Shown piece after piece: positions 1 to 64,000 of a stretch of DNA of 64,000 bases. Below the pieces are notes generated by a model. That model ran no database searches. It was not told where the DNA came from and was given only the letters and a program-made list of their open reading frames with translations. Position 1 is the first letter of the stretch. Every line of letters begins with the position of its first letter. The translations under genes and the position numbers were made by a program. The DNA is from a bacterium. Its GTDB lineage: Bacteria; UBA4055. The stretch spans positions 10,756 to 74,755 of the forward strand of contig JAKQBN010000030.1 of NCBI GenBank assembly GCA_029559475.1, given 5' to 3'.

Positions 1-1
1 G

Positions 2-421
2 AATCTTCTTCAGCACAGGTTCCCGATGCTGCTTGTCGACAGGCTGCTTGAACTTACTCCCAACGAAAGGGTCGTCGGTCTGAAGAACGTAACCATGAAC
101 GAAGATTTTTTCAACGGCCATTTTCCAGGAGAACCAGTGATGCCCGGCGTGCTGATAATTGAAGCTATGGGTCAGACGGGCGGTCTTCTTCTAATGAATT
201 CTATTGAAAATCCGAGCACAAAGTTAGTCTATTTCACAGGTCTTGATAATATAAAATTCAGAAGGACCGTTGTTCCAGGAGATCAGCTTATAATGCATGT
301 TGAGATCACAAGGCCCTTGTCGCACGGTATCTGTAAAATGAAAGGAATCGCTTATGTTGACGGACAGAAATGCGCAGAAGCCGAAATGACCGCGATGGTT
401 GTTGATAATAACAGAAAATAA
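2..421 (+). CDS. fabZ: 3-hydroxyacyl-ACP dehydratase FabZ, 5-prime partial (gene continues upstream of the window, possibly as an LpxC-FabZ fusion)
   Basis: The reading frame is open from position 2 and translates ...[15 protein letters not shown], matching the FabZ hot-dog motif LPHRYPFLLVDRV. The downstream GHFPGxPVMPGVL motif is also present, and lpxA follows immediately. Confidence 0.8.
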
Positions 422-438
422 AAATTCAAGGATATTTT

Positions 439-1206
439 ATGATCCACAACACTGCAATAGTTTCATCTAAAGCCGAGATTGGCAACAATGTCGAAATAGG
501 ACCTTTTACGATCATCGAAGAAAAAGTTAAAATCGGCGACAACTGCAAGATCGGAGCTCATGTAACTCTTGCATCCGGAACAGTGCTGGCCAACGATGTT
601 AAGGTCTTCAACGGCGCTGTTCTTGGAACCGTGCCTCAGGATCTCAAGTTCTCAGGTGAAGACACCACACTTGAAATAGGGGAAAGAACAGTTATCAGGG
701 AATACGCGTTTCTTAACCGGGGAACTAAATACAGCTATAAAACTGTTGTGGGTAAAGACTGTTTTATTATGGCTTTCGTTCATATTGCGCACGACTGTGT
801 AGTCGGGGACGGCTGCATACTAGCAAACGGAACTCAGATAGCCGGACACTGCAGCGTTGATAAAAACACTATCCTGAGTGGACATGTTCTCATTCACCAG
901 TTCACTCAGGTGGGATCATACTGCATGGTAGAAGGCGGAGCGAAGATCAAAAGGGACATTCCGCCCTATTTAATGATAGCAGGAGAACCCGCAAGATTCT
1001 CGGGACTGAATAAAGTGGGTTTAAAAAGAAGAGGTTACACCGAAGAGGACATTCAGAAGCTGTCGGATGCCTACAGAACAATTTACAGAAGCGGAATAAC
1101 AACTGTTGAGTCTATTGAATTGCTCGAAAGAAATTTTTCCGGTGATAAACAGATAGCGCTGATCACGGAATTTTTAAAAAGATCCAAGCGCGGTATTGTA
1201 AGATAA
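439..1206 (+). CDS. lpxA: UDP-N-acetylglucosamine O-acyltransferase LpxA
   Basis: The 255-aa product has left-handed beta-helix hexapeptide repeats along its length. It has the typical LpxA length and sits directly downstream of fabZ. Confidence 0.9.
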   Translation: MIHNTAIVSSKAEIGNNVEIGPFTIIEEKVKIGDNCKIGAHVTLASGTVLANDVKVFNGAVLGTVPQDLKFSGEDTTLEIGERTVIREYAFLNRGTKYSYKTVVGKDCFIMAFVHIAHDCVVGDGCILANGTQIAGHCSVDKNTILSGHVLIHQFTQVGSYCMVEGGAKIKRDIPPYLMIAGEPARFSGLNKVGLKRRGYTEEDIQKLSDAYRTIYRSGITTVESIELLERNFSGDKQIALITEFLKRSKRGIVR

Positions 1207-2015
1207 TGTCTTTAAAAGGGATTAGATTTATAGATACCGGGTCTAATCACGGCCGTTTCAACATGGCAGCTGATTATTATACAGCAAGATACCTTCTTGA
1301 CAAACCTGCATTCAGGGTTTACCGCTGGGTTCCGTACTGCGTATCGCTCGGTTATCATCAGAAACTGGAAGAGATCGATACAGAATTGTGTAAGGAACGC
1401 GGATTCGATATTGTGAGAAGGGAGACTGGCGGAAGAGCCGTATTTCATTCAGAAGAACTTACTTATTCGATGATAATCCCTAAAGAATCGGAATTTTATT
1501 CAGATTCTATTCTCGATGTATATAACAGGATCAGCAACGTACTCGTAAAAGCTCTCCAGGCGTCCGGAATAAAAGATGCGGATCTGAAAAAAGGAAAAGC
1601 GCCGGATTTTAAAGAACTTTACAAAGAAAAACTTTCATCGGTGTGCTTCTCCTCTACATCAACCTATGAAGTTGTTATCGGCGATAAAAAACTTGTCGGA
1701 AGCGCTCAGAAAAGACTTAAGGAATCTGTGCTTCAGCACGGCTCAATACTTGTCGGAGATAAACATCTTGAACTGATCAATCTTTTGAATATTGAAGAAA
1801 GGCTGAAAAGTAGATTTACACAAATCACAAAAAGCAAGACCGCTTCTGTTACTGATGTAATCAATATTAAAGATCATGAAACATTTTACTATGACTTGAA
1901 AAAAGAATTACGCAAAGCACTTGAAGATGAATTCGGAGAAAACATCGAAAATTACAGCTTCTCAGAAAAAGATTTACTTGAAATTAATAAGATTGAGAGT
2001 TATTTTAACCTTTAA
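1206..2015 (+). CDS. lipoate-protein ligase family protein (BPL/LplA/LipB catalytic domain)
   Basis: The 269-aa product carries the RRETGGRAVFH motif (the RxxGGGAV-like lipoyl/biotin ligase signature). Its ATG overlaps the lpxA stop by 1 nt (TAATG), which suggests translational coupling. Confidence 0.55.
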   Translation: MSLKGIRFIDTGSNHGRFNMAADYYTARYLLDKPAFRVYRWVPYCVSLGYHQKLEEIDTELCKERGFDIVRRETGGRAVFHSEELTYSMIIPKESEFYSDSILDVYNRISNVLVKALQASGIKDADLKKGKAPDFKELYKEKLSSVCFSSTSTYEVVIGDKKLVGSAQKRLKESVLQHGSILVGDKHLELINLLNIEERLKSRFTQITKSKTASVTDVINIKDHETFYYDLKKELRKALEDEFGENIENYSFSEKDLLEINKIESYFNL

Positions 2016-2038
2016 GAATTTTCAAAAAAGGAGACAAA

Positions 2039-2806
2039 ATGAAAAAAATAATTATAGCATCCATTCTTACGCTGATTTATCAGGCTTATGCTCTTTTCGG
2101 AATCGGCGGTCATATCGGAATAGATGACACTAATGTCAGCGGAAAAACAGTTGACGCATATTCGATAACAATGTCTGGGTACGATTACTCATATAGTCTG
2201 TCTAGGGACGGTATAAAAGCTCCGTTAACATTCGGCGCTCAGATGTATTTCGACATTCCCATAATCCCGATTGGTTTTGAAGCTGATTTTGAAGGCGTAT
2301 GGGCATCATATTCGTGGAAAGGTGCGAATAAACTTACCGGACCGGGTGGAAATGATATAGAATTAAGATTCACCGGTTATGATTATCCTGTTTCAGAATA
2401 TAAAGAAGAATTCGATTTCGTTAAACTCGGAGTTGACGTTACAGGCAAATGGTATATATTTTCTTTGCCACCTGTGGTTAACACTTTTAAATTCTATGTA
2501 GGCGGAGGTGTCGGTTTTTATTTCATTACTCCGATAGTTACAGAAAAACTTATTAAAACCGAGCTTGAGAAAAATTATGCCGATCACCTACCGTCAAATG
2601 ATCAGATATCATTCGATGTCGATGAATATATCGAAAAAGTTTCCGTATTCGGATATCACGCAGTTGCCGGTGTCCAGCTTAAAATCCCTGCACTGCCTGT
2701 AGCTTTCAATGTCGATTATAAATACGTATCGACCCCGGAGAACGATTACGGCGATGCTACGAACGAATTCAGCATAATCAAAGGAAGCTTAAGCTTTTAT
2801 TTATAA
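2039..2806 (+). CDS. hypothetical outer-membrane beta-barrel protein with signal peptide
   Basis: An N-terminal hydrophobic signal is followed by alternating aromatic and glycine-rich beta-strand-like segments. The protein ends in an aromatic residue. Confidence 0.4.
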   Translation: MKKIIIASILTLIYQAYALFGIGGHIGIDDTNVSGKTVDAYSITMSGYDYSYSLSRDGIKAPLTFGAQMYFDIPIIPIGFEADFEGVWASYSWKGANKLTGPGGNDIELRFTGYDYPVSEYKEEFDFVKLGVDVTGKWYIFSLPPVVNTFKFYVGGGVGFYFITPIVTEKLIKTELEKNYADHLPSNDQISFDVDEYIEKVSVFGYHAVAGVQLKIPALPVAFNVDYKYVSTPENDYGDATNEFSIIKGSLSFYL

Positions 2807-2817
2807 TTATCGTTAAA

Positions 2818-3804
2818 TTAATCGTTCAACAATAGCACCATCAGCTCGGAAAAACTGATCCCGCTTGCTTTGGCTGACTCGGGCACAAGCGACAGCTCGG
2901 TCATTCCCGGCAGATTGTTTATTTCGAGGAAGTAGAATTTTCCGTCCTTTTCTGACAAAATGAAATCTATCCTAGCGTAATCTTTGCACCCTACCGCGGT
3001 ATATATTTTCTCCGCATAAGAATTAAGAATTTTAACCTGCTTATCAGTCAGTTCCGCAGGGCATACGTGGGTTGTTACGCCCGGAGTATATTTATGCTCG
3101 TAATCATAGAATCCTTCGTTCGGGATAAGCTCGATAGAGTGGAACGCATGCCCTTTTATCACAGGTATGGAAAGCTCTCTTCCATTTATATATTCTTCGA
3201 TAAAATATCTGTCTTTGACCTGTTTCATCATTTTTACTGTCGTTTCAAGATCTTTTTCAGAATGAATGATCGATACTCCAACCGAAGAACCCTGACCGAG
3301 CGCTTTGATGACAACCGGATAGCCATATGGTTTTAAAAGTTTTTTTAAAGCAGTAATACTATAATCTTTTTCAGAAATAAATTCCCATTTCGCCGTGGGG
3401 ACACTGACGCTTTTAGCAATTACTTTGGACATGTTCTTGTCCATGCATACCGCGCTTGTCTTATGGTCCGATCCGACATAAGGTATCTGAAGAAGTTGCA
3501 AAAGCGCCTGAATTTCGCCGTTCTCTCCTTCACCGCCGTGGAGGCCGACAAATACTTTATCAGGTTTAAGTTTTACAAGCTGTTTTGAAAGCTCGAGAAC
3601 ATTTTCCGGGGTATTTTTCACATCGCCTTTTTCAGCATATTTAAAATTTTTATCCGCAGTGTAAACTTCTTTCGGAAATGCGGTATCCATAAAAAAGCTT
3701 TCATATCCGGCGATGAAAATTCCTCTGGCTACGGCCTGACCTGTTTTTAAGCTGATCTCCCTTTCTGTTGAAAAGCCGCCGCATATTGTTAAGATCTTTT
3801 TCAT
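2818..3804 (-). CDS. ddl: D-alanine--D-alanine ligase
   Basis: The 328-aa product begins MKKILTICGGFSTEREISL. It has the ATP-grasp architecture typical of Ddl, including the conserved GLHGGEGENG-like segment. Confidence 0.9.
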   Translation of the reverse strand: MKKILTICGGFSTEREISLKTGQAVARGIFIAGYESFFMDTAFPKEVYTADKNFKYAEKGDVKNTPENVLELSKQLVKLKPDKVFVGLHGGEGENGEIQALLQLLQIPYVGSDHKTSAVCMDKNMSKVIAKSVSVPTAKWEFISEKDYSITALKKLLKPYGYPVVIKALGQGSSVGVSIIHSEKDLETTVKMMKQVKDRYFIEEYINGRELSIPVIKGHAFHSIELIPNEGFYDYEHKYTPGVTTHVCPAELTDKQVKILNSYAEKIYTAVGCKDYARIDFILSEKDGKFYFLEINNLPGMTELSLVPESAKASGISFSELMVLLLND

Positions 3805-3935
3805 AAACTTCCCTTGTTTAATTTTGAAGAATTATAACGAAAATACCTGGTAAATAAAACAAAAATTAAATAAATTTCCCTTTTCATTTTCTGATAAAAT
3901 GTCCTATTTTGAACAACAACAAAGACGGGAGCATT

Positions 3936-6242
3936 ATGAAATACTTATCGGTCCTTGTCACCCTTCTTACGTCAATCCTTATTTCCGGCGAATTGACATT
4001 CACTTATGAATTCGAAAAACCTTACGTTGCTGATAATAAAGTATTCATGTCTGGATGCGACCGTTCCATAATCGCTTTTTCACCTGCTCTTGTTTTAAAA
4101 CAGGTCAGACTTCTGCTTCCTGACGGAGAAAAAGCTGTTTCGTATGAAATCGAATATGGAAAGCCTGTTACTCTTGAAGGGACTTTTGACATTTCGCCGG
4201 TAGAGGCTTCGGGCAGACTCTCAGTCGAACCTCCTTCTAATATTAAAGGAAATAGATCTGAAGTATATTCGAAAGATGAATTTTATCCTGTAAAATTGAA
4301 CTCGGAAAGGTTCTTCACTCAGTATAAGAACGGGCATCCGGTATTTATGACAATATTAAATCCCGTTCAATACAATCCTATTTCAAAAAATCTCAGATAT
4401 TTTCCAAATATGACGATTCATATAAGCACCATATCAGATTCAAAGTCTTTGAAGATGAAGAAGAACACCTCCCAAATCCAGACCGCTTTAAAAAAACTGG
4501 TCGATAATCCTGATGATGTAATATTTTCAGATTATGACGATAAAGTAAAATCGGGTTACGATTATCTTTTAATCACTCCCTCATCTTATATTTCCGATTT
4601 CACAAACTTTGTAAGCTTCAATCAGAGAAGGGGACTTGCTACGTCCGTAAAATCTGTCGAAACTATCTATTCAGAAATGTCAGGCACTGACAATCAGGAA
4701 AAGATCAGGAACTATATAATTCAGGAATATACTAACAACAGTATTTCTTATGTTCTGCTTGGTGGAGATAATGAACTCATACCCTGCAGAGGATTTAGAG
4801 CAGAAATAATGGATTACGGTACAGATTACTACGATGAAACAAATATTCCTGCAGATATGTATTACGGATGTCTTGACGGGACATGGAAAACAGGCTCAAG
4901 CAGCTATTATGGTGAATCAGGCAGCGAAGATCTTTTGTGGGAGGTATATGTTTCCAGGTTCGCTGTTGACAGCAGGACCGAAGTTAATAATCTTATCCAG
5001 AAAACGATTGAATATTCCGAGCAGCCGATCGCGGGAAAAACCGCAAAAAATCTGCTGGTCGGCGAACTTCTCTGGAGTGCAGATCCTGATCTTGGATGGG
5101 TGGATTCTTACGGAGGCGACTGTATGGACGAGTTTCTGGGAACATGCACGAATAACAGTTATTCCACAACAGGTTTTTCTAATTCATGGCTGACATCAAA
5201 AGTCTATGAAAGGGATCTCGGTTCATGGACTAAAACAACTTTGATAAATAAGATCAAGAATGATGATGTTACATGGATCGATCATCTTGGACATTCAAGT
5301 AATACCTACAATATGAAACTCTACAATACGGATATTACTACGACAAATTTCAACAATGACGGATCATCCGCAGCGGCTTTCATTCTTTATTCGCAAGGCT
5401 GCTATTCGGGATCTTTTGATAACAGAGATCACTACGGAAGTTATATTACAACGGACTGTATTGGAGAAGCTTTCACTACATTGTCTAACGGCGCAGTGGC
5501 TTATATCGGTAATTCCAGATATGGGCTTGGGTCTCCTTTCAATACTGACGGTTCAGGCCAGAGATTCCACAGATATTTTCACCACGCCGCGTTCAGTCAG
5601 GGAATTAATAATCTCGAGAAAATGAACGCCTATTCAAAAGAGGTTAACGCAGCTTTGATACTCGAGGATGATATAAATGTCGGACCTTATTTCGGCCAAT
5701 GCAAATGGATAGCTTACACCGTGAACGCCCTGGGTGATCCTGCACTGGATATCTGGACAGCTGAACCACAGAGTATTACCGCATCTGTTTCTGATTCAGT
5801 TGGACCGGGAGGTTCAAGCGTAGAAATGCTTGTTGATACGGATGTGCCTGGAGCAACTGTAGCGGTCTTTTTCGAAGGTTCATATCTTTACGCTCTTACT
5901 GCAGATTCAAACGGCAACGCTATGCATTCTGTTGATCCTACAGCTGGAACCCTTGAATACTATGTTACTAAACATAATCATTTCCAAGAATATTTAACTT
6001 TCGAAGTTGTTCCACCGCTAGATTCTCCGTTAAATGTAGTAACTTCTGTATCATCAGGCTTGCTAACTATAAACTGGAATGCCGTATCAGGCGCTAATTC
6101 CTATAGGATATACAGCGCTGACGAACCTTATGGAAATTATACACATCTGATAACGGTCGGAACTAACTCCTGGAGCACTTCAGCTGCTGTAGTAGCAAAA
6201 AAGTTCTATTATGTTATAGCTGACAGCGAACAAATAAAATAG
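3936..6242 (+). CDS. peptidase C25 (gingipain-like cysteine protease) family protein with signal peptide and C-terminal Fn3-like domain
   Basis: His (WIDHLGHSS) and Cys (YSQGCYSG) dyad motifs are spaced as in C25 peptidases, and the N-terminal region is gingipain-like. The ATG at 3936 is preferred over the TTG at 3909 because a GGGAG Shine-Dalgarno lies 4 nt upstream. Confidence 0.6.
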   Translation: MKYLSVLVTLLTSILISGELTFTYEFEKPYVADNKVFMSGCDRSIIAFSPALVLKQVRLLLPDGEKAVSYEIEYGKPVTLEGTFDISPVEASGRLSVEPPSNIKGNRSEVYSKDEFYPVKLNSERFFTQYKNGHPVFMTILNPVQYNPISKNLRYFPNMTIHISTISDSKSLKMKKNTSQIQTALKKLVDNPDDVIFSDYDDKVKSGYDYLLITPSSYISDFTNFVSFNQRRGLATSVKSVETIYSEMSGTDNQEKIRNYIIQEYTNNSISYVLLGGDNELIPCRGFRAEIMDYGTDYYDETNIPADMYYGCLDGTWKTGSSSYYGESGSEDLLWEVYVSRFAVDSRTEVNNLIQKTIEYSEQPIAGKTAKNLLVGELLWSADPDLGWVDSYGGDCMDEFLGTCTNNSYSTTGFSNSWLTSKVYERDLGSWTKTTLINKIKNDDVTWIDHLGHSSNTYNMKLYNTDITTTNFNNDGSSAAAFILYSQGCYSGSFDNRDHYGSYITTDCIGEAFTTLSNGAVAYIGNSRYGLGSPFNTDGSGQRFHRYFHHAAFSQGINNLEKMNAYSKEVNAALILEDDINVGPYFGQCKWIAYTVNALGDPALDIWTAEPQSITASVSDSVGPGGSSVEMLVDTDVPGATVAVFFEGSYLYALTADSNGNAMHSVDPTAGTLEYYVTKHNHFQEYLTFEVVPPLDSPLNVVTSVSSGLLTINWNAVSGANSYRIYSADEPYGNYTHLITVGTNSWSTSAAVVAKKFYYVIADSEQIK

Positions 6243-6338
6243 AAAATATTCAGCCATTAAGTTTATCGAAATATCTAAATACCTGAAAAGAAAATAAATT
6301 ATTGAAAGAAGCGGATATTTATCATATATTTATCCGCC

Positions 6339-7457
6339 ATGAAAACAGAACACGTATATATTCACTTCCCCTTCTGCGTATCAAAATGCCCGTACTGCGA
6401 TTTCTTTTCCATTCCCTTTAACGATCCGGGAATTCATAAGAAATATATCGGCTATCTGCTTAAAGAGGTCGCCAATTATAATGAAATAACAGGACATCTA
6501 AAAAGCCTGTACATCGGAGGCGGTACTCCTTCGCTTATGCACCCGGATCTATTAGAAAAGATACTCAGCAGTTTCAGTTTTTATCCTGAATGCGAAGTCA
6601 CGATCGAAGTAAATCCGGCAACAGCTGACTTTAATAAATTAAGATCCTTTAAAGATCTCGGAGCGAACAGGATCTCTATCGGAACGCAGTCTTTTATTTC
6701 GTCCGATCTTAAAACGCTAGGAAGATCCCACGATGCAAATGATATTTACGAATGTTATGAAAACGCTAGAAAAGCCGGTTTTGAAAATATCAGCATTGAC
6801 CTGATTATCGGAATTCCCGGCCAGACTCCTGCTTCCGTTCAGTTTAACGCTACTGAGGCTGTGAACATTGCTCCGGAACATATTTCAACCTATATACTGA
6901 CATTTTACGACCATACGCCATTTTACAAAAAACTTGAAAGAGCTGAGATATTCAAGCATGATGACGACACGGAAATGGATTTTTTTGACCTTACTTCAGA
7001 GATATTAGAAAAATACTGTTATAAAAAGTACGAGATATCGAATTACTCGAAACCGGGAAAAGAATCGATCCACAATTCAAATACATGGAACTTCGGCAGC
7101 TATCTTGGCCTGGGAGCGGCCGCGCACTCTTTTTTTGGCAAAACGAGATGGGAAAATCCCAGATCGATCGAAAACTGGTATTACTCTGTTGTTAATTGCC
7201 GTAAAGCCTACAAAGAAACACAGTCAGACACTGTGTCATTAAAAAATGAATTCATAATGCTGGGGCTAAGAAGAACAGACGGTCTGAATACAGGATATTA
7301 CAGAGCCTTTTTCGGATCGGACATCATGGAAGATTATAAAGTCAGCTTAAACAAGTATCTCAATAACAAAATTCTCGTTAAAAACGGTGAATGTATCAGG
7401 TTCGATCAGAAAAAGATCGGGATCTTCAATTCTGTGGTTTCAGATATAATTCTTTAG
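6339..7457 (+). CDS. hemW: radical SAM heme chaperone HemW (oxygen-independent coproporphyrinogen III oxidase-like)
   Basis: A CxxxCxxC radical-SAM motif lies near the N-terminus (FPFCVSKCPYCDF), followed by the HemN-like C-terminal domain. The product is 372 aa. Confidence 0.8.
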   Translation: MKTEHVYIHFPFCVSKCPYCDFFSIPFNDPGIHKKYIGYLLKEVANYNEITGHLKSLYIGGGTPSLMHPDLLEKILSSFSFYPECEVTIEVNPATADFNKLRSFKDLGANRISIGTQSFISSDLKTLGRSHDANDIYECYENARKAGFENISIDLIIGIPGQTPASVQFNATEAVNIAPEHISTYILTFYDHTPFYKKLERAEIFKHDDDTEMDFFDLTSEILEKYCYKKYEISNYSKPGKESIHNSNTWNFGSYLGLGAAAHSFFGKTRWENPRSIENWYYSVVNCRKAYKETQSDTVSLKNEFIMLGLRRTDGLNTGYYRAFFGSDIMEDYKVSLNKYLNNKILVKNGECIRFDQKKIGIFNSVVSDIIL

Positions 7458-7458
7458 T

Positions 7459-7761
7459 TCATACCTCAAAATCAATAATAGCTTTATCTTCGATCACGCT
7501 CTCTATATAGGCTTTGACCTTCACGTGCTCAGGATTGTTAAGATAGTGCTCAAGATCCTTTTTGTTGCTGAACTCGGTGTAAAGTATCACATCATAAGCC
7601 TTTTCAGCGCTGGAGAAATTCATGCCTACTTCCATAGCTTTTATCTCTATAATAGTGGAAGTAAGCCTCTCGAGTCTCTTTTTAATTTCAAGAGCGTTCA
7701 TAGCGCTGTCCGCCGCACCGCGGTCTTTTTTCATTTTCCACATAACGATGTGTTTGATCAT
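7459..7761 (-). CDS. Dabb family (stress-responsive dimeric alpha/beta barrel) protein
   Basis: The Dabb-like start is MIKHIVMWKMK. The internal ATG at 7761 is preferred because AAGGAGG lies just upstream; the ORF-track start at 7800 would add 13 non-conserved residues. Confidence 0.6.
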   Translation of the reverse strand: MIKHIVMWKMKKDRGAADSAMNALEIKKRLERLTSTIIEIKAMEVGMNFSSAEKAYDVILYTEFSNKKDLEHYLNNPEHVKVKAYIESVIEDKAIIDFEV

Positions 7762-7775
7762 TTCGCCTCCCTTAG

Positions 7776-8417
7776 TTACTTTCCCCTCTCGTCTCCCCAT
7801 ATCGATTTATGAAGCTGTATCTGATACCTTACTTTCAGACCGTCCTTCAATATCATTTCAGCTATATCCCTGTGTGATATTTCTGACCCTTTTACTTTTG
7901 ATACAAGCACATTGCATCTTTCCTCCAGCCTGAACCTCAGATAGTATTCCTTGAATTCATTATAATCAATAATATTCTTCAGAACAAACTTTATTTCATC
8001 TTTTTTTGAGAGATATTTTAAATTATCTTCAAGAAAACTTCCGCTCTCTCCCGATCCATTCAGTTTGATATCGACTATATTGATAATCCTATCGGGCAGA
8101 CCTGCAATGGGGATGCTTCCGTTGGTTTCGACAAGGATCGTTTTTGACTCATCTATCAGATTTACTGCTTCGATGAGCGCTTCGATTTGAAGAAGCGGTT
8201 CACCTCCGGTAAATTCAGCGAGCAATGCTTTTGAAGAATTAATTCTTTCAGCAACTTCCGCCGGGCTCATGTATGTTCCTTCGGAATAAGCGTACTTCGT
8301 ATCGCACCATTCGCATCTGAGATTGCATCCGGTCAACCTGACGAATACGCAGGGAAGTCCTGCGTATGATGACTCGCCCTGAAGCGACTCGAATATTTCA
8401 TTTACTTTAAGTATCAT
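7776..8417 (-). CDS. queE: 7-carboxy-7-deazaguanine synthase QueE (radical SAM)
   Basis: The CxxxCxxC cluster motif (GCNLRCEWCDTKYA) and the N-terminal QGESxxxG motif are present. The product is 213 aa. Confidence 0.85.
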   Translation of the reverse strand: MILKVNEIFESLQGESSYAGLPCVFVRLTGCNLRCEWCDTKYAYSEGTYMSPAEVAERINSSKALLAEFTGGEPLLQIEALIEAVNLIDESKTILVETNGSIPIAGLPDRIINIVDIKLNGSGESGSFLEDNLKYLSKKDEIKFVLKNIIDYNEFKEYYLRFRLEERCNVLVSKVKGSEISHRDIAEMILKDGLKVRYQIQLHKSIWGDERGK

Positions 8418-10795
8418 TTTCCGTAAACAGTCTTCGCTTCGTTACCTTCAAGCACCAAAAGTTTGCCTGCAGGTATTTCAGGTGAAACGGCGTCAGTAAT
8501 AATCTTCTTAAACTGTTTACTGTCTTTGCACCTGTTATAAATTTCGTTTATCGAATCGTTCCTAATGTAGTTATAAACAATGTGTTTACCTGTCTTGTTC
8601 TCATCGGCTACGAATACATCTTTTTCGAGCATTGACAGAAATTCAGTTTCGCAGAAGGCAGGGATGAGGACAACATTCTCGCCGTTAAGTTTGTTTTTCA
8701 GAACCATTTCAACCTCCATTTTCTCGAACGGAAGAAGAAAAATACCGGGTTCGTTTGTCGAGAATTTTTTATAGAACTCATATTCATCTGCAAGCGGTTC
8801 AATTCGGGATATGCTCTTGTGGAACAATTCCTTATCCTCGAAATTATCACCCCAGCTCGATCCGAAATTCAAAAGCTTGGAAAGCTCTTTGTTGATCGTT
8901 CCGAAAACGGTCTCACCCGATATGATCTGTTTATCGATCCCGCACTGAAACAGATCCGCAGCAAGATGCTGTAAATTTCCCAGTGAATCAGTAAAAATAA
9001 AGACCTGTCTGCCTGAATCAATAGCGGATTTAATCTGATCATAAGGAACTGGCATAAATCCAAATCTCTGTTTTAATGATGAAGCTATTATGAAATCATA
9101 ATCGGAAATATCAGTGTCGGAACCTTTTAAAAGTCCTGAACTTTCTGAAGAATAGTAATTTAGATAAACTGTCTTATGGCTTGAATCCCTGAGTTCGACT
9201 ATCGATGACCCTGGAAGTGACCCGGACGAGAAGAATTTTATGTTTACCAGTCCTTTAAAATTATAACCTTTTCCCATCGGCGTTATCCTTATTACTCTTT
9301 CGTTCAGGTTGTCAACGTCCCTCCTGCTGAAATCCGCACAGCTGCTTGTTAGCGCAATACTGGGATTGTTAAGCTCTCTCATCCATTTTATCCTGGCGAT
9401 CTTAAAAGATATGTCAGAAGTAAAGAGCTTTGCGTTGGGATTTGCTGACATTATCTGCGGTATGACCCGTACCTGCTCGTCCAGCGCGTTCGTCATTATT
9501 ACTATGTCAATATCGCTGCCGTCGTATTCGTATTCCGGATCTATAAGTATCTTCACGCCTGTAATATCCGTAAACAGTGAAGTTTTTTTATCTTCAGTTC
9601 TCAGACCTGTTAGTTTCATGTAATTGTTTTCTTCAGACAATTCGATCCTGTTCCTTATCCTGTCAAGTCTGTCAATTATCATCTTTCTAATGTCGCCGCT
9701 GTATTCGACGAACTCAAGTTCAAACATCATTGTGCCGAGTTTTGCCTGATTCTGAAAATAAGGCTCTACCGCTCTTGAAAGATCTTTGTTCCCTGTGTAG
9801 AAGATCAGATATTTTCCTGTTATCTTTTCAAATATAAGATACTTTACAGAGAAGTTCTCGTTCAGAAGTGAGTTCTGTAGCTTGAACTGAGTTAGAGCCG
9901 TATCTATTTTCTCCCTTACGAAGATGTAATTCTGGTAAAAACTGTTCAGATAGCTTATGGTCTTGCCGTCTTCAGGCACTAATACAATATCGAAATTATC
10001 GAAAACATATTCCTTGATCTCATTGAATACTTTCAGGAGGTTCTTGTAGAATTTACCGTAATTCGTATCTGGTTCTGAAATAAAATTGACAATATAACCT
10101 GTTCCCGGTTTAAAATTTACATCTAGGATCCTTTCTGCCACGGATAAAGTCGGCTGCTTGCTTTCAAAAACGATCTTATTGAAGATATTCTCGTTTTTTC
10201 TTACGTATTCAAGGATTATTTCGAGTATTTCCTGCGGTGATTTACCCGTTTTTCTGACGGTATAGTTTCTCTGAGGCTGAGATTTAACTTCCTGAGGCTG
10301 CGGAACTTTCTCTTTTTCTTCATCATCTAGATATTCTTGCCGAACAGCTATGCTTATATGGGCCTTCAGTTCCGCTTTGAGTTCGTTAAGCCTCTGATCT
10401 TTTTCCTCACGGATGTTTTTTATTTCCTCAAGAACGTTTTCGGTTATCTCTAAATTCTCCGAACAAATAATTCTGTCTATGCAGTCGACGTCTTTATAAA
10501 GTGAGACCATCTCGGAAATACCGTTATAACCTGATGCGAATTCGACACATTCATAACCTGAATAATTTTCATCATAACTGATAATGCTGCTTTTTGATTC
10601 TGCAATTGATTTCTTAGCGTTTTCAAGAAGAGACATGTTCATTTCTTTAATTTCATCGGGCATTCCGTCAAAATCGAGAGAATTCATATAACTTATTGTT
10701 TTTTTACTTTTTTTGATCCTTTCTACAGAATCAGTATTGATCCTGATGCCTTTCGTCAGCTCTCTTATAATTTCTTTCATTTTTTTAGTCTCCAT
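8414..10795 (-). CDS. large hypothetical protein (793 aa), no recognisable catalytic motif
   Basis: This is a long uninterrupted ORF with coiled-coil-like charged stretches and an acidic linker. Its stop overlaps the queE start in an ATGA-type overlap. Confidence 0.5.
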   Translation of the reverse strand: METKKMKEIIRELTKGIRINTDSVERIKKSKKTISYMNSLDFDGMPDEIKEMNMSLLENAKKSIAESKSSIISYDENYSGYECVEFASGYNGISEMVSLYKDVDCIDRIICSENLEITENVLEEIKNIREEKDQRLNELKAELKAHISIAVRQEYLDDEEKEKVPQPQEVKSQPQRNYTVRKTGKSPQEILEIILEYVRKNENIFNKIVFESKQPTLSVAERILDVNFKPGTGYIVNFISEPDTNYGKFYKNLLKVFNEIKEYVFDNFDIVLVPEDGKTISYLNSFYQNYIFVREKIDTALTQFKLQNSLLNENFSVKYLIFEKITGKYLIFYTGNKDLSRAVEPYFQNQAKLGTMMFELEFVEYSGDIRKMIIDRLDRIRNRIELSEENNYMKLTGLRTEDKKTSLFTDITGVKILIDPEYEYDGSDIDIVIMTNALDEQVRVIPQIMSANPNAKLFTSDISFKIARIKWMRELNNPSIALTSSCADFSRRDVDNLNERVIRITPMGKGYNFKGLVNIKFFSSGSLPGSSIVELRDSSHKTVYLNYYSSESSGLLKGSDTDISDYDFIIASSLKQRFGFMPVPYDQIKSAIDSGRQVFIFTDSLGNLQHLAADLFQCGIDKQIISGETVFGTINKELSKLLNFGSSWGDNFEDKELFHKSISRIEPLADEYEFYKKFSTNEPGIFLLPFEKMEVEMVLKNKLNGENVVLIPAFCETEFLSMLEKDVFVADENKTGKHIVYNYIRNDSINEIYNRCKDSKQFKKIITDAVSPEIPAGKLLVLEGNEAKTVYGK

Positions 10796-10912
10796 AAATA
10801 TTTACAGAATATTGAATATATGATTTAAGATTAATAAAATCAAGCGTCTGTTGTTAATCTTTATTAATTATCGGTTTGCCGTTGGACTGCATTTGATTTA
10901 TATTTCCGGTCT

Positions 10913-12007
10913 ATGAAAGATCTTAGCAGTAAATATATGGAAATTGCGATAAAACTTGCCTTAAAAGGAGCAGGAAAAGTAAGTCCCAACCCCATGGTCG
11001 GAGCTGTTATCGTAAAGAACGGCGTGATCATCGGAAAAGGCTATCATAAAGCCTATGGTCAGAACCACGCTGAAGTCAACGCTTTCGAATCCTGCGTAAC
11101 CGATCCTGCAGGCGCCGATATGTACGTTACACTGGAACCGTGCTGCCATTTCGGTAAAACTCCGCCCTGCACCGGCAGAATTATCAGGGAAAAAATTAAA
11201 AGGGTTTTTATAGGTTCGGGCGATCCCTCTCCTCATGCGGCTGGAAAAGGAATTGTTCAGCTGAAGAACGCCGGAATAGAAGTAGTTACCGGGGTATGCG
11301 AAAAGGAATGCACTATCCTGAATGCCGCTTTTTTAAAATTCGCAACAAAGAAAACTCCGCTGATCGTTATCAAAGCAGCGGTTTCAGCGGACGGATGCAT
11401 GGCGGCAGATTCTGGCGATTCCAAATGGATCACGAATGAAAAAAGCCGTAAATATTCTCACAGGCTTCGCAGTTTTTATGACGCTGTCCTTGTCGGAAAG
11501 AACACCGTAATTAACGATGATCCCGAACTGACAGTAAGACATGTGAAAGGTAGAAATCCGGTAAGAATTGTTCTTGACAGCAGGCTTGAGATACCTTCAT
11601 CTGAAAAAGTGTTCGACGGCACATCAGAAACGATCGTTATCTCCTCAAATTCTGCTGATAACAAAACGGCTGAAACCTTTTTGAAAGACAGAGGTATAAC
11701 TGTATTAAAGGTAGATATGAAAGACGGCTTTCTGGATTTGAAAACTGCTTTTATGCTGCTCGGAGAAAGAAAAATAACATCGGTAATGGCTGAAGGTGGA
11801 GGCACTATTCACAGCTATCTCTTAAATAACAGGATTGCTGACAGACTGAATCTTTTTACTGCTCCGGTTCTTATTGGAAGCGGTAAAAGATTTTTTTCAG
11901 GATCTGATTTCAGCTCCGTTGACAGTTCAATATGGCTTGATATAATTGATATCAAACATTTTGGAGACGATATTTTCACCGATGCTTTCTTGAGGTACAG
12001 GGATTGA
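10913..12007 (+). CDS. ribD: bifunctional riboflavin biosynthesis protein RibD (deaminase/reductase)
   Basis: The cytidine-deaminase zinc motifs HAEVNAFE and PCxxC (TLEPCCHFGKTPPC) are present, plus a C-terminal RibD reductase domain. Confidence 0.9.
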   Translation: MKDLSSKYMEIAIKLALKGAGKVSPNPMVGAVIVKNGVIIGKGYHKAYGQNHAEVNAFESCVTDPAGADMYVTLEPCCHFGKTPPCTGRIIREKIKRVFIGSGDPSPHAAGKGIVQLKNAGIEVVTGVCEKECTILNAAFLKFATKKTPLIVIKAAVSADGCMAADSGDSKWITNEKSRKYSHRLRSFYDAVLVGKNTVINDDPELTVRHVKGRNPVRIVLDSRLEIPSSEKVFDGTSETIVISSNSADNKTAETFLKDRGITVLKVDMKDGFLDLKTAFMLLGERKITSVMAEGGGTIHSYLLNNRIADRLNLFTAPVLIGSGKRFFSGSDFSSVDSSIWLDIIDIKHFGDDIFTDAFLRYRD

Positions 12008-13389
12008 AAATTACAAAAGAAACGAATTTTCTTCTTGCCTCCGATTTTTTTACGATCGGGCTTTCAACTGTGATCCTTTTTATAATAAAATTCAAATCGG
12101 CTTATTTTAAAACTTACACAGAACATTCATATTACGAACTTATCATAATAATACCGATACTTCTTCTTTTCTGGCTGGTGATCTTTCATATAAAGGACCT
12201 CTACAAATCCTTCTATTTCAGAAGCGCGATCGAAATCGCTTTAAGCAGCGTTTCGGGACTGACATTAGGCATTGTTATACTCTATGTAATTACAACGATG
12301 AATTTTCACGAATTTTCGGGAAAAGGTCTTCTCATTTATTATTTACTTCTTCTATTTTTCGTAGTATCAGGAAGGGTTGTCTTCAAGATAGTACTAAATC
12401 ATTTTCTGAAAAAAGGGGTAGGACTCCGCAACGCGCTGATAATAGGCTATAATAAATCCTCAAAAAAGATTATCAGGGAGTATCAGAAAGGCCGGCTTCT
12501 CGGACTGAACATCCTGGGATTCATCGACGACGGTAAGAACAATCCCGAATATCAGGGATTTAAGACCTTAGGCGATCTTGATGTGTTTGAAAATATAATC
12601 AAAGAAAATCATGTGCGTGAGATAATTATCTCTGTCGAAGTAAAAGATCCTTTCCTGATAAATACGATAATTTTAAAGTCAAAGGATCATAACGTCTATT
12701 ATAAGGTCGTACCGTCGCTGGAGGACATTATAAGCGGTAATGTAAGGACATACGAACTTTTCGGGTATAAGCTCCTCGAACTTTTCCCGGACATTTTGTC
12801 ACCTTTCCAGAGAGCATTAAAAAGGGCTTTCGACATTATAGTATCTCTCGTTCTTTTAGTACTGACTTTACCCATAATGCTGATCTCTGCAATTATTATT
12901 AAATTGGATTCCAAAGGCAGTATCATCTATACGCAAGACAGAGTAGGGAAGGATTTTAAGGAGTTCACTCTTTATAAATTCAGATCTATGATGGAGAACG
13001 CTGAAGCAGAAACAGGCGCGGTCTGGGCAATAAAAGGAGATACAAGAATTACGAAATATGGTAATTTTATGAGAAAAACCCGTATAGACGAGCTTCCTCA
13101 GCTCATAAATGTTCTGATGGGTAATATGAGCTTCGTAGGACCAAGACCTGAGAGAAAAGTTTTCGTGGACAACTTTATTCAGGCAATACCTTATTACTAT
13201 AAAAGGCTTCATGTAAAGCCCGGTCTGACCGGCTGGGCGCAGGTTAAACATAAATATGACGAATCGTTCGATGACGTAAAGGAAAAACTTAAATACGACC
13301 TGTATTATATTGAGAATATTTCACTTAAGCTCGACTTTATTATATTGTTTTACACAGCTAAAGTCGTAATAAATTTTAAAGGACATTAA
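12004..13389 (+). CDS. exopolysaccharide/undecaprenyl-phosphate sugar phosphotransferase (bacterial sugar transferase family)
   Basis: N-terminal transmembrane segments precede a conserved C-terminal sugar-transferase domain (KFRSM...ELPQLxNVLxGxMSxVGPRPE). The TTG start overlaps the ribD stop. Confidence 0.8.
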   Translation: MKITKETNFLLASDFFTIGLSTVILFIIKFKSAYFKTYTEHSYYELIIIIPILLLFWLVIFHIKDLYKSFYFRSAIEIALSSVSGLTLGIVILYVITTMNFHEFSGKGLLIYYLLLLFFVVSGRVVFKIVLNHFLKKGVGLRNALIIGYNKSSKKIIREYQKGRLLGLNILGFIDDGKNNPEYQGFKTLGDLDVFENIIKENHVREIIISVEVKDPFLINTIILKSKDHNVYYKVVPSLEDIISGNVRTYELFGYKLLELFPDILSPFQRALKRAFDIIVSLVLLVLTLPIMLISAIIIKLDSKGSIIYTQDRVGKDFKEFTLYKFRSMMENAEAETGAVWAIKGDTRITKYGNFMRKTRIDELPQLINVLMGNMSFVGPRPERKVFVDNFIQAIPYYYKRLHVKPGLTGWAQVKHKYDESFDDVKEKLKYDLYYIENISLKLDFIILFYTAKVVINFKGH

Positions 13390-13403
13390 TTCCGGAGTAA
13401 TAA

Positions 13404-15980
13404 ATGATGAAGAAATTCCTCACGATTTTAACCCTGATCTGCGCATTTTCTGTATTCGCCCAGAATGAAGAACTTATGAAAATGTACGAGAAGATCACGG
13501 GAAAAGATCTTAAAAAGGAACTTGAGACTTTGAAAAACAAACCTGTGCCCCAGAAGTTCGAAACAAAGACAGCAGAAGCCGATACGGTCAGTGTCCCTGA
13601 CGAAGAATTTTTCCATGAACCTGAAAAGGCTGACTCTCTGGAACAGAAAACATATTTTGAAAAATACGTTTCAGGTGAACTGATCGACCCGTACAAAACC
13701 GATCTGAAGCAGTTCCGGATAGATTTTTCTTCGGTCAGAACTAACCTGAATTATAACAGGCAGATCCCTGACGCCTATGAAGTAAATTCGGGTGATGTTT
13801 TCGCAATAGATATCTGGGGGGCGATGGAAAAAAATTACGTAATTGAAGTTAACAATGAAAATTTTATTATCATTCCGCAGATAGGAAAAGTTGATATTTC
13901 CGGAATGAATTATAAAGAAGCTAAAAATACTATCTCTTCAAAACTCGATAAGATCAACGGTATCAAATACAGCGTAAGAATAAGTGAAGTAAAACCTATA
14001 ACTGTTTTTGTCGTCGGGAACGTTCACAAACCCGGTGTTTATAATGTTTCGCCTTTTACAAGCATCGTGGAAGTTCTTGCAGTTGCGGGAGGGGTCACTC
14101 CTGAAGGTAGCTTAAGGAACGTCGGCCTTGTTTCTGAAAAAAGCGGTTCAAAATATATCGATCTATATTCTCTGATTTTCTTCGGGAAAAATCCGGTATC
14201 AGTTCTTGAATCCAATATGACGATATTCGTTCCTCTTATAGGAAAACAGGCTGCCGTAGCCGGGAACGTTAAAAGAGAAGGTATATTCGAGTGCCTGAAC
14301 GGTGACAAGCTCTCAGACATTCTGAAGATCGCGGGATCAACACCCTTTTCCGATACTTCGAGAATTGAGATCGAAAGGCTTGATAAAGAAGGAAGAAGCG
14401 AAGCTCTTTCAACTTCTTTAAAAGAAGACCCGAAGATCGCAGATGGTGACATAGTCAGGATATTCTCGACGCTAGTATTCAATTCGAAATATGTTTATCT
14501 GAAAGGAAATTTCAGGCACAACAAGAAAATACAGTTCACAGACGGCATGAAACTGGGTGATGTTATGACCGATAAAGAAGTTCTGTACGAAAATACAGAT
14601 CTAAATTATGCGAACGTAATTCGTAAAAACGGCCTCGGGAACAGGGATATTATGATAAATTTCTCCCCGTTAAGCGTAATCAACCGGCTCGGAGATCACG
14701 ACCTTGCTCTATTTCCGCGTGATACTGTTGAAGTATTCAGCCTTGACAGCGTATCATTTTTCCCGTCAGTTGAGATCACCGGTGAAATTAAAAAACCCGG
14801 CACATACAAATTCACAAAAGATATGAGCGTGTCCAACCTTCTGTCATTCTGCGGAGGACTGACCAGCGTTGGAGATATAAAAAATATCATAGTTATAAGA
14901 AGCAACGCCGAAAAGGGATTTGAATATTTTTCAGAAGTACAGGCCGACAGCTTTTTGCTTAAATCTGACGACAAAATACATGTGTTCGATTATACTGCAA
15001 AAAATCCTGTTCAGAAGGTTGGAATATGGGGTAATGTAAAAAACCAGGGTAACTATATACACTCTGACGGTATGAGCGCGTACGACCTTTTAAGCCTGTC
15101 AGGAGGCTTCAGAAACGATGCGATGACGGATTCTGTCGAAGTCGTTTCTGGTATAAATAAGAAAAACAGGATCCTGAAAACAAGCTGGTACAGCCTTAAA
15201 CAGCTTGACAATATATTGCTTGAACCTAATGATGTTGTTTTCGTGAGAAGAATAAGAGACTACGCGAAAGTGAATTTCGTCAAGATAATCGGAGAAGTAC
15301 AGTTTCCGGGGATGTATGCTTTAAGGGAAAATGAAGAACTTGCAGATCTTCTTGTCAGATGCGGCGGATTTACCAAAAACGCTCAGATAAAGTCAACTCA
15401 GATATTCAGAGATGAAGTTAAGAAAAAACAGGCCAGCAAGATAAAAGAACTGAGAGATGAATTAAACAACAAACTTCAGGTTCAGATGATCATGTCCGGA
15501 GATAAGGATCTTGCAGGCGCGCTGAATATTGCGAAATTCGATTCGGTTGAAGCTTCAGGAAGGGTGATCCTTGATATTGACGAAAAGGGAAACCACGAAG
15601 AATTCTTCTTCCAGGATAAAGATTCTATCTACGTCCCGCCGGTATCAAGAACGATAATCGTTATGGGTGAAGTATATCAGCAGACCGCTATCACCTTCAA
15701 CAGCAAAAAAACTGAGGTTAAATATTACCTAGACAAAGTCGGCGGTATAACGAGTACCGGAGACAGGGACAATATCTATGTGATTAAATCCAATGGAGAG
15801 CTCGTAAAAGAAAAAGGCTGGTTCGACAACATTATGTCGTACGATCTTGAGCCCGGGGACATGATCTATGTGCCTTACAACTACGACAGAATAGATTTCT
15901 TTCAGCTGACGAAGGATGTAACGACGATCCTGTATCAACTCAGCCTTTCTGCGGCCACAGTTTACCAGATGTCAAATTAA
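13404..15980 (+). CDS. polysaccharide biosynthesis/export protein (Wza-like, multiple SLBB domains)
   Basis: The 858-aa secreted protein carries repeated soluble-ligand-binding beta-grasp (SLBB)-like modules and lies downstream of the sugar transferase. Confidence 0.7.
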   Translation: MMKKFLTILTLICAFSVFAQNEELMKMYEKITGKDLKKELETLKNKPVPQKFETKTAEADTVSVPDEEFFHEPEKADSLEQKTYFEKYVSGELIDPYKTDLKQFRIDFSSVRTNLNYNRQIPDAYEVNSGDVFAIDIWGAMEKNYVIEVNNENFIIIPQIGKVDISGMNYKEAKNTISSKLDKINGIKYSVRISEVKPITVFVVGNVHKPGVYNVSPFTSIVEVLAVAGGVTPEGSLRNVGLVSEKSGSKYIDLYSLIFFGKNPVSVLESNMTIFVPLIGKQAAVAGNVKREGIFECLNGDKLSDILKIAGSTPFSDTSRIEIERLDKEGRSEALSTSLKEDPKIADGDIVRIFSTLVFNSKYVYLKGNFRHNKKIQFTDGMKLGDVMTDKEVLYENTDLNYANVIRKNGLGNRDIMINFSPLSVINRLGDHDLALFPRDTVEVFSLDSVSFFPSVEITGEIKKPGTYKFTKDMSVSNLLSFCGGLTSVGDIKNIIVIRSNAEKGFEYFSEVQADSFLLKSDDKIHVFDYTAKNPVQKVGIWGNVKNQGNYIHSDGMSAYDLLSLSGGFRNDAMTDSVEVVSGINKKNRILKTSWYSLKQLDNILLEPNDVVFVRRIRDYAKVNFVKIIGEVQFPGMYALRENEELADLLVRCGGFTKNAQIKSTQIFRDEVKKKQASKIKELRDELNNKLQVQMIMSGDKDLAGALNIAKFDSVEASGRVILDIDEKGNHEEFFFQDKDSIYVPPVSRTIIVMGEVYQQTAITFNSKKTEVKYYLDKVGGITSTGDRDNIYVIKSNGELVKEKGWFDNIMSYDLEPGDMIYVPYNYDRIDFFQLTKDVTTILYQLSLSAATVYQMSN

Positions 15981-15990
15981 ATCTGATATC

Positions 15991-16890
15991 ATGAGGCTTC
16001 TGAGCAGCATACTCGAGAATTATTATGACAGTCTTCTTTTTTATAAAGGCCTTAGCGGACTTACGCTTGAATCGTACAGCAACGACCTTAAGCGCTACAC
16101 GGTCTTTCTTGAAGAAAAAGGTATAAAATATCCTGATGACGTTAAAGCCGAGCATATACGCGAATTCATAACCGTTCTCAGGGATCTAGGTCTGATGATC
16201 TCTTCAGTTGTCAGAAATCTGTCATCAATACGGAATTTTCACAAATATATGGTGAATGAAGACGTTACGCAGAATAATCCTTCCCTTAACATCGATACTC
16301 CCAAAGAGCCTAAAACATATCCTGCCGTTATGACAGTTGACGAGATCGAAAAACTTTTTGCGGCAGTTGATACGGAATCTGATCTGGGTAAAAGGGACAG
16401 GGCGATGCTTGAAATGATGTACGCCTGCGGTTTAAGAATCTCAGAACTCTTGAATATTGAGTATAATTCTGTCATTTTTCCGGAAGGAATAGTCAGAGTT
16501 ATCGGCAAAAGAAATAAAGAAAGGATAGTCCCGATAGGAAGCAGCGCCCTTTCATTTCTGAAAACGTATCTTTCAGACATCAGACCGGGTCTCGCCTCGA
16601 AAGGAGCTTCCAGATCCTCTCTGTTCCTGAATTCGAGAGGAGGTAAAATGTCGAGAATGGGATTCTGGAAAATAGTCAGAAAATACGTTCAGGCGGCAAA
16701 TCTGTCAATTGACATTCATCCGCATACTTTCAGGCATTCTTTCGCGACCCACCTTCTTGAAGGCGGAGCGGACTTGAGATCCGTCCAGGAGATGCTAGGT
16801 CACGCTGACATAACGACAACTCAGATATACACTCACATTGACAGAGAGCATCTGAAGCAGGTTTACAGGCAGTTCCATCCGAGAGGCTGA
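15991..16890 (+). CDS. xerD: site-specific tyrosine recombinase XerD/XerC
   Basis: The R..HxxR..Y catalytic residues are present (HTFRHSFATHLL, TTQIYTHI). The 299-aa length is typical of Xer recombinases. Confidence 0.85.
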   Translation: MRLLSSILENYYDSLLFYKGLSGLTLESYSNDLKRYTVFLEEKGIKYPDDVKAEHIREFITVLRDLGLMISSVVRNLSSIRNFHKYMVNEDVTQNNPSLNIDTPKEPKTYPAVMTVDEIEKLFAAVDTESDLGKRDRAMLEMMYACGLRISELLNIEYNSVIFPEGIVRVIGKRNKERIVPIGSSALSFLKTYLSDIRPGLASKGASRSSLFLNSRGGKMSRMGFWKIVRKYVQAANLSIDIHPHTFRHSFATHLLEGGADLRSVQEMLGHADITTTQIYTHIDREHLKQVYRQFHPRG

Positions 16891-16964
16891 TTTTTATCTT
16901 AATATTCTTGAATATAACTGATTATTAATTTATATTTATAACTGCTGAATTAAACAGGTAAATT

Positions 16965-18188
16965 ATGCGCCGGTCGTTCGAATTATTCATAGCCCTCAGA
17001 TATCTTCAAAGCAAGAGAAAGACCGCTTTCATTTCCACGATAACCTATATCTCTTTTATCGGCATAACGCTCGGAGTCGCAGTCCTTGCTATTGTGATGT
17101 CCGTTATGAACGGCTTTGAGTCGGAAGTCAGAACTAGATTCATATCGAACGATTCTCACATCCGCATCCGCTCATTCAATGACAGGCCTTTTCTTTATGA
17201 TGACGATCTGAGGAACCTTCTTCTTTCCGATTCTATGATAAAAGGGCATTCGCCTTTTATAGAATCCTACGGAATGATCAAAGGCGATTATACCGAAGGT
17301 TCTCTTGTAAGAGGAATAGACATGAGCACAGTTCAGTCCGTCTCTCTATTAAAAGGTCAGATCGTAGCAGGAAAACTCGGATTCGATACAACTCAAACCG
17401 GCCTTCCCGGCATAATCCTCGGAAAAGGAATGGCGGATAAGACAGCTTCGATCATCGGAAGCGAACTTTTTATAATTTCACCAGCCATCAGCAGCACGCT
17501 TTCGCAGCCGCCCGTGATGAAATTCGAAGTGACAGGGATTTTCGAGACAGGCCTGGCAGAAATTGACGGCAGTCTTTCTTATATTTCTCTTGAATCAGCC
17601 CAAAAGATATTCAAGATGCCTGAAATGGTGAACGGAGTTTATGTCGATCTTTCTTCGATCAGACATACAGACAGAATGAAGGAAATTCTGAATTCAGAAC
17701 TTGAATATCCTAAAAATGCGGTATCATGGAAAGACATGCATAAGAACCTTTACGCGTGGATGGAGATCGAAAAAATGATGATGGGCACAATATTGAGCCT
17801 TATAATAATTATAGCCGCTTTCAATGTGCTGTCGAGCCTTATCATGATCGTTATGGAAAAGAAACAGGAGATAGGCATCCTGATGGCTATGGGCGCTACA
17901 AAATCCGTTATCATGAGGATATTCATGCTTCAGGGAATGATAATAGGAGTTGCCGGCACCGTTCTGGGTCTGATCATCGGTTCGGCAGTATGCCTGATCC
18001 AGCTCAAATACAAAATAGTTTCACTTCCGGGCGAGATCTATTTCATAAACGCTATGCCGATAAAAATGCTTATGAGAGATTATATCATCATCGGCGCAGT
18101 ATCTCTTCTGTTAACATTTTTATCTACAATTTATCCATCAAGACAGGCGGGCAGAATGCTTCCCGCGCAGATAATAAGGGACGAATAA
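16965..18188 (+). CDS. lolE: lipoprotein-releasing ABC transporter permease LolC/LolE (FtsX-like)
   Basis: The N-terminal LolC/E signature MRRSFELFIALRYL is followed by four transmembrane segments and a large periplasmic loop. lolD follows directly. Confidence 0.8.
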   Translation: MRRSFELFIALRYLQSKRKTAFISTITYISFIGITLGVAVLAIVMSVMNGFESEVRTRFISNDSHIRIRSFNDRPFLYDDDLRNLLLSDSMIKGHSPFIESYGMIKGDYTEGSLVRGIDMSTVQSVSLLKGQIVAGKLGFDTTQTGLPGIILGKGMADKTASIIGSELFIISPAISSTLSQPPVMKFEVTGIFETGLAEIDGSLSYISLESAQKIFKMPEMVNGVYVDLSSIRHTDRMKEILNSELEYPKNAVSWKDMHKNLYAWMEIEKMMMGTILSLIIIIAAFNVLSSLIMIVMEKKQEIGILMAMGATKSVIMRIFMLQGMIIGVAGTVLGLIIGSAVCLIQLKYKIVSLPGEIYFINAMPIKMLMRDYIIIGAVSLLLTFLSTIYPSRQAGRMLPAQIIRDE

Positions 18189-18203
18189 ATCAAAGAGAAA
18201 ATT

Positions 18204-18866
18204 ATGCTTGTGAACGTAAAAGGACTTTATAAACGATATCTGATTGGCAAAAAAGAAATACCTGTGCTGAAAGGCATAGATTTCTCAATAGAGACAGGCG
18301 AAATCGTTGCTGTTATGGGAAAAAGCGGAGCCGGTAAATCGACTCTGTTAAACCTTATAGGAACGCTTGATAAACCGGACAGCGGAGTTATCGAGTTCAA
18401 AGGTGAGAATATTTTAAAATATGATGACAGGAAACTCGCGCGTTTCAGGAACGAAAATCTGGGATTCGTTTTTCAGTTCCATTATCTTCTTCCCGAATTT
18501 ACCGCGATCGAGAACATTATGCTTCCCGGACTGATAAGAGGAGAAGACCGGTCGGCTTTATTAAAAAAAGCTGAAGAGCTCCTTGAATCGATAGGGCTTT
18601 CTGACAGAAAGCTGCATAAAAGCGCTGAGCTCTCAGGCGGAGAGCAGCAGAGGATAGCTTTCGCAAGAGCTATCATTAATAAACCTTCACTGATACTGGC
18701 AGACGAACCTTCAGGCAACCTTGACAATCAATCTTCAGAAATGCTTCATGAGATTATGTGGAACCTTGCTAGGGAGAACAAAACCGCTTTCATTGTAGTT
18801 ACTCACGACAAAAATCTCGCCGATAAAGCTGACAGAATAGTAAATATCGTTGACGGAGTGATCTGA
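18204..18866 (+). CDS. lolD: lipoprotein-releasing ABC transporter ATP-binding protein LolD
   Basis: Walker A (GKSGAGKST), the ABC signature (LSGGEQQR) and Walker B (ILADEPSGNLD) are all present. Confidence 0.85.
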   Translation: MLVNVKGLYKRYLIGKKEIPVLKGIDFSIETGEIVAVMGKSGAGKSTLLNLIGTLDKPDSGVIEFKGENILKYDDRKLARFRNENLGFVFQFHYLLPEFTAIENIMLPGLIRGEDRSALLKKAEELLESIGLSDRKLHKSAELSGGEQQRIAFARAIINKPSLILADEPSGNLDNQSSEMLHEIMWNLARENKTAFIVVTHDKNLADKADRIVNIVDGVI

Positions 18867-18867
18867 A

Positions 18868-19416
18868 ATGAAATGCGATAAATGCGGTTCGCCAAATGTT
18901 GTGACTAAAATAGTCATTCAGGGCGATAAGAATTCCGAAGAACTTAATCTCTGCGCCGGCTGCTTTCAGACTTTTGTAAAAGAACATCCGGAGATCAGGC
19001 AGGGCGCTATGGGGCAGTCTTTGAATGAATTTCTTCTGGGTACATTAAACCTTCTCACTTCAGGAATGATATTAAAAAACCACAACACCGATACGCACGG
19101 TCATAAAACAAGAAAATGTCCGCAATGTTCAATAACATCCGAAAGAATAATTAAAGACGGTGTAGTCGGCTGCAGCGGGTGCTATGAATTCTTCAAGGAT
19201 GAGATAAGGCAGTATATTTTCAGCCTTACCGGAAACGACATCAGCCGGAACGATAAAGTCAGCCTGACTGACGAGCAAAAAGCTGCTGAACTCAAAAAGA
19301 AGCTCGATATGCTGCTTCAGACTGAGAATTACGAAATGGCCGCGTCTGTTAGGGATGAGATCTTCAAGCTGAAGAGCGGTCAGAAAAAACCTTTATTAAA
19401 ACAGAAGAAAATATGA
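18868..19416 (+). CDS. UvrB/UvrC-motif (UVR) protein with two CxxC zinc-ribbon pairs (McsA-like)
   Basis: Two CxxC pairs are present (CDKCG...CAGC and CPQCS...CSGC). A C-terminal UVR-like helix hairpin follows (EQKAAELKKKLDMLLQTENYEMAASVRDEIFKLK). Confidence 0.55.
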   Translation: MKCDKCGSPNVVTKIVIQGDKNSEELNLCAGCFQTFVKEHPEIRQGAMGQSLNEFLLGTLNLLTSGMILKNHNTDTHGHKTRKCPQCSITSERIIKDGVVGCSGCYEFFKDEIRQYIFSLTGNDISRNDKVSLTDEQKAAELKKKLDMLLQTENYEMAASVRDEIFKLKSGQKKPLLKQKKI

Positions 19417-20333
19417 AGCTGGGCATTTTAACGGCGACAATATCCGAATGCGACTTCTTCCCGAATATAATCGAGCTTCAGAATATAGGTATAAAAAAAG
19501 GTCATCAGGTCGATCTTTTTAAGAACGGCGAATTCAATCTGATAATTGAGAACGGACGCTCAGTCTTATCGTATAACGGGCAGCCTTTCGATCCGGAAGA
19601 ATACGACATTATTTTGAACAGACTGTCTGTCAGAGAGAAAAGCAACGCGGAATATTATGTCGTGGAAGAATTTATGAAACGCAATATCCCGGTAGTAAAT
19701 TCTCCCGATGCTATCATGAAAGCGAGAAACAAGCTGCTTTCATTACAGATTATGTCGGATCTGAACGTAATGATCACAAGATCAGCAATAATCCGGAGAA
19801 CCGAAGATATAGATAGAATTACATCTTCATTCGCATTTCCTCTTATAATTAAGAACATTTTCGGATCGCTCGGAAGTTCGACACTTCTCGTTTACGATAT
19901 AAAACAGCTGATCTCGATAATAGATTATATCTGGAACACGAACAGGAACGAGATCTTTCTGATCCAGGAGTTCGTTCGGTCTGAAGACAATACGGTATCC
20001 GATTTCAGGGTGTTCATTCTCGGCGACGAGATCATCGCATCAATGAAAAGAACTAATTCCGACAGGGATTTCAGGGCGAATTACAAGAGGGGCGCCGCTG
20101 TAAAAAGAGCTGAACTCACAGACACTGAGAAAGAGCAGTGCCTGAAGATCACGCGCGCATTCGGTCTGGAGATCGCCGGAGTTGATTTTATCCGGACACA
20201 GAACGGCCCCGTATTTCTTGAAGTGAATTCAAATCCGGGACTCGACGGCATCAGATCCGCTACGAAAACATCGGATTTTGACATACTGGAAAAGGTCATC
20301 GACAGGCTTAACGAACTAAAAAGGAAAAAATGA
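19413..20333 (+). CDS. RimK-family ATP-grasp protein (alpha-L-glutamate ligase-like)
   Basis: The C-terminal RimK pattern is DFRVFILGDEIIASMKR...DFRANYKRGAAV...GVDFIRTQNGPVFLEVNSNPG. Its start overlaps the upstream gene's stop in an ATGA 4-nt overlap. Confidence 0.7.
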   Translation: MKLGILTATISECDFFPNIIELQNIGIKKGHQVDLFKNGEFNLIIENGRSVLSYNGQPFDPEEYDIILNRLSVREKSNAEYYVVEEFMKRNIPVVNSPDAIMKARNKLLSLQIMSDLNVMITRSAIIRRTEDIDRITSSFAFPLIIKNIFGSLGSSTLLVYDIKQLISIIDYIWNTNRNEIFLIQEFVRSEDNTVSDFRVFILGDEIIASMKRTNSDRDFRANYKRGAAVKRAELTDTEKEQCLKITRAFGLEIAGVDFIRTQNGPVFLEVNSNPGLDGIRSATKTSDFDILEKVIDRLNELKRKK

Positions 20334-21097
20334 AACAGCTTACTTTCATTCTTACGGTCATAATCATTTTCGCAGGATGCAGCAATGATAAACCATCTGC
20401 AGATGTAACACCGCCCGCAGCTGATTACGAAATTATAAATATCTATCCGCACGACACATCTTTTTTTACTCAGGGGTTCGAATTTAAGGGCGATACTCTT
20501 CTGGAAAGCACCGGAAAGGAATATTATTCTAAAGTGATCTCTTACAACATCTTCACGCCTCAGATATATAAAGAAATATCGATCCCTTCAGATGTATTCG
20601 GAGAAGGCATAACTGAGCTTAACGGTCAAATATTTCAGCTTACCTGGCAGAACGAAAAAGGTTATGTTTATGACAGTTCAAATCTTTCAAAGTTGAGAGA
20701 ATTTTCCTATAGCGGAGAAGGTTGGGGTATATGCAATGACGGTACTGAGCTTATCATGAGCGACGGCTCGGAAAAACTCTATTTCAGAAATCCTGAAAGT
20801 TTTAATGTAACAAAAACCGTAATTGTCAAAGACTCGAATGGCGTCTCATGCAAAAATCTTAACGAACTCGAGTATGCCGACGGAAAGATCTATGCGAACT
20901 TATGGGGGTATAATTTTATAGTCTGTATCGATCCTTTAACGGGAATGATCGTAAAAAAATATGACCTTTCGGGACTTCTTTCACCTCAGGAGTATTATGA
21001 AGCTGACGTTCTTAACGGTATCGCATTCAGGAACGGACATTTTTTTGTAACGGGAAAATTCTGGCCGAAGATCTTTGAACTCAAGCTGAATGATTGA
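20330..21097 (+). CDS. glutaminyl-peptide cyclotransferase (plant/bacterial beta-propeller type), lipoprotein
   Basis: A lipobox-like signal (FAGCSNDK) is followed by the conserved glutaminyl cyclase (QC) blocks YPHDTSFFTQGFEF, ESTG, GEGWG, SDGS and NELEY. An ATGA overlap links it to the upstream ATP-grasp gene. Confidence 0.75.
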   Translation: MKQLTFILTVIIIFAGCSNDKPSADVTPPAADYEIINIYPHDTSFFTQGFEFKGDTLLESTGKEYYSKVISYNIFTPQIYKEISIPSDVFGEGITELNGQIFQLTWQNEKGYVYDSSNLSKLREFSYSGEGWGICNDGTELIMSDGSEKLYFRNPESFNVTKTVIVKDSNGVSCKNLNELEYADGKIYANLWGYNFIVCIDPLTGMIVKKYDLSGLLSPQEYYEADVLNGIAFRNGHFFVTGKFWPKIFELKLND

Positions 21098-21140
21098 CAA
21101 AGATGCAGGTTCGAAATACATATTTTAATGTCTGAATGAC

Positions 21141-21169
21141 AAAAAAATACTTGACATAGGAACTATAAA
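21141..21169 (+). promoter_or_regulatory. sigma70-like promoter upstream of tRNA-Lys
   Basis: TTGACA (21141-21146), a 17-nt spacer, then TATATT (21164-21169). It lies about 35 nt upstream of the tRNA 5-prime end. Confidence 0.4.
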
Positions 21170-21203
21170 TTTTTATATTTGGCACTGCTTTTTTAAAGCG
21201 GAT

Positions 21204-21276
21204 GGGAAAGTAGCTCAGTAGGTAGAGCACCGCCCTTTTAAGGCGATGGTCGACGGTTCGAATCCGTCCTCTCTCA
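21204..21276 (+). tRNA. tRNA-Lys (anticodon TTT)
   Basis: A hand-folded cloverleaf fits. The D arm is GCTC/GAGC, the anticodon loop CTTTTAA has U33 and A37, and the T arm is GACGG-TTCGAAT-CCGTC. The 7-bp acceptor stem has one mismatch and one G-U pair; CCA is not encoded. Confidence 0.75.
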
Positions 21277-21283
21277 CGAAAAA

Positions 21284-21310
21284 CCCCGATTATTTCGGGG
21301 TTTTTTATTT
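21284..21310. terminator. bidirectional rho-independent terminator
   Basis: A CCCCGA/TCGGGG stem is flanked by an A-run upstream and a T-run downstream. It sits between the tRNA-Lys 3-prime end and the stop of the convergent HD-GYP gene. Confidence 0.6.
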
Positions 21311-22476
21311 TATTCTGTATCCTTATAGTTTTCGCTTATCGACCTAATAACATCAAGAGAAGCCATAAAAGCATCTACTACTTCAGGATCGAATTTTGAT
21401 CCGGAAAGCTTTTTTATCTCGTTTAAAACATCTTCTTCGGCCCATGCTTCCTTATATGCTCTTTTACATGACAGGGCGTCATACACATCGGCGACCGCAA
21501 CGATACGTCCGAAAACAGGTATTTCATCTCCTTTCGGCTTGTCGGGATATCCCGAACCGTCCCAGTTCTCATGGTGCGTACCCGCTATAACGGAAGCCAT
21601 TCTGTCGAAGTCCGATTCGAAATTAGAAAATAATCTTGATCCGAAAGTAGTATGAAGCTTCATTATATCATACTCGTCAGGCGTAAGTTTGGCGGGTTTT
21701 TTAAGTATCACGTCAGATATGCCTACCTTACCTACGTCGTGAAGCATCGCCGCCATTCTCAAAATGTCCCTGTTCCTGTCTATGATCGATTTGGGGATGC
21801 CTTTATTAGCAGCCCATCTTTCGTATATTTCGACAGAATAAGCCGCCACTCTGTTCACATGCGCGCCGGTCTCTTTCGGATCACGGAGTTCCGCCATCTG
21901 GATCATGCGCATCAGAAGCGTTCTCGTCATCCTCGCTTTCTGAAGTGCCGAGGCTGAAGTCTGTGCGAAATGTTTTAAAAACAGCTCATCGTCCTGCGAG
22001 AACTCGATAATGTCGCCCATGTTCGTGAATTTATTTATCAGCTGTACTACACCCAGTATCTCGCCCGAACCGCTTGTTATCGGAGCGGTCAGCATTGAGC
22101 TTGTTTTGTATCCGGATTTCTCATCATACCTGCCGTCAAATTTGTATTCCGTTCCTGAAATATCATAAACATCCACTATGTTCAGACTTTCACCCGTTTC
22201 TGCGACATACCCGGCTATTGAATTTCTGTTGACAGGAACTGTATAGGATGTATAAATCAGCTTGTCGCCTTTTTTAAGTCTTGCCTGCAGAGTGTCGTTC
22301 TGAGCGTGTCTGAACTGAAGCTCGTTCCCTTCTTTTGTATATATCGTTCCCGCATCTGCACCTGTTGATCGCCTCGCTTCAAGAAGTATCCTTTCCAGAA
22401 GAATGTCCAGATCGTTGATCCCGTTAAGTTCGAGACTGATGCGTAAAATTTCCCTGAGTTTATCTTTATCTTCCAT
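21310..22476 (-). CDS. GAF domain-containing HD-GYP phosphohydrolase (putative c-di-GMP phosphodiesterase)
   Basis: An N-terminal GAF-like region precedes HD motifs (HDVGKV) and the HHENWDGSGYP motif characteristic of HD-GYP proteins. Confidence 0.8.
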   Translation of the reverse strand: MEDKDKLREILRISLELNGINDLDILLERILLEARRSTGADAGTIYTKEGNELQFRHAQNDTLQARLKKGDKLIYTSYTVPVNRNSIAGYVAETGESLNIVDVYDISGTEYKFDGRYDEKSGYKTSSMLTAPITSGSGEILGVVQLINKFTNMGDIIEFSQDDELFLKHFAQTSASALQKARMTRTLLMRMIQMAELRDPKETGAHVNRVAAYSVEIYERWAANKGIPKSIIDRNRDILRMAAMLHDVGKVGISDVILKKPAKLTPDEYDIMKLHTTFGSRLFSNFESDFDRMASVIAGTHHENWDGSGYPDKPKGDEIPVFGRIVAVADVYDALSCKRAYKEAWAEEDVLNEIKKLSGSKFDPEVVDAFMASLDVIRSISENYKDTE

Positions 22477-22584
22477 AACCTGCCCTCATAATTAAAATGA
22501 ATATACATAATAAATATATCTTTTTATATGATGCGTGTCAATTTTCATATTGCATAAATTTACTTATTTCTTAAATTACTCTAC

Positions 22585-23388
22585 ATGGATAATACGAACA
22601 TAATATTCGCGTTCGCACTAACGCTCTTTGCCGGACTTTCGACTGGTGTAGGAAGCGTTATGGCATTTTTGTCGAAAGGCTTCAACCCGAAATTTCTGGC
22701 AGGATCATTGGGATTTTCCGCTGGTGTAATGATATATGTCTCGCTTGTGGAAATTTTCGATAAGGCGCGTGAATCGCTGACGGGATTTTACGGGGCTGAA
22801 AAAGGATATTATTTCACAACCCTCTCCTTTTTCGGTGGAATGGCTCTGATAGCTGTCATTGATAAACTCGTGCCTTCTTATGAAAACCCTCACGAACCTC
22901 ACTGCCCTGCCGACTGCGTTCAAAACACGGATGACAAGAAACTCATGCGTATGGGCTTATTCTCCGCGCTTGCAATAGGCATACACAATTTTCCGGAAGG
23001 GCTGGCCACTTTCATTAGTGCATTACAGGAACCGACCCTTGCAATAAGCATAACGGCAGCTATAGCCATTCACAACATACCGGAAGGTATTGCGGTCTCT
23101 GTCCCTATTTATTACGCCACTAAAAGCAGGAAGAAAGCTTTCTGGCTTTCATTCCTGTCGGGATTATCAGAACCTCTCGGTGCGCTTATAGGGTATTTTA
23201 TATTCAGACAGTTCTTCGGACCCGCAGTATTCGGCGTGATCTTCGCCGGAGTAGCAGGAATAATGGTGTTCATCTCCCTCGATGAGCTTCTGCCGACCGC
23301 AGAAAAATACGGTGAGCATCACGTGGCAGTTTATGGTCTTGTTTCAGGCATGATAGTTATGGCAGGCAGCCTGCTTTTGTTTATGTAA
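22585..23388 (+). CDS. zupT: ZIP-family zinc transporter ZupT
   Basis: Duplicated HNxPEG metal-binding motifs (IHNFPEGLA, IHNIPEGIA) and eight transmembrane-like segments are present. The product is 267 aa. Confidence 0.85.
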   Translation: MDNTNIIFAFALTLFAGLSTGVGSVMAFLSKGFNPKFLAGSLGFSAGVMIYVSLVEIFDKARESLTGFYGAEKGYYFTTLSFFGGMALIAVIDKLVPSYENPHEPHCPADCVQNTDDKKLMRMGLFSALAIGIHNFPEGLATFISALQEPTLAISITAAIAIHNIPEGIAVSVPIYYATKSRKKAFWLSFLSGLSEPLGALIGYFIFRQFFGPAVFGVIFAGVAGIMVFISLDELLPTAEKYGEHHVAVYGLVSGMIVMAGSLLLFM

Positions 23389-23391
23389 ACC

Positions 23392-23910
23392 TTAAAACTC
23401 TATCCCCTTCTTTGCTTTTATTTCTTTATCAAAGCAGTGCCTGATCTTCTTCATTTCGGTAACTGTGTCTGCAATTTCGATCAGCTTTGGATCGGCGTTC
23501 CTTCCGGTGAGGATGATATTGAGCCTACAGGGCTTATTCTTTAGAACTTTGAGAAGATCTTCAATATCTATAAATTTGTAATTGGTAAGATATGTGATCT
23601 CATCGAGGATTATCAGGTCGTATTTGTCCGAACCAATTTTCTGCTTCGCCAACTCGAATCCTTTCTGTGAGACAGCCTTATCTTTTTCCAGATCGTCTGA
23701 ATTCCATGTGAAACCTCTGCCTTCGGTGTACCATTCGAGGTTGGGGAATTTTTCTGCCGATATTACTTCGCCGTACTCCGAAGGCGATTTTATGAACTGG
23801 ATCACGCATACTTTCCAGCCGTGACCGAGCGCTCTGAAAGCAGTTCCGAACGCAGCTGTGCTTTTCCCTTTTCCGTCTCCAGTATTTATGATGATCAGAC
23901 CTTTATCCAT
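23392..23910 (-). CDS. cobO: cob(I)yrinic acid a,c-diamide adenosyltransferase (CobO/BtuR type)
   Basis: The N-terminal P-loop-like motif GDGKGKSTAAFG is typical of CobO. The product is 172 aa. Confidence 0.85.
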   Translation of the reverse strand: MDKGLIIINTGDGKGKSTAAFGTAFRALGHGWKVCVIQFIKSPSEYGEVISAEKFPNLEWYTEGRGFTWNSDDLEKDKAVSQKGFELAKQKIGSDKYDLIILDEITYLTNYKFIDIEDLLKVLKNKPCRLNIILTGRNADPKLIEIADTVTEMKKIRHCFDKEIKAKKGIEF

Positions 23911-24039
23911 TTCCGGCTCCGGTGTAATGCTTTAAATCTAAAAAATTTATCATGCAATTACAATAAAATAAACAATTGCCTTGTTTTGAACTGCTCCCGT
24001 ACCTATATTTAAGACAAGTGAAAACCAAAAGGAGATCGT

Positions 24040-24747
24040 ATGAAGACACTGGGCATTATAGGCGGAATGAGCTACGAGTCGTCAAAGCTTTTTTACGAAC
24101 TGATCAATAACAGGGTGAACGACATTTTAGGGGGATACCACTGCTGCAAAAGTATTATGTACACCGTGGATTTTGACGAGATCGTCAGGCTGCAGAACGA
24201 AGAAAAATGGGATGAACTTAATCTGATAGTCGCTGATGTTACGAGAAAGCTTGAAGCCGGCGGGGCTGACCTTATCGTTCTTTGTACGAACACACTTCAT
24301 ATTTGCGCCGATGCGATAATAAATGCTACAAAAGTCCCATTCCTTCATATTGCCGAGACTGTCGGTGAAGAAGCTAAAAGCAGGTTTATTAAAAAAGCCG
24401 GCCTCCTTGGTACTAAATTCACTATGGAAAAGGATTTTTATAAGGATGTGCTTAAGGAAAAATACGGCATCGATGTTATTATTCCCGGCGAGATCGACAG
24501 GGACACTATTCATAATGTTATCTTCGGAGAGCTGGTCCACGGACAGATAAGGGAATCTTCAAGGAAAAAATTTATTGAAATTATTAACAGGCTGGAAAGG
24601 AACGGGGCTGAAGGGATAATTCTGGGCTGCACTGATATTCCGCTGCTGATATCTGAAGAACATCTCGAGATCCCGATATTCGACTCGATCAGACTTCATG
24701 CAGAGCATTCAGTGCGCAGGATTTTGAGCGATGAACTTAATCAATAG
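24040..24747 (+). CDS. aspartate/glutamate racemase family protein (aspartate racemase-like)
   Basis: The N-terminal GIIGGMSYESS motif and the two-cysteine racemase layout (C at about 83 and about 196) are present. The product is 235 aa. Confidence 0.75.
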   Translation: MKTLGIIGGMSYESSKLFYELINNRVNDILGGYHCCKSIMYTVDFDEIVRLQNEEKWDELNLIVADVTRKLEAGGADLIVLCTNTLHICADAIINATKVPFLHIAETVGEEAKSRFIKKAGLLGTKFTMEKDFYKDVLKEKYGIDVIIPGEIDRDTIHNVIFGELVHGQIRESSRKKFIEIINRLERNGAEGIILGCTDIPLLISEEHLEIPIFDSIRLHAEHSVRRILSDELNQ

Positions 24748-24753
24748 GACGCT

Positions 24754-25140
24754 CGACATAAGTAAAAGACGAGTGATATATTTTTATGAGCAGGAACGCA
24801 TCCTCGCTTTATCGTTTGAACGAGCCGTATATCCGGAAAAAAAATATCAAAGATTGTGCCGGTACGATTCAGATCCAAATAATCATATGATTAATGCTGA
24901 TATTTTTTTGGAGGATGATATGCGAGTGATATTAATGCCGGCTTAGCCGTTTGCGGTCTGCTTATAAAAATGATATGACGAGTATATATCGAACAAGTAA
25001 CAAATTTATACCTGATATAATTCGTTATGGATCGATATCCGTTACATCTTCCCTTTCGCAGGTACGACACTCTTAGCAAAGAAGCGATTGAGATTAATGT
25101 ATGCAGGATGAGATCCGGAATGAAGTTATATCAGGTATAT
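24754..25140 (+). repeat. copy A of a modular intergenic repeat family (3 copies in the window), containing a conserved mini-ORF MRVILMPA with a GGAGG Shine-Dalgarno (24920-24946)
   Basis: Near-identical blocks are shared with 27021-27207 and 49276-49643. The core is tttgaacgagccgtatatccgga...tttttttggaggatgatatgcgagtgatattaatg, and the terminal block gcaggatgagatccggaatgaa is common to all three. Confidence 0.65.
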
Positions 25141-25147
25141 TGAATAA

Positions 25148-25185
25148 TAAAAAAAGGGCAGTTCACATAAACCGCCCTTTAATTT
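25148..25185 (-). terminator. rho-independent terminator (bidirectional-capable) after the minus-strand OMP-like gene
   Basis: The AGGGCAG...CTGCCCT stem is flanked by an A-run and a T-run (aaaaaaagggcagttcacataaaccgccctttaatttttt). Confidence 0.6.
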
Positions 25186-25186
25186 T

Positions 25187-25993
25187 TTACAAGATACCAC
25201 CCCCACCGCCGATGAACAGCTTAATATACGGACCTGAAAGACCGAGATCAGGACAGTCCAGAATATTATTAAAATTGTCCTCGTTCGTAAAATCGAACAC
25301 ATATCCGCCTTTAAACCCGATCAGAAAATACCCTCCCTTACCGATCTTATAATTCGCACCGAGGGAAAGATCGAGCAGGTATGTCTCTTTCTTCAGAATG
25401 AACTCCCTCTTCGGATTGTCCAGAAGATCTCCGAACTCAACAGGAATATCTTCGATTATATGCATCTCGATAGTACTTCCTCCAAAACCGCCCGACACAT
25501 AGCTGAAAATGCTGTTGTTCTTGTAGAAAATATAACCCAGAGTGAACATTCCGTACTCATAAGTAAGACTAGATTCGTATTTGATCTGCGCGTCTGTGGA
25601 ATCATTACTGCCTGATCTTGACATAGGAATATTCCCGTGCCCTTCACCGCCTATAATGAAATTCCTGAATATCCCGCATCCTCCGCCGCCGGTAGTAAAA
25701 AGCGTTTCGTCGAATTCTTTGTACCCGTGGTCCTTCAGGCTTTTATTAAGCTTTGAAAGATCTAAGGTATTGAAACCCGCCATGAATCCGCCGTATCCTC
25801 CGTATGAATAGCCTTTTCCGTGATGATCTTTTCCGTTAATTATGATCTTTTTCTCGATGGTCTTGACGGTATCCCCTGAAATTATTTCGATCTTCTGTAT
25901 TTCATCAAGATTATTCTGGATCTTTACTTTTGTTGTGTCCTGTGCGCATAAAACAAAAACAAACGCAATTAACATTATTATTATTATTCTCAT
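25187..25993 (-). CDS. hypothetical secreted/outer-membrane protein
   Basis: A signal peptide (MRIIIIMLIAFVFVLCA) is followed by Gly/Tyr-rich beta-strand-like segments. No catalytic motif was seen. Confidence 0.4.
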   Translation of the reverse strand: MRIIIIMLIAFVFVLCAQDTTKVKIQNNLDEIQKIEIISGDTVKTIEKKIIINGKDHHGKGYSYGGYGGFMAGFNTLDLSKLNKSLKDHGYKEFDETLFTTGGGGCGIFRNFIIGGEGHGNIPMSRSGSNDSTDAQIKYESSLTYEYGMFTLGYIFYKNNSIFSYVSGGFGGSTIEMHIIEDIPVEFGDLLDNPKREFILKKETYLLDLSLGANYKIGKGGYFLIGFKGGYVFDFTNEDNFNNILDCPDLGLSGPYIKLFIGGGGGIL

Positions 25994-26005
25994 TTTCTCC
26001 CCTTT

Positions 26006-26302
26006 TTAGTTCTTTATCAGTTTTTCCAGATTAGCTATATAGTTTTCGAAAGCTGTCCTTCCCTTATCGGTGATCGAATATCTGCTCTGAGGTTTTCTGT
26101 CAACGAACGTTTTCTCGACCCCGATATATCCCGCTTCCTCCAGCTTCCGTAAATTCGCGCTCAGATTGCCGTCAGTGGCCTGAAGCTTGTTTTTTATTAT
26201 ACTGAACTCCGCATATTCAACACTAACAAGCATGCTCATTATCCCCAGCCTGAGCTTTGAATGAATTAATTCATCCAGAAGATTTGAGTCGAAGCCTGTC
26301 AT
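26006..26302 (-). CDS. winged-helix transcriptional regulator (HTH_34/PadR-like family)
   Basis: The 98-aa product has the pattern RLxIMxxL...F..I...L..TDGNLS.HLRKLEEAGYI...K.F..RKP.TxYxxTxKGRxAFxxY, typical of small winged-helix (wHTH) regulators paired with membrane proteins. Confidence 0.55.
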   Translation of the reverse strand: MTGFDSNLLDELIHSKLRLGIMSMLVSVEYAEFSIIKNKLQATDGNLSANLRKLEEAGYIGVEKTFVDRKPQSRYSITDKGRTAFENYIANLEKLIKN

Positions 26303-26952
26303 TATTTTACCTCTTCTTTTTTATATTTAATGTACAGCATAATGCCCGGTATCGTTTGGAATAAGAGCATCATCGCAGCGAAAACGATGAAAGTGTATTC
26401 AATGTAATCATTCGGGATCCAGAACAGAACTATTGCACCGACCCACCAGCCTAAAGCAGCAAATTTAAAGATCTTTGTGTTATACACCATTCCTGTGATG
26501 AAAAATGCATTTGCAAGAAACATAGCCATTAATGGATTAATCGCCTGCCATCCGATCATTCCGGAGAAAGTACCGGCAAAGCCGACTACTGTCATTGACA
26601 CTCCGGTTGATATCCATGTAGCCGCATCGATTTTAAGCGCGCTTGTGGACACACCTCTTTTTTCCTTTTTCTTACCCATAATAAAAGTGAGTATCCAACC
26701 GGCAGCGATCACAAAGATCCACATTAGTCCGATGTGTCTGCCAATGTCTGATATCAGCATAAAAAAACTTGACAGCTGAGCAGTTATTATCACTACTCCC
26801 CAGAGTATCGCTACGTCACCTCTGTCTTTAATTATATTCTTTGAATCAAGGATCACCTGTTTGATGTATTCAAGATTTTCCTGCGCCGCGTTTTTGTTTT
26901 CCATTTTTTCTCCCTTTTGTTTTGTTTTATCATTTGTTTTTTTTTGCACCAC
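26302..26952 (-). CDS. hypothetical integral membrane protein (partner of the wHTH regulator)
   Basis: Five to six hydrophobic helices are predicted. Its stop overlaps the regulator gene's start by 1 nt. Confidence 0.4.
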   Translation of the reverse strand: MVQKKTNDKTKQKGEKMENKNAAQENLEYIKQVILDSKNIIKDRGDVAILWGVVIITAQLSSFFMLISDIGRHIGLMWIFVIAAGWILTFIMGKKKEKRGVSTSALKIDAATWISTGVSMTVVGFAGTFSGMIGWQAINPLMAMFLANAFFITGMVYNTKIFKFAALGWWVGAIVLFWIPNDYIEYTFIVFAAMMLLFQTIPGIMLYIKYKKEEVK

Positions 26953-27020
26953 TTTAAAGAACTTTAAAATCTAAAGTAATTTACAACATTATTTTTGTGA
27001 TGTCAAGTGTTATTTTAAAT

Positions 27021-27207
27021 ATGCGAGACCGGCAGTGATTATTTGAACGAGCCTTATATCCGGAGAAAAAATATCAAAGATCGTGCCGTTACGGTTAATC
27101 TCCAAATCATCATATGATTAATGCCGATATTTTTTTGGAGGATGACATGCGAGTGATATTAATGGTTGCAGGATGAGATCCGAAATGAATATATGCCGGG
27201 TATATAG
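27021..27207 (+). repeat. copy B (shortest, internally deleted) of the modular repeat family, about 70 nt upstream of the O-methyltransferase gene
   Basis: It shares the accggcagtg(a/g)ttattt block, the tttgaacgagcc...ggaggatga(c/t)atgcgagtgatattaatg core and the gcaggatgagatccgaaatgaa block. Here the mini-ORF reads MRVILMVAG. Confidence 0.65.
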
Positions 27208-27275
27208 AATTTAATGAATTTGATAATTATATAATCATACATTATATTTAGGCCTTAATTCATGGAATAAAAGCA

Positions 27276-27908
27276 ATGGCCCGGCAGACTGAATCTTACA
27301 TAAATAAACTCCTCGACCTCAAACCGCAGAAAACGGACGGACTCTATAATGAACTCGCAGCAAAAGGACATCCCGTCATCAGGCGCGACGTAGCAATGTT
27401 CCTGTCGCAGGTCATAACTCTGTCGGAACCCGAAAAAATACTCGAAATAGGAACCAACGCCGGCTATTCTGCAATAGTCATGGCAAAAGCAATGAAAAAA
27501 GGGAAGATATATACGATCGACTACCGTGCGGACAATCATCAGAGTGCCGCGGAGAACTTCAAAAAGTTCGGAGTCGAAGACAAGATAAGTCTTCTCACGG
27601 GCTACGGGAATGACATTATAAAGGAGCTGAACGAGAATTTCGATCTGATATTCATAGATGCCGATAAAAAGGGATACGGCGCGTATCTCGATTACGCAGC
27701 CTGTCATTTAAATCCTAAAGGAGTAATAATCGCGGATAACCTGTTCTGGAAAGGCGCAGTGATCTCGGAAGAAGCAGGTGATGACCCCAGAGGCGTGACT
27801 TCATCTCTGAGAGAATTCAATAAAAAATTCGCCTCTCTGAAAGGATTTAAAACGCAGATACTATCCATCGGCGACGGACTCGGATTCGCGGTAAAGGAAG
27901 ACAGATGA
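27276..27908 (+). CDS. class I SAM-dependent O-methyltransferase (family 3, caffeoyl-CoA OMT-like)
   Basis: Motif I (LEIGTNAGYSAI) and the DLIFIDADK block are typical of cation-dependent O-methyltransferases. The product is 210 aa. Confidence 0.8.
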   Translation: MARQTESYINKLLDLKPQKTDGLYNELAAKGHPVIRRDVAMFLSQVITLSEPEKILEIGTNAGYSAIVMAKAMKKGKIYTIDYRADNHQSAAENFKKFGVEDKISLLTGYGNDIIKELNENFDLIFIDADKKGYGAYLDYAACHLNPKGVIIADNLFWKGAVISEEAGDDPRGVTSSLREFNKKFASLKGFKTQILSIGDGLGFAVKEDR

Positions 27909-28579
27909 CAGAAGAGATCGAAAAGGAAATCAGCTACGAAAACATACCTTTTGAAGAACAGAAGAAATACGGATTTTTTAAATCTTTCGGGCTCACAGTA
28001 TATATGCTCGTAAGAACCCCGTCCGATTTTTTCAGAAGAATGCACGTGAATAAAGGCCTCGGATATCCATTTATATTCTTATTAATAGTGCTGACGGTCA
28101 GCAACGTAATGAATTATATATACATTAAATATAATATTATTGAATCTCCGGCGGAACAGATCACAAAAGCTCTGGAAAGCAGTCCCGAATTAAAGACTCA
28201 GGCTGAGGTTTTCAAAAGCATGTTCGATAAAGAGGCCACCCTCTGGGATATACCCGTAAGCATATTCGCCAATTTCGGTTTCATGTTCCTTCTGGCTGCA
28301 TACTGGCATCTGATACTTCTGACGATGAAGATCGCGGGGAACGGATTCGAAGCGACTGTAAGGATATTCTGCTATTCATCGGTAATACTGCTGACATCTG
28401 TTTTTCCGATAAGCTCGCCGTTATTAAATTTCGCAGTCTATATGTGGTGGGCGTTCATTATGTATAAGGGAATATCAGAAGCGCACGAAGTATCATTGAA
28501 CCTGGCATGGAGGGGGATGACGATATCTCTATTAGCCACTATGATACCCTTTATACTTTTCGCCGCAGCTTTTTTCTGA
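27905..28579 (+). CDS. Yip1-like multi-pass membrane protein (hypothetical)
   Basis: A cytoplasmic N-terminus is followed by five hydrophobic helices. It is coupled to the O-methyltransferase gene by an ATGA overlap. Confidence 0.4.
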   Translation: MTEEIEKEISYENIPFEEQKKYGFFKSFGLTVYMLVRTPSDFFRRMHVNKGLGYPFIFLLIVLTVSNVMNYIYIKYNIIESPAEQITKALESSPELKTQAEVFKSMFDKEATLWDIPVSIFANFGFMFLLAAYWHLILLTMKIAGNGFEATVRIFCYSSVILLTSVFPISSPLLNFAVYMWWAFIMYKGISEAHEVSLNLAWRGMTISLLATMIPFILFAAAFF

Positions 28580-31500
28580 ATTTGAACGCCGCGAAAATCA
28601 TTCTGAAAAAATCACCTCTCGAAAGCATCCAGTAAGCCGCGAAATTTATAATAAATCCCATAAATATCATTATTATCGCGTTATAAACGGAAGTATTGAC
28701 TTTCATATTCAGGAACGGTACCATTTTCTCACGCGTGAATATCGGATATATGATCTTCTGATGTTTTTCAGTTTCTGTCATTAGAGGATAAGCATACGAA
28801 AGCGCTTCATACTCCATCTTAAACCTGTCATCCCCTGAAATAACCGTCCTGTGAACCTCCATATTGCCGTACTCGGACATATACCTGCGCCTGAAATCGG
28901 AAATGTCCTTCTCCAGCATCCTTTCCTTGACGGTTCTATATGACTGTATCTCTTCTTTTGATAAACCGCTTTTTTCTTTTTTAATATGCTCGTCCAATGA
29001 ATTCTGCATAATATCTTTGGCTGAATGATACGAATTATATGTATCCTGCATTACCAGCAGTCCTTCGTAAGCCCAGCGCGAAGGCATCGCCTGACAGACC
29101 TCAGGGATCGGTGAATTCTGATATATCGTCAGAGAAGTATTTAGCTCTTTATACTGGATCAGCGCTCCGCCGAATATTATCTGCGGGATGAGAATTAAGG
29201 GAATAATATTCTGCACGGCTTTTACGCTGAGCCCCGGGATCGATGATATGAAAAATCCCAGAGAGATCCCGACGGCTGAGATAACCGTCATAAAAGCAAG
29301 ATAATACAGGTGAAGTTCTCTGATCTCTAAAAACAAGAAACTGACCGTGATGAAAAGAACGTTCTGGATTGTGGCGAATATCATCTGCGTGGAGAATTTT
29401 GATACGTAATACCTTAAAAATTCGATATCCAGCATTTTCTCGCGTCTGATTATCTCCGTATCCTTGATGATCTCGTCCGAGCTGTTCGACATGGCCAGAA
29501 ATATACCGATTATGACCGTCAGAAAAAGAAAAGTAGGCAGATGGATGTTGTTATAAAGCGAATATTCACTGGCGGGAATATACCTTAAAATAAAACCGAC
29601 AACAGCTGCCAGAAGCGGAGCTTCCAGAAATGTAATTATAATATTCGATCTGTTCCGCAGCTTGTTAATAAAATTCCTTTTAAACAGAATGACGAACTGA
29701 GTTAATTTCCCTTCAAGATCGTAATTCTTTGACGGTACGTCGTTCACAATATCTTTTGTGGGTATCTTTACAGGCCTGAGCTCTTTTATGTATTCTGTAA
29801 ATTTTTCTTTCCAGAATTCCGGCTTGAATTTTCTTTCCGGCAGCACCGATCCGTCAACATCCCTTAAAGGTTCTTCGAGAGTATCAAGAAGAATGTCAGG
29901 ATCATTTTTTCCTATGCTCATGTCAGTGAAATAACTGTTGTACCTGTTGTACTGCCTGAAATACTGGATCGCGTTATAGGTGCTGCCGTAAAATGCGAGC
30001 TTTCCGCCGTGGTCAAGTATCAGAGCTTTATTGAATTTGTTGTATATTTTGTAGCCCGGCTGATGGATCACGGCGAAGATTATTTTTCCCTTTACCGCAA
30101 GCTTTTTGAGCAGTTCAACGACTTTCTCGGAATCCTTTGATGAAAGTCCTGAGGTCGGCTCGTCAAAAAAGTAAATGTTCGAATCAGACAGAAGCTCGAG
30201 TCCGATGTTCAGCCTTTTCCTTTCGCCTCCGCTCAGAACCCTTTCCGATTCCGCACCGACCTTTAAATTCATTTTATCGGAAAGACCGGTCTCCCGTATG
30301 ACGGACAGCACTCGTTCAGATATGCTTTTACCGTTGAGCTTAGGGTATCTCAGCCTCGCATTATAATACAGGTTCTCGTAAACAGTGAGATTCTCGAACA
30401 GGACATCATCCTGCGGAACGTAGCTGATGAACCGTTTTATCTTTTCATAGTATTCGAAGAAATCGAAATTATCGGTATGGATCGTGCCTTTCTGCGGTTT
30501 TATCATGCCGCACAGGATCTTTAAAAGCGTAGATTTGCCGGCTCCGCTGGGACCCATTATGCACACAAGATCGCCGTGATCGACCTCGCAGGAGATCCCG
30601 TCAACGATCTTCGTTCTATTTTTGAACGAATATTCCAGCCCTTCCACACTGTAGGTGATGTATCGGAAATATGTTTTCTCGAAAAGCCCCGCATCAAAAT
30701 TGAGCTTTAGAACATTACCCTGAATGAAAATAATGTCGCCGTTCTTCAGCCTGAACTTTTTCCGCTTCTTTACACTTCTGCCGAATATACCCGACTGCCT
30801 GTTTATCTGAAAATCCACGTTATCCCGGATTATCCAGAACGGATGCGGGCAGTCTCCAGTGTTCAGGAAATGGCTGCCGTCTTTATTCGTTATCCTGCTT
30901 TCCCACAATGATTCCGAAGCATCAGAAATATGAATTTCTGCTCCCTGATCGTTAGAAAGCCTGTATTCGTCCCTTTTACTGTCCAGCTTTATATACTCAT
31001 TGTCAAAATACTCCTGATATTTCAGCTTTCTCAGGTTGATAAAACTGTCGTTTATCTTTACGAAATCGTTAACGTTTACATATGTCTCGAATTTACATTC
31101 TCTTTCATTTACGCTTATCGAAGTTGTTTTATCGAGAGGTGTTATGATGATCTTGCAGCCTGTCATCAGAACTTTAGCCGTGCTGAAACCCTTTTTCTGT
31201 TTTTCCAGAATGATCTCTTCCGGCATGTTGTTTACGTAAAATTCCTTATCGGGATAAAGGTTGTATTTGATCTTAAGATAAAGTTTTATGTCCTCAGATT
31301 CGATAAAATAATCGTTAATCCTTATATTAGATCCGTAGATCATGCTTACAGCAGCCATCGGTTTTAACAGGCAGTTACCGGTAGAAACCGATGAATTCCC
31401 ATCCGACTTTACCATGAAATTGAAATTTCCTTCATTGAAAAGAATGACTCTCAGACCTTCAAAAGGCAGAAATATATCCGAAGCCTCCTTCTCATCTGAA

Positions 31501-32006
31501 AAATAGAGAAACTTCATCCTTGAGCCTGAATATTTTGACGGAGATATAGAACCGCTCAGATATAGCTCTTTTCCCATTTCAAAATCGGCCTGATCGATAC
31601 CGAGAATGGCGGAAACCTTTCTTCCCGTTTCGGTTTTCAGCCTCGAAACGTTCTGAATATCAAGAAATTCGAGTATCTTGAAAAAAACGAACAGCTTTTC
31701 GCCGTATGAGATGCCGCTGTATTTGCTCTGACTGAAGTTTTTTAAAGTCAGTTTCTGATTTACGTAATCATTGAATCTGTCGAAAAGGTAAAAAGCTATG
31801 CTGTCGGGATAGTTCATCCAGTAGAATTCGAGTATATAGGACCGTTCATCTTCGGTAACTTCACCATCTATCTGAGCTGTCGCTGCGAAAAGTTTTGTAA
31901 AAAATATCAGCTTTGATTCTTCGATATTTTTTAAAGTTCCTGTATCGGGAGGCGTTCCTTTTTTCTTATAGTCCAGATATCTCTGAAGATGTACAGGCAG
32001 TCCCAT
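28551..32006 (-). CDS. fused ABC transporter (ABCG/White-like NBD then ABC-2 permease) with a roughly 460-aa N-terminal extension containing a TerB-like segment
   Basis: Walker A (GPSGAGKST), the signature motif (LSGGERKRLNIGLELL), Walker B (IYFFDEPTSGL) and the H-loop (VIHQPGYKIYNKF) are present. Six C-terminal transmembrane helices follow, and the N-terminus has a TerB-like AxxxDGEVTEDER motif. Confidence 0.75.
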   Translation of the reverse strand: MGLPVHLQRYLDYKKKGTPPDTGTLKNIEESKLIFFTKLFAATAQIDGEVTEDERSYILEFYWMNYPDSIAFYLFDRFNDYVNQKLTLKNFSQSKYSGISYGEKLFVFFKILEFLDIQNVSRLKTETGRKVSAILGIDQADFEMGKELYLSGSISPSKYSGSRMKFLYFSDEKEASDIFLPFEGLRVILFNEGNFNFMVKSDGNSSVSTGNCLLKPMAAVSMIYGSNIRINDYFIESEDIKLYLKIKYNLYPDKEFYVNNMPEEIILEKQKKGFSTAKVLMTGCKIIITPLDKTTSISVNERECKFETYVNVNDFVKINDSFINLRKLKYQEYFDNEYIKLDSKRDEYRLSNDQGAEIHISDASESLWESRITNKDGSHFLNTGDCPHPFWIIRDNVDFQINRQSGIFGRSVKKRKKFRLKNGDIIFIQGNVLKLNFDAGLFEKTYFRYITYSVEGLEYSFKNRTKIVDGISCEVDHGDLVCIMGPSGAGKSTLLKILCGMIKPQKGTIHTDNFDFFEYYEKIKRFISYVPQDDVLFENLTVYENLYYNARLRYPKLNGKSISERVLSVIRETGLSDKMNLKVGAESERVLSGGERKRLNIGLELLSDSNIYFFDEPTSGLSSKDSEKVVELLKKLAVKGKIIFAVIHQPGYKIYNKFNKALILDHGGKLAFYGSTYNAIQYFRQYNRYNSYFTDMSIGKNDPDILLDTLEEPLRDVDGSVLPERKFKPEFWKEKFTEYIKELRPVKIPTKDIVNDVPSKNYDLEGKLTQFVILFKRNFINKLRNRSNIIITFLEAPLLAAVVGFILRYIPASEYSLYNNIHLPTFLFLTVIIGIFLAMSNSSDEIIKDTEIIRREKMLDIEFLRYYVSKFSTQMIFATIQNVLFITVSFLFLEIRELHLYYLAFMTVISAVGISLGFFISSIPGLSVKAVQNIIPLILIPQIIFGGALIQYKELNTSLTIYQNSPIPEVCQAMPSRWAYEGLLVMQDTYNSYHSAKDIMQNSLDEHIKKEKSGLSKEEIQSYRTVKERMLEKDISDFRRRYMSEYGNMEVHRTVISGDDRFKMEYEALSYAYPLMTETEKHQKIIYPIFTREKMVPFLNMKVNTSVYNAIIMIFMGFIINFAAYWMLSRGDFFRMIFAAFKFRKKLRRKV

Positions 32007-32016
32007 TATTTATTCC

Positions 32017-33402
32017 TTATTCCTGATTCTTTACCAAAAGACCTACGGTCTCCACATGGAAAGTATGTGGGAACATATCTACCGGCTGAACTTTTATAAG
32101 CTTGTATCCGCCTTCCTCAAGAAGCTGGACATCACGCCCGAATGTTGACGGGTTGCAGGACACATAAACGATCTTCGGCACTTTAGAACCTATAAGTGCT
32201 TCAACTACCTTGGGATGCATTCCGTCTCTTGGCGGATCGGTTATTATCACATCGAAATTTTCCTTAAAAAGTTCGCCGTCCTTTGCAAGTTTCAGCATAT
32301 CGCCGGAAACGAATTTACAGTTAGATATCCCGTTCAGCCCTGCGTTTCTCTTTGCGTTGATAACGGCGTTCTCAACAAGCTCGAATCCCGTGACGCTTTT
32401 TACGCGTCCGCTTATGTAAAGAGCTATCGTACCTACACCGCAGTAAAGGTCGAGAACATTCTCAGAACCGTTAAATCCCGCGTAATCGATAACTGTATCG
32501 TAAAGTTTAGTCACCTGCTCCGGATTGACCTGGAAGAAAGTGTCGCAGCTCAGTTCGAATTTCAAACCGCCTATCGTATCGATCAGCGTTTCGGTTCCCC
32601 GTATAAGAATGCTTTCCTCTCCGTAGGCTGTGGATGACAACCCTGAATTTATCGTATTAATGAAAGAAGCTAATTCGGGGAATTCCGAGAACAGCCTGTC
32701 TGCGATATCTTTGATCTCTTTTAATTTTCTTGATTTTGTAATCAGATTGATCATTATCCGGTCGTCATTCGTTTTTCTGATGACCATATATCTTAAAAAT
32801 CCGGTATGCTGAACAACATCATAAGGTTCCAGCCCCGATGATCTAAGCGTTTTTCTCAGTGATTGATAAACTCTGTTCATCAGATCGGTCTGCAGATTGC
32901 AATGATCGATATCTATAGCCTTGCTGAAAAATTTCGGAGCGTGAAATCCGAGCGTGAATCCTTCTTCCTCCAACCCTTTTTCTTCTTCTGTATAATATCT
33001 CAGTTTCGAGAATGTAAATTCTGTTTTGTTACGGTAATTATTATGAATCTTACATTTTATTATAGGGTGCATTTCGCAGTCAATTACTTTTCCGATCCTG
33101 CGAACGCAGTCCTTCACGACCTCTTCCTTTATGTAAGTCTGATAGTCGTACTCCACGTCTCTGAGCTTACAGCCTCCGCAGGTGGGATAATACCGGCAGT
33201 CGGATTCTTTTCTGTGAGGGGATCTTTCGATTATCTCTTTGGCGACAGCCTCGATGTATCCTGACTTTCTTTTCTTAACATAAGCTTGTACCTTTTCGCC
33301 GGGCAGAGCTCTTTCGAGCATCACCTTTCTGCCTTCATATTCGGACAGGCATTTCCCGCCGTATATCGGCTTTCCGGCCGTTAATTCGATCAATTGTTTC
33401 AT
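32017..33402 (-). CDS. rlmD: 23S rRNA (uracil-5)-methyltransferase RlmD/RumA (TRAM + SAM MTase, Fe-S cysteines)
   Basis: The N-terminal TRAM-like region and the Cys cluster (CRYYPTCGGCKL) are present. C-terminal Rossmann methyltransferase motifs (LDLYCGVGT, DPPRDG) follow. Confidence 0.85.
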   Translation of the reverse strand: MKQLIELTAGKPIYGGKCLSEYEGRKVMLERALPGEKVQAYVKKRKSGYIEAVAKEIIERSPHRKESDCRYYPTCGGCKLRDVEYDYQTYIKEEVVKDCVRRIGKVIDCEMHPIIKCKIHNNYRNKTEFTFSKLRYYTEEEKGLEEEGFTLGFHAPKFFSKAIDIDHCNLQTDLMNRVYQSLRKTLRSSGLEPYDVVQHTGFLRYMVIRKTNDDRIMINLITKSRKLKEIKDIADRLFSEFPELASFINTINSGLSSTAYGEESILIRGTETLIDTIGGLKFELSCDTFFQVNPEQVTKLYDTVIDYAGFNGSENVLDLYCGVGTIALYISGRVKSVTGFELVENAVINAKRNAGLNGISNCKFVSGDMLKLAKDGELFKENFDVIITDPPRDGMHPKVVEALIGSKVPKIVYVSCNPSTFGRDVQLLEEGGYKLIKVQPVDMFPHTFHVETVGLLVKNQE

Positions 33403-33485
33403 TCAGCCTTCAGTTAAATTAGAAGTTAAATATAAACGTTTAAATTACTTTTTTAAAGAAAATAAAATTCCAACTTGAAGTTGTA

Positions 33486-34838
33486 TCATACATTTATTTT
33501 GGAATGATCCCTTTTATACTTCAGCATTTTTGCAATTAAGATCATTCCTATTATGCCTGCTGAAATATCCGTTATGAGCCTTGCTGAAAAGATTCCCCTT
33601 ATGCCGAACAAACTGCTTCCGAGTATCGAAAGAGGTATCAGTAAAACAAGGATCCTTACAATATTGAGCACTGTGGCAAGGACCGGCTTGTGGATTCCGG
33701 TCAGGAAAAATCCGCTGTAGCGGTGGATCTCCATCATTCCATAGCCGAACGATATTGTACGGACATACAGAACGAATATTTCTATGACTTTAGGATCATT
33801 TGTAAATATCTGCGCTAAGTAAGGCGCGCTTGTATAAAATACGGCGGCTATGAAGAATCCGTAATAGAATGCGAACTTTATTGAATATATTTTAGCCTGA
33901 TGTATCCTGTCGAACCTGCCGGCGCCGTAATTCTGGCTGACGAACGGCACTAATGACATTCCGAGAGCCATCGGGATCACGAAAGCGAACATCTCCATCC
34001 TTCCGGCCGCGCTTGCGGCGGCTACGGCTTCAATACCGTGTCTGCTTATAAGCGCAGTAACGACCGCAGCGGATAACGGCATCAGCATCATGCTTATGCT
34101 GCCAGGAATGGCAAATCCCATTATCTTTTTGCATGACCTGAAAAAATGACCCGTTTCAGGCTCTTTAAGTTTAAGCAGTTTGTGCTTTTTAAAAAGAAGG
34201 TAGAACAGCCAAACAGAAGTTACTGCCTGTCCGATCACGGTTGCGAGCGCAGCTCCTAAAATGCCCATCGCCGGAAGTCCGAACCATCCGAATATGAACA
34301 TCGGATCGAGTACGCAGTTTAGAAGCGCTCCGGTAGCCATAAAAGCGCTCGCCTGCTTTGATTCTCCCAACGATATCATGATCCCGTTGCCCATCATCGG
34401 AAAAGCCATGAACACGGCTCCGAAATACCAGGTGTTCATATAACTTTTTATTAACGGCATCGTAGTCTCGTCTGCTCCAAGCTTCGAGAAAATGTAATCT
34501 ACAGAAAAATAACCCGCCGCGGCCAGCAGTACCGAAAGGATCACGACAAGAATAACTCCGTGAGTAACGAGCCTGGATGCTGAAGCGTGATCTTTGCGCC
34601 CGAGAGCGTGGGATGTCAGAGTTGTTACTCCGGTACCTATTCCGCCGGCTATAAAAGTCAGCATCATAACGACAGGCATAGTAAATCCCATCGCGGCCAA
34701 CGGAACAGTGCCCAGCCTAGACACGAAATAAGTGTCGGCGAGGTTATATGTATTCATCGCGAAGGTTCCCACAAGCATCGGGAAAGCCATCTTGAAAAGT
34801 GTTCGTTTTACTGATAATTTTGCGACTAATTCAGACAT
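33486..34838 (-). CDS. MATE family efflux transporter
   Basis: The 450-aa product has 12 predicted transmembrane helices and the typical MATE N-terminal start (LFKMAFPMLVGTFAMNTYNLADTYFV). Confidence 0.85.
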   Translation of the reverse strand: MSELVAKLSVKRTLFKMAFPMLVGTFAMNTYNLADTYFVSRLGTVPLAAMGFTMPVVMMLTFIAGGIGTGVTTLTSHALGRKDHASASRLVTHGVILVVILSVLLAAAGYFSVDYIFSKLGADETTMPLIKSYMNTWYFGAVFMAFPMMGNGIMISLGESKQASAFMATGALLNCVLDPMFIFGWFGLPAMGILGAALATVIGQAVTSVWLFYLLFKKHKLLKLKEPETGHFFRSCKKIMGFAIPGSISMMLMPLSAAVVTALISRHGIEAVAAASAAGRMEMFAFVIPMALGMSLVPFVSQNYGAGRFDRIHQAKIYSIKFAFYYGFFIAAVFYTSAPYLAQIFTNDPKVIEIFVLYVRTISFGYGMMEIHRYSGFFLTGIHKPVLATVLNIVRILVLLIPLSILGSSLFGIRGIFSARLITDISAGIIGMILIAKMLKYKRDHSKINV

Positions 34839-34851
34839 TATTTAGTTCCTT

Positions 34852-35373
34852 TTACAATAACAAATAGAATTCCAGGTTTATACCCGGAAAAAAGTTAATG
34901 TCTAGATCATCAAGAAAGGGTTCTTCCGCATCTTTCTTTTCATCTACTTTGTCAAAAACAAGATAATTAATCCCGGCATCCAGCCTGATACCCGTTCTTT
35001 CTGAGATTCTGAAACTTTTTCCCGCCTGTAAATTAAACCATCCGTTTGTGCTTTTTTCATCATCAGATTCCGAGAAATTAAGTGTAACACCGGGTTTTAT
35101 ATATAAAGACTTGTATTTGGAATGATAAAAGTAAACGTCAAAAGAAAGAGCCTGAGTATTTTCAAGCATTTCATCAGGCACAGAACCGGCTCTTAATCCG
35201 AACCATATACCTTCAGCGGCATTTATCCTTAATCCTCCATAAAACAGCTCAAGATATCCTGCTCCGGCTGATACTTCATAACTCGGGTAATGAGCAATAT
35301 TTTCATCTGCCGAAAGCTGCCCGAAGGATGCAATTGTAAATACGAACATTAATGACATAATCCAATTTCTCAT
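34852..35373 (-). CDS. hypothetical small outer-membrane beta-barrel/lipoprotein
   Basis: A signal peptide is followed by a short amphipathic beta-strand pattern, ending in an aromatic/Leu residue. Confidence 0.35.
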   Translation of the reverse strand: MRNWIMSLMFVFTIASFGQLSADENIAHYPSYEVSAGAGYLELFYGGLRINAAEGIWFGLRAGSVPDEMLENTQALSFDVYFYHSKYKSLYIKPGVTLNFSESDDEKSTNGWFNLQAGKSFRISERTGIRLDAGINYLVFDKVDEKKDAEEPFLDDLDINFFPGINLEFYLLL

Positions 35374-35391
35374 AACATGACCCCTAATTTA

Positions 35392-35676
35392 TTACTTTTT
35401 CTTCTTCACGATCTTACCTTCAATAAAATTCTCATCATACTCGATCTTATCACTCCTGTCCCATCTGACCCACGAACCGTGCTTTAAATTATTCATAAAA
35501 TGCCCGATTTCCCACAACTGCCCGGTTTCGCGATAAAATTTCCATTCGCCTTCAAATAGCTCATTAATGTACGGACCCTCAGCTTTAAGCTTGCCGCTTT
35601 TATAGTAATAAGTCAGCTTTTTACCCGAAAGAACATATATCTTCTGACCGTTCGCGTATGTGTCTTTTCCAAGCAT
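35392..35676 (-). CDS. MORN-repeat protein (YwqK-like putative antitoxin family)
   Basis: The 94-aa product has repeated G-x-W/Y motifs (YYKSGKLKAEGPY, EGEWKFYRETGQLWEIGHF, HGSWVRW) resembling YwqK/MORN repeats. No adjacent toxin is seen. Confidence 0.5.
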   Translation of the reverse strand: MLGKDTYANGQKIYVLSGKKLTYYYKSGKLKAEGPYINELFEGEWKFYRETGQLWEIGHFMNNLKHGSWVRWDRSDKIEYDENFIEGKIVKKKK

Positions 35677-35702
35677 ACTAACCTCCCTAATATAAATAAT
35701 AT

Positions 35703-36254
35703 CTATACTAGTTTTTTCCCTGCTTCCTTAGCCTGCGCCATCATTTCAGCGGGAATTTCCTGTCCGTAATTCATCTGTCCGCCGCAGCTTATCTTGCCTG
35801 CGATCTCCATTTTAAAAAATCCCGATAAAGTTCCGCAGACGCTTTCCGTAACGGCCTTGTAATTATCGGCCGGAGCTCCGCTGGTAATTATAACAACGGC
35901 TTTCTTTCCCGGTGTTCTGTTAACGGTAAAATCAGGTTCGACGAATATACAGAACCTGTCGAGAAATGTCTTGGATGTTCCGCATATATAATCCATATAG
36001 ATCGGAGCCGCCCATACTAAAGCGTCAGCTTCAACCAGTTTTTTCATTACCGGAACAAGGTCGTCTTTCTTTGTACAGAAACCCGGATCAGAATCTGACA
36101 TCTGGCAGTTTCCGCATGATTTGAAATCCAAATCATAAAGATATACATATTCAACCTCAGAACCATTCCTGACCGCCTCATCGCAAACCGCTTTAGCAAT
36201 TTTCGCGCCTGTTCCTTCTTTCCTCGCACTGCTAATGACCGCTAATATCTTCAT
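35703..36254 (-). CDS. flavodoxin-like NAD(P)H-dependent FMN reductase / iron-sulfur flavoprotein
   Basis: A flavodoxin-like N-terminus (MKILAVISSARKEGTGAKIA) is followed by a Cys cluster (CGNCQMSD...C). The product is 183 aa. Confidence 0.55.
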   Translation of the reverse strand: MKILAVISSARKEGTGAKIAKAVCDEAVRNGSEVEYVYLYDLDFKSCGNCQMSDSDPGFCTKKDDLVPVMKKLVEADALVWAAPIYMDYICGTSKTFLDRFCIFVEPDFTVNRTPGKKAVVIITSGAPADNYKAVTESVCGTLSGFFKMEIAGKISCGGQMNYGQEIPAEMMAQAKEAGKKLV

Positions 36255-36284
36255 TCCAGACTCCTTTCCGTTATTTTAATTATT

Positions 36285-36836
36285 TCATTCACACTTTTTT
36301 AGCCTCTTTGCCATAATAATATCCGGTTTACCGAAGCCGTTCGCATCAGGAATTAATCCGACGACAGTATAGCCGAGTTTCTTATAGAAATCCACAGGAT
36401 GATCCGAAGTGCTTTTAATATTCTTCATTTGATCATAAATATCGGGATAAACATCGATCCCGCCGACATTCGTCCTGCAATGCTCATCATCCGATCCTAA
36501 ATATATTGTGAACGCGCCTTTCTCAAGAACCTTATCTTCAAGATCAAGAACAAGCATCCGCCCGATACCTTTTTTCCGCATATCCGCCTTCACTGCGAGA
36601 GGATGAAGTTCCCAAGCATGGCCGTCATATTGCTCGATACCTCCGATCCAGCCTGCAACATCGCCGTTCTCATCCACTGCGATCCTGCTGATCCTGTCAT
36701 CAGAGACCGATTCCAGCACTTCTTCAACAGCGCTCTTCATATCCGGCCAAGCCCCTTCAAAACAGGTCACAAGCAGCTCTGCAGCCTGACTGACATGCTT
36801 CTCATTTTTAATATCCATGTCAATTATTCTTATCAT
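36285..36836 (-). CDS. GNAT family N-acetyltransferase
   Basis: The acetyl-CoA binding motif (MRKKGIGRMLV) is present within a GNAT fold-length protein of 183 aa. Confidence 0.7.
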   Translation of the reverse strand: MIRIIDMDIKNEKHVSQAAELLVTCFEGAWPDMKSAVEEVLESVSDDRISRIAVDENGDVAGWIGGIEQYDGHAWELHPLAVKADMRKKGIGRMLVLDLEDKVLEKGAFTIYLGSDDEHCRTNVGGIDVYPDIYDQMKNIKSTSDHPVDFYKKLGYTVVGLIPDANGFGKPDIIMAKRLKKCE

Positions 36837-36967
36837 GATTTAGAGATATCTCCGTTTACTGATCAGTTTCGTTGAGTACACTAACATACATGAAAGAATT
36901 TAACCTATTTAAAAATTCTATGCAACAAAAAAGGTGGTCACAGTTTATGACCACCTCACTCAACATT

Positions 36968-38209
36968 CTAATCTTCAAATATGATCTGCGGTTTACCTTT
37001 ATTCTGTTCGACCCTGATAATTTCAAGAATTTTATCATACGAGTACGATCCTTTCAGCTTCGGATTGAACCTGCATCGTACCGAAACTTCATTTTTCTCA
37101 ACTTCCTTATCGCCGACGACAAGTATCAGAGGAATTTTCCGCAATTCCGCATTCCTGATCCGGCTGCTCAGAGAATCATTATTGTCTGAAAGTTCTACAC
37201 GCATATCTTCCTCTTTCAGCTTGCGCACCAGTTTTTTGCAGTGATCCGAACGGTTACTGTTTATATCGATAACCATTACCTGCATCGGAGACAGCCAGAA
37301 CGGCAGACTGCCCGAATAGAATTCCAGCAGTACGGCTATGAACCTTTCAATACTTCCGAACAAAGCACGGTGCACAAGATACGGAACATGGAATTTTCCG
37401 TCAGAACCGCGGTATTCCATCTTGAATTTACCGGGCAGGTTGAAATCGAACTGAACAGTGCTGCACTGCCATTCATTTCCCGCGAAATCGATTATCTTGA
37501 TATCTATTTTAGGCCCGTAAAAAGCACCGCCGCCTTCATCGATCTCATATTCCAGTCCGACTTCATTTACAGCTTTTTTCAAATGTTCAACCGCCATTTC
37601 CCAGTCTGAATCACTGCCTATAGCTTTCTCGGCCGGTTTAGTAGCTATATAAGCCTTGAACTTATTCAGCCCGAAAGCCCTGAGAACATAAAGGCTGAAC
37701 TTGAGAGCACGGAGTATCTCGCCGTAGATCTGATCCTTACTGCAGATAATATGCGCGTCATCCTGAACAAAACCTCTCACCCTTTTCAGCCCGTGCAGAG
37801 CACCGGAGAACTCATACCGGTAAACAGTGCCGAATTCCGCATACCTGACCGGCAGTTCCTGATATGACCTCTGCCTGTTCTTAAAGATCATCAGATGAAA
37901 AGGACAATTCATCGGCTTAAGATAATATTCTTCCTCATCTATCTTTATCGGAGCATACATATTTTCCTTAAAGAAATCCAGATGCCCTGAAGTTTTCCAC
38001 AAACCTGCCTTACCGATATGAGGAGAATAAACCCATTCATAGCCGTTTTGCAAATGAGCCTTCTGACTGAACCTTTCAAGCTCGTACCTTATGACACTTC
38101 CGTTCGGGTGAAAAGACACAAGACCCGCTCCGACTTCCTCTGAAAAACTATACAGATCAAGCTCTTTTCCAAGTTTGCGATGATCCCTGTTTTCGATAAT
38201 ATTCTTCAT
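36968..38209 (-). CDS. thrS: threonine--tRNA ligase paralog lacking N-terminal TGS/editing domains (catalytic class II core + anticodon-binding domain only)
   Basis: The product begins RDHRKLGKELDLY, which corresponds to about residue 240 of canonical ThrRS. Class II motifs and a C-terminal anticodon-binding domain are present. Upstream stop codons occur in all frames, so the 413-aa length is genuine. Confidence 0.75.
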   Translation of the reverse strand: MKNIIENRDHRKLGKELDLYSFSEEVGAGLVSFHPNGSVIRYELERFSQKAHLQNGYEWVYSPHIGKAGLWKTSGHLDFFKENMYAPIKIDEEEYYLKPMNCPFHLMIFKNRQRSYQELPVRYAEFGTVYRYEFSGALHGLKRVRGFVQDDAHIICSKDQIYGEILRALKFSLYVLRAFGLNKFKAYIATKPAEKAIGSDSDWEMAVEHLKKAVNEVGLEYEIDEGGGAFYGPKIDIKIIDFAGNEWQCSTVQFDFNLPGKFKMEYRGSDGKFHVPYLVHRALFGSIERFIAVLLEFYSGSLPFWLSPMQVMVIDINSNRSDHCKKLVRKLKEEDMRVELSDNNDSLSSRIRNAELRKIPLILVVGDKEVEKNEVSVRCRFNPKLKGSYSYDKILEIIRVEQNKGKPQIIFED

Positions 38210-38240
38210 TTTTTATTCCTTTAATTTAATTTTTTACAAT

Positions 38241-38273
38241 AAAAAAAGCCGCTGAACCCGAGGGTCCGGCGGC
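38241..38273 (-). terminator. strong rho-independent terminator located 32 nt upstream of the thrS-like start codon (candidate attenuator/T-box terminator)
   Basis: On the minus strand the sequence is GCCGCCGGACCCTCGGGTTCAGCGGC followed by TTTTTTTATT. A GC-rich 26-nt hairpin like this is unusual in this AT-rich DNA. Confidence 0.55.
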
Positions 38274-38415
38274 TTATTAACAAACCGTTTTTAGATTATG
38301 TTAAATTATACCAACCCCCTCCGGGTTCGAAACTCGTAGGTGGTCGTGGTCAGTGCGATTCCTATATGTCGTAAATTAATTTTCATTTTCTTACTTTTTT
38401 TTTAATTCCGACCGC

Positions 38416-38444
38416 AAATTACTACAATTATTTTTTATTGTCAA
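38416..38444 (-). promoter_or_regulatory. candidate sigma70 promoter for the thrS-like leader
   Basis: On the minus strand, TTGACA is followed by a 17-nt spacer and TAATTT. This would give a leader of about 190 nt that contains an ACG-ACC-ACC run. Confidence 0.3.
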
Positions 38445-38461
38445 GCGATAAAACGATCCGT

Positions 38462-39397
38462 TTATTTATACTCATTTAGCTTGCTTAATAATTCAACAGC
38501 CTCGATCCCGAACTTAGAAAATCCGAACCATTTCTTTCCAAGATCTTTTAATGATGCACCGAAATGATACACATCCGAGTCGTCAATAATTATAAATCTG
38601 TCGTGCGATTTTTTGAATATTCTTATTTCAATCGGAAAATACTGCTCGCTGAATTTTTCTATGTCAAGTTTTAGCTGTGGTGAAACCGATTGAGTCAGGA
38701 TCGTTACTTTTACATTCTTGTTTACTTTTACGAGAAGAACCAGAACAGTATCGTCAATATAATTGTCTATGATCAACACCGATTTCTCAGCTCTTCGAAA
38801 CAAATCAGACACAAACTTGTATGCATCGAATATCTGACCGTCAAAGAATATCCCTTGCTTTGGCTGTAATTCCTTACTTTCAAGCGCATTGAATAGTTTA
38901 TCTAATTTAATATCATTTTCAATCAATTTTACTTCAACTCGATCCAATCTCTGAAATACTTGAGCATTTGACTGTATGAATTTACGCATCTCGACAAATG
39001 CTTTCATAATTTTCACACTGATTATTATTGCCGTTTCGCTCCTTAATACAGCTGATAACATTGCAACACCCTGTTCTGTGTAAACGAATGGCAAATATTT
39101 TGTGTGCCTACCTTTTGCATCCTCTATGATCACAATTTGTGATCTTAAAGAGTTCTTGTGCCTATTTTCGCTCTTTATACAAGATTTTATATTTTCATAT
39201 TCTGATTCATCAAGTTGGAAACAAAAATCATCAGGAAACCTTTCCTTGTTCCTTTTAACAGCCTGATTAAGAATCCTTGTCTCCACTCCGTAAAGTTCAG
39301 CCAAATCTCTATCCAGCATCACCTGATATCCCCTAATAGAATAAATCCTGTCTCGGATTACCCCCTCATCAAATTTTTCCAATTCATTACCTGTCAT
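38462..39397 (-). CDS. ORF6N (KilA-N-like) domain-containing protein
   Basis: The N-terminal ORF6N signature is IRDRIYSIRGYQVMLDRDLAELYGVETRILNQAVKRNKERFPDDFCFQL. The internal ATG at 39397 is preferred because GGGAG lies upstream. Confidence 0.7.
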   Translation of the reverse strand: MTGNELEKFDEGVIRDRIYSIRGYQVMLDRDLAELYGVETRILNQAVKRNKERFPDDFCFQLDESEYENIKSCIKSENRHKNSLRSQIVIIEDAKGRHTKYLPFVYTEQGVAMLSAVLRSETAIIISVKIMKAFVEMRKFIQSNAQVFQRLDRVEVKLIENDIKLDKLFNALESKELQPKQGIFFDGQIFDAYKFVSDLFRRAEKSVLIIDNYIDDTVLVLLVKVNKNVKVTILTQSVSPQLKLDIEKFSEQYFPIEIRIFKKSHDRFIIIDDSDVYHFGASLKDLGKKWFGFSKFGIEAVELLSKLNEYK

Positions 39398-39436
39398 AAA
39401 TAATTCTCCCGATAACATTTTAGGCAATATAACACG

Positions 39437-39465
39437 AGAAGAGTGCCATCTAATGGCACTCTTCT
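39437..39465. terminator. perfect 13-bp inverted repeat hairpin (terminator or protein-binding palindrome) between the GNAT and ORF6N genes
   Basis: The arms are agaagagtgccat and atggcactcttct with a cta loop. No clean T-run follows on either strand. Confidence 0.4.
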
Positions 39466-39488
39466 ATAAAATATGAATTATTTTTTTA

Positions 39489-40109
39489 TTATTTTACGAG
39501 AGGTATCTCATCTCCGAAAACATCGAAAATTTTTATATCATTGTCTTCAAATCCGTGATACTCGCTTCTGAACAGAACCCAGACCATAAAATCCCTGAAC
39601 TCTCCTTCAAAAGCCGTATTGACCCTCTTCCTAATACATTCCAGATTAAAACCGAGCTTTTTTGGGACATTCTGACTTTTCTGATTTTCGGGAACACATT
39701 TGATCTCGAACCTGTCTATTTCTTCATTCATGAAACCGACTTTGATCAGCGCTTTTGAAATTTCCGTGACTATACCCTTTCCGCATTCTTCCTTATCGAT
39801 CCAGTATCCGATCTCGTAGGCATACTTACCGTTGTGAGTATGAAGTCCCGTACCGCCTATCACTTTAGATTCGTCCCTGTTAAAGATACCATACACAAAA
39901 TCCTTTGAAGCATCGAAATTCGACCTGAACCTGCGCAATATCTCAATCCTGTCCTCAACAGTAAGAGGCTCTTTATGTACGAAGGGCATAAATTCTTTAA
40001 GATGATCCACATTCTTCGTGATCGAAGCGTGAAGCAGCTTCGCGTCAGCCGGATTCCAGCATCTTAGAACGCATCGCTTTGTTTCAATTCTATAAGATGG
40101 ATATTTCAT
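39489..40109 (-). CDS. GNAT family N-acetyltransferase (RimJ/RimL-like)
   Basis: The RimL-like start (MKYPSYRIETKRCVLR) and GNAT motif A (ECGKGIVTE) are present. The ATG at 40109 is preferred because an AGAGGT Shine-Dalgarno lies upstream. Confidence 0.7.
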   Translation of the reverse strand: MKYPSYRIETKRCVLRCWNPADAKLLHASITKNVDHLKEFMPFVHKEPLTVEDRIEILRRFRSNFDASKDFVYGIFNRDESKVIGGTGLHTHNGKYAYEIGYWIDKEECGKGIVTEISKALIKVGFMNEEIDRFEIKCVPENQKSQNVPKKLGFNLECIRKRVNTAFEGEFRDFMVWVLFRSEYHGFEDNDIKIFDVFGDEIPLVK

Positions 40110-40187
40110 TTTTACCTCTTTGCGCCATTTTTTAACATGACTAGTCAACAGATTTCTTGTATATATAGACTGGTGTGATACACAATT

Positions 40188-40590
40188 TTATTTGTGATTG
40201 AACTTAGTAAAATATTCGTCAATTTCTGGCCTTAATTCAATTCCTACTCGCTCAAAGATGTCCAACAAATCATTATAAGTACCTTCGCCACCTAAAAAAT
40301 CCCAGAATTCATGAGCTACTTTTAATTCATTCTCAAGATCAAGCATACCAGCCATAGTCCATCTGGTATACGGTTTCGGCTCATAAGGATTATATGGAAT
40401 TGCAATTAAAGTATTTACATTGGCTTGAGGATTATCAGCAAGTACGCAAGCAGTCCATTGAAGTAATGTTCTTTTAAATTCAATAAATCCGCCTTTATTA
40501 GGCTTTGCAGTTTTTATATCGAATAAAAATAATTCTCCTGAAATAGTGACATTTGTCCCTTCGCGAAGTGTTATATTACAAATATAAGGC
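40188..40590 (-). pseudogene. start-less ORF remnant (about 133 codons, no ATG/GTG/TTG), possible fragment of a PD-(D/E)XK-like nuclease
   Basis: I translated this by hand: ...TLREGTNVTISGELFLFDIKTAKPNKGGFIEFKRTLLQW...EFWDFLGGEGTYNDLLDIFERVGIELRPEIDEYFTKFNHK*. Stops occur in all frames upstream, and it abuts the divergent start of the HTH-repeat gene. Confidence 0.35.
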
Positions 40591-40606
40591 TAAACTGGAG
40601 GGGAAA

Positions 40607-41452
40607 ATGACAAAAAAGGAAACAGAGCTTCAAAGATACATAGATAAGACAAGCGAGGGAGAGTTTCTGTACGAGTTGGCAAATTCGTATGAGCTCTCCC
40701 CGATTTTAAGTAAAAACATCCTTCAAACAGCCAAAACCTGCCTTCTCCAAAGCAAAGTACTTCAAGCCGGACAGATAGAATATCACTGCGTAAGTATCGA
40801 TGAAAAAAGCGGGAAGCAGATGCTTGATATGAGCAAGATAAAAGTTATTCTGACTCTAAAGGACGAAATCGAAGATATAACTACTTTAAGCGTGGAAGGC
40901 AGAAGCGTATATCGTCAGAATAAAATTCAAAGGATGACTGATGAGGCTATAGCGCAAAACGGCATATTAAGTCAGGAAGATCTTAGTATGCTGCTGAATG
41001 TAAGCGTGAGAACGATCAAGCGTGATATTCGTAGAATAAAGATCAGGAATATTGAAGTGATCACCCGCGGGACCTATCACAATATAGGAAGGGGACAAAC
41101 GCACAAGACACGAATAATCAGCCTATTTCTTGAAGGATGCACATATACTGACATCAAGTGGAAAACGCATCACAGCACAGGATCAATCAAGAGGTATCTT
41201 GATAGCTTCGGAAAAGTTCTGATGTGTGTGGAGTATGGTATTAAGGACAAGTCAGAGATACGATCTGTAACAAATCTGTCTGAATATCTGATATGCCAGT
41301 ACCTGGATATACTCAAATCTGCAGAAAAAAGTAAAGTGAAATCAGAAAACTTGGATATGCTTAAACAGCAACTGTCATATAGATATGGTTCAAAAAAAAC
41401 GATCGTTTACGATGGTCTGAGAGCGGAAGCTACGACAGGAGGCTGGAAATGA
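40607..41452 (+). CDS. hypothetical protein with three tandem helix-turn-helix-like modules (paralog 1)
   Basis: The ATG at 40607 is preferred because GGAGGGGAAA lies upstream. Repeated modules include LSQEDLSMLLNVSVRTIKRDI, YTDIKWKTHHSTGSIKRYL and SEIRSVTNLSEYLICQYL. Confidence 0.5.
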   Translation: MTKKETELQRYIDKTSEGEFLYELANSYELSPILSKNILQTAKTCLLQSKVLQAGQIEYHCVSIDEKSGKQMLDMSKIKVILTLKDEIEDITTLSVEGRSVYRQNKIQRMTDEAIAQNGILSQEDLSMLLNVSVRTIKRDIRRIKIRNIEVITRGTYHNIGRGQTHKTRIISLFLEGCTYTDIKWKTHHSTGSIKRYLDSFGKVLMCVEYGIKDKSEIRSVTNLSEYLICQYLDILKSAEKSKVKSENLDMLKQQLSYRYGSKKTIVYDGLRAEATTGGWK

Positions 41453-42246
41453 ATCTGAACAATATACGGGACAGATATGAAAGCATAAACAAACGGAACT
41501 TCAGATCAGCTTTGATAAGCCTTTTAGAAAACGATTATAAAATTTTAGGATCAAGAAAAATCTTATCCATGCTTGCAGAGGACATTGAACAGCTTTATAA
41601 CGAATTTAATCCTAAAATATCTGAAGTCGGCTTTGGTGAGATCGTATTCAGGACAACAAAAGATGATGGTCAAAGACAAAGTTACGGTAAGAAGACAGAA
41701 GATTATGCGTCAACGACAGTGATACTGCCATTGATAACAAAAGATGATGTTGAGCGCAGAATTTATTTCCGCAAAGGCGACAGAAACAGTAATTACGAGC
41801 ACAGAGAGTCAAGGGACATAGAAACTATGGTAAGGCTAATCAAAAGCGCAAAGGAGCAAGGCGGATTACTCACCGGAGCGGAAGTAAGTGTTCTGATGAA
41901 CAGAAGCCTCAGTACCATCAGAAAATATCTTGATGCTTACAGGAATAAAACAGGTGAAATACTTCCGCTGAAAGGATATGTGCTTGATCAAGGCAGCCTG
42001 CCTACTCATAAAGGCATAATCGTATCGCTTTATGAGCAGGGAATATCTCCGTCCGATATTGTTTTAAAAACTTCACACAGCCAAAGCGCGGTTGATCGCT
42101 ACATCGGGCAATACGATCAGATTAAGAAGCTCATTAAAAAAGGTTTAAATGAGCGTGAAATTAAAGATATTACGAGAAGGTCATTGAAAATCATCAGAGA
42201 ATATGTTAAATTGTATAAACAATTAAATCCGGAAGTGAAAAAATGA
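41449..42246 (+). CDS. hypothetical protein with three tandem helix-turn-helix-like modules (paralog 2)
   Basis: It aligns by eye with paralog 1 over about 130 residues (GxLxxxExSxLxNxSxxTIxxxL...THKxxIxSL...DIxxKTxHSxxxxxRYx). It is coupled to paralog 1 by an ATGA overlap. Confidence 0.5.
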   Translation: MNLNNIRDRYESINKRNFRSALISLLENDYKILGSRKILSMLAEDIEQLYNEFNPKISEVGFGEIVFRTTKDDGQRQSYGKKTEDYASTTVILPLITKDDVERRIYFRKGDRNSNYEHRESRDIETMVRLIKSAKEQGGLLTGAEVSVLMNRSLSTIRKYLDAYRNKTGEILPLKGYVLDQGSLPTHKGIIVSLYEQGISPSDIVLKTSHSQSAVDRYIGQYDQIKKLIKKGLNEREIKDITRRSLKIIREYVKLYKQLNPEVKK

Positions 42247-42249
42247 AGA

Positions 42250-42729
42250 TTATTTACTACCGCGCTTCGCTTGCTTACTTCTCAGGGGACAAATGTCACT
42301 AATGTAAAAAGATTCAAGCATGACATCTACTTTTGTAGCCTTAACAACTTTCATCTTACCTTTCTGGCAAACTTTTCTTATCGCATTGATTTCTTCGGGT
42401 TTACAAGGTTTTACATTTGCTGCGGTTAAATCATCCATAATATCTTGAATTACTCTTTGAGCATCTTCACTGATATTAACACCAGCTTTAGCTTGTGCCG
42501 TTGCGTTTTTGAAATTTTTACTGGCTAATGCGAGTGCGACAGGTTCAAATATGCTGGTACCAAAATTTGTATTCAATGATTGAATAAAAGAGAACAATGC
42601 GATCCTGTCACTGCCTAGTAGTCTTGTATGGAACGGCATTGAAGCTGGTTCTGGATTATAATTTTTGAATTTATGCCTCAAGCTATTTCTTAAGACATCT
42701 TCTATTTGTTTTATTTGATTACTATCCAT
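42250..42729 (-). CDS. hypothetical 159-aa protein co-transcribed downstream of the DNA methyltransferase (candidate restriction/specificity partner)
   Basis: It starts 33 nt after the MTase stop on the same strand. I did not recognise any motif family. Confidence 0.35.
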   Translation of the reverse strand: MDSNQIKQIEDVLRNSLRHKFKNYNPEPASMPFHTRLLGSDRIALFSFIQSLNTNFGTSIFEPVALALASKNFKNATAQAKAGVNISEDAQRVIQDIMDDLTAANVKPCKPEEINAIRKVCQKGKMKVVKATKVDVMLESFYISDICPLRSKQAKRGSK

Positions 42730-42762
42730 TTCAAGTTATCTCAAGTAAGTTAGGGTTTAGAA

Positions 42763-44388
42763 TTACTTCCTCTTCAAGTGAAATATTATTTCCGAGTAGG
42801 CACTTTTATCTCTTTCGGTACGGTTGAGCACTGGTCTTTTGAACTGATTTACAATTTTCATATCTGCATTATCTGCGATAGTTGGATATAAATTATATTT
42901 ATCGTTTGCTACGAGAAACACATCATAATCCTTTACAAAGTACTTTTTTACATTGTTCAAAACATCGCTTATGCCTTTAACATAGCTATCTTTAGCTTCT
43001 CGGCCTTGACCTTTGAAAAGAGGTCCGATTTCAAGCTCGTCATTCCTGTCGAATCCGAAAAGATCATAAGCGTAGGCATGCTGTTCATGATAATCAATTA
43101 AACCTACATAAGGAGGTGATGAAAATATCCCGTTTATTTTCTTTTTTGAAACAAGTTTTGAAAATTCAGGATCCAATTTTTTTAAACCGTTGACTATATC
43201 AATCGTTCTGCTGTCACCGGTCAGGCAAGTATGAAATGTTTCTTTTTTTAGCTTTGAGTAATCTTCTAAGCGCTTTACAGTGTCTTTAGCGTATCTTTCC
43301 CACCAGCTCAAAATTGAAAATAAAGGTTTGCATATTTTACCGTGTTTTGAACAGTAATATGTCGTCGTTACAGGCTCGAAAAGAGTTGCAAGATCTGCAT
43401 GAGTAGTTGCTCTGCAACTTCTGATAGTCCTGCTTAATATTACGCTTACAATTTCTTTCGTATCCGAATTAGCTATTTTCTTTATCTCATTGTGCACTAT
43501 TTCAATTTCTTCTCTGATGTGCTCAGAATACCATTTGTCGAGAAATGAGCCTTCTTTGCTTTGTCGCTGCTTGATTTTATACTCAGCTACTAATTTTTTG
43601 AAGATCGGTAAGAACTCTTTTTCTTTTTCAGCTCCATAAGTATCTTCATCTACCATTTTACGCTTAATATTGTAACGGTATTCTGGAGACGGAAAATGTT
43701 TTAGATTAAAATCATATAGCTCGTGTAATAATTTTTCTTCAAATTCTACAGTATGATTATCTTTCAAGAATAATTTTAGTTTTTTAGAAATTTCGCTTAT
43801 AACTTTTAGCACTTCATCATAGTTATAGTCTTTAACTTTACATTTAGCTATCATAGAATTGAATGCTGAAACATCAATCCCTATTGAATGGATTCCAAGT
43901 TCGCAAGCTTGTACCATTGTAGTGCCGCTGCCTGAAAAAGGATCGAGTACTATATCACCTTGTTTGAAGTAAATCTCTTTTTTGAAATCATCAACATGCG
44001 CGTCTAAAAAATACTCAACCAGTTGAGGTATAAATTTTCCTTTGTAGGGATGTAATCTGTGAACATGTTTTGTTGTGTCTGATTCTTTATACTGATCAAA
44101 TGACAATGCCCAATTAAGATCATTTCCAAGTTCTTTTTTCCATGTATCTACTCTGGATTCCTTAAAACCCGCATAATATTCGGCAAGCTCTTCTTTAACA
44201 ACCATAGTCGATCCATTTTCGCCAATTTTTTTTATTCTACCGTACTGGACTAAATAAGATATATTTGAAGGTGTTACATTTTTCCCTAGTAAATCTGAAG
44301 CCCAATCGCTTGCTTCCTTTATTGACAATAATTCTGACATTTTCTTTACCTGCTTCATGTGCAATTTATCTGTCTTTTCAATCTTCAT
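42763..44388 (-). CDS. DNA methyltransferase (N6-adenine or N4-cytosine type; FxGSGTT motif I and SPPY motif IV) with N-terminal HTH-like segment
   Basis: The HPYKGKFxPQLVEYFL...GDIVLDPFSGSGTTMVQACELG motif lies at about aa 120-165, and IFSSPPYVGLIDY at about aa 420. The N-terminal 70 aa are HTH-like. Confidence 0.8.
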   Translation of the reverse strand: MKIEKTDKLHMKQVKKMSELLSIKEASDWASDLLGKNVTPSNISYLVQYGRIKKIGENGSTMVVKEELAEYYAGFKESRVDTWKKELGNDLNWALSFDQYKESDTTKHVHRLHPYKGKFIPQLVEYFLDAHVDDFKKEIYFKQGDIVLDPFSGSGTTMVQACELGIHSIGIDVSAFNSMIAKCKVKDYNYDEVLKVISEISKKLKLFLKDNHTVEFEEKLLHELYDFNLKHFPSPEYRYNIKRKMVDEDTYGAEKEKEFLPIFKKLVAEYKIKQRQSKEGSFLDKWYSEHIREEIEIVHNEIKKIANSDTKEIVSVILSRTIRSCRATTHADLATLFEPVTTTYYCSKHGKICKPLFSILSWWERYAKDTVKRLEDYSKLKKETFHTCLTGDSRTIDIVNGLKKLDPEFSKLVSKKKINGIFSSPPYVGLIDYHEQHAYAYDLFGFDRNDELEIGPLFKGQGREAKDSYVKGISDVLNNVKKYFVKDYDVFLVANDKYNLYPTIADNADMKIVNQFKRPVLNRTERDKSAYSEIIFHLKRK

Positions 44389-44437
44389 AAACGTTTCTAA
44401 TTTACTCTAAACAAGTTGTTTTTACAAACAAAATTCC

Positions 44438-44620
44438 TTATTTATTTTCAAGTATTGTTTCATTTATAGAAGATTCTATAGCATCAAACCAATCTATTTT
44501 TTCTGCAATCACATCTTTTATCTTTAAAATTTCAGACGAATTTAATTTTCTTCCCAATACTTCTTCAGATACATTCTGAACATCTTCATCTGTTAATTCA
44601 TAAACAACATTCTTTCTCAT
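44438..44620 (-). CDS. hypothetical small acidic protein (60 aa)
   Basis: The ORF lies between ispF and the MTase gene on the same strand. No motif was recognised. Confidence 0.25.
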   Translation of the reverse strand: MRKNVVYELTDEDVQNVSEEVLGRKLNSSEILKIKDVIAEKIDWFDAIESSINETILENK

Positions 44621-44650
44621 ATAGATATTAACTCCTCATTTTTTTTCAAT

Positions 44651-45139
44651 TTATTTCTTCCTTACCCCTTTCTCCAACATGACCACAGCCTGAGCGGCGA
44701 TTCCTTCGCCTCTGCCTTCGAAGCCGAGTTTTTCGGTGGTGGTGGCTTTGACCGATATGTTTTTGATTTCAGTTTGGAGTAATTTGGCTATGACCGAGCG
44801 CATTTGGTCAATGTGGTCTTTGAGCTTTGGTTGTTCGCAGATGACTACCGCGTCGATGTTGTTTATTATATAACCTTCAGCTTTGATGAGCGCGTAAACC
44901 TTTTCTAAGAGTATTCTGCTGTCTATGTTCTTGTATGAGCTGTCGTTGTCGGGGAAATGTTTTCCGATGTCGCTCAAGGCTAAGGCTCCGAGCATGGCGT
45001 CCATTATTGCGTGGAGAAGCACATCCGCGTCCGAGTGGCCGAGCAGTCCTTTTTCATAAGGAATTTCGATCCCGCCGATAATGCATTTTCTGCCTTCGAC
45101 CAGCTTGTGAACATCGTATCCTATACCTATTCTGTACAT
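44651..45139 (-). CDS. ispF: 2-C-methyl-D-erythritol 2,4-cyclodiphosphate synthase
   Basis: The motifs [10 protein letters not shown] and [12 protein letters not shown] are present. The product is 162 aa. Confidence 0.9.
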
Positions 45140-45159
45140 AGATCCCTCTTAAATTAAAA

Positions 45160-48100
45160 TTACAGATCTTCCTTTACATACTTATCAAGATAAAACTTGA
45201 GCGACTGTTTTGACAGCGATATCTGTTCCGGTAGCGGGAAATAGACGAGATACCACGGTTTTTTCAGCTTTATCAGAGTATATATGAAATTATTTTTTAT
45301 CGTGAATGAGAACAGATCGACCTTTATGCCCGGGAATGCGTTGAGGGTATTTTTTATCATCCCCGCAGTTTGATCGCCGGAGTTCTTATTGAGGAATTCA
45401 AGCAGATATTTTGCATCATCGCCCGAAAGCTTGGAGAGATTTATTTCACCGTTCAAATCAGGTTCATTTATGAAGTCGAGTCCTTTTGAATTCAGCTTCA
45501 CTATAACATTGAGCTCTGTAGAAGGGCTGTGCTTTGTCTTTTTCCTGTTGAGATAGTAAGTGTTAAGACCGGTCATGGTCAGTCCCAGGTCGAGGTTCGC
45601 TCTTGTGATTATATCGTCAAATCCGCCTTCCCCGAGATCGAGCCTGATAAATCCGTCCGTGTTCCCGTCGAATATCTCATAATAGAATCTGTTCAGGCAG
45701 AATTTGTTGTTGTCGAAAAATACGTCGAGATCGATATTTCTTATAGTGTTCCTGAATAATTTATGATCGACAGCCACTGTATCGATTTTGAGGTTTGAAA
45801 CAGGCACACCGTTCTTCCTGTAGTGTTCCCTCATATCCTTATATTCTATAAAATCGAATTCGTCAGGTATATCGTACTTTTTATAGCCGTTGAGCTTCAT
45901 TTCCTTCAGATCAAGTTTCGCATTTAGCGGAATATCGGCGTTCAGATTTACTATCCTGACCTCATTGCCCAAAGAATCCAGCTCTATGACCATGCTGATG
46001 TTTTGAATAGTTTCTGTATGTTCGAAAGAAGCTGTTTTCATATTGCCTTTCAGCTTTGTAGCGCCGGAAATATTACCTTTGAGATCATAAATTCCCTTCA
46101 GGAACGGATACTTCTTCTGCAGTCCGAGCTTATGCGTGATCTCAAGATCGTACATGTTCACACTGTCCTTCAAATTCGCCGTACCTTTGACGTTAAGATC
46201 GGTTTCGAGCGCGGGCACAGACAGGCTGAGTTTGTTTATCCTGACTTCACCCGTTTCTGTATATCTGATGTTATTCTCAAGCTTTGCATTCCCGGTTATC
46301 CCCATTTCTTTCAGGATGCCGGCATAATCTCCGCCGCTGACATTTATGTCGCCGATCAGAGAAATATCCTTCGTTATCAAATTGACTTTCTGGCTGACGG
46401 TCAGACCGTTCTTTAAAGCTATATCATCGTGATATAAAGAATCAGCTTTTAGATCAAGCCTGAGTTCCGATGTTGATTCCTGCTTCGTAATATTCCCGCC
46501 GCCTTCCGCTGAAATATTCAGGCTTCCGTTGTACAGCCTTGTGTTCTGTATCTGAGGTATCCCGGTCGCTTTTCCCACCTTAAGCAGCTCGTCAAGATCC
46601 GCCGAAACGTCAAATTTCGCCATGCTGACATCGTTCGATCCGAGATCGGCGAAAAGGTCTTTTATATCCGCGGAGAACATATCGTTCAGCTTTGCTGTAA
46701 ATTCGTATATTTTATATTTTGAAGACGGATGTCCGCTGATATCTGCGTACAGGTAAGTTTCGAGACTGGCATCTTTCGCTGCAGAATACATTGAGGCGGT
46801 TTCATTATTGTATTCCGTTGTCACATTGAGAGTGTTCTTAAGTTCTCCGCGCGAATATTTCAGATCTTCATCAAGGGTAATATAAAGTCCTGCCGGGGCT
46901 GAATCGATAATAGTGTGCGGATGGATCCTGTCCGCTTTTATGATCAGATCGGCTTTTGTGCGTTTTATCAGCGCGGGAAGTGAAGTGTTCGTCAGATCAA
47001 ATGTAGCGTCGGCCTTAATATTTATATTTCCTTCAGCTACATCTTTGATGTCATATTCGAGTTTTGCGCTTTCAGGCAAAAAATCGCTTTTCAGCTTGGG
47101 CACAATTGAAAGCTTCTGCGCTCCGGTAGAATATTTTTTCCCGGAAATGACCGCGCTTATGCTTTCAAGCGCAAGATCCAGGTTTACTCCGCTGCTCAGA
47201 AGTTTATAATCCTTCATCTCTGCGGCGAATCCGCTTTTTATAGCCATCCCGTTGGCCAAAGCAGAAATATCTTTCTTTTTATAACTGACCGCACCGGCCG
47301 AAAGATCAAGATAGCCGACCGCTTTAATGATATTCTGCGCGGCATCGTAGTATAGCTCAAGATCGCTCAGGGTTAGTTCTGAACTCTTAAGACTTAGAAA
47401 ACTCAGATCAGCAAGCTTATCGGCTTTGACGAACGATACAAGTTTATCAAGATCGGCATAAATTTCAGGAATGCTTATTTTAGCTTTCTGCGACGAAGAA
47501 AGTCCGGCTATCGTTCCTGTGATCTCTGTTCTGAACATATCAGAAATGTTCAGCGATAATTTCTGAAGATCTAAGGAATCCATATTAAGATTATAATTTG
47601 CTTTTAAATTTATGTCAACAGCGCCTGTGTGTTCGATATTCATCGCGCCTGTACGCAGCCTAAGCTCTCTTATATTATGCGTAAGTTCAGCTTCAATTTT
47701 CTCATTTTTAGCGCTGATCTTCAGAACCATATCCTGAAAGAACCTGATATCGTTCGATTTATCTGTGAATATAAACCCGTTCCTGTCGCCTGTACTGAAT
47801 TCAACGTCAGCACTATAATTATCCATATCCTTAAAATTCACATCATTGAGTTTTAAAGTGTAAAGCGGCAGAACAGCTTTCATCGGATTTTCAGGCGATC
47901 TGTCTTCATAAATAGCTTCGAGATCGTTCAGTTCGAAATTTTTCAGATCTATTATGAATTTCGCACCTGAAGAAGGCTCTTCCGGCTTTTCCGGCGGAGG
48001 CGGCTCCTCTTTGCTTTTGAATTTCTCAATGATACCGTCGAAATTGAATCTGCCGTCCGCATCCCGCACAATATTTATTTTCGGGTGATCGATCTTTATG

Positions 48101-48423
48101 GTTTTAACTACAAGCTGCTTATCAAGAAGCGGCCACAGATCATACTTTAAAGTGAAAGATTCCATGCTGAAAAGCGAATCCGGAACGTCATTGTCCGTGA
48201 AGCTGAACTTGTCGATCTTTATCCCGCTGAAAAGGCTGAAATCAATGCTCTCGATCTCAACTCCGAGGTTATATTTCTCTTTCATATAGGATTCGATCTT
48301 TGAGATCAGGAAAGAAGATGGGAAAAAATACTGCAGCATTAAAATTATGCCTGCAATCAATAATACGATCCCGCCCGTTATGTATAACATCCATTTGAGT
48401 ATTTTTTTCGGCTTGAATTTCAT
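45160..48423 (-). CDS. AsmA/TamB-like large envelope protein (translocation and assembly module family)
   Basis: The 1087-aa product has a single N-terminal transmembrane anchor followed by a long beta-rich repetitive body typical of AsmA-like proteins. Confidence 0.65.
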   Translation of the reverse strand: MKFKPKKILKWMLYITGGIVLLIAGIILMLQYFFPSSFLISKIESYMKEKYNLGVEIESIDFSLFSGIKIDKFSFTDNDVPDSLFSMESFTLKYDLWPLLDKQLVVKTIKIDHPKINIVRDADGRFNFDGIIEKFKSKEEPPPPEKPEEPSSGAKFIIDLKNFELNDLEAIYEDRSPENPMKAVLPLYTLKLNDVNFKDMDNYSADVEFSTGDRNGFIFTDKSNDIRFFQDMVLKISAKNEKIEAELTHNIRELRLRTGAMNIEHTGAVDINLKANYNLNMDSLDLQKLSLNISDMFRTEITGTIAGLSSSQKAKISIPEIYADLDKLVSFVKADKLADLSFLSLKSSELTLSDLELYYDAAQNIIKAVGYLDLSAGAVSYKKKDISALANGMAIKSGFAAEMKDYKLLSSGVNLDLALESISAVISGKKYSTGAQKLSIVPKLKSDFLPESAKLEYDIKDVAEGNINIKADATFDLTNTSLPALIKRTKADLIIKADRIHPHTIIDSAPAGLYITLDEDLKYSRGELKNTLNVTTEYNNETASMYSAAKDASLETYLYADISGHPSSKYKIYEFTAKLNDMFSADIKDLFADLGSNDVSMAKFDVSADLDELLKVGKATGIPQIQNTRLYNGSLNISAEGGGNITKQESTSELRLDLKADSLYHDDIALKNGLTVSQKVNLITKDISLIGDINVSGGDYAGILKEMGITGNAKLENNIRYTETGEVRINKLSLSVPALETDLNVKGTANLKDSVNMYDLEITHKLGLQKKYPFLKGIYDLKGNISGATKLKGNMKTASFEHTETIQNISMVIELDSLGNEVRIVNLNADIPLNAKLDLKEMKLNGYKKYDIPDEFDFIEYKDMREHYRKNGVPVSNLKIDTVAVDHKLFRNTIRNIDLDVFFDNNKFCLNRFYYEIFDGNTDGFIRLDLGEGGFDDIITRANLDLGLTMTGLNTYYLNRKKTKHSPSTELNVIVKLNSKGLDFINEPDLNGEINLSKLSGDDAKYLLEFLNKNSGDQTAGMIKNTLNAFPGIKVDLFSFTIKNNFIYTLIKLKKPWYLVYFPLPEQISLSKQSLKFYLDKYVKEDL

Positions 48424-48428
48424 CAGGT

Positions 48429-49166
48429 TTATTTTTTCAGTAATTGAATTTTAAATTCAGCACCTTGATCAGAACTTGAGATCATGTGTTCATAATTTGG
48501 ATATTTCTCAAGTATGAGCCGCAGAAAATATATATCCGGACATTTATCTGTTTCTTCTTCTTCGAGGCTGATCTTTCTTTCCGAATTGACTGAAAGCCAT
48601 ACGCAGTTGTCAAGGTTCCGGGTTCTGTAAACGATCCTGTTATCCTTATCACCTTCAGGGACTGAATCTATCATTTGCTTTGTAACAGCATATAATATGC
48701 AATAAATGTCCTTGTTTACCATTTTTATGAACGGATTCCCGTCAAGTTCGGTCTCTACTTTTGTTTCGTGTTTGAATTTCCTGTCGAATTTGAAAAAATC
48801 ACAGAATGATCTCACTGCCCCGTTTATGTCTATCATCTGAATTCCGGGCGTATTCTCGTTGAATATTTTATCGTTTATCACTTTTATAAAGGCATTAAGC
48901 TCATTCATGGGTTCTTTGAGCTGCTCTGATATTTTGAGCATATCATCATATTCGACTTTTTTGAAATTATATTCTGCTTCGCTCATACCTTCTTTTGCGG
49001 CTTCGAGTTTTTTGATCTTCATCTGAATTTTCATATTGAAAAGCTGAAGTTTTGAATCTACGGCAGTGATTTTACCGTTTATGTTATGGACAAAACCGGG
49101 CATCAGAACCCCGTACTGCATATTAAAATATTGTTCCTTGAGCGCTTCTATCAGTTCCTTTTCCAT
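48429..49166 (-). CDS. hypothetical protein with coiled-coil N-terminus and possible GHKL-ATPase-like C-terminal region
   Basis: The C-terminal segment NRIVYRTRNLDNCVWLSVNSERKI...GAEFKIQL loosely resembles a histidine-kinase-like ATPase fold. The evidence is weak. Confidence 0.35.
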   Translation of the reverse strand: MEKELIEALKEQYFNMQYGVLMPGFVHNINGKITAVDSKLQLFNMKIQMKIKKLEAAKEGMSEAEYNFKKVEYDDMLKISEQLKEPMNELNAFIKVINDKIFNENTPGIQMIDINGAVRSFCDFFKFDRKFKHETKVETELDGNPFIKMVNKDIYCILYAVTKQMIDSVPEGDKDNRIVYRTRNLDNCVWLSVNSERKISLEEEETDKCPDIYFLRLILEKYPNYEHMISSSDQGAEFKIQLLKK

Positions 49167-49275
49167 AACTTGAGCCTCTTTATGTTCTTTTATAACTTAA
49201 CTGTATAATATAGGATTGAATGTTATATTATTCAAGAAATAAATGCTGATATTCGCGCGGGTGGCATTATATTGC

Positions 49276-49643
49276 CCGGCATAAGTTCATCTATAAACTT
49301 TAATTTAGAGGTGTAACGGGATCCGTTCTTATATGAATTATGTCTCTCCGCATGACCGGCAGTGGTTATTTAGAAGAGTGATATATTTTGATAAGCAGAA
49401 ACGCATCCTCGCTTTATCGTTTGAACGAGCCGTATATCCGGAGAAAAAATATCAAAGATCGTGCCGGTACGATTCAGATCCAAATTATCATATAATTAAT
49501 GCTGATATTTTTTTGGAGAATGATATGCGAGTGATATTAATGCCGGCTTAGCCGGTTGCGGTCTGCTTAGAAAAATTATAAAAAGAGACCAAATTGAACG
49601 GATGGCTGCAGGATGAGATCCGGAATGAATTTATACCGGGCAT
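49276..49643 (+). repeat. copy C (most complete) of the modular intergenic repeat family; contains the mini-ORF MRVILMPA with a GGAGA Shine-Dalgarno
   Basis: It carries all the blocks seen in copies A and B, plus extra 5-prime sequence. The terminal block is gcaggatgagatccggaatgaa. Confidence 0.65.
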
Positions 49644-49690
49644 GAAAACGATATTACAAGAACATATTGAAAGGGCAAAACAAGTGTATG

Positions 49691-49717
49691 AAATAAAAAT
49701 GAGGGAATAATCCCTCA
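49691..49717 (-). terminator. rho-independent terminator after the minus-strand gene 49744-51231
   Basis: The TGAGGGA/TCCCTCA stem has an ATAA loop and is followed by TTTTTATTT on the minus strand. Confidence 0.55.
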
Positions 49718-49743
49718 CTTTTAAATAGTTATGAAAATTCCGT

Positions 49744-51231
49744 TTAGTAGTTATAGATATACGACAACTGGAACTGGTAAGGATTCACGCCTGAATCAAG
49801 TCTTCTGTGGATCGAGAACATATAGTTTTCGCCCAGAGTAAGACCGACACCGAATGAAGTTTTCATTGACTTAATCCCGAAATCCCCGATATCTTCCGTC
49901 AGATCATCCGAATCACTGTTATAAGCTTCGCCCATATCGAAAATAGCTCTGATCTCAGTCAGATCGATCCCGGTAAAACCGATCACGAACCTGTCGTAAA
50001 ATCCCCTGTTGCCGACAAATTCATTCAGCCTGTAGCCGGGAAGCGTCCCTGTTCCGCCCATACTGATATATTTAAAATTCGGTGTAGTCCTTTTATCGGT
50101 ATAATCGATCGGCGTGCACGATTCAAGCCTGAATAAGTTTGAAAATACCATAATGTCTTTGAACTTATTCTCGACAAAAATGCTGAAAAGCCCTTTCTTG
50201 AAAGAAAAATCCTGATCGTACTGGTCGAGCGTCTTTTCATAAGTAAAATAAGTGTCGACAAATGTTCCGTATCTTTTCAGATTACCTATATATCTGCCAG
50301 AAACCAGCAGATCCACCATATCCCCGGAATTTGCATTATTACCATCGTAAAATTTATTCTTAATAAAATCCCTGTCGTTAAAGAACAGCGCCCAGTTAGT
50401 TTTATTCTTCAAAGAGTCTATCTCTTCGCTGTAAACTCCGGCTTTAACTGCGAATTCGTGCTCCATATCATCATTTTTTATCTTATAGACCGAACCTGCG
50501 AAAAGCCCGAAACCTTCGGTCTTGTAGTAATTATAGAAGTCCTGGTGAAGCAGAAATGCCGATAACGAGTTCATAAGCACAGGAAGCTTTCTCTGATCTT
50601 CAGATGCCACTCCGCTGAATTCGCAGCCGCCGAGAATAAGCTTTTCATCAAAGAATGACAGCCTCTGATCAGCATAATATTCCCAGTCTTTCATCCTGAA
50701 AGCATATCCGCCCGAAGCGTACATATCGAAATCTACATATTCCGTATTGATCAAATCAAATTCGCCATTTAGACCTAAATACAACCCTTCCACCTTGGAA
50801 TATGTCATAAAATCCTTTCTGATCAGAGAGTTATGAAAGAAGAAACCTTTTTTATCTTCGCTTGAAATACTTATCGTTATCCTGCTGTCTTCATCGGAAT
50901 CCGTGCTGTCGGTCTTATTCAGAATAAAATTCTTTATCTCGTCCACAACATAATAGCTTGCTTCGTCATCCATATGATCGTTCTTAAAAACCTTTCCTGC
51001 GAAAGCTTTGACTTCGCCAGTCACTTTTCCCGCTTCACCTATCCTGATATCGCCCGCAAACACTTCAAGATTACCTTCAAGATAACCGTCTATCTGAGCA
51101 TTCCCTTTAAAAACCTTTACATCTGATTTTAACGTATCTCCTGCCGCAAGCGTATAATCCGTGAACTTCGATACGGTCTCAGCGCTGAGCAGTCCGGCAG
51201 TTATTATTATTGATATTATTAATGATCTCAT
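49744..51231 (-). CDS. hypothetical secreted protein: bactofilin-like/beta-helical N-terminal repeats plus C-terminal beta-barrel-like domain
   Basis: A signal peptide is followed by repetitive G-x-V/I-x-G motifs (GDIRIGEAGKVTGEVKAFAGKVF). The protein ends in aromatic-rich strands (SYIYNY). Confidence 0.4.
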   Translation of the reverse strand: MRSLIISIIITAGLLSAETVSKFTDYTLAAGDTLKSDVKVFKGNAQIDGYLEGNLEVFAGDIRIGEAGKVTGEVKAFAGKVFKNDHMDDEASYYVVDEIKNFILNKTDSTDSDEDSRITISISSEDKKGFFFHNSLIRKDFMTYSKVEGLYLGLNGEFDLINTEYVDFDMYASGGYAFRMKDWEYYADQRLSFFDEKLILGGCEFSGVASEDQRKLPVLMNSLSAFLLHQDFYNYYKTEGFGLFAGSVYKIKNDDMEHEFAVKAGVYSEEIDSLKNKTNWALFFNDRDFIKNKFYDGNNANSGDMVDLLVSGRYIGNLKRYGTFVDTYFTYEKTLDQYDQDFSFKKGLFSIFVENKFKDIMVFSNLFRLESCTPIDYTDKRTTPNFKYISMGGTGTLPGYRLNEFVGNRGFYDRFVIGFTGIDLTEIRAIFDMGEAYNSDSDDLTEDIGDFGIKSMKTSFGVGLTLGENYMFSIHRRLDSGVNPYQFQLSYIYNY

Positions 51232-51249
51232 TTTATTTCCCCGCTTTTG

Positions 51250-52383
51250 CTATTTTACAGTTATGCTGCCCATGCTTTTACTGATCCTGAGGCATTTTTT
51301 ATTTTTATTGCAGATCCTTATGTCCGAATCAAAATCCATTCCTGATTTATAATCGGCTTTTTCATCGTTGACCGAAACATAATAATCGTACGATGCCGGA
51401 TCTTTCAGTCCTACCTCGATATCACCGAAGCTGACTTTAATATCCGAATCGGTTTTACCCGCTATCCTGTGATTTGAAAGTTCGATCTCACCCATATTGA
51501 CTTCAAGATTCAGATCTGCCTCGGATCCGGAAATCTCCAGATCACCTGCATTGAGTTCGACATTTATCATATCCAGCTTAGAGTTGCTGATATCTATTCC
51601 TCCTAAAGATGATTTCACCTTTATTCTGTCGCCTTTCAGATCGCTGATCTTTACTTCGCCGCTCTGATTGACGATGTCGACCCATGTCACGGTCGATGAA
51701 CTTATCTTTACATCTCCGACCTGGAATGAGCCTGAAAGCTTCCCGTTAAATCCGCTCAGGTCGAACTCGCCTGATTTATTATCGGCTTTAACAGAGCCGG
51801 TTATTTTTTTCAGATTGATATCTCCGGAGAATGTTCTAATATCAAGTACTCCTTCAAAATCCTCGACATTCAGATCGCCGGATTTACTCCTGTAATTTAT
51901 TACTCCCGATACTCTGCTGATATCCGTGTCCATGTTCTTCCCGTTGAGCAGAAGTTCGCCTTTGATGTCTTTAACGTTAAGATCTCCGTTGTCAAGCGTA
52001 ACTATGACAGAAACGTTCGCCGGTGTGAATATTGTCAGATATTCGCCGTCCCCGCTTTTTTTCTCAAGCCCTATCTTAAGCTCTTTATTAATTATAGTGA
52101 CTTTAGCGTCCGGTTTTGAATTTTCATCTGCTTTAAGCTCTGCCGACCTAAGCTGGTCTTCGGTCATTGATTTCTTGGAAAAATACAGTTCAATGGCTTT
52201 ATTTTTGGTTCCTATTACGCTCGCATTAAGATTTTTTCCCTCGCAGGTGATCTGCCTGATACTCTGATTATCGAGAGTGATCTTCTTTATTCCTCCGCCT
52301 GTCTGAGTCGTATAATCAGTCGCATACAGCCCGGCCGCGATCACAACCGGAATCATGACGGATACTATTCTTTTTATATTCAT
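51250..52383 (-). CDS. DUF4097-like beta-strand repeat protein (putative adhesin), secreted
   Basis: Repeated SGD(I/L)N(V/L) and G(D/E)(V/I)K(I/V)S motifs are typical of DUF4097 putative adhesin repeats. Confidence 0.55.
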   Translation of the reverse strand: MNIKRIVSVMIPVVIAAGLYATDYTTQTGGGIKKITLDNQSIRQITCEGKNLNASVIGTKNKAIELYFSKKSMTEDQLRSAELKADENSKPDAKVTIINKELKIGLEKKSGDGEYLTIFTPANVSVIVTLDNGDLNVKDIKGELLLNGKNMDTDISRVSGVINYRSKSGDLNVEDFEGVLDIRTFSGDINLKKITGSVKADNKSGEFDLSGFNGKLSGSFQVGDVKISSSTVTWVDIVNQSGEVKISDLKGDRIKVKSSLGGIDISNSKLDMINVELNAGDLEISGSEADLNLEVNMGEIELSNHRIAGKTDSDIKVSFGDIEVGLKDPASYDYYVSVNDEKADYKSGMDFDSDIRICNKNKKCLRISKSMGSITVK

Positions 52384-52384
52384 T

Positions 52385-53332
52385 TTATCTTCCTTTTTCG
52401 CTGTTTGAATTTATCTCTTCAGCTTTGAATCTGAAGTATTCGCTGTTTTCGGAAGAAGCGCTTCTTGCCGCTTTGCCGGCATATTCGGAATCGCTTTCTT
52501 CGAGAAGCGTAAGAGCCTGGATCCTGTTCGTCTCATCTCTGTCGTTAAGTACGACCTGATAAAGGGCTTCTCTTACGTCTTTTTCCTTGATCTGATCTCC
52601 GAGCATCTTCATAGCTTTTCTTCGGATGATGGGATCAGTATCGTTCTGCATCGTTTTTATAAGCGTCTCTTTGAACCTCGGATCGCTCGTTTTGTCTATG
52701 GCCTTCAATGTTTTCAACTTTACGCCGGTGTTGTTCTCATTCTCGACCAGATACTTTAGGGTATTGATGATTGCCGGATCATTCTTCAACCCTTTTATTA
52801 CTTTATTTGTGCTTACGTTAAAATCTATAGTTATCTCATCGCCGGATTCATCTATTTTTAGATTTTCAACTTTATATTTATTCATATCTACATCTTTATA
52901 TATCGATTCACCGCTTACAACAGCCACATTTTCATAAGGTATCGCCCCTGTTTTTATGCCGGATTCGATAGGCCCGTTATTATTTTTTTCCTGGCCTTTA
53001 AAATGAAACATTGTCGCGTAGAAAGTCAGAAGTATGACCGCCGCGTACTGTAAAAATCTTCTCCCGTAGTTATTAAGTATATCTGTAAAATTTATCTTTT
53101 TATTTTCATTTGATATTGCAGCTGACAATTTTTCTCTGTTCGACTCCAGAAGTTCATCTGAAGCTTTGGAGAATACATCTTTGTCCAGCATCGCTTTCTC
53201 TTTTTTCAACAAATTATAATATTTTTTTAATTCAGGATCGTTTTCGATCTTTTTTAAAATATTCTTTTTTTCGTCCGCGTTAACGATCTCATCGTAAACC
53301 AGATCGAAAATTTTATCTTTTATATTGTCCAT
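52385..53332 (-). CDS. HEAT-repeat protein with anti-sigma-factor-like N-terminus and one transmembrane segment
   Basis: It lies immediately downstream of the ECF sigma gene. The C-terminus has HEAT/PBS-lyase-like repeats (DPIIRRKAMKMLGD, NRIQALTLLEE), and a central hydrophobic helix is present. Confidence 0.5.
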   Translation of the reverse strand: MDNIKDKIFDLVYDEIVNADEKKNILKKIENDPELKKYYNLLKKEKAMLDKDVFSKASDELLESNREKLSAAISNENKKINFTDILNNYGRRFLQYAAVILLTFYATMFHFKGQEKNNNGPIESGIKTGAIPYENVAVVSGESIYKDVDMNKYKVENLKIDESGDEITIDFNVSTNKVIKGLKNDPAIINTLKYLVENENNTGVKLKTLKAIDKTSDPRFKETLIKTMQNDTDPIIRRKAMKMLGDQIKEKDVREALYQVVLNDRDETNRIQALTLLEESDSEYAGKAARSASSENSEYFRFKAEEINSNSEKGR

Positions 53333-53346
53333 TTTTTCACCCTCTC

Positions 53347-53898
53347 TTATATACTGATATTGTTTTTTATATTCTCGACCGCTCTGAAAAAATACTTTTT
53401 CACGGTGCCTTCATTCAAAGACATCGTTTCGGCTATTTCTCTAAACTTCATTCCTTCGCAGCTCTTCATATATACTACCGTCCTCTGCTGTAATGAAAGC
53501 TTATCGATCTCTTTTTTCACAAGCTCCAGCTTTTCTTCATCCGTAAGTTCGGGTTCCACGTCAGGTTCCATATCCTGATCTCCTTCTGATGAATGAATGT
53601 ATTCATTAAATTCCGCATGATCTATCTTTTTATTATACTGTGTATAAGCCGTATTGACTGCGATTCTGTACAGCCACGTATAGAACGATGATCTTTTGTT
53701 GAACTGTCCAAGGTTGTTGTAGACCTTTATGAACGTGTTCTGATAAGCGTCGGAAGCGTCGTCTTCGTTCTTCAGTATGTTCAGTAATAGATTCATGATC
53801 TGCCTGTCGTATTTCCTTATGAGCCTTTCAAAAGCTTTTCCATCGCCTTTGACCGCTCTGTTTATCAGCTCGTTCTCTATTTCTTTCAGTTCGTTCAT
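53347..53898 (-). CDS. RNA polymerase ECF-type sigma-70 factor
   Basis: Region 2 (YQNTFIKVYNNLGQFNKRSSFYTWLYRIAVNTA) and a region 4 HTH are present. The ATG at 53898 is preferred because AAGGAAAAG lies upstream; the longer ORF-track start would add GC-rich non-conserved codons. Confidence 0.85.
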   Translation of the reverse strand: MNELKEIENELINRAVKGDGKAFERLIRKYDRQIMNLLLNILKNEDDASDAYQNTFIKVYNNLGQFNKRSSFYTWLYRIAVNTAYTQYNKKIDHAEFNEYIHSSEGDQDMEPDVEPELTDEEKLELVKKEIDKLSLQQRTVVYMKSCEGMKFREIAETMSLNEGTVKKYFFRAVENIKNNISI

Positions 53899-54039
53899 TC
53901 GCTTTTCCTTTTTTCCCCGGGGAGCGGTCGACCGCTTTTGCCAGCCTTCGAGAAGTTCCGGTCGGCCGGCACCTTCCATCGCTTCTCAACCCTTAGACCC
54001 CTGTTATTTAAAAAAGTTGTCATAATATGTTTTCTTGAT

Positions 54040-56925
54040 TTATTTATTTTTGTAAATCTGTCTTTTCTCAAGCTCTTTCTTTACTTCGATCGAAGTATAG
54101 CCTTTGCCTGATGCGGCGAGCTCCGGAACGGATCCTTCGAATACGATCTTTCCGCCGGACGGCCCTCCTTCGGGACCCATGTCTATCACATGGTCGCAGT
54201 TGACTATGACGTCAAGGTTATGTTCGATTATAATTATAGTACTTCCGGCATCCCTGAGTTCTTTGAGCACATTAAGAAGTCTCTGTATATCTAAAAAATG
54301 CAGTCCGGTAGTCGGTTCATCGAGAATATATACCGTTCCGGCTTTTTTGGATCTCGAAAGCTCTTTCGCGAGCTTTATCCTCTGCGCTTCTCCTCCTGAT
54401 AATGTCGTTGAAGGCTGCCCGAGCTTGATGTAACCCATTCCCACCTGCATCAGGGTCTGCATTTTGTTTTTCAAGAACGGGATGTTCTCAAAAAAAACAA
54501 CTGCTTCCTGTACGTCCATGTCAAGAATTTCATTTATGTTCTTGTCTTTAAAAGTCACTTCCAGCGTTTCAGAATTATATCTTTTACCTTTACAGACATC
54601 GCATTCCACATATACATCAGCCAGAAAGTGCATCTCTATCTTTATTACCCCGCTTCCCTCGCATTTTTCGCATCTTCCGCCTTTTACGTTAAAGCTGAAC
54701 CGGGATTTTGTATATCCTCTCATTTTTGACAGCTTTGTAAGCGCCATCACATCCCTTATCGCATCGAATGCTCCTATGTATGTTGCGGGGTTAGATCTCG
54801 GGGATCTTCCGATAGGACTCTGATCGATCTTTATCAGCCTGATATCCCTTTTCTCGTATTTCATGCCGAGTTTGTCTTCAAGATCAATATCCTTATATTC
54901 ATAATCGGATTTAAGGTTTGACATATCCTTAAGCTCATCTTTATTTGACGCCATTGTCTTTAAAGCGTTGAACAAAGAATCCATTACAAGGCTGCTTTTT
55001 CCTGCGCCTGACACGCCTGTTACGACCGTCATTTTATTCATCGGGAATTTAGTCGTAATGTTCTTTAGATTATTGGTTTTACATCCTGTGATGACGATGT
55101 TCCCCGAACTTTCGGATTCTTTCAGTTCGATGTTTACGTTCTCGCGCCTGAAAACATAATCTGATGTATGTGTTTTCGCTTTTTCCAGACCTTTAAATGA
55201 TCCCGTATAAACTATCTCGCCGCCGTATATTCCCGCCTCTTTTCCGAAATCAACTATTTCGTCGGCTGTCTCGATCGTTTCTCTGTCGTGCTCGACAACT
55301 ATTACGGTGTTGCCTTTATTTTTAAGTTGAACGAGATTGTCAAGAAGTCTCTGATTGTCTTTCTGATGAAGGCCGATACTGGGTTCATCGAGTACGTATA
55401 TTACTCCTGTCAGCCCGCTCGCGATCTGGCTAGCTAGCCTTATTCTCTGTGATTCACCGCCGGACAGACTTCTTGCGTTCCTGTCTAAAGTCAGATATTT
55501 TAATCCCACATTTACAAGAAATCCGAGTCTCTCCTGCATTTCTTTCAGAAGTTCTTTTATTATGAAATTCTCCTTTTCGGAAAGACTTTTCGGAATTTCC
55601 TTTATGAATTTTAATAGTTTATCTATTTCGAGCTGTGTGATCTCGTTAATCGTTATTCCGTTCACTTTTACCGCAAGCGATTCTCTCCTCAACCTTTTAC
55701 CGCCGCATGAACTGCATTCTGCATCGGTCATGAATATTTCATAATACGTTCTCGCCATATTGGATGAAGTTTCGGAATATCTTCTCTGGATCATATTGGC
55801 AAGTCCCTCATAAGCGGTCGTAAAAGTACCGTTGAAACTCTTTGATGTGTAATTCATCGTAAGCTGCTTTTTTGTTCCGTACATAATAGCCTTTACGACT
55901 TCATCCGGCAACTGATTGAACGGTGTATTTGCATCTGATCCATAAGCTTCGATTATACCTTTTATCTTCCTGTACTCGATATTCTGTCCGGCTATAAAAG
56001 GTATGGCTCCGGCGTGAATGCTCTTTTTGGGATATTTAACAAGTTTGTTAATATCGACACGTTTGAAAAATCCGAGCCCGTGGCAGTCGGGACACATACC
56101 GGATGGAGTATTGAATGAAAATGAATTGGGTGAAAGGTCAGGAAAACTTATAGAACATTTCTGGCAGTAGTTTTTCTCGCTGTAGAGAGCTTCAGAATCC
56201 GTGTCAAGATTCTTTATGATCAGGTTTCCCTGAGAAAGCTTAAGCGCAGTTTCAATTGATTCAGCGAGCCTGCTTTTGATCTCGTTATTTTTTTTCAGCC
56301 TGTCAACTACAACGAACAACTTATGGAATTTTTTCTCATCAACTTTAATTTCATCTTCAAGCAGATGCTCAGTGTCGTCGATAATTACTCTGACATATCC
56401 TTCGGCTTTCAGATAATCGAGCTGGTTCTTCAGATTCCCTTTCTGTCTCTGGATATATGGTGAAACTACCGAGAATTTTGTATTCTCCTTCATGTTCTTC
56501 ATAACATCGTCAATGATCTCGTCCACAGACCTGGATGTGACAAGGTCGCCGCAGTTATGGCAATACTGATGGCCGATCCTCGCGAACATCATTCTTATAA
56601 AATCGAATATCTCGGTTACGGTTCCGACAGTAGACCTGGGATTAGATGATGATGTTTTCTGCTCTATGGAGATCGCAGGCGATAGTCCTTCGATAGAATC
56701 TATCTTAGGCTTTTTCATCACGCCAAGGAACTGTTTCGTATAGTTAGACAGAGATTCAACATACCTTCTCTGGCCTTCTGTGTAGATCGTGTCGAATGCC
56801 ATCGATGATTTTCCCGAGCCGCTGATCCCGGTAAAAACTATCAGCTTGTTTTTCTCAAGCTCTAAATTCACATGCTTGAGATTATGTTCTCCGGCGCCTT
56901 TTATAATAAGTTTTTCTGATGCCAT
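54040..56925 (-). CDS. uvrA: excinuclease ABC subunit A
   Basis: Two ABC ATPase modules with Walker A motifs (GISGSGKSS, GVSGAGKSS) and zinc-finger Cys pairs are present. The product is about 960 aa. Confidence 0.9.
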   Translation of the reverse strand: MASEKLIIKGAGEHNLKHVNLELEKNKLIVFTGISGSGKSSMAFDTIYTEGQRRYVESLSNYTKQFLGVMKKPKIDSIEGLSPAISIEQKTSSSNPRSTVGTVTEIFDFIRMMFARIGHQYCHNCGDLVTSRSVDEIIDDVMKNMKENTKFSVVSPYIQRQKGNLKNQLDYLKAEGYVRVIIDDTEHLLEDEIKVDEKKFHKLFVVVDRLKKNNEIKSRLAESIETALKLSQGNLIIKNLDTDSEALYSEKNYCQKCSISFPDLSPNSFSFNTPSGMCPDCHGLGFFKRVDINKLVKYPKKSIHAGAIPFIAGQNIEYRKIKGIIEAYGSDANTPFNQLPDEVVKAIMYGTKKQLTMNYTSKSFNGTFTTAYEGLANMIQRRYSETSSNMARTYYEIFMTDAECSSCGGKRLRRESLAVKVNGITINEITQLEIDKLLKFIKEIPKSLSEKENFIIKELLKEMQERLGFLVNVGLKYLTLDRNARSLSGGESQRIRLASQIASGLTGVIYVLDEPSIGLHQKDNQRLLDNLVQLKNKGNTVIVVEHDRETIETADEIVDFGKEAGIYGGEIVYTGSFKGLEKAKTHTSDYVFRRENVNIELKESESSGNIVITGCKTNNLKNITTKFPMNKMTVVTGVSGAGKSSLVMDSLFNALKTMASNKDELKDMSNLKSDYEYKDIDLEDKLGMKYEKRDIRLIKIDQSPIGRSPRSNPATYIGAFDAIRDVMALTKLSKMRGYTKSRFSFNVKGGRCEKCEGSGVIKIEMHFLADVYVECDVCKGKRYNSETLEVTFKDKNINEILDMDVQEAVVFFENIPFLKNKMQTLMQVGMGYIKLGQPSTTLSGGEAQRIKLAKELSRSKKAGTVYILDEPTTGLHFLDIQRLLNVLKELRDAGSTIIIIEHNLDVIVNCDHVIDMGPEGGPSGGKIVFEGSVPELAASGKGYTSIEVKKELEKRQIYKNK

Positions 56926-57198
56926 TTTATCCTCTTCCTGATACATTAAATAAGCAACTAAATATAGTTAATCGCTTATAAATAATAAACCTGAATTTAA
57001 TAATTATTAATTCACATTTCTTTCACAAAACTTGACAAAATCAAAAATATAGCATATATTATTGTCAGAGAAATTACAATTTAGAGACGAACTTCTATAC
57101 AAAGAAAAGTCCCGTAAAAAACACGGGAGAAGTTTTGTCACCCTAAATAATTTCTCAAAAAAAATGTGGACCCGAAAGGGCTAAAGGAGGATAAAAAA

Positions 57199-57552
57199 AT
57201 GAAGTCAGCAACCATAATAATCATCATGTTTTTAACACTCTTATCATTCGGAGCAGAAAGAATGAGGCCGCTCGAATCAATGAAGATCGTAATGACCAAC
57301 GACTCCGGAATGCCGCTCGAAGACGGTTTCTACAATGTTACTTATAAAATTTACGACAAATCGAAAGACGGCAAACTTATGTGTGAACAGCAATCAATCG
57401 TAGAAGCAAAAAACGGCGTCTGCGTAGTCTGCCATGAACTTTTAAGAGAACTGGAAAAAAAAGGGTATAAAGAAGTCTGGCTGTCTCTGAAAATAGAGAA
57501 CTACAAAGAGAACACATTCAGAACAAGGATATTTCTGGAACCATCTAAATAA
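57199..57552 (+). CDS. hypothetical small secreted protein
   Basis: An AAGGAGG Shine-Dalgarno lies 7 nt upstream of the ATG at 57199, and the product has a signal peptide (MKSATIIIIMFLTLLSFGA). Confidence 0.4.
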   Translation: MKSATIIIIMFLTLLSFGAERMRPLESMKIVMTNDSGMPLEDGFYNVTYKIYDKSKDGKLMCEQQSIVEAKNGVCVVCHELLRELEKKGYKEVWLSLKIENYKENTFRTRIFLEPSK

Positions 57553-57587
57553 GCTCCGCCCTAAAATATCTAAAATAATATTAATTT

Positions 57588-57617
57588 AACCTTCCTTTTC
57601 AGGAAGGTTTTTTTTAT
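57588..57617 (+). terminator. rho-independent terminator
   Basis: An AACCTTCC/GGAAGGTT stem is followed by a T8 run. Confidence 0.6.
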
Positions 57618-57626
57618 AATTCAGCA

Positions 57627-58556
57627 ATGAAAAAAGGATATGATCTAATAGTAATTACAGGCCCTACGGCGACAGGAAAAACCGGACTCGCGGTTTCATT
57701 GGCTTCGGCTATCGACGGAGAGATAATCAGCGCCGATTCAAGGCAGGTTTACAGGGGAATGACGATAGGAACAGGAAAAGATCTCGATGATTACAGCGTA
57801 AACGGGAAAATGATACCTTATCACCTCATTGATATATGTGATGCGGGCGAAGAATACAACCTTTTCAGATACAAAAATGACTTCAGACAAGTTTATAGCG
57901 ATATAAAAAACCGCGGCATACTTCCTGTTCTTTGCGGAGGTTCAGGGCTTTATATTGAAGCTGTTTTAAAGGACTACACGCTTCTAAACGTCCCTGTTAA
58001 CGAATCTCTTAGAGAAGAACTGCGGTCAAAATCAGATATTGAGCTTGAGAAGATCCTGAATGAACATTTGGTCCCGCATAACATTTCAGACACATCTAAC
58101 AGAAAACGGCTTATACGTGCGATAGAGATAGCAAAGTATCAAAAAGATAGCAGTCTGCCCGGTGAGAATTCGCAGACTATGAATTACATAATATTCGCAA
58201 TTGATTTCGACAGACCGGTACTCAAAAAACGAATTACGGAAAGACTAAGACAGAGACTTAAGTATGGAATGATCGAAGAAACAAGGTCGCTTCTGGAAAA
58301 AGGTATAACTCAGGATAAACTAATATATTACGGACTCGAATATAAATTTCTCGCAGAATACCTTGATGGTCAGTACAATTACAACGATATGTTCCAGAAG
58401 TTAAATTCCGCCATCCACAGATTTTCAAAAAGACAGATGACGTGGTTCAGAAAAATGGAAAGAGACGGTATGAAGATAAACTGGATAGACGGGAAATTGA
58501 GTTTACAAGAAAAACTAAATACTGTGCTTGAGATTATGGAGAACAGGAATGAGTAA
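57627..58556 (+). CDS. miaA: tRNA dimethylallyltransferase
   Basis: The P-loop GPTATGKT and the MiaA-conserved DSRQVYRGM motif are present. The product is 309 aa. Confidence 0.9.
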   Translation: MKKGYDLIVITGPTATGKTGLAVSLASAIDGEIISADSRQVYRGMTIGTGKDLDDYSVNGKMIPYHLIDICDAGEEYNLFRYKNDFRQVYSDIKNRGILPVLCGGSGLYIEAVLKDYTLLNVPVNESLREELRSKSDIELEKILNEHLVPHNISDTSNRKRLIRAIEIAKYQKDSSLPGENSQTMNYIIFAIDFDRPVLKKRITERLRQRLKYGMIEETRSLLEKGITQDKLIYYGLEYKFLAEYLDGQYNYNDMFQKLNSAIHRFSKRQMTWFRKMERDGMKINWIDGKLSLQEKLNTVLEIMENRNE

Positions 58557-59256
58557 AGTTATAATACTCACCGGTGCAGGATTATCTGCTGAATCCGGAA
58601 TAAGAACGTTCAGGGATTCGAACGGATTATGGGAAGAGCACGACGTAATGGAAGTATGCTCTGTCGAAGGTTGGCTCAGAGACAGGGAGAAAGTGCTGAA
58701 TTTCTACGACCTGCGGAGAAAGGACTGCGAACATAAAGAGCCGAACGCATCCCATTTTATGATCGCTGAAATGCGGCATAAATTCGGAGATTCGGTCTCG
58801 ATAATCACGCAGAATGTCGACGATCTTCTTGAAAAAGCGGGTTGTGAAAAGGTAATACATCTTCATGGGGAACTCAGAAAGCTGAGATGCGAAATGTGCG
58901 GTCATATTTTCGATATAGGCTACAAATCAATTAAAGACGTTCCTGAATGTCCTTTATGTAAAAGCCATGGTCTCAGACATCATATAGTCATGTTCGGTGA
59001 ACCTGCGCCATTCTATCAAAAACTGTATTCAGAACTCATGAATACTGAACTTCTCGTTGTGATAGGCACATCAGGCGAAGTTCTTCCGGTAGATCAGTTC
59101 GCGTCTTACACAAAGTACTCGATCCTGAACAATCTTGAGCATTCAATGGCTATAAACCACATGATATTCACTCACACTTTTTACGAAAAAGCAACGACCG
59201 CAGCTCCTAAGATCAAAAAACTGATCGAAAAATATTTCGAGACCGGAAAAATATGA
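58549..59256 (+). CDS. NAD-dependent protein deacylase (Sir2 family, CobB-like, with Zn ribbon)
   Basis: The GAGLSAESGIRTFR motif, zinc-binding CxxC...CxxC (CEMCGH, CPLCKS) and the catalytic His in LHGEL are present. Confidence 0.85.
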   Translation: MSKVIILTGAGLSAESGIRTFRDSNGLWEEHDVMEVCSVEGWLRDREKVLNFYDLRRKDCEHKEPNASHFMIAEMRHKFGDSVSIITQNVDDLLEKAGCEKVIHLHGELRKLRCEMCGHIFDIGYKSIKDVPECPLCKSHGLRHHIVMFGEPAPFYQKLYSELMNTELLVVIGTSGEVLPVDQFASYTKYSILNNLEHSMAINHMIFTHTFYEKATTAAPKIKKLIEKYFETGKI

Positions 59257-59355
59257 ACCCGCCTGAAATCAGTTCAGAAAACAGCGGAATTATACTATAT
59301 AGCTTAGATCGACAATAAATTCAAGCTATCCTTACTTTCTCCATATCAAAATGAC

Positions 59356-59396
59356 AGACAGCTCTGAACTGGACATTTCAGGCTGTCTTTTTCTTT
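59356..59396 (+). terminator. rho-independent terminator after the Sir2 gene
   Basis: An AGACAGC/GCTGTCT stem with a 19-nt loop is followed by TTTTTCTTT. Confidence 0.45.
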
Positions 59397-59487
59397 GATA
59401 CTTTCTTTTCGGACAAGCAAAAGAAAGTATGAAAAACCATCATTGCGCTTGAATTACAACTCGATTCAAGGCGGAACGCTTATTAAT

Positions 59488-60519
59488 TTAATTCTCTTTA
59501 CTGTTTTCTTCCAATGCTTTAACGGCTTTTTCAATATCTTTGACCTTATAGATCAGATCCGGAAGTCTGCCGAGACATGCGTCGATCTTCCTCTGCTTTG
59601 CGATCTCCCTTGAAGGAGTACCTGTAACAATACTCCCATCCTTCAGATTCCCGGCTATCCCTGCCTGAGCTCCGATCATAACTCCGTTGCCGATCGTAAT
59701 ATGCCCGACAAAACCTACCTGACCGCCGATCATGCAGTGAGAACCTATCTTCGTACTTCCTGAAACACCTGATTGTGCCGCCATGACAGTATTTTCCCCG
59801 ATCTCAACATTATGGGCTATCTGAAGCAGATTATCAAGTTTAGCGCCTTTTTTAATCACTGTCGAGCCTAAAGTAGCTCTGTCAACGCAAGTATTAGCAC
59901 CGATTTCTACATTATCTTCGATAACAACATTGCCTACTTGAGGTATTTTGTCGTATTCCGACTGATTAGGAGCGAATCCGAACCCGTCGCTGCCTATAAC
60001 CGCCCCGTTCTGAATGATCACATTATTGCCTATCACGCAATTCTCGCGTATAGAAACATTTGAATAGATTATCACATTATTCCCGATCTTCACGTTCTGC
60101 CCGATCGTGACGTTCGGCTGTATCTGGACATTGTCTCCTATCACGCAGTTTCTGCCGATTGAAACAAAAGCGCTTATAGAAGGATCTATTCCTATCACTG
60201 AGCCGTCTGAAATGAATGACATTCTGTTAACGCCTTTTTCAGCGGGCGGTACTGGAGGATGGAATGCGATTAGCACCTTTAAAAAGGACTGATACGGATT
60301 CTCCGATCTTAAAAGCGGAATATTCCTGTCGGTTTTAAAATCCTTCGGGACAATGACTGCTCCCGCGTTCGTAGTTTCTATCTGATGGAAATACTTCGGA
60401 TTATGGAGAAAAGCTATTTCTGAAGCTTTAGCCGAATCTATCTTAGCTATGTCGGTTATATCGATTTCCGGATACTCGGTTGTACTTCCTATGATTTCAG
60501 CTATAATATTCAGCTTCAT
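59488..60519 (-). CDS. lpxD: UDP-3-O-(3-hydroxyacyl)glucosamine N-acyltransferase
   Basis: An N-terminal LpxD-specific domain is followed by hexapeptide-repeat beta-helix and a C-terminal helix. The product is 343 aa. Confidence 0.9.
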   Translation of the reverse strand: MKLNIIAEIIGSTTEYPEIDITDIAKIDSAKASEIAFLHNPKYFHQIETTNAGAVIVPKDFKTDRNIPLLRSENPYQSFLKVLIAFHPPVPPAEKGVNRMSFISDGSVIGIDPSISAFVSIGRNCVIGDNVQIQPNVTIGQNVKIGNNVIIYSNVSIRENCVIGNNVIIQNGAVIGSDGFGFAPNQSEYDKIPQVGNVVIEDNVEIGANTCVDRATLGSTVIKKGAKLDNLLQIAHNVEIGENTVMAAQSGVSGSTKIGSHCMIGGQVGFVGHITIGNGVMIGAQAGIAGNLKDGSIVTGTPSREIAKQRKIDACLGRLPDLIYKVKDIEKAVKALEENSKEN

Positions 60520-60521
60520 TT

Positions 60522-62084
60522 TTATCCCCTGTTTTTTCTTTTTAATATCATTACCGGAAGTATAACTTCCTCAAGGCTTACACCGCCGTGCTGAAATGAA
60601 TTCTTTATCTGCCTGTAAAAATCGTTAAGTCCCTTTTCGAAAACAAAACAGTGATCTTCTTTCGCTAGTATTATATTCATCCCCTTAAATGAGGAAGGCA
60701 TTTTATAATCCGCGGGTTTCTGCCAGAAAAAAGTCTGTTTTTTATTCGACGTTGTCAGATTCTTACCGAATTTCAGGCGCAATCCGCTGCTGATAAAACC
60801 GTCACCGGACACCTTGGTGTATTTATTGATAAGTTTTGCACCGTGATCCGTCGTGATGACTATCCTGAATCCCATTTCGCCGAGACTCGTTATGATCCTT
60901 AACAGAGATGAGCTGCTGAACCAGCTTTTTATTGTCGAACGGTACGAACTCTCGTTGAACATCATTTCGCTGACCAGTTCGCCCTTCTTTTTATCGTGAA
61001 CAAGAAAATCCACCATGTTCACTACCAAAGCGAAAAGAGTAGTATCCCTGAGTTCATTCATGCCGGATTCGATCTTAGCGAATTCATCTATCCTGTAAGC
61101 TTTACTGTATTTCAGCTTTCTGCCCAGATCTAATCCTGAACTGATCAGTTTTTTTTCTAAAAGCTCTTTTTCGAACCTGTTGCTGCTTGACTCGTCATCG
61201 TAATTCACGTTCGAGAATTCAGGATGTTTTTCTTCTATTTCAGATGGAAATAATCCTGAGAATATTGCGTTCCGCGCGAACTGGGTCGCAGTAGGCAATA
61301 TCGAATAGTATGACTCCTTGATAATTGAAAAATTTTCCTTTAAAACCTCCTCTATCACGCTCATCTGATCGTAAGGCAGACAGTCTATTACGATAAAAGC
61401 AGTTTTCTCAGCCTCAAGATCAGGAAGAACGAATTTATCGAGAACTTCATTTGAAAGAACCGGTCTCTCCGACTGATCCGAAATCCATTTATGATAATTT
61501 TCCTGAATGTAATTACCGAAAGTCATGTTCGCGCTGCGTCTTAGATCATCAAAAGTCTCCGCGAGATTAATGTCCTTTATCTCGTCAAGCCTTAAATTCC
61601 ATCCGGTGATCATGTGATTTATAGTTATCCAGCCGTTGAAATCGGGATCTTTGTCTATCATTCCCGAAATGACTTTATAATTCTTTATGTAATTTTTCGA
61701 CATGTTATCGCTGATCAGATCTTCTTTTTCAAGATTTTTTCTGATGCTGAGATATAGCTGGAGAGGACTGACCGGTTTAGTCAGATAATCGTCGATCATA
61801 TTACCTACCGCTTCAAGAAAAATACCCTCTTCTTCAGATTTTGTCACCATCACAGCTTTGATATCTCCGTCAGCCGCTTTTATCTGCCGCAAGGTCTCGA
61901 GTCCGTCCATCCCGACCATCATTTCGTCGAGTATTACAAGATCGAAATCTTTCTGTTTTACAAGCCTGATCGCGTCGTACCCGTTAGTAGATGTCTCGAG
62001 CTCATAACCCTTGCTTACCAGATACAGTATATGTGGTCTTAAAAGAGATATTTCATCATCTACCCACAGGATCTTTCCCGTCAT
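60522..62084 (-). CDS. response regulator with N-terminal REC domain and C-terminal PglZ (alkaline-phosphatase-like) domain, PorX-like
   Basis: The REC domain (ILWVDDE...DLVILDEMMVGMDG) is followed by a PglZ-like domain of about 380 aa. The 520-aa size matches PorX of type IX secretion systems. Confidence 0.65.
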   Translation of the reverse strand: MTGKILWVDDEISLLRPHILYLVSKGYELETSTNGYDAIRLVKQKDFDLVILDEMMVGMDGLETLRQIKAADGDIKAVMVTKSEEEGIFLEAVGNMIDDYLTKPVSPLQLYLSIRKNLEKEDLISDNMSKNYIKNYKVISGMIDKDPDFNGWITINHMITGWNLRLDEIKDINLAETFDDLRRSANMTFGNYIQENYHKWISDQSERPVLSNEVLDKFVLPDLEAEKTAFIVIDCLPYDQMSVIEEVLKENFSIIKESYYSILPTATQFARNAIFSGLFPSEIEEKHPEFSNVNYDDESSSNRFEKELLEKKLISSGLDLGRKLKYSKAYRIDEFAKIESGMNELRDTTLFALVVNMVDFLVHDKKKGELVSEMMFNESSYRSTIKSWFSSSSLLRIITSLGEMGFRIVITTDHGAKLINKYTKVSGDGFISSGLRLKFGKNLTTSNKKQTFFWQKPADYKMPSSFKGMNIILAKEDHCFVFEKGLNDFYRQIKNSFQHGGVSLEEVILPVMILKRKNRG

Positions 62085-62821
62085 AATGATACCTCCGCGA
62101 ACCCTGCAGGATTTTCATTTATATCCATTTTAGTATAAAATAGAGTAAGTTTAGTTGGCGGATTGAAAGTCCTGAACCTTATCCTTTTAGGCATAATATA
62201 GCCGTTATCCGAACTGAAATAATCGTATTCGCGCTTGAACATAAGCTCGCGTTCGTAATACTGCGAAACTTCCGTAATGAGAAAATTCTTATTGACCGTA
62301 ACGAACTGATATTCTTTTTCGTTCAATTCTATTCTGAAATTTATCCTGTCTTTTTCCCTTCCCGTTATTTTAAAAGGGACTTCAGAAGGTTCATAGCATA
62401 AGAGCGAGTTCTTAAGTTGAGAAACAGTAATATCCATTCCCGTTATTCTTTTTACGGAATTCTCACCGCTTTGCCCGGTGATCAGGATTTTATTGAAGTA
62501 ATTGACAGCCTTTACTGAGTCTTTATTAATAAACAAAACAGCTTCAGTCTCGCCGACAAGCCCGTTGATCTCTATATATACTGTGTCGTTCCTGGAAATA
62601 TAAAGATATCCGCTCGACTGATTTTTATCAGAGGGTGTTGAGTAAGAAAAATCAAATTTCCCCGACACCGATCTCAGTTTTCCGTAATTTTGATTAATTA
62701 CGTACAGGATCTGATCTTCGCTTGCAGTATCCAGGTCGTATTCCTTTAAATTCATTCCGCTATAAAAGCAGCCTGTAATAAATAACGTCAGCAGCAATAC
62801 TATTAAAAACTGCGCTTTCAT
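62081..62821 (-). CDS. hypothetical lipoprotein
   Basis: A lipobox (LFITGCFYSG) is present. Its stop overlaps the start of the PorX-like gene. Confidence 0.4.
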   Translation of the reverse strand: MKAQFLIVLLLTLFITGCFYSGMNLKEYDLDTASEDQILYVINQNYGKLRSVSGKFDFSYSTPSDKNQSSGYLYISRNDTVYIEINGLVGETEAVLFINKDSVKAVNYFNKILITGQSGENSVKRITGMDITVSQLKNSLLCYEPSEVPFKITGREKDRINFRIELNEKEYQFVTVNKNFLITEVSQYYERELMFKREYDYFSSDNGYIMPKRIRFRTFNPPTKLTLFYTKMDINENPAGFAEVSL

Positions 62822-64000
62822 TTACAGAGCCGCCTTTAGTATAAGGCTGCTTTTTAAAATTATATCCGAAATCATTATCGCTGTCTTGTTTATCTGAATG
62901 TTATCGATCTCACCGGCTTTGTTTAGTGCTTTTTTAATAACTTTCAGATGCTCTAAAAGCTCTTCGGAACTTGGATCGTTCAGCACGTCGGCATTCTCAA
63001 AGATCCCGTCCATTATTTTCTCGGCTTCTTCGATTTTACCTGATTTATAGTAAATCCAAGCTTTTGTATCGAGAAAAGTAACGGATCCCGGCCTGTTTTT
63101 TAGAGCTTTCTCGATATATTCGGCCGCTTTATCCAGATCCTTAGAATTCTGTGCAAGCTGATATGAGTAATTATTAAGAAGCTCGGCATTCTCCGGGTCT
63201 TTTAATATGCCTTCCTTATAAGCTTCAAGGCATTCAGCTTCCATTTTGTATCTGCTGAAAACCGTTGCCATTATCTGATAGAGATAAGTTCCTTCGGGAA
63301 ATCTTTTTTTCAGGCCGTTATAAACTGTTTTTGCTTTTAGAACATCTCCGGATTTCACGTAAAGCTCGGCCAGCTGAAGCAAGAGGGAGCTTTCCGGATA
63401 TTCTTTAATGCCGTCCAATAGAGTGTTCCTGGCTTTTGTAAAATCACCTTTTTCAGAATACAGCTCGGCGATATCGGCAAAATATTCAGGCTCTCCGTAG
63501 GTTATTCTTGTCATTTTCTCCAGCATTTCCGCGGCTTTGTCGAACTTTTTATTGAAAATATACTCATCAAATGCGTAACGGTAAATAAGATAAGGCAATT
63601 CAGGCTGATCTTTTTCTAGACTTGCGATAATTTCCGATATCTTCTCCGTATTGCCGTCAGCTCTGGAACAGATCTGCATTTTTATCATAGAAAAATAAAG
63701 ATCATACGCTCTGCCGTATTTATTCTCAAGAGCGCTGTTTATCATACTTTTAAATTCGTTGTTGTCGGAGAATAAATTCAGCCTGTCATTAATTTTCTGA
63801 TTCAGAACTGCGGCTGCAGTAATGATCTCTTTATCTTTGAGCATCCCTGCAAGAACTGAATCAAGAACTGTTTCAGCACGTTTTTTATTTCCTTTCTTAA
63901 ATTCATACAGATAGAGATATATACCCGACCTGCCGAGATCGAATCCTTTATCAAAAAGATCGTTAAGTATATTATATCCCTCCACGGGTTCATCTGACCT
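62822..64000 (-). CDS. tetratricopeptide repeat protein (possibly 5-prime partial at window edge)
   Basis: Multiple TPR-like 34-residue repeats are present. The reading frame stays open to position 64000, upstream of the GTG at 63985. Confidence 0.55.
   Translation of the reverse strand, partial: RSDEPVEGYNILNDLFDKGFDLGRSGIYLYLYEFKKGNKKRAETVLDSVLAGMLKDKEIITAAAVLNQKINDRLNLFSDNNEFKSMINSALENKYGRAYDLYFSMIKMQICSRADGNTEKISEIIASLEKDQPELPYLIYRYAFDEYIFNKKFDKAAEMLEKMTRITYGEPEYFADIAELYSEKGDFTKARNTLLDGIKEYPESSLLLQLAELYVKSGDVLKAKTVYNGLKKRFPEGTYLYQIMATVFSRYKMEAECLEAYKEGILKDPENAELLNNYSYQLAQNSKDLDKAAEYIEKALKNRPGSVTFLDTKAWIYYKSGKIEEAEKIMDGIFENADVLNDPSSEELLEHLKVIKKALNKAGEIDNIQINKTAIMISDIILKSSLILKAAL

Follow-up and report, generated by a model that had tools for sequence, protein, structure and literature searches.

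Gene content of the locus

The locus lies within a 64-kb stretch of DNA, referred to here as the window, and its flanking genes encode a GNAT protein, an ORF6N protein, IspF (YgbB) and a ThrRS-like protein, as the original prediction had described. An ORF check of the window recovered every reading frame on which that prediction was built, at the coordinates it had listed (Table 1). The prediction had counted five clustered elements and treated them as parts of a restriction-modification (R-M) or defence island; the reading frames are real, but they are not five independent defence parts, because the start-less remnant and the 159-aa ORF derive from one R gene and the two paralogous genes on the plus strand are the cargo of an inserted element. 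A gene adjoining the locus matches the PADLOC candidate defence family PDC-S05 (E=3e-118).

The methyltransferase carries the predicted FxGSGTT and SPPY motifs, in the form of DPFSGSGTT and SSPPY. It matches PF01555 in a Pfam profile search and the PADLOC type II MTase model (MTase_II) PDLC03249 with E=2.6e-240, and it is 68% identical over 522 aa to the M protein of a relative, L143. Homology to relatives starts at residue 20, and the true start may therefore be a later Met. The 60-aa acidic ORF upstream of the M gene has no match in Pfam, PADLOC, NCBIfam or PHROG; its homologues were found on contigs of the same genome only, and the intact M-R operon of L143 has no counterpart of it upstream. 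It is a neighbour of the R-M genes and at most a putative member of the system.

Table 1. Coordinates of genes and sequence features at the locus
Feature	Position	Strand	Basis or remark
55-aa remnant ORF	40188-40355	-	ORF list
R gene, 3' part (rest of codon 142 to residue 258, and stop)	40188..40540	-	RE_TdeIII match, reconstruction
IS-like element, 1,765 bp	40541..42305	+	excision restores R gene; homologous elements multicopy, with unrelated flanks
Left-end 14-bp near-palindrome GTGACATTTGTCCC, 5 nt from left tip	40546..40559	+	pairs with 42286-42299 as terminal inverted repeat
Leader stem: inner half of left repeat pairs with ORF-A Shine-Dalgarno and start region	40550..40609	+	minimum-free-energy fold
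ORF-A, long form, 299 aa	40553-41452	+	ORF list
ORF-A, 281-aa DUF1670 protein, real start ATG 40607	40607..41452	+	PF07900, E=2e-48
A8 run, T-CAA-AAA-AAA-CG (ORF-A frame TCA AAA AAA ACG)	41392..41399	+	putative slippage site
ORF-B, 265-aa DUF1670 protein	41449-42246	+	overlaps ORF-A by ATGA
159-aa ORF	42250-42729	-	33 nt downstream of methyltransferase gene
Right-end 14-bp near-palindrome GGGACAAATGTCAC, then TAATGT (right tip of element)	42286..42299	+	
R gene, 5' part (residues 1-141 and first base of codon 142)	42306..42729	-	alignment to 40 intact homologues
Type II DNA methyltransferase (N4/N6 beta class), 541 aa as longest ORF	42763-44388	-	
60-aa acidic ORF	44438-44620	-	between ispF and M gene

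A TdeIII-family restriction gene split in two

One TdeIII-family type II R gene accounts for both the 159-aa "orphan", its N-terminal part, and the remnant, its C-terminal part. In Pfam searches the 159-aa ORF covers positions 2-140 of the 242 in the RE_TdeIII profile (E=2.6e-43), and the remnant, which comprises the last 55 aa of R, covers positions 205-242. Excision in silico of 40541-42305, joining 40540 to 42306, yields a 258-aa R protein that aligns with the intact homologue P0122 at 82% identity and with 0 gaps. The interruption, of 1,765 bp, falls after codon 141 within the D...ELFLFDIK catalytic core, and beyond this junction the 159-aa ORF runs on inside the element until it meets a stop at 42250. 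In L143, M and then R follow each other in an uninterrupted operon, with an R protein of 260 aa.

The region is best explained as a two-gene type II R-M operon (M, then a TdeIII-family R) whose R gene was split recently by an IS-like element. We hold with considerable confidence that the R gene was split and that the inserted DNA is a mobile, target-specific element of an undescribed family. With R interrupted, presumably only an orphan methyltransferase is left of the system. M and R are clear members of the TdeIII-family type II systems and keep the usual M-then-R order, the difference being the interrupted R gene; the R-M system itself is ordinary, and the element is the interesting part.

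Boundaries, ends and copies of the element

The element combines terminal inverted repeats, a cargo of two overlapping DUF1670 genes only, and multiple near-identical copies within genomes. A perfect 16-nt inverted repeat (40544-40559 / 42286-42301) brackets both genes and includes the two end near-palindromes, exact copies of which occur at these two positions only in the 64 kb. Their design, NNG[A/C]CA-NN-TG[T/G]CNN, is common to all related elements; the palindromes are imperfect, show no compensatory changes (e.g. GTGCCAAATGTCCC), and are overreached by the inverted repeat. The right tail TA-NN-GT is constant within an element family, and the AARTRR that follows it differs between near-identical copies. 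Non-coding ends shrink to about 25-60 nt in some relatives, and a search of the element against Rfam gave no match.

Because the element starts with AAA and the right flank with AAAAAG, the placement of the boundaries is ambiguous by up to 3 nt. The insertion is equally well described as 1,763 bp plus a 2-bp AA duplication, and the data fit no target duplication and a 2-bp AA duplication alike. A TA target duplication was rejected, since that model adds three residues to R that are missing from 40/40 intact homologues.

The DUF1670 gene pair was found at 79 related loci. Five genomes hold 6, 4, 3, 2 and 2 copies, each time with unrelated flanks, and three copies sit on one 6.9-Mb chromosome. 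Copies within a genome are 97.6-100% identical (99.1-100% but for one copy at 97.6%), the divergent L064 standing at 81.7%; in the six-copy genome the figure is 99.1-99.8% over about 1,761 bp. Most of the 936 homologues of ORF-A lie on contigs of 1-2.3 kb, which is a signature of collapsed repeats. A circle junction, a tandem copy and an empty/occupied polymorphism were each looked for, and none was found.

A target at the 3' ends of T9SS cargo genes

Among independent insertions, counted as unique left junctions, 53 of 54 lie immediately upstream of the last Lys codon in a gene with a T9SS sorting domain, and all eight flanking proteins tested match TIGR04183. Insertion occurs in one orientation at a target of roughly 25-30 bp with the consensus AAGAAGATG-NTN-YTN-NTG^AARTRR, usually the last codons of the gene for a T9SS C-terminal sorting domain. 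Since the element opens with AAA-TAG, it supplies a substitute for the last Lys codon and stop of the host gene, whose protein thus stays the same. The left 5-mer is almost always AAATA, while the right 5-mer varies between near-identical copies in the manner of natural Lys and stop codons; the reverse pattern was never seen. Variant left 5-mers do occur, AAGTA in L054 and AGATA in L075 and L076, at loci whose right junctions lie off-contig, so that an element-type 5-mer at the left end is a probable rule. The insertion in the window is at a look-alike site on the antisense strand of R, inside the catalytic PD-(D/E)xK core, and presumably leaves the methyltransferase as an orphan; a weight matrix trained on other genomes ranks this site 46th of 124,412 positions.

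The DUF1670 proteins and their expression signals

ORF-A and ORF-B are paralogues, as the prediction had recognised, and both belong to PF07900 (DUF1670; E=2e-48 and 4e-46 in Pfam), with full-length scores of 164.9 and 157.6 bits against a gathering cut-off of 25. The 281-aa form of ORF-A matches the length of nearly all of its homologues among the matches listed. Between element families, identity is 48-76% for ORF-A and 63-87% for ORF-B, which makes ORF-B the better conserved, and strong purifying selection acts on both genes across hundreds of lineages. The three HTH-like modules predicted for each protein appear in AlphaFold models as one winged HTH and two more HTH units; the models (pLDDT 73-78 and pTM 0.45-0.50; the AF2 model of ORF-A has pLDDT 78) consist entirely of HTH apart from one beta-hairpin. 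A structural search with the models gave no match beyond HTH units, and the resemblance to topoisomerase V (type IC) and to the CAP domain of Topo VI-A/Spo11 likewise extends to generic HTH units only, with no sequence relationship. Pfam returned PF07900 and sub-threshold HTH families (HTH_23 and HTH_29, both weak) and none of the recognised transposase classes (DDE, DEDD, HUH, serine, tyrosine), and no IS-family model of NCBIfam matches either protein.

Across 92 diverse DUF1670 members a small set of residues is nearly invariant: in ORF-B numbering, H187 (100%), K188 (96%), H210 (96%), Y218 (98%) and R129 (93%). Natural single-ORF A-B fusions of 532-546 aa exist, and some proteins have at least three modules; in relatives between 2 and 4 DUF1670 modules are joined in one protein, with a known catalytic domain neither added nor adjacent.

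Two features of the element may govern its expression. The leader stem is conserved as a pairing in 15/15 element families, with compensatory changes (CCCCUC:GAGGGG, CACCUC:GAGGUG, CCUAUC:GAUAGG); by hiding the ribosome-binding site of ORF-A, it would block translation of transcripts entering from outside. The A8 run would act as a putative site of -1 frameshifting or transcriptional slippage, giving a 546-aa ORF-A-B fusion. All 21 elements keep an A8/A9 run, the ORF-B frame reads through it without a stop in each of the 19 whose ORFs are both intact, and the -1 frame peptide SGSYD(G/R)R is held by synonymous codon changes in most families, the L008-L012 family being the exception. To judge from these alignments, the run, the open -1 frame and the conserved peptide are consistent with the signature of a programmed shift.

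How the element might move

We posit that the DUF1670 proteins serve as the element's own recombinase, likely in the form of ORF-A alone and of an ORF-A-B fusion produced by -1 slippage at the A8/A9 run, as in IS1 and IS3. Each end repeat would be bound at its two half-sites by DUF1670 modules acting in pairs, the target would be read by further HTH units, and both strands would be exchanged at AA; the invariant Tyr (Y218 in B, Y197 in A) possibly carries out the chemistry, assisted by residues of the third HTH that are likewise invariant (His-Lys, His and Arg). DUF1670 would then be a new type of recombinase built from HTH units, in which His, Lys, His, Arg and Tyr are invariant throughout the family. 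We lean slightly towards DUF1670 itself being the catalyst of movement. The models weigh against catalysis, in that both proteins look like stacked HTH DNA binders throughout, and contacts to the DNA backbone could be all that the conserved His, Lys, Arg and Tyr provide. Alternatively, the element may be mobile through chemistry that is not its own, with DUF1670 binding ends and target and recruiting a host or unlinked enzyme that cuts and joins; this could be a conventional transposase encoded at another site or, as with IMEX elements, a tyrosine recombinase of the Xer type. Proteins made of HTH units only, with no recognisable catalytic fold, are in line with such a division of labour, and conservative site-specific recombination, of which host recombinases are capable, would agree with the single orientation and with the apparent lack of a target duplication. 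We nevertheless think recruitment rather unlikely: the two genes under selection fill nearly the whole element, the five residues are invariant family-wide though end sequences differ between families, the multi-module relatives are never found with or beside a known catalytic domain, and the end repeats read unlike dif-type sites.

Single-stranded movement of the IS200/IS605 type ("peel and paste") would make DUF1670 a functional analogue of the HUH tyrosine transposase, with the end palindromes forming hairpins and the bottom strand inserted 3' of TATTT, which is also the element's end (CTATTT). The apparent lack of a target duplication, palindromes that are subterminal at fixed short distances from the tips (5 and 6 nt), and a one-strand pentanucleotide common to target and element end all suit this scheme, and the two invariant His, together with Asp/Gln and the one Tyr that is invariant, could imitate an HUH site. 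It is nonetheless improbable in our view, because uncompensated palindromes such as that cited above, within a longer repeat, fit two-subunit duplex binding better than hairpins, because about 20 further target bases across the cut are not explained by the IS608 rule, and because Pfam gave no HUH or Y1 profile match. The role assigned to the gene pair in the original prediction, that together with the 159-aa protein it forms an undescribed set of regulators or effectors dedicated to an R-M or defence island, has next to no chance of being correct. In its favour, these genes cluster with the methyltransferase and lie beside the PDC-S05 gene, and R-M systems are often controlled by HTH proteins. 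Both the reconstructed R gene and the genomic settings of the homologues refute it: the 159-aa ORF is a truncated restriction enzyme; the pair lies within inverted repeats, on the opposite strand, and breaks the R reading frame; in the 79 related loci the pair occurs at the 3' ends of T9SS cargo genes and is never linked to R-M genes; and the intact L143 operon has no DUF1670 genes. The prediction had itself named missing or unlinked neighbours in related genomes as grounds for its rejection, and for the paralogues this is what the homologous loci show. PADLOC (PADLOC-DB v2) yields no match for ORF-B and, for ORF-A, one weak match to a WYL model (E=0.0045, 32 residues). What survives of the R-M or defence locus is the type II R-M operon, M with a TdeIII R as in L143; its supposed own regulators are a mobile element.

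Comparison with known mobile systems

Among known elements, IS1 and IS3 offer close parallels in organisation: compactness (1.3-1.8 kb), inverted repeats at the termini, two ORFs that follow each other with an overlap, of which the second lies in the -1 frame, an A-rich slippery run from which an OrfAB fusion would arise, and a leader structure masking the ribosome-binding site in read-through transcripts. In contrast to these, neither DUF1670 ORF has a DDE/RNase H domain (ORF-B has no rve or DDE match, and no RNase H fold in its model), and the element lacks their target duplications of 3-4 bp or 8-9 bp and has strict specificity for a long target in a single orientation. With IS200/IS605 elements, which use an HUH Y1 transposase (e.g. 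IS608), it shares the subterminal palindromes, insertion beside a short motif resembling its own end and, to all appearance, the lack of a target duplication; it differs in having no HUH TnpA (no Y1_Tnp match), genuine inverted repeats with the look of dimer sites on duplex DNA, a target that reaches about 20 bp further, and two large HTH proteins in place of a TnpA of 130-150 aa.

The first impression of a TA-flanked inverted repeat and the sub-threshold HTH_23 and HTH_29 matches recall IS630/Tc1-mariner elements, but membership was rejected because the TA duplication fails on the R alignment and there is no DDE/D domain. Membership in IS110/IS1111 was rejected as well, there being no DEDD_Tnp match and no Rfam match for a guide (bridge/seek) RNA. 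In its choice of target the element follows the "safe harbour" logic of Tn7 TnsD/attTn7 and of integrases that use tRNA 3' ends, in which a conserved 3' gene end is recognised and the product is left intact. It encodes no DDE, AAA+ or tyrosine-integrase proteins, unlike those systems. Elements that target tRNA genes carry a replacement 3' end, to which the replacement Lys-stop of the present element corresponds; here, however, the target is not one essential gene but the multi-copy T9SS C-terminal domain, present many times per genome.

An R-M operon split by a mobile element

The restriction-modification pair at this locus is an ordinary TdeIII-family system whose R (restriction endonuclease) gene is broken. 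All of the ORFs listed in the original prediction were found where it had placed them; the product of the M (methyltransferase) gene carries the motifs DPFSGSGTT and SSPPY and matches PF01555 and the PADLOC type II methyltransferase model (E=2.6e-240). Two of the supposedly separate parts, a 159-aa "orphan" and a start-less 55-aa "remnant", belong together: they match the RE_TdeIII profile (PF09520) at positions 2-140 (E=2.6e-43) and 205-242 (E=1.6e-14), respectively, and are the two ends of a single minus-strand restriction endonuclease gene, between whose halves the two DUF1670 genes lie on the opposite strand. The proteins once taken for an undescribed effector or regulator set are thus accounted for by an R gene broken by a mobile element. 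In a related locus (L143) the operon is intact, with an M gene product 68% identical and an R gene of 260 aa directly after M. TdeIII cuts GGNCC; in the window, the mobile element has put the restriction enzyme out of action and left the methyltransferase orphan. Neither R half carries any other stop or frameshift and the M gene is undamaged, which makes the insertion look recent.

Coordinates of the features discussed (window positions)
Feature	Strand	Position	Product or length
ThrRS-like gene	-	36968-38209	413 aa
ORF6N gene	-	38462-39427	321 aa
R-gene half with the 55-aa remnant	-	40188-40540	
IS-like element	+	40541-42305	1,765 bp
Left inverted repeat		40544-40559	16 nt
Leader-stem loop		40570-40590	
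ORF-A (DUF1670)	+	40607-41452	281 aa
A-run in ORF-A	+	41392-41399	
Predicted frameshift site	+	41398	546-aa A-B fusion
ORF-B (DUF1670)	+	41449-42246	265 aa
Right inverted repeat (complement)		42286-42301	16 nt
R-gene half within the 159-aa ORF	-	42306-42729	
M gene	-	42763-44388	

Boundaries of the element

The DUF1670 genes are enclosed by a perfect 16-nt inverted repeat, TAGTGACATTTGTCCC and its complement, and exact copies of its 14-nt core occur at these two positions only in the 64 kb. Our first model of the insertion, a TA target duplication like that of IS630, restores an ORF of 261 aa that matches the Pfam profile from end to end; it also adds three residues, YII, and was dropped because these are present in none of the 40 intact R homologues aligned (75-81% identical, mostly 260 aa). 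Excision of the entire element yields a 258-aa R protein that shares 82% identity with an intact homologue and aligns without a gap across the junction, so the element spans AAATA-GTGACATTTGTCCC... to ...GGGACAAATGTCAC-TAATGT. The insertion point reads ...CTCCTG^AAAAAG... on the plus strand, and the break falls in the catalytic core of the endonuclease (...VDVMLESF|SGELFLFDIK...). These boundaries may be shifted by as much as 3 nt, and an insertion with no target duplication or with a 2-bp AA duplication are equivalent descriptions.

All related elements share this architecture, with AAATA and a 14-bp near-palindrome, NNG[A/C]CA-NN-TG[T/G]CNN, at the left end and an inverted copy of the near-palindrome followed by TA-NN-GT at the right. 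The conserved flanks were considered as part of the element and ruled out: they vary among ~99.7% identical copies as natural codons do, and those in the window are genuine parts of the R gene. Two elements with nearly identical proteins, L064 (CAVYUP01) and L032 (CAVXRO01), are 97% identical in ORF-A and 99% in ORF-B and match at their right ends, whereas their left-end palindromes differ (ATGACATATGTCAC versus GTGCCATTTGGCAC), which suggests either that an element is recombinant or that the end sequence is recognised in a relaxed way. The Melioribacteraceae elements (L008, L011, L012 and L013), with ~240 nt from the ORF-B stop to the right repeat, are ~190 bp longer than others because an AT-rich non-coding stretch precedes that repeat; other element families have a terminator-like stem-loop there instead.

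Target choice

In 53 of the 54 unique cases, the left junction coincides with the extreme 3' end of a gene for a protein with a type IX secretion (T9SS) type A C-terminal sorting domain, whose end motif at the junctions is ...SGVYFYRL..G.F..TKKMILMK. All eight flanking proteins tested match TIGR04183 above its cut-off, and several reach profile position 70 of 72. The sole exception, L009:3924 on the OY782765 chromosome, does not lie at the end of a T9SS gene and has stop codons in its upstream frame; it is a second off-target insertion, like that in the window.

Uninterrupted T9SS genes at the same loci end with Lys and a stop (AAA or AAG, then TAA, TGA or TAG). Occupied sites read almost always AAA-TA|G... 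at the left junction and TA-NN-GT followed by AA[A/G]T[A/G][A/G] at the right; the NN is constant inside an element family, and the six bases after TA-NN-GT differ among ~99.7% identical copies, matching natural Lys-stop variation. According to these patterns, the element lies after the penultimate codon and directly before the last one, which encodes Lys; the element supplies its own AAA-TAG, leaving the host protein unchanged, and its genes are always co-oriented with the T9SS gene. Several of the 21 unique right flanks (e.g., AAGTG, AAGTA and AAATG) are unlike the left AAATA, and the reverse was never seen. Since the right flanks differ while the left is almost always AAATA, both strands appear to be exchanged at or within the leading AA, and this asymmetry argues against a randomly resolved staggered overlap of 6-8 bp. 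Three left junctions whose right counterparts are off-contig (L054:3133, L075:3543 and L076:1534) read AAGTA or AGATA rather than the usual AAATA, and may be either element variants or products whose left side has kept the last codon of the host.

With a position weight matrix built from other genomes' sites only, the R-gene site ranks 46th of 124,412 positions in the window, which makes the R-gene hit a look-alike, off-target event; the element runs antisense to the R gene but has the same orientation to its target sequence as canonical insertions do. As read from genome sequence, the junctions show orientation-specific, sequence-directed insertion with no or a 2-bp duplication, by an element that encodes DUF1670 proteins only.

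Distribution and mobility

We found 936 homologues of ORF-A and 1,057 of ORF-B, most of them on contigs of ~1-2.3 kb, a length pattern typical of repeats collapsed by the assembler. Surveying a single genome for each species identified 79 loci, mainly in MAGs of Ignavibacteriota, Melioribacteraceae, Bacteroidota, Cloacimonadota and Delongbacteria, with a few others. Assembly CAVXRO01 carries six copies with 99.1-99.8% identity over ~1,761 bp, the 6.9-Mb OY782765 chromosome has three ~1,950-bp copies (97.6-100% identical), and three further assemblies contain 4, 2 and 2 copies; the flanks of multicopy elements are unrelated in every case. No ORF-B homologue was present among 72,556 plasmids or 50,697 phage records. 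The predicted junction of the right and left ends is ...CACTAATGT-AAATAGTGAC..., and the circle-junction or tandem pattern CNNTANNGTAAATARNGNCANNTGNC had no match in the 79 loci; its 63 metagenome matches were all chance occurrences lacking the right-end palindrome. Taken together, these outcomes carry no weight as negative evidence. Neither an empty-site polymorphism nor a circle junction was seen in the 79 loci and the metagenome matches. The elements probably break metagenome assemblies at T9SS genes of Ignavibacteriota, Bacteroidota, Cloacimonadota and their relatives. A 22-kb contig of the same genome as the window (L145, Logan SRR5168926_88349) terminates within the element's ORF-A, consistent with further copies breaking that genome's assembly.

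The DUF1670 proteins and their expression

The original prediction of two translationally coupled paralogs holds: both plus-strand ORFs match DUF1670 (PF07900; E=2e-48 and 4e-46) and overlap by ATGA, and the ATG start of ORF-A is shared with nearly all listed homologues. AlphaFold models of moderate confidence (pLDDT 78 for ORF-A and 73 for ORF-B; pTM 0.45 and 0.50) predict a common architecture, in which three N-terminal helices, a long β-hairpin and a long helix would be followed by a winged HTH and, beyond a conserved loop that is poorly modelled, by another pair of HTH units. Neither protein matches a transposase, recombinase or nuclease model in Pfam, NCBIfam, PADLOC or PHROG and, with no NCBIfam model, the NCBI annotation pipeline has no IS-family name for the pair. 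A known catalytic fold was considered as well and rejected. In a set of 1.84 billion proteins, clustering at 50% identity gives the DUF1670 family ~925 representatives; a literature search found no paper naming DUF1670 or PF07900 and no description of an IS that targets T9SS sorting domains. Identity between element families is consistently higher for ORF-B (63-87%) than for ORF-A (48-76%).

Only a handful of polar residues are conserved in a set of 92 diverse family members (B/A numbering): R129/R109 (93%), Q137/Q117 (88%), D180 (N159 in A; 85%), H187/H166 (100%), K188/K167 (96%), H210/H189 (96%), R217/R196 (78%), Y218/Y197 (98%) and Y252/Y232 (91%). All of these except R129, Q137, D180 and Y252 are located in the third HTH. 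Such residues, kept unchanged across families whose DNA sites are not the same, are candidates for catalysis but could also contact the DNA backbone. Fusion partners were rejected as a clue to the chemistry, as long relatives contain only extra DUF1670 modules, except that one relative, P0493 (400 aa), joins a DUF1670 module to a CHC2 (DnaG-type) zinc ribbon.

The Shine-Dalgarno/start region of ORF-A and the inner half of the left repeat form a stem in 15 of 15 element families, with compensatory changes (CCCCUC:GAGGGG, CACCUC:GAGGUG and CCUAUC:GAUAGG). This leader stem is seen in single-sequence folds; RNAalifold on a MAFFT leader alignment missed it owing to misalignment. Such structures in IS10, IS50 and others are the classical protection from activation by read-through transcription. 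The loop of the stem, in the window and in related leaders, holds TTATATTA / TTAAATTTG motifs that resemble the Bacteroidota -7 promoter element, TAnnTTTG; they may constitute the element's own promoter, whose transcripts would then be without the stem's 5' arm.

An A8 or A9 run falls at an invariant Lys-Lys near the end of ORF-A in all 21 distinct elements. ORF-B lies in the -1 frame, which is open across the run in 19 of 19 elements with both ORFs intact, and synonymous codon changes preserve the peptide that this frame encodes between the run and the ORF-B start, W..SGSYD(G/R)R; this holds for most families, the L008-L012 family being an exception. A shift within the run would fuse A to B through a predicted transframe peptide containing ...GSKKNDRLRWSESGSYDRRLE.... 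Some relatives encode two DUF1670 modules in one fused ORF of 532-546 aa, and more distant ones (P0386, P0397, P0398 and P0401; 930-952 aa) have three or more modules per polypeptide. Some relatives, whose ORF-B stop falls inside the right repeat, amount to little beyond two genes and a ~60-nt leader. A guide RNA or known ncRNA was considered and rejected: Rfam yielded no match, and these compact relatives have no space for one.

A possible new class of strand-transfer enzymes

The element has the behaviour of an insertion sequence; its enzyme is of no recognised kind and its way of choosing targets is new. Its two ORFs, A-run and natural fusions would fit the OrfA/OrfAB logic of IS1 and IS3, yet it lacks the enzymes that define the IS1/IS3, IS200/IS605, IS630 and IS110 families and, in the case of IS630, the target duplication as well. 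We posit that ORF-A, ORF-B and/or the A-B fusion bind both half-sites of each end repeat as a pseudo-dimer and that two such units could synapse the element ends, an arrangement that four-module fusion proteins fit; further HTH units would read ~20 bp of sorting-domain sequence, and both strands would be cut and joined at the AA. Our best guess at the nucleophile is the tyrosine Y218/Y197, plausibly aided by the invariant His-Lys, His and Arg. That a tyrosine active site can sit in an atypical, non-classical fold has a precedent in topoisomerase V, whose fold Taneja et al. reportedly described in 2006 as HTH-based. According to a review (PMC7614492), that fold is unique.

Two other explanations compete with this proposal. 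The DUF1670 element could recruit a host or unlinked enzyme for the chemistry, or it could move by a single-strand route like that of IS200/IS605; its palindromes, however, are imperfect and non-compensated and its target is long, both of which speak against the single-strand route. We give somewhat less than an even chance to the full proposal that DUF1670 is an unrecognised HTH-only class of strand-transfer enzymes, acting as A-B pseudo-dimers or four-module assemblies with a Tyr/His/Lys/Arg site in the third HTH, which integrate without duplication and in one orientation into a protein-read target of ~25-30 bp, and that evolution has led the element to insert "silently" where T9SS cargo genes have their last codon.

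If this is true, DUF1670 would join DDE, DEDD, HUH, serine and tyrosine enzymes as a sixth kind of transposase/recombinase, and a Pfam family for which we found no literature mention would gain a function. Because the enzyme of this new IS family matches no known transposase class, a new chemistry or scaffold for DNA cutting and joining becomes directly testable. The element also exemplifies a new "safe harbour" strategy, in which the conserved last codons of a protein-sorting signal with many copies per genome are targeted and a replacement Lys-stop is supplied, and a compact reader of a long target that integrates in one orientation should be of interest to genome engineers.

Neighbouring genes

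The GNAT gene, ORF6N protein, ispF and ThrRS-like gene reported around the locus were all recovered. The "thrS-like" gene encodes a class II core (PF00587) and an anticodon-binding domain (PF03129), with no TGS or editing-domain family among its precomputed Pfam matches, and may be a truncated ThrRS paralogue. Along its entire length, the ORF6N protein matches PDC-S05, a candidate defence family in PADLOC (E=3.2e-118), which places a candidate defence gene ~2.8 kb from the broken R-M operon, with the GNAT gene between them.

Follow-up and report, generated by a model that had tools for sequence, protein, structure and literature searches.

The 64,000-nucleotide stretch of bacterial DNA analysed here (the window) appears to carry a Type II restriction-modification module of the TdeIII family, acquired horizontally, in which the endonuclease gene has recently been interrupted after codon 141 by an IS-like element of 1763 bp lying in the opposite orientation. 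We put the probability of this reading at roughly 93%. The assignment to a common Type II module with a recently knocked-out endonuclease follows from two observations, namely that excision of the element in silico restores the enzyme, and that homologues of the endonuclease adjoin methyltransferases homologous to the one in the window. Judged by its sequence, the 159-aa ORF beside the methyltransferase gene is the 5′ 54% of an ordinary 258-aa TdeIII-family endonuclease, cut by a mobile element; being the broken gene of a common restriction-modification family, it drops out as a possible new minimal nuclease. The interrupting element is compact and abundant, and since its only genes encode a domain of unknown function (DUF1670), it offers a direct route to the function of that domain, which is possibly that of a new DNA-rearranging enzyme.

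The restriction-modification module and its endonuclease gene

Two minus-strand ORFs of 541 and 159 aa lie 33 nt apart at 42763..44388 and 42250..42729, exactly where an initial annotation, made from the sequence without database searches, had placed them. The shorter ORF was described there as devoid of a recognisable nuclease motif; however, over its residues 3-140 it fits positions 2-140 of PF09520, the TdeIII profile, which has 242 positions (E 2.6e-43). A 55-aa ORF 1.9 kb away (40188..40355) matches positions 205-242 of the same profile (E 1.6e-14), and the whole remainder of the gene is found 1.76 kb from the first part, in frame across the insertion. The 5′ fragment proper (42307..42729, minus strand) encodes native residues 1-141, the final 18 codons of the 159-aa ORF being foreign and consisting of antisense element DNA. 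The 3′ fragment (40188..40541, minus strand; translation SGELFLFDIKTAKPN...) encodes residues 142-258 and the stop codon, and contains an invariant D-x-K.

Removal of positions 40543..42305 together with one copy of a flanking AA dinucleotide restores a 258-aa endonuclease, with the junction sequence GAATCTTTTTCAGGAGAA. The protein joined in this way by in-silico excision matches positions 2-242 of the 242 in PF09520 with an E-value of 1.6e-90 and 303 bits (cut-off 27.2), is 75-81% identical to 260-aa homologues across 97-100% of its length, aligns with them without gaps and shows no sign of decay. The homologues (5783 matches) are named 'TdeIII family type II restriction endonuclease' and are uniformly ~260 aa long. 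Among the identities that had been offered for the 159-aa ORF, the direction of a restriction endonuclease was correct, whereas a minimal enzyme of PvuII size, a specificity subunit and an unrelated protein all give way to the 5′ part of a split gene. A genuine small partner of the methyltransferase, be it a minimal endonuclease, a specificity subunit or a controller, would fit an uninterrupted ORF so closely downstream on the same strand, but it would have to cover little more than half of the profile, end in foreign residues and fall far short of every homologue, while the missing C-terminal part with its D-x-K sits in frame on the far side of the insertion. We give this explanation almost no credence.

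Residues D135, D152 and K154 of the endonuclease are invariant in a 10-sequence alignment that includes the window's own protein, which therefore has the invariant columns by definition. The gene as it stands is interrupted by 1763 bp after codon 141, leaving D135 on one fragment and D152-x-K154 on the other. Because of this separation the split endonuclease should, as far as its sequence indicates, be inactive, and the 159-aa fragment would likewise be inactive since the D-x-K part of the putative PD-(D/E)XK site is missing from it. The methyltransferase, the ORF of which is intact, would persist after the disruption as a de facto orphan.

Homologues of this DNA amino-methyltransferase are numerous (>7999), are typically 525 aa long and begin at Met17 of the window's ORF (MSELLSIKEAS...), so the real start is probably at 44340 (minus strand), yielding 525 aa in place of the 541 listed. 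The motifs named in the initial annotation are present: HPYKGK (HPxxKx) at aa 113-118, the AdoMet-binding motif I, DPFSGSGTT, at aa 149-157 (43918..43944, minus strand) and the catalytic motif IV, SPPY, at aa 424-427 (43108..43119, minus strand), the last two being invariant across 39 homologues. The Pfam family N6_N4_Mtase matches aa 93-175 with 44.3 bits (cut-off 26.7), and in alignments with solved N4-cytosine and N6-adenine methyltransferases no segment other than motif I is matched. Motif I thus lies ~265 residues ahead of motif IV, and the order of motif I, target-recognition region and motif IV is that of the alpha class in the Malone classification, in agreement with the alpha-like permutation suggested earlier. 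The S-P-P-Y form of motif IV is typical of N4-cytosine enzymes. The methyltransferase is presumably active. A helix-turn-helix (HTH) at its N-terminus, which had also been proposed and taken to suggest autoregulation, is plausible: the first ~60 aa from the probable start (44161..44340, minus strand) are conserved in homologues and are modelled by AlphaFold with a beta-alpha-alpha-beta-beta-alpha, winged-helix-like topology (residues 1-60, pLDDT 63-80), and in some homologues an extra XRE-type HTH is fused ahead of this region. A comparison of the region with Pfam returned no family, even at E<=10.

A restriction-modification pair had been suspected from the start, with lack of conservation of the small partner beside the methyltransferase named as the observation that would speak against it. 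Other genomes bear the suspicion out, for in these the full-length endonuclease is conserved and adjoins homologous methyltransferases. In one locus (L028) the endonuclease follows the methyltransferase directly, and in three others (L029, L113 and L114) a single gene lies in between; the methyltransferases beside the intact TdeIII homologues are 68% (L028) and 80% (L029) identical to that of the window. Such conserved pairing is characteristic of a Type II system. In the module of the window, the alpha-type methyltransferase gene is followed 33 nt downstream by its own endonuclease gene.

Comparable to the module is the TdeIII system of Treponema denticola, whose endonuclease (R.TdeIII, TDE0911) has been studied experimentally as a Type II enzyme (PMC12878829); the restored protein matches the full PF09520 profile, and its homologues are named as TdeIII family. 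In related loci of this family an N6_N4-type methyltransferase gene lies immediately upstream of the endonuclease gene, as it does in the window, where, by contrast, the split has presumably inactivated the endonuclease gene. Movement between species and a position beside insertion sequences are both documented for TdeIII-like M and R genes (PMC3467074). The locus also has the form of known inactivations of restriction genes by insertion sequences, in which the R gene is interrupted and the M gene left intact, with inverted repeats and a short duplication; it departs from them in that the element falls outside the recognised IS families and the restriction gene is not its usual target. The window's module probably has the specificity GGNCC, which, following REBASE and Pfam, we take to be the TdeIII recognition site. 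As circumstantial evidence, GGNCC ranks second in depletion among the short palindromes of the window, with 33 occurrences observed against 67 expected (z -4.2).

Layout and ends of the inserted element

The element (1763 bp, 40543..42305, plus strand) is delimited by inverted repeats, by the restoration of the endonuclease on excision and by its other copies. Its left terminal inverted repeat, TAGTGACATTTGTCCC (40544..40559, plus strand), is complementary at 16 of 16 positions to the right one, GGGACAAATGTCACTA (42286..42301, plus strand), after which comes a 4-nt tail, ATGT (42302..42305). Comparison of junctions across copies identifies the flanking dinucleotides at 40541..40542 and 42306..42307 (plus strand) as the left and right copies of a 2-bp target duplication, AA. 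Each end holds a 14-bp palindrome, and the 14-nt core of the repeat has no other mismatch-free occurrence in the window, where 0.24 chance matches would be expected with up to two mismatches allowed. A circle junction of the element would read ...GTCACTAATGT(AA)ATAGTGAC....

Two genes occupy the interior. Gene A (40607..41452, plus strand; 281 aa), which is listed as an ORF from a TTG at 40553, has an ATG start preceded by a GGAGG (Shine-Dalgarno) site and matches DUF1670 (PF07900, E 2.3e-48). Gene B (41449..42246, plus strand; 265 aa; PF07900, E 4e-46) overlaps it by ATGA, and the two genes are translationally coupled. Protein B is paralogous to protein A (25% identity, E 4e-16). A homologue of gene A is present in 56 of 58 complete copies of the element, and the ATGA overlap is kept in 54 copies. 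Scans for promoters and terminators gave nothing above shuffled expectation.

An empty-site allele of the locus was sought by exact look-up of protein B and the methyltransferase, and only the same interrupted locus came up. Every contig with the exact methyltransferase also has the insertion, and the contigs encoding a 97%-identical methyltransferase (P0391) stop ~120 nt short of the junction and differ in neighbourhood. For this reason the exact boundaries of the element are inferred from parsimony and from comparison with ~100 other copies. Of 50 non-redundant copies, 49 have the same first two bases at the two junctions, the duplicated dinucleotide is AA in 65 of 66 right copies, a 6-nt WAWWGT tail follows the repeat core in all 66 right ends examined, and sequence variants of the terminal repeat co-vary between the left and right ends. 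A shorter element (40546..42299) with a TA duplication was also considered. It would give a 261-aa endonuclease with a 3-aa insertion at the junction relative to all nine homologues; in 30 of the 66 right ends the repeat would be flanked by AA, against TA on the left side; and unoccupied type IX gene ends, discussed below, show that the 6-nt tail is part of the element. This version was rejected.

Copies of the element and their target

The element is multicopy. More than 100 related copies are found in Ignavibacteria, Bacteroidota, Cloacimonadota and Delongbacteria, and close homologues of protein B number 1057, mostly on contigs of 1.7-2.5 kb, that is, of the element's own length. Copies elsewhere (L003, L030 and L031) have 93% DNA identity to that of the window, and two copies 92 kb apart on a single Ignavibacteriales contig are 99.7% identical in unrelated flanks. 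The generic hallmarks of an insertion sequence are thus all present: inverted repeats, a short duplication and near-identical copies at unrelated sites. Collections of plasmids and phages held no relative of protein B.

The normal target of the element is the last ~24 bp of genes that encode type IX secretion C-terminal sorting domains. Nearly all copies lie at the stop codon of such a gene, in a single orientation, and the target consensus, ...AAR AAR ATG NTN CTN NTN AA/R TAR (the slash marking the point of entry), encodes ...KKMxLxK-stop; a target site with such a gene end would read ...AAGAAAATGATTCTGATGAAATAA. At 60 of 75 left junctions the upstream protein ends in (K/R)MxFxK-stop, where F denotes a hydrophobic residue, the remainder being mostly contigs too short to tell. 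The tails of upstream proteins were compared with the Por_Secre_tail family (PF18962), and all seven tested score above its cut-off of 27 bits (32.8-49.3 bits). Across the junction, 36 copies have the Lys codons AAA/AAA, 11 have AAA/AAG and one has AGA/AGG. Where a type IX gene end in these loci is unoccupied, AAR TAR is followed by unrelated sequence.

The element enters the final Lys codon after its second base, in every case with the orientation of the gene, and duplicates AA, its own first four bases (A-TA-R) remaking the Lys codon and the stop codon. The type IX host gene is left undamaged because these first bases rebuild both codons. A different interpretation is that the mobile unit is larger and takes a portion of a type IX gene end along with it, instead of targeting such ends. 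The left flanks are indeed alike over ~24 nt in most copies, and are identical over 20 nt in the Delongbacteria copies L003 and L031, as a larger unit would predict. However, the upstream ORFs encode long, unrelated proteins (1033, 941, 914 and 595 aa, among others) with frames that continue into the flank, beyond ~20 nt from the repeat the two same-contig copies cease to be alike, unoccupied ends of type IX genes read the same although no element is present, and the left flank in the window is native endonuclease coding sequence. A larger unit is accordingly very unlikely.

The site in the restriction gene is an off-target look-alike on the antisense strand. It weakly resembles the target: scored against the target matrix it reaches 5.3 bits, the 17th highest of 124,400 positions in the window, compared with a median of 28.8 bits for canonical sites. 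For annotation, the locus is a caution: a short ORF next to a DUF1670 pair may be part of an interrupted gene.

The DUF1670 proteins and comparable mobile elements

DUF1670 is a domain that was first defined on archaeal proteins. Proteins A and B each consist of a ~125-aa N-terminal region without a known fold, followed by three HTH units, and they would be expected to bind the ends of the element and its target, and to perform or recruit DNA breakage and joining. Searches for a known transposase gave only DUF1670 and weak HTH matches in Pfam, no match among the NCBIfam IS families and nothing useful in PHROGs. A PDB sequence search with a 75-member profile and a comparison of AlphaFold models with the PDB by Foldseek gave only HTH-like matches, the best fold E-value being 0.15. 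The structural models in this analysis are of low to medium confidence (pLDDT 68 and 61). Accordingly, none of the recognised catalytic classes (DDE, DEDD, HUH, serine or tyrosine) was detected in the element by Pfam, NCBIfam, or PDB sequence and fold comparison. Several polar residues are nonetheless near-invariant across the family (H187, K188, H210, Y218, Y252, R129 and D180). Residue sets resembling those of a tyrosine recombinase (R129, K188, H210, R217 and Y252) or a DDE enzyme (D100, D/E145 and D180) were considered and found unsupported, since these positions lie in predicted HTH helices and linkers and the predictions show neither an RNase-H-like nor a recombinase fold.

Our tentative reading, which we hold at a little under even odds, is that the DUF1670 pair constitutes an unrecognised site-specific transposase or recombinase, unlike the DDE, DEDD, HUH, serine and tyrosine enzymes, that it defines a new and widespread IS family, and that this family uses the DNA of type IX signals as a multi-copy safe harbour in which the stop codon is rebuilt. 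A rather doubtful but still appreciable chance attaches to the element being non-autonomous, with A and B acting as DNA-binding regulators or target selectors and the breakage and joining of DNA left to an enzyme from another locus, which could be a host recombinase or come from a master element that has the same ends. That arrangement would account for the outcome of the catalytic-domain searches and for the recognisable parts of both proteins being HTH units throughout; longer members of the family, moreover, offer only tandem DUF1670 modules, or else read-throughs into other genes. It sits less easily with the retention of the two-gene layout and length in 56 of the 58 complete copies across several phyla, with the unit-length contigs on which even representatives of 30-44% identity are found, with the near-invariant polar residues, and with the finding of no transposase gene in any flank examined.

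Searches of the literature found nothing on DUF1670 or PF07900, nothing relevant on insertion sequences at type IX gene ends and no paper on the element, so that we found no description of its targeting strategy, whereby coding constraint on a secretion signal provides a repeated and harmless landing pad. An inserter with such ~24-bp specificity and fixed orientation would be a useful genetic tool for Bacteroidota-like organisms. The logic is shared with Tn7, which through TnsD recognises a conserved coding 3′ end at attTn7 (glmS) and lands harmlessly in a fixed orientation. Tn7 has one site per genome, makes a 5-bp duplication, depends on five Tns proteins and a transposase of the DDE type and lands ~25 bp beyond the stop codon, whereas the target of the DUF1670 element occurs in many genes per genome, the duplication is 2 bp, only two small HTH proteins are encoded and insertion takes place inside the last codon.

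With the IS630/Tc1-mariner group the element has in common the length of the duplication, short inverted repeats, weak matches to HTH_23 and HTH_29, which are domains typical of the DNA-binding regions in that group, and faint fold matches of its proteins to paired-domain and SETMAR DNA-binding domains. In contrast to that group, it duplicates AA and not TA, has no DDE domain detectable by Pfam or NCBIfam, carries two paralogous genes in place of a single transposase gene, and has a target of ~24 bp instead of a TA dinucleotide. Site-specific insertion into a short, genome-repeated sequence is also the habit of IS1397 and ISKpn1, which insert into REP/BIME sequences, and of IS110/IS621, and in this respect the element behaves likewise. 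The targets of these repeat-targeting insertion sequences are non-coding palindromes, and their transposases are of the DDE or DEDD type, IS621 using a bridge RNA; the present element encodes neither type of enzyme, and its target is repeated owing to the protein-coding constraint on the secretion signal.

A restriction endonuclease gene split by an insertion

The 159-aa ORF at 42250..42729 (minus strand), 33 nt from the methyltransferase ORF M, had been described in the initial annotation as a small orphan partner of the methyltransferase, whereas it is one half of the restriction endonuclease gene R: residues 3-140 match positions 2-140 of the 242-position Pfam profile PF09520 ("Type II restriction endonuclease, TdeIII"; E 2.6e-43). 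Precomputed gene tables call this profile 'HinfI' and the Pfam library used here 'RE_TdeIII', a discrepancy of lookup-table labelling and not a biological signal. A 55-aa ORF at 40188..40355 (minus strand) matches positions 205-242 (E 1.6e-14), and excising the block between the two fragments gives a single open frame that covers positions 2-242 of 242 (E 1.6e-90). The claim of a partner is thereby deflated, and it is the element explaining it that deserves follow-up.

A perfect 16-bp inverted repeat delimits the block (TAGTGACATTTGTCCC at 40544-40559, its complement at 42286-42301). The 14-nt core of this repeat has no other exact occurrence in the window; with up to two mismatches, 0.24 occurrences would be expected by chance. 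With boundaries set from other copies, the element measures 1763 bp (40543..42305, plus strand) and is flanked by AA at 40541-40542 and 42306-42307. Its removal yields a 258-aa R (...LESFSGELFLFD...) that aligns to its homologues without a 3-aa insertion; the first boundaries, which assumed a TA duplication, introduced such an insertion and were rejected.

R has 5783 relatives at E<=1e-10, the best of which are 260 aa long, 75-81% identical over their full length and annotated "TdeIII family type II restriction endonuclease". Because R keeps every invariant column of a 10-sequence alignment, in which it is itself one of the ten, the gene is free of decay and the insertion recent. The same alignment places an invariant D135 in the 5' fragment and an invariant D152-I-K154 in the 3' fragment, a pattern that suggests a PD-(D/E)XK site; if these residues do form that site, both fragments would be inactive. 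Inactivation of restriction endonuclease genes by IS elements is common.

Mobility of the element and its canonical target

By its distribution, the element is evidently mobile and multicopy. Protein B, the product of its second gene, has 1057 relatives at E<=1e-5, and the best 120 (75-97% identity) lie mostly on contigs of 1.7-2.5 kb, that is, of the element's own length. Contigs of unit length are typical of repeats at which assemblies break, and the same 1.7-2.5-kb pattern recurs for representatives of only 30-44% identity. Scans for the element recovered it at 24 loci in genomes (Ignavibacteria, Bacteroidota, Cloacimonadota, Delongbacteria, with a few others from binned genomes) and at 80 in metagenomes. 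A single Ignavibacteriales contig of 2.17 Mb has two copies, separated by 92 kb, that share 99.7% identity over 1759 bp and have unrelated flanks. Variants of the end repeat co-vary between the two ends (ACGACA/ACGACA, n=17; GTGCCA/GTGCCA, n=15; AGGACA/AGGACA, n=4), and, of 58 complete copies, 56 have gene A; an ATGA overlap between the two genes occurs in 54. The window copy shares 93% DNA identity with those at loci L003, L030 and L031, and Candidatus Delongbacteria is the likely host because the nearest relatives of protein B (97%) carry that name in NCBI. Plasmid and phage collections contained no relative of protein B.

The left flank elsewhere is almost always ...AAR AAR ATG NTN CTN NTN AAA TA, followed by the repeat, and on translation 60 of 75 left junctions give (K/R)M-x-hydrophobic-x-K-stop as the protein's end; most of the rest lie on contigs too short to judge. 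The ORFs upstream are long and mutually unrelated (e.g., 1033, 941, 914 and 595 aa) and share a C-terminal tail, ...NPFNP...SGVYFY...KKMxLxK, with Por_Secre_tail (PF18962), the type IX secretion sorting domain, above cut-off in all seven tails tested. The element always has the orientation of its target gene. Junction stop codons are TAG (n=41) or TAA (n=32), the last base of the stop being also the first base of the repeat; at the right end the repeat is followed by a 6-nt tail, WAWWGT, and then by AAR TAR. Among 50 non-redundant copies with two junctions, the left and right Lys codons are AAA/AAA in 36, AAA/AAG in 11, AGA/AGG in one, AAG/AAA in one and aberrant in one; the duplication therefore comprises the first two bases only, and the left third base is contributed by the element. 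At the same loci, type IX gene ends without the element read AAR TAR and then continue into unrelated sequence, so that the WAWWGT tail must be element DNA and the right-hand AAR TAR the original Lys codon and stop. Taken together, the codon counts and the unoccupied ends indicate that the element inserts within the final codon, duplicates AA and contributes A-TA-R, which restores both codon and stop and leaves the host gene unchanged. At L031:2060-2100, the type IX cargo gene (691 aa) that precedes a Delongbacteria copy stops early (...AVLSK-stop). An extra T in an A-run, which puts the canonical KMLLLK-stop ending into another reading frame, reflects either a host-gene frameshift or an error of sequencing beside the insertion.

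No canonical site exists in the window, where the maximum score is 13.8 bits; canonical sites have a median of 28.8 bits. The restored R site scores 5.3 bits with a matrix built from other targets and ranks 17 among 124,400 window positions, and 18 of the 22 bases left of the insertion, counted by eye, match the L013 site. The best reading of the insertion into R is that the element hit, off target, a weak look-alike of its site on the antisense strand, and that this was tolerated because R can be lost without harm as long as M is kept. Four further copies (L084, L097, L010 and L033) have left flanks unlike type IX gene ends and may, as the window copy, be off-target insertions, or else rearranged copies. 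Two apparent DUF1670 'fusions', P0387 and P0363 (a UvrD-helicase fragment with DUF1670; DUF1670 with a DnaG-type CHC2 zinc finger), have the look of read-throughs out of genes that related elements have interrupted, and may mark further off-target insertions.

The DUF1670 proteins and a possible mechanism

Genes A (281 aa; 40607..41452, plus strand) and B (265 aa; 41449..42246, plus strand) are each preceded by GGAGG and overlap by ATGA. Both products match PF07900/DUF1670 (E 2.3e-48 and 4e-46, respectively) and are paralogous (25% identity, E 4e-16). Pfam otherwise gives weak HTH matches only; NCBIfam, including the IS-family transposase models of genome annotation, gives no match, and PHROGs nothing useful. 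An AlphaFold model of a DUF1670 protein (pLDDT 68) has a long N-terminal helix, a beta-hairpin, further helices and three HTH units. The top Foldseek matches in the PDB, none better than E 0.15, are for the most part DNA-binding proteins of the HTH type and include paired domains and the SETMAR transposon-end-binding domain; a 75-sequence profile finds only HTH repeats among PDB sequences. Across 748 family representatives (50%-identity clusters), H187 is invariant, and conservation is 90% or higher at G63, L93, R129, P173, G176, D180, G182, K188, H210, Y218 and Y252. Longer family members consist of 2-4 tandem DUF1670 modules, among which no catalytic-domain fusions were seen.

A and B, probably as a hetero-oligomer, would bind both the 14-bp palindrome in either end of the element and a target of ~24 bp, and integration would follow with a 2-bp stagger or crossover in fixed orientation. 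Read-through from the gene upstream may provide their expression. We give roughly even odds (about 0.45-0.55) to A and B cutting and joining DNA themselves; alternatively, they recruit another enzyme for these steps. The element resembles IS630/Tc1-mariner transposons in its 2-bp duplication and HTH_23/HTH_29-like units, but is without a DDE domain and duplicates AA rather than TA. It shares the safe-harbour logic of Tn7 with TnsD at glmS, although its target is multi-copy and its protein set completely different. The element matched no recognised transposase family in comparisons with Pfam, NCBIfam, PHROGs and the PDB, and an earlier description is possible; no mention of DUF1670, PF07900 or type IX gene-end targeting by insertion elements was found in the literature.

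The methyltransferase and its module

M (541 aa in the ORF listing; 42763..44388, minus strand) carries the methyltransferase motifs first read from its sequence, HPYKGK at aa 113-118, DPFSGSGTT at aa 149-157 and SPPY at aa 424-427, and Pfam N6_N4_Mtase covers aa 93-175 with a score over the cut-off. Motif I ahead of motif IV defines the alpha arrangement of the Malone classification, and the alpha-type order already proposed holds, with ~265 residues between the two motifs; SPPY suggests N4-cytosine methylation. Because homologues (neighbours of related endonucleases; >7999 database relatives) are typically 525 aa long and begin at the window's Met17, the true start is probably 44340. No Pfam family matches the N-terminal ~70 residues, even with the threshold relaxed to E<=10. 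In an AlphaFold model of low confidence (overall pLDDT 61), residues 1-60 have a beta-alpha-alpha-beta-beta-alpha order (pLDDT 63-80) that makes a winged-helix domain plausible; autoregulation through it is speculation. In four M homologues of 624-632 aa (P0435, P0445, P0447 and P0494; compare 42763..44340), an XRE-family HTH (PF01381/PF12844) is fused ahead of the region initially annotated as an HTH, which looks like a fused controller protein. A 60-aa ORF between ispF and M (44438..44620, minus strand) is called as a gene in public contigs, has no match in Pfam, NCBIfam or PHROGs and is missing upstream of the M homologues in L028 and L110.

The module belongs to a large family, of which it is an ordinary representative, and the M-R pairing is conserved in other genomes. 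In L028 a 528-aa methyltransferase (68% identical to M) is directly followed by the endonuclease; in L029 (methyltransferase 80% identical), L113 and L114 one extra gene intervenes, encoding a 712-aa protein with a faint TniB match (L029:1872-4010) or a 612-aa AIPR-domain (abortive-infection) protein (L113:6599-8437; L114:1805-3643), and the module seems to accept defence-gene inserts. TdeIII (TDE0911) is a Type II enzyme that has been handled experimentally (PMC12878829), and horizontal movement of TdeIII-like M/R pairs, with IS nearby, has been reported (PMC3467074). A 97%-identical methyltransferase (L110:107-2662; L111:120-2675) lies not beside ispF but immediately after a second restriction-modification system, composed of a methyltransferase, an HTH_26 controller-like gene and an MvaI_BcnI endonuclease, from which it follows that the module has moved. 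This different neighbourhood and the G+C content of the module here (34.0% vs 40.1% for the window) fit a mobile restriction-modification island.

Among the short palindromes of the window, GGNCC, which we take to be the TdeIII recognition site, ranks second for depletion (33 observed vs 67 expected, z -4.2), a circumstantial sign of the module's specificity. Elsewhere in the window, the threonyl-tRNA synthetase ORF (36968..38209, minus strand) encodes only 413 aa, comprising the catalytic and the anticodon-binding domain; provided that the listed start is correct, the usual N-terminal TGS and editing region is missing. GGCC (68 observed vs 118 expected) is, with GGNCC, the most depleted of the short palindromes, and GATC is in excess (498 observed vs 398 expected, z +5).
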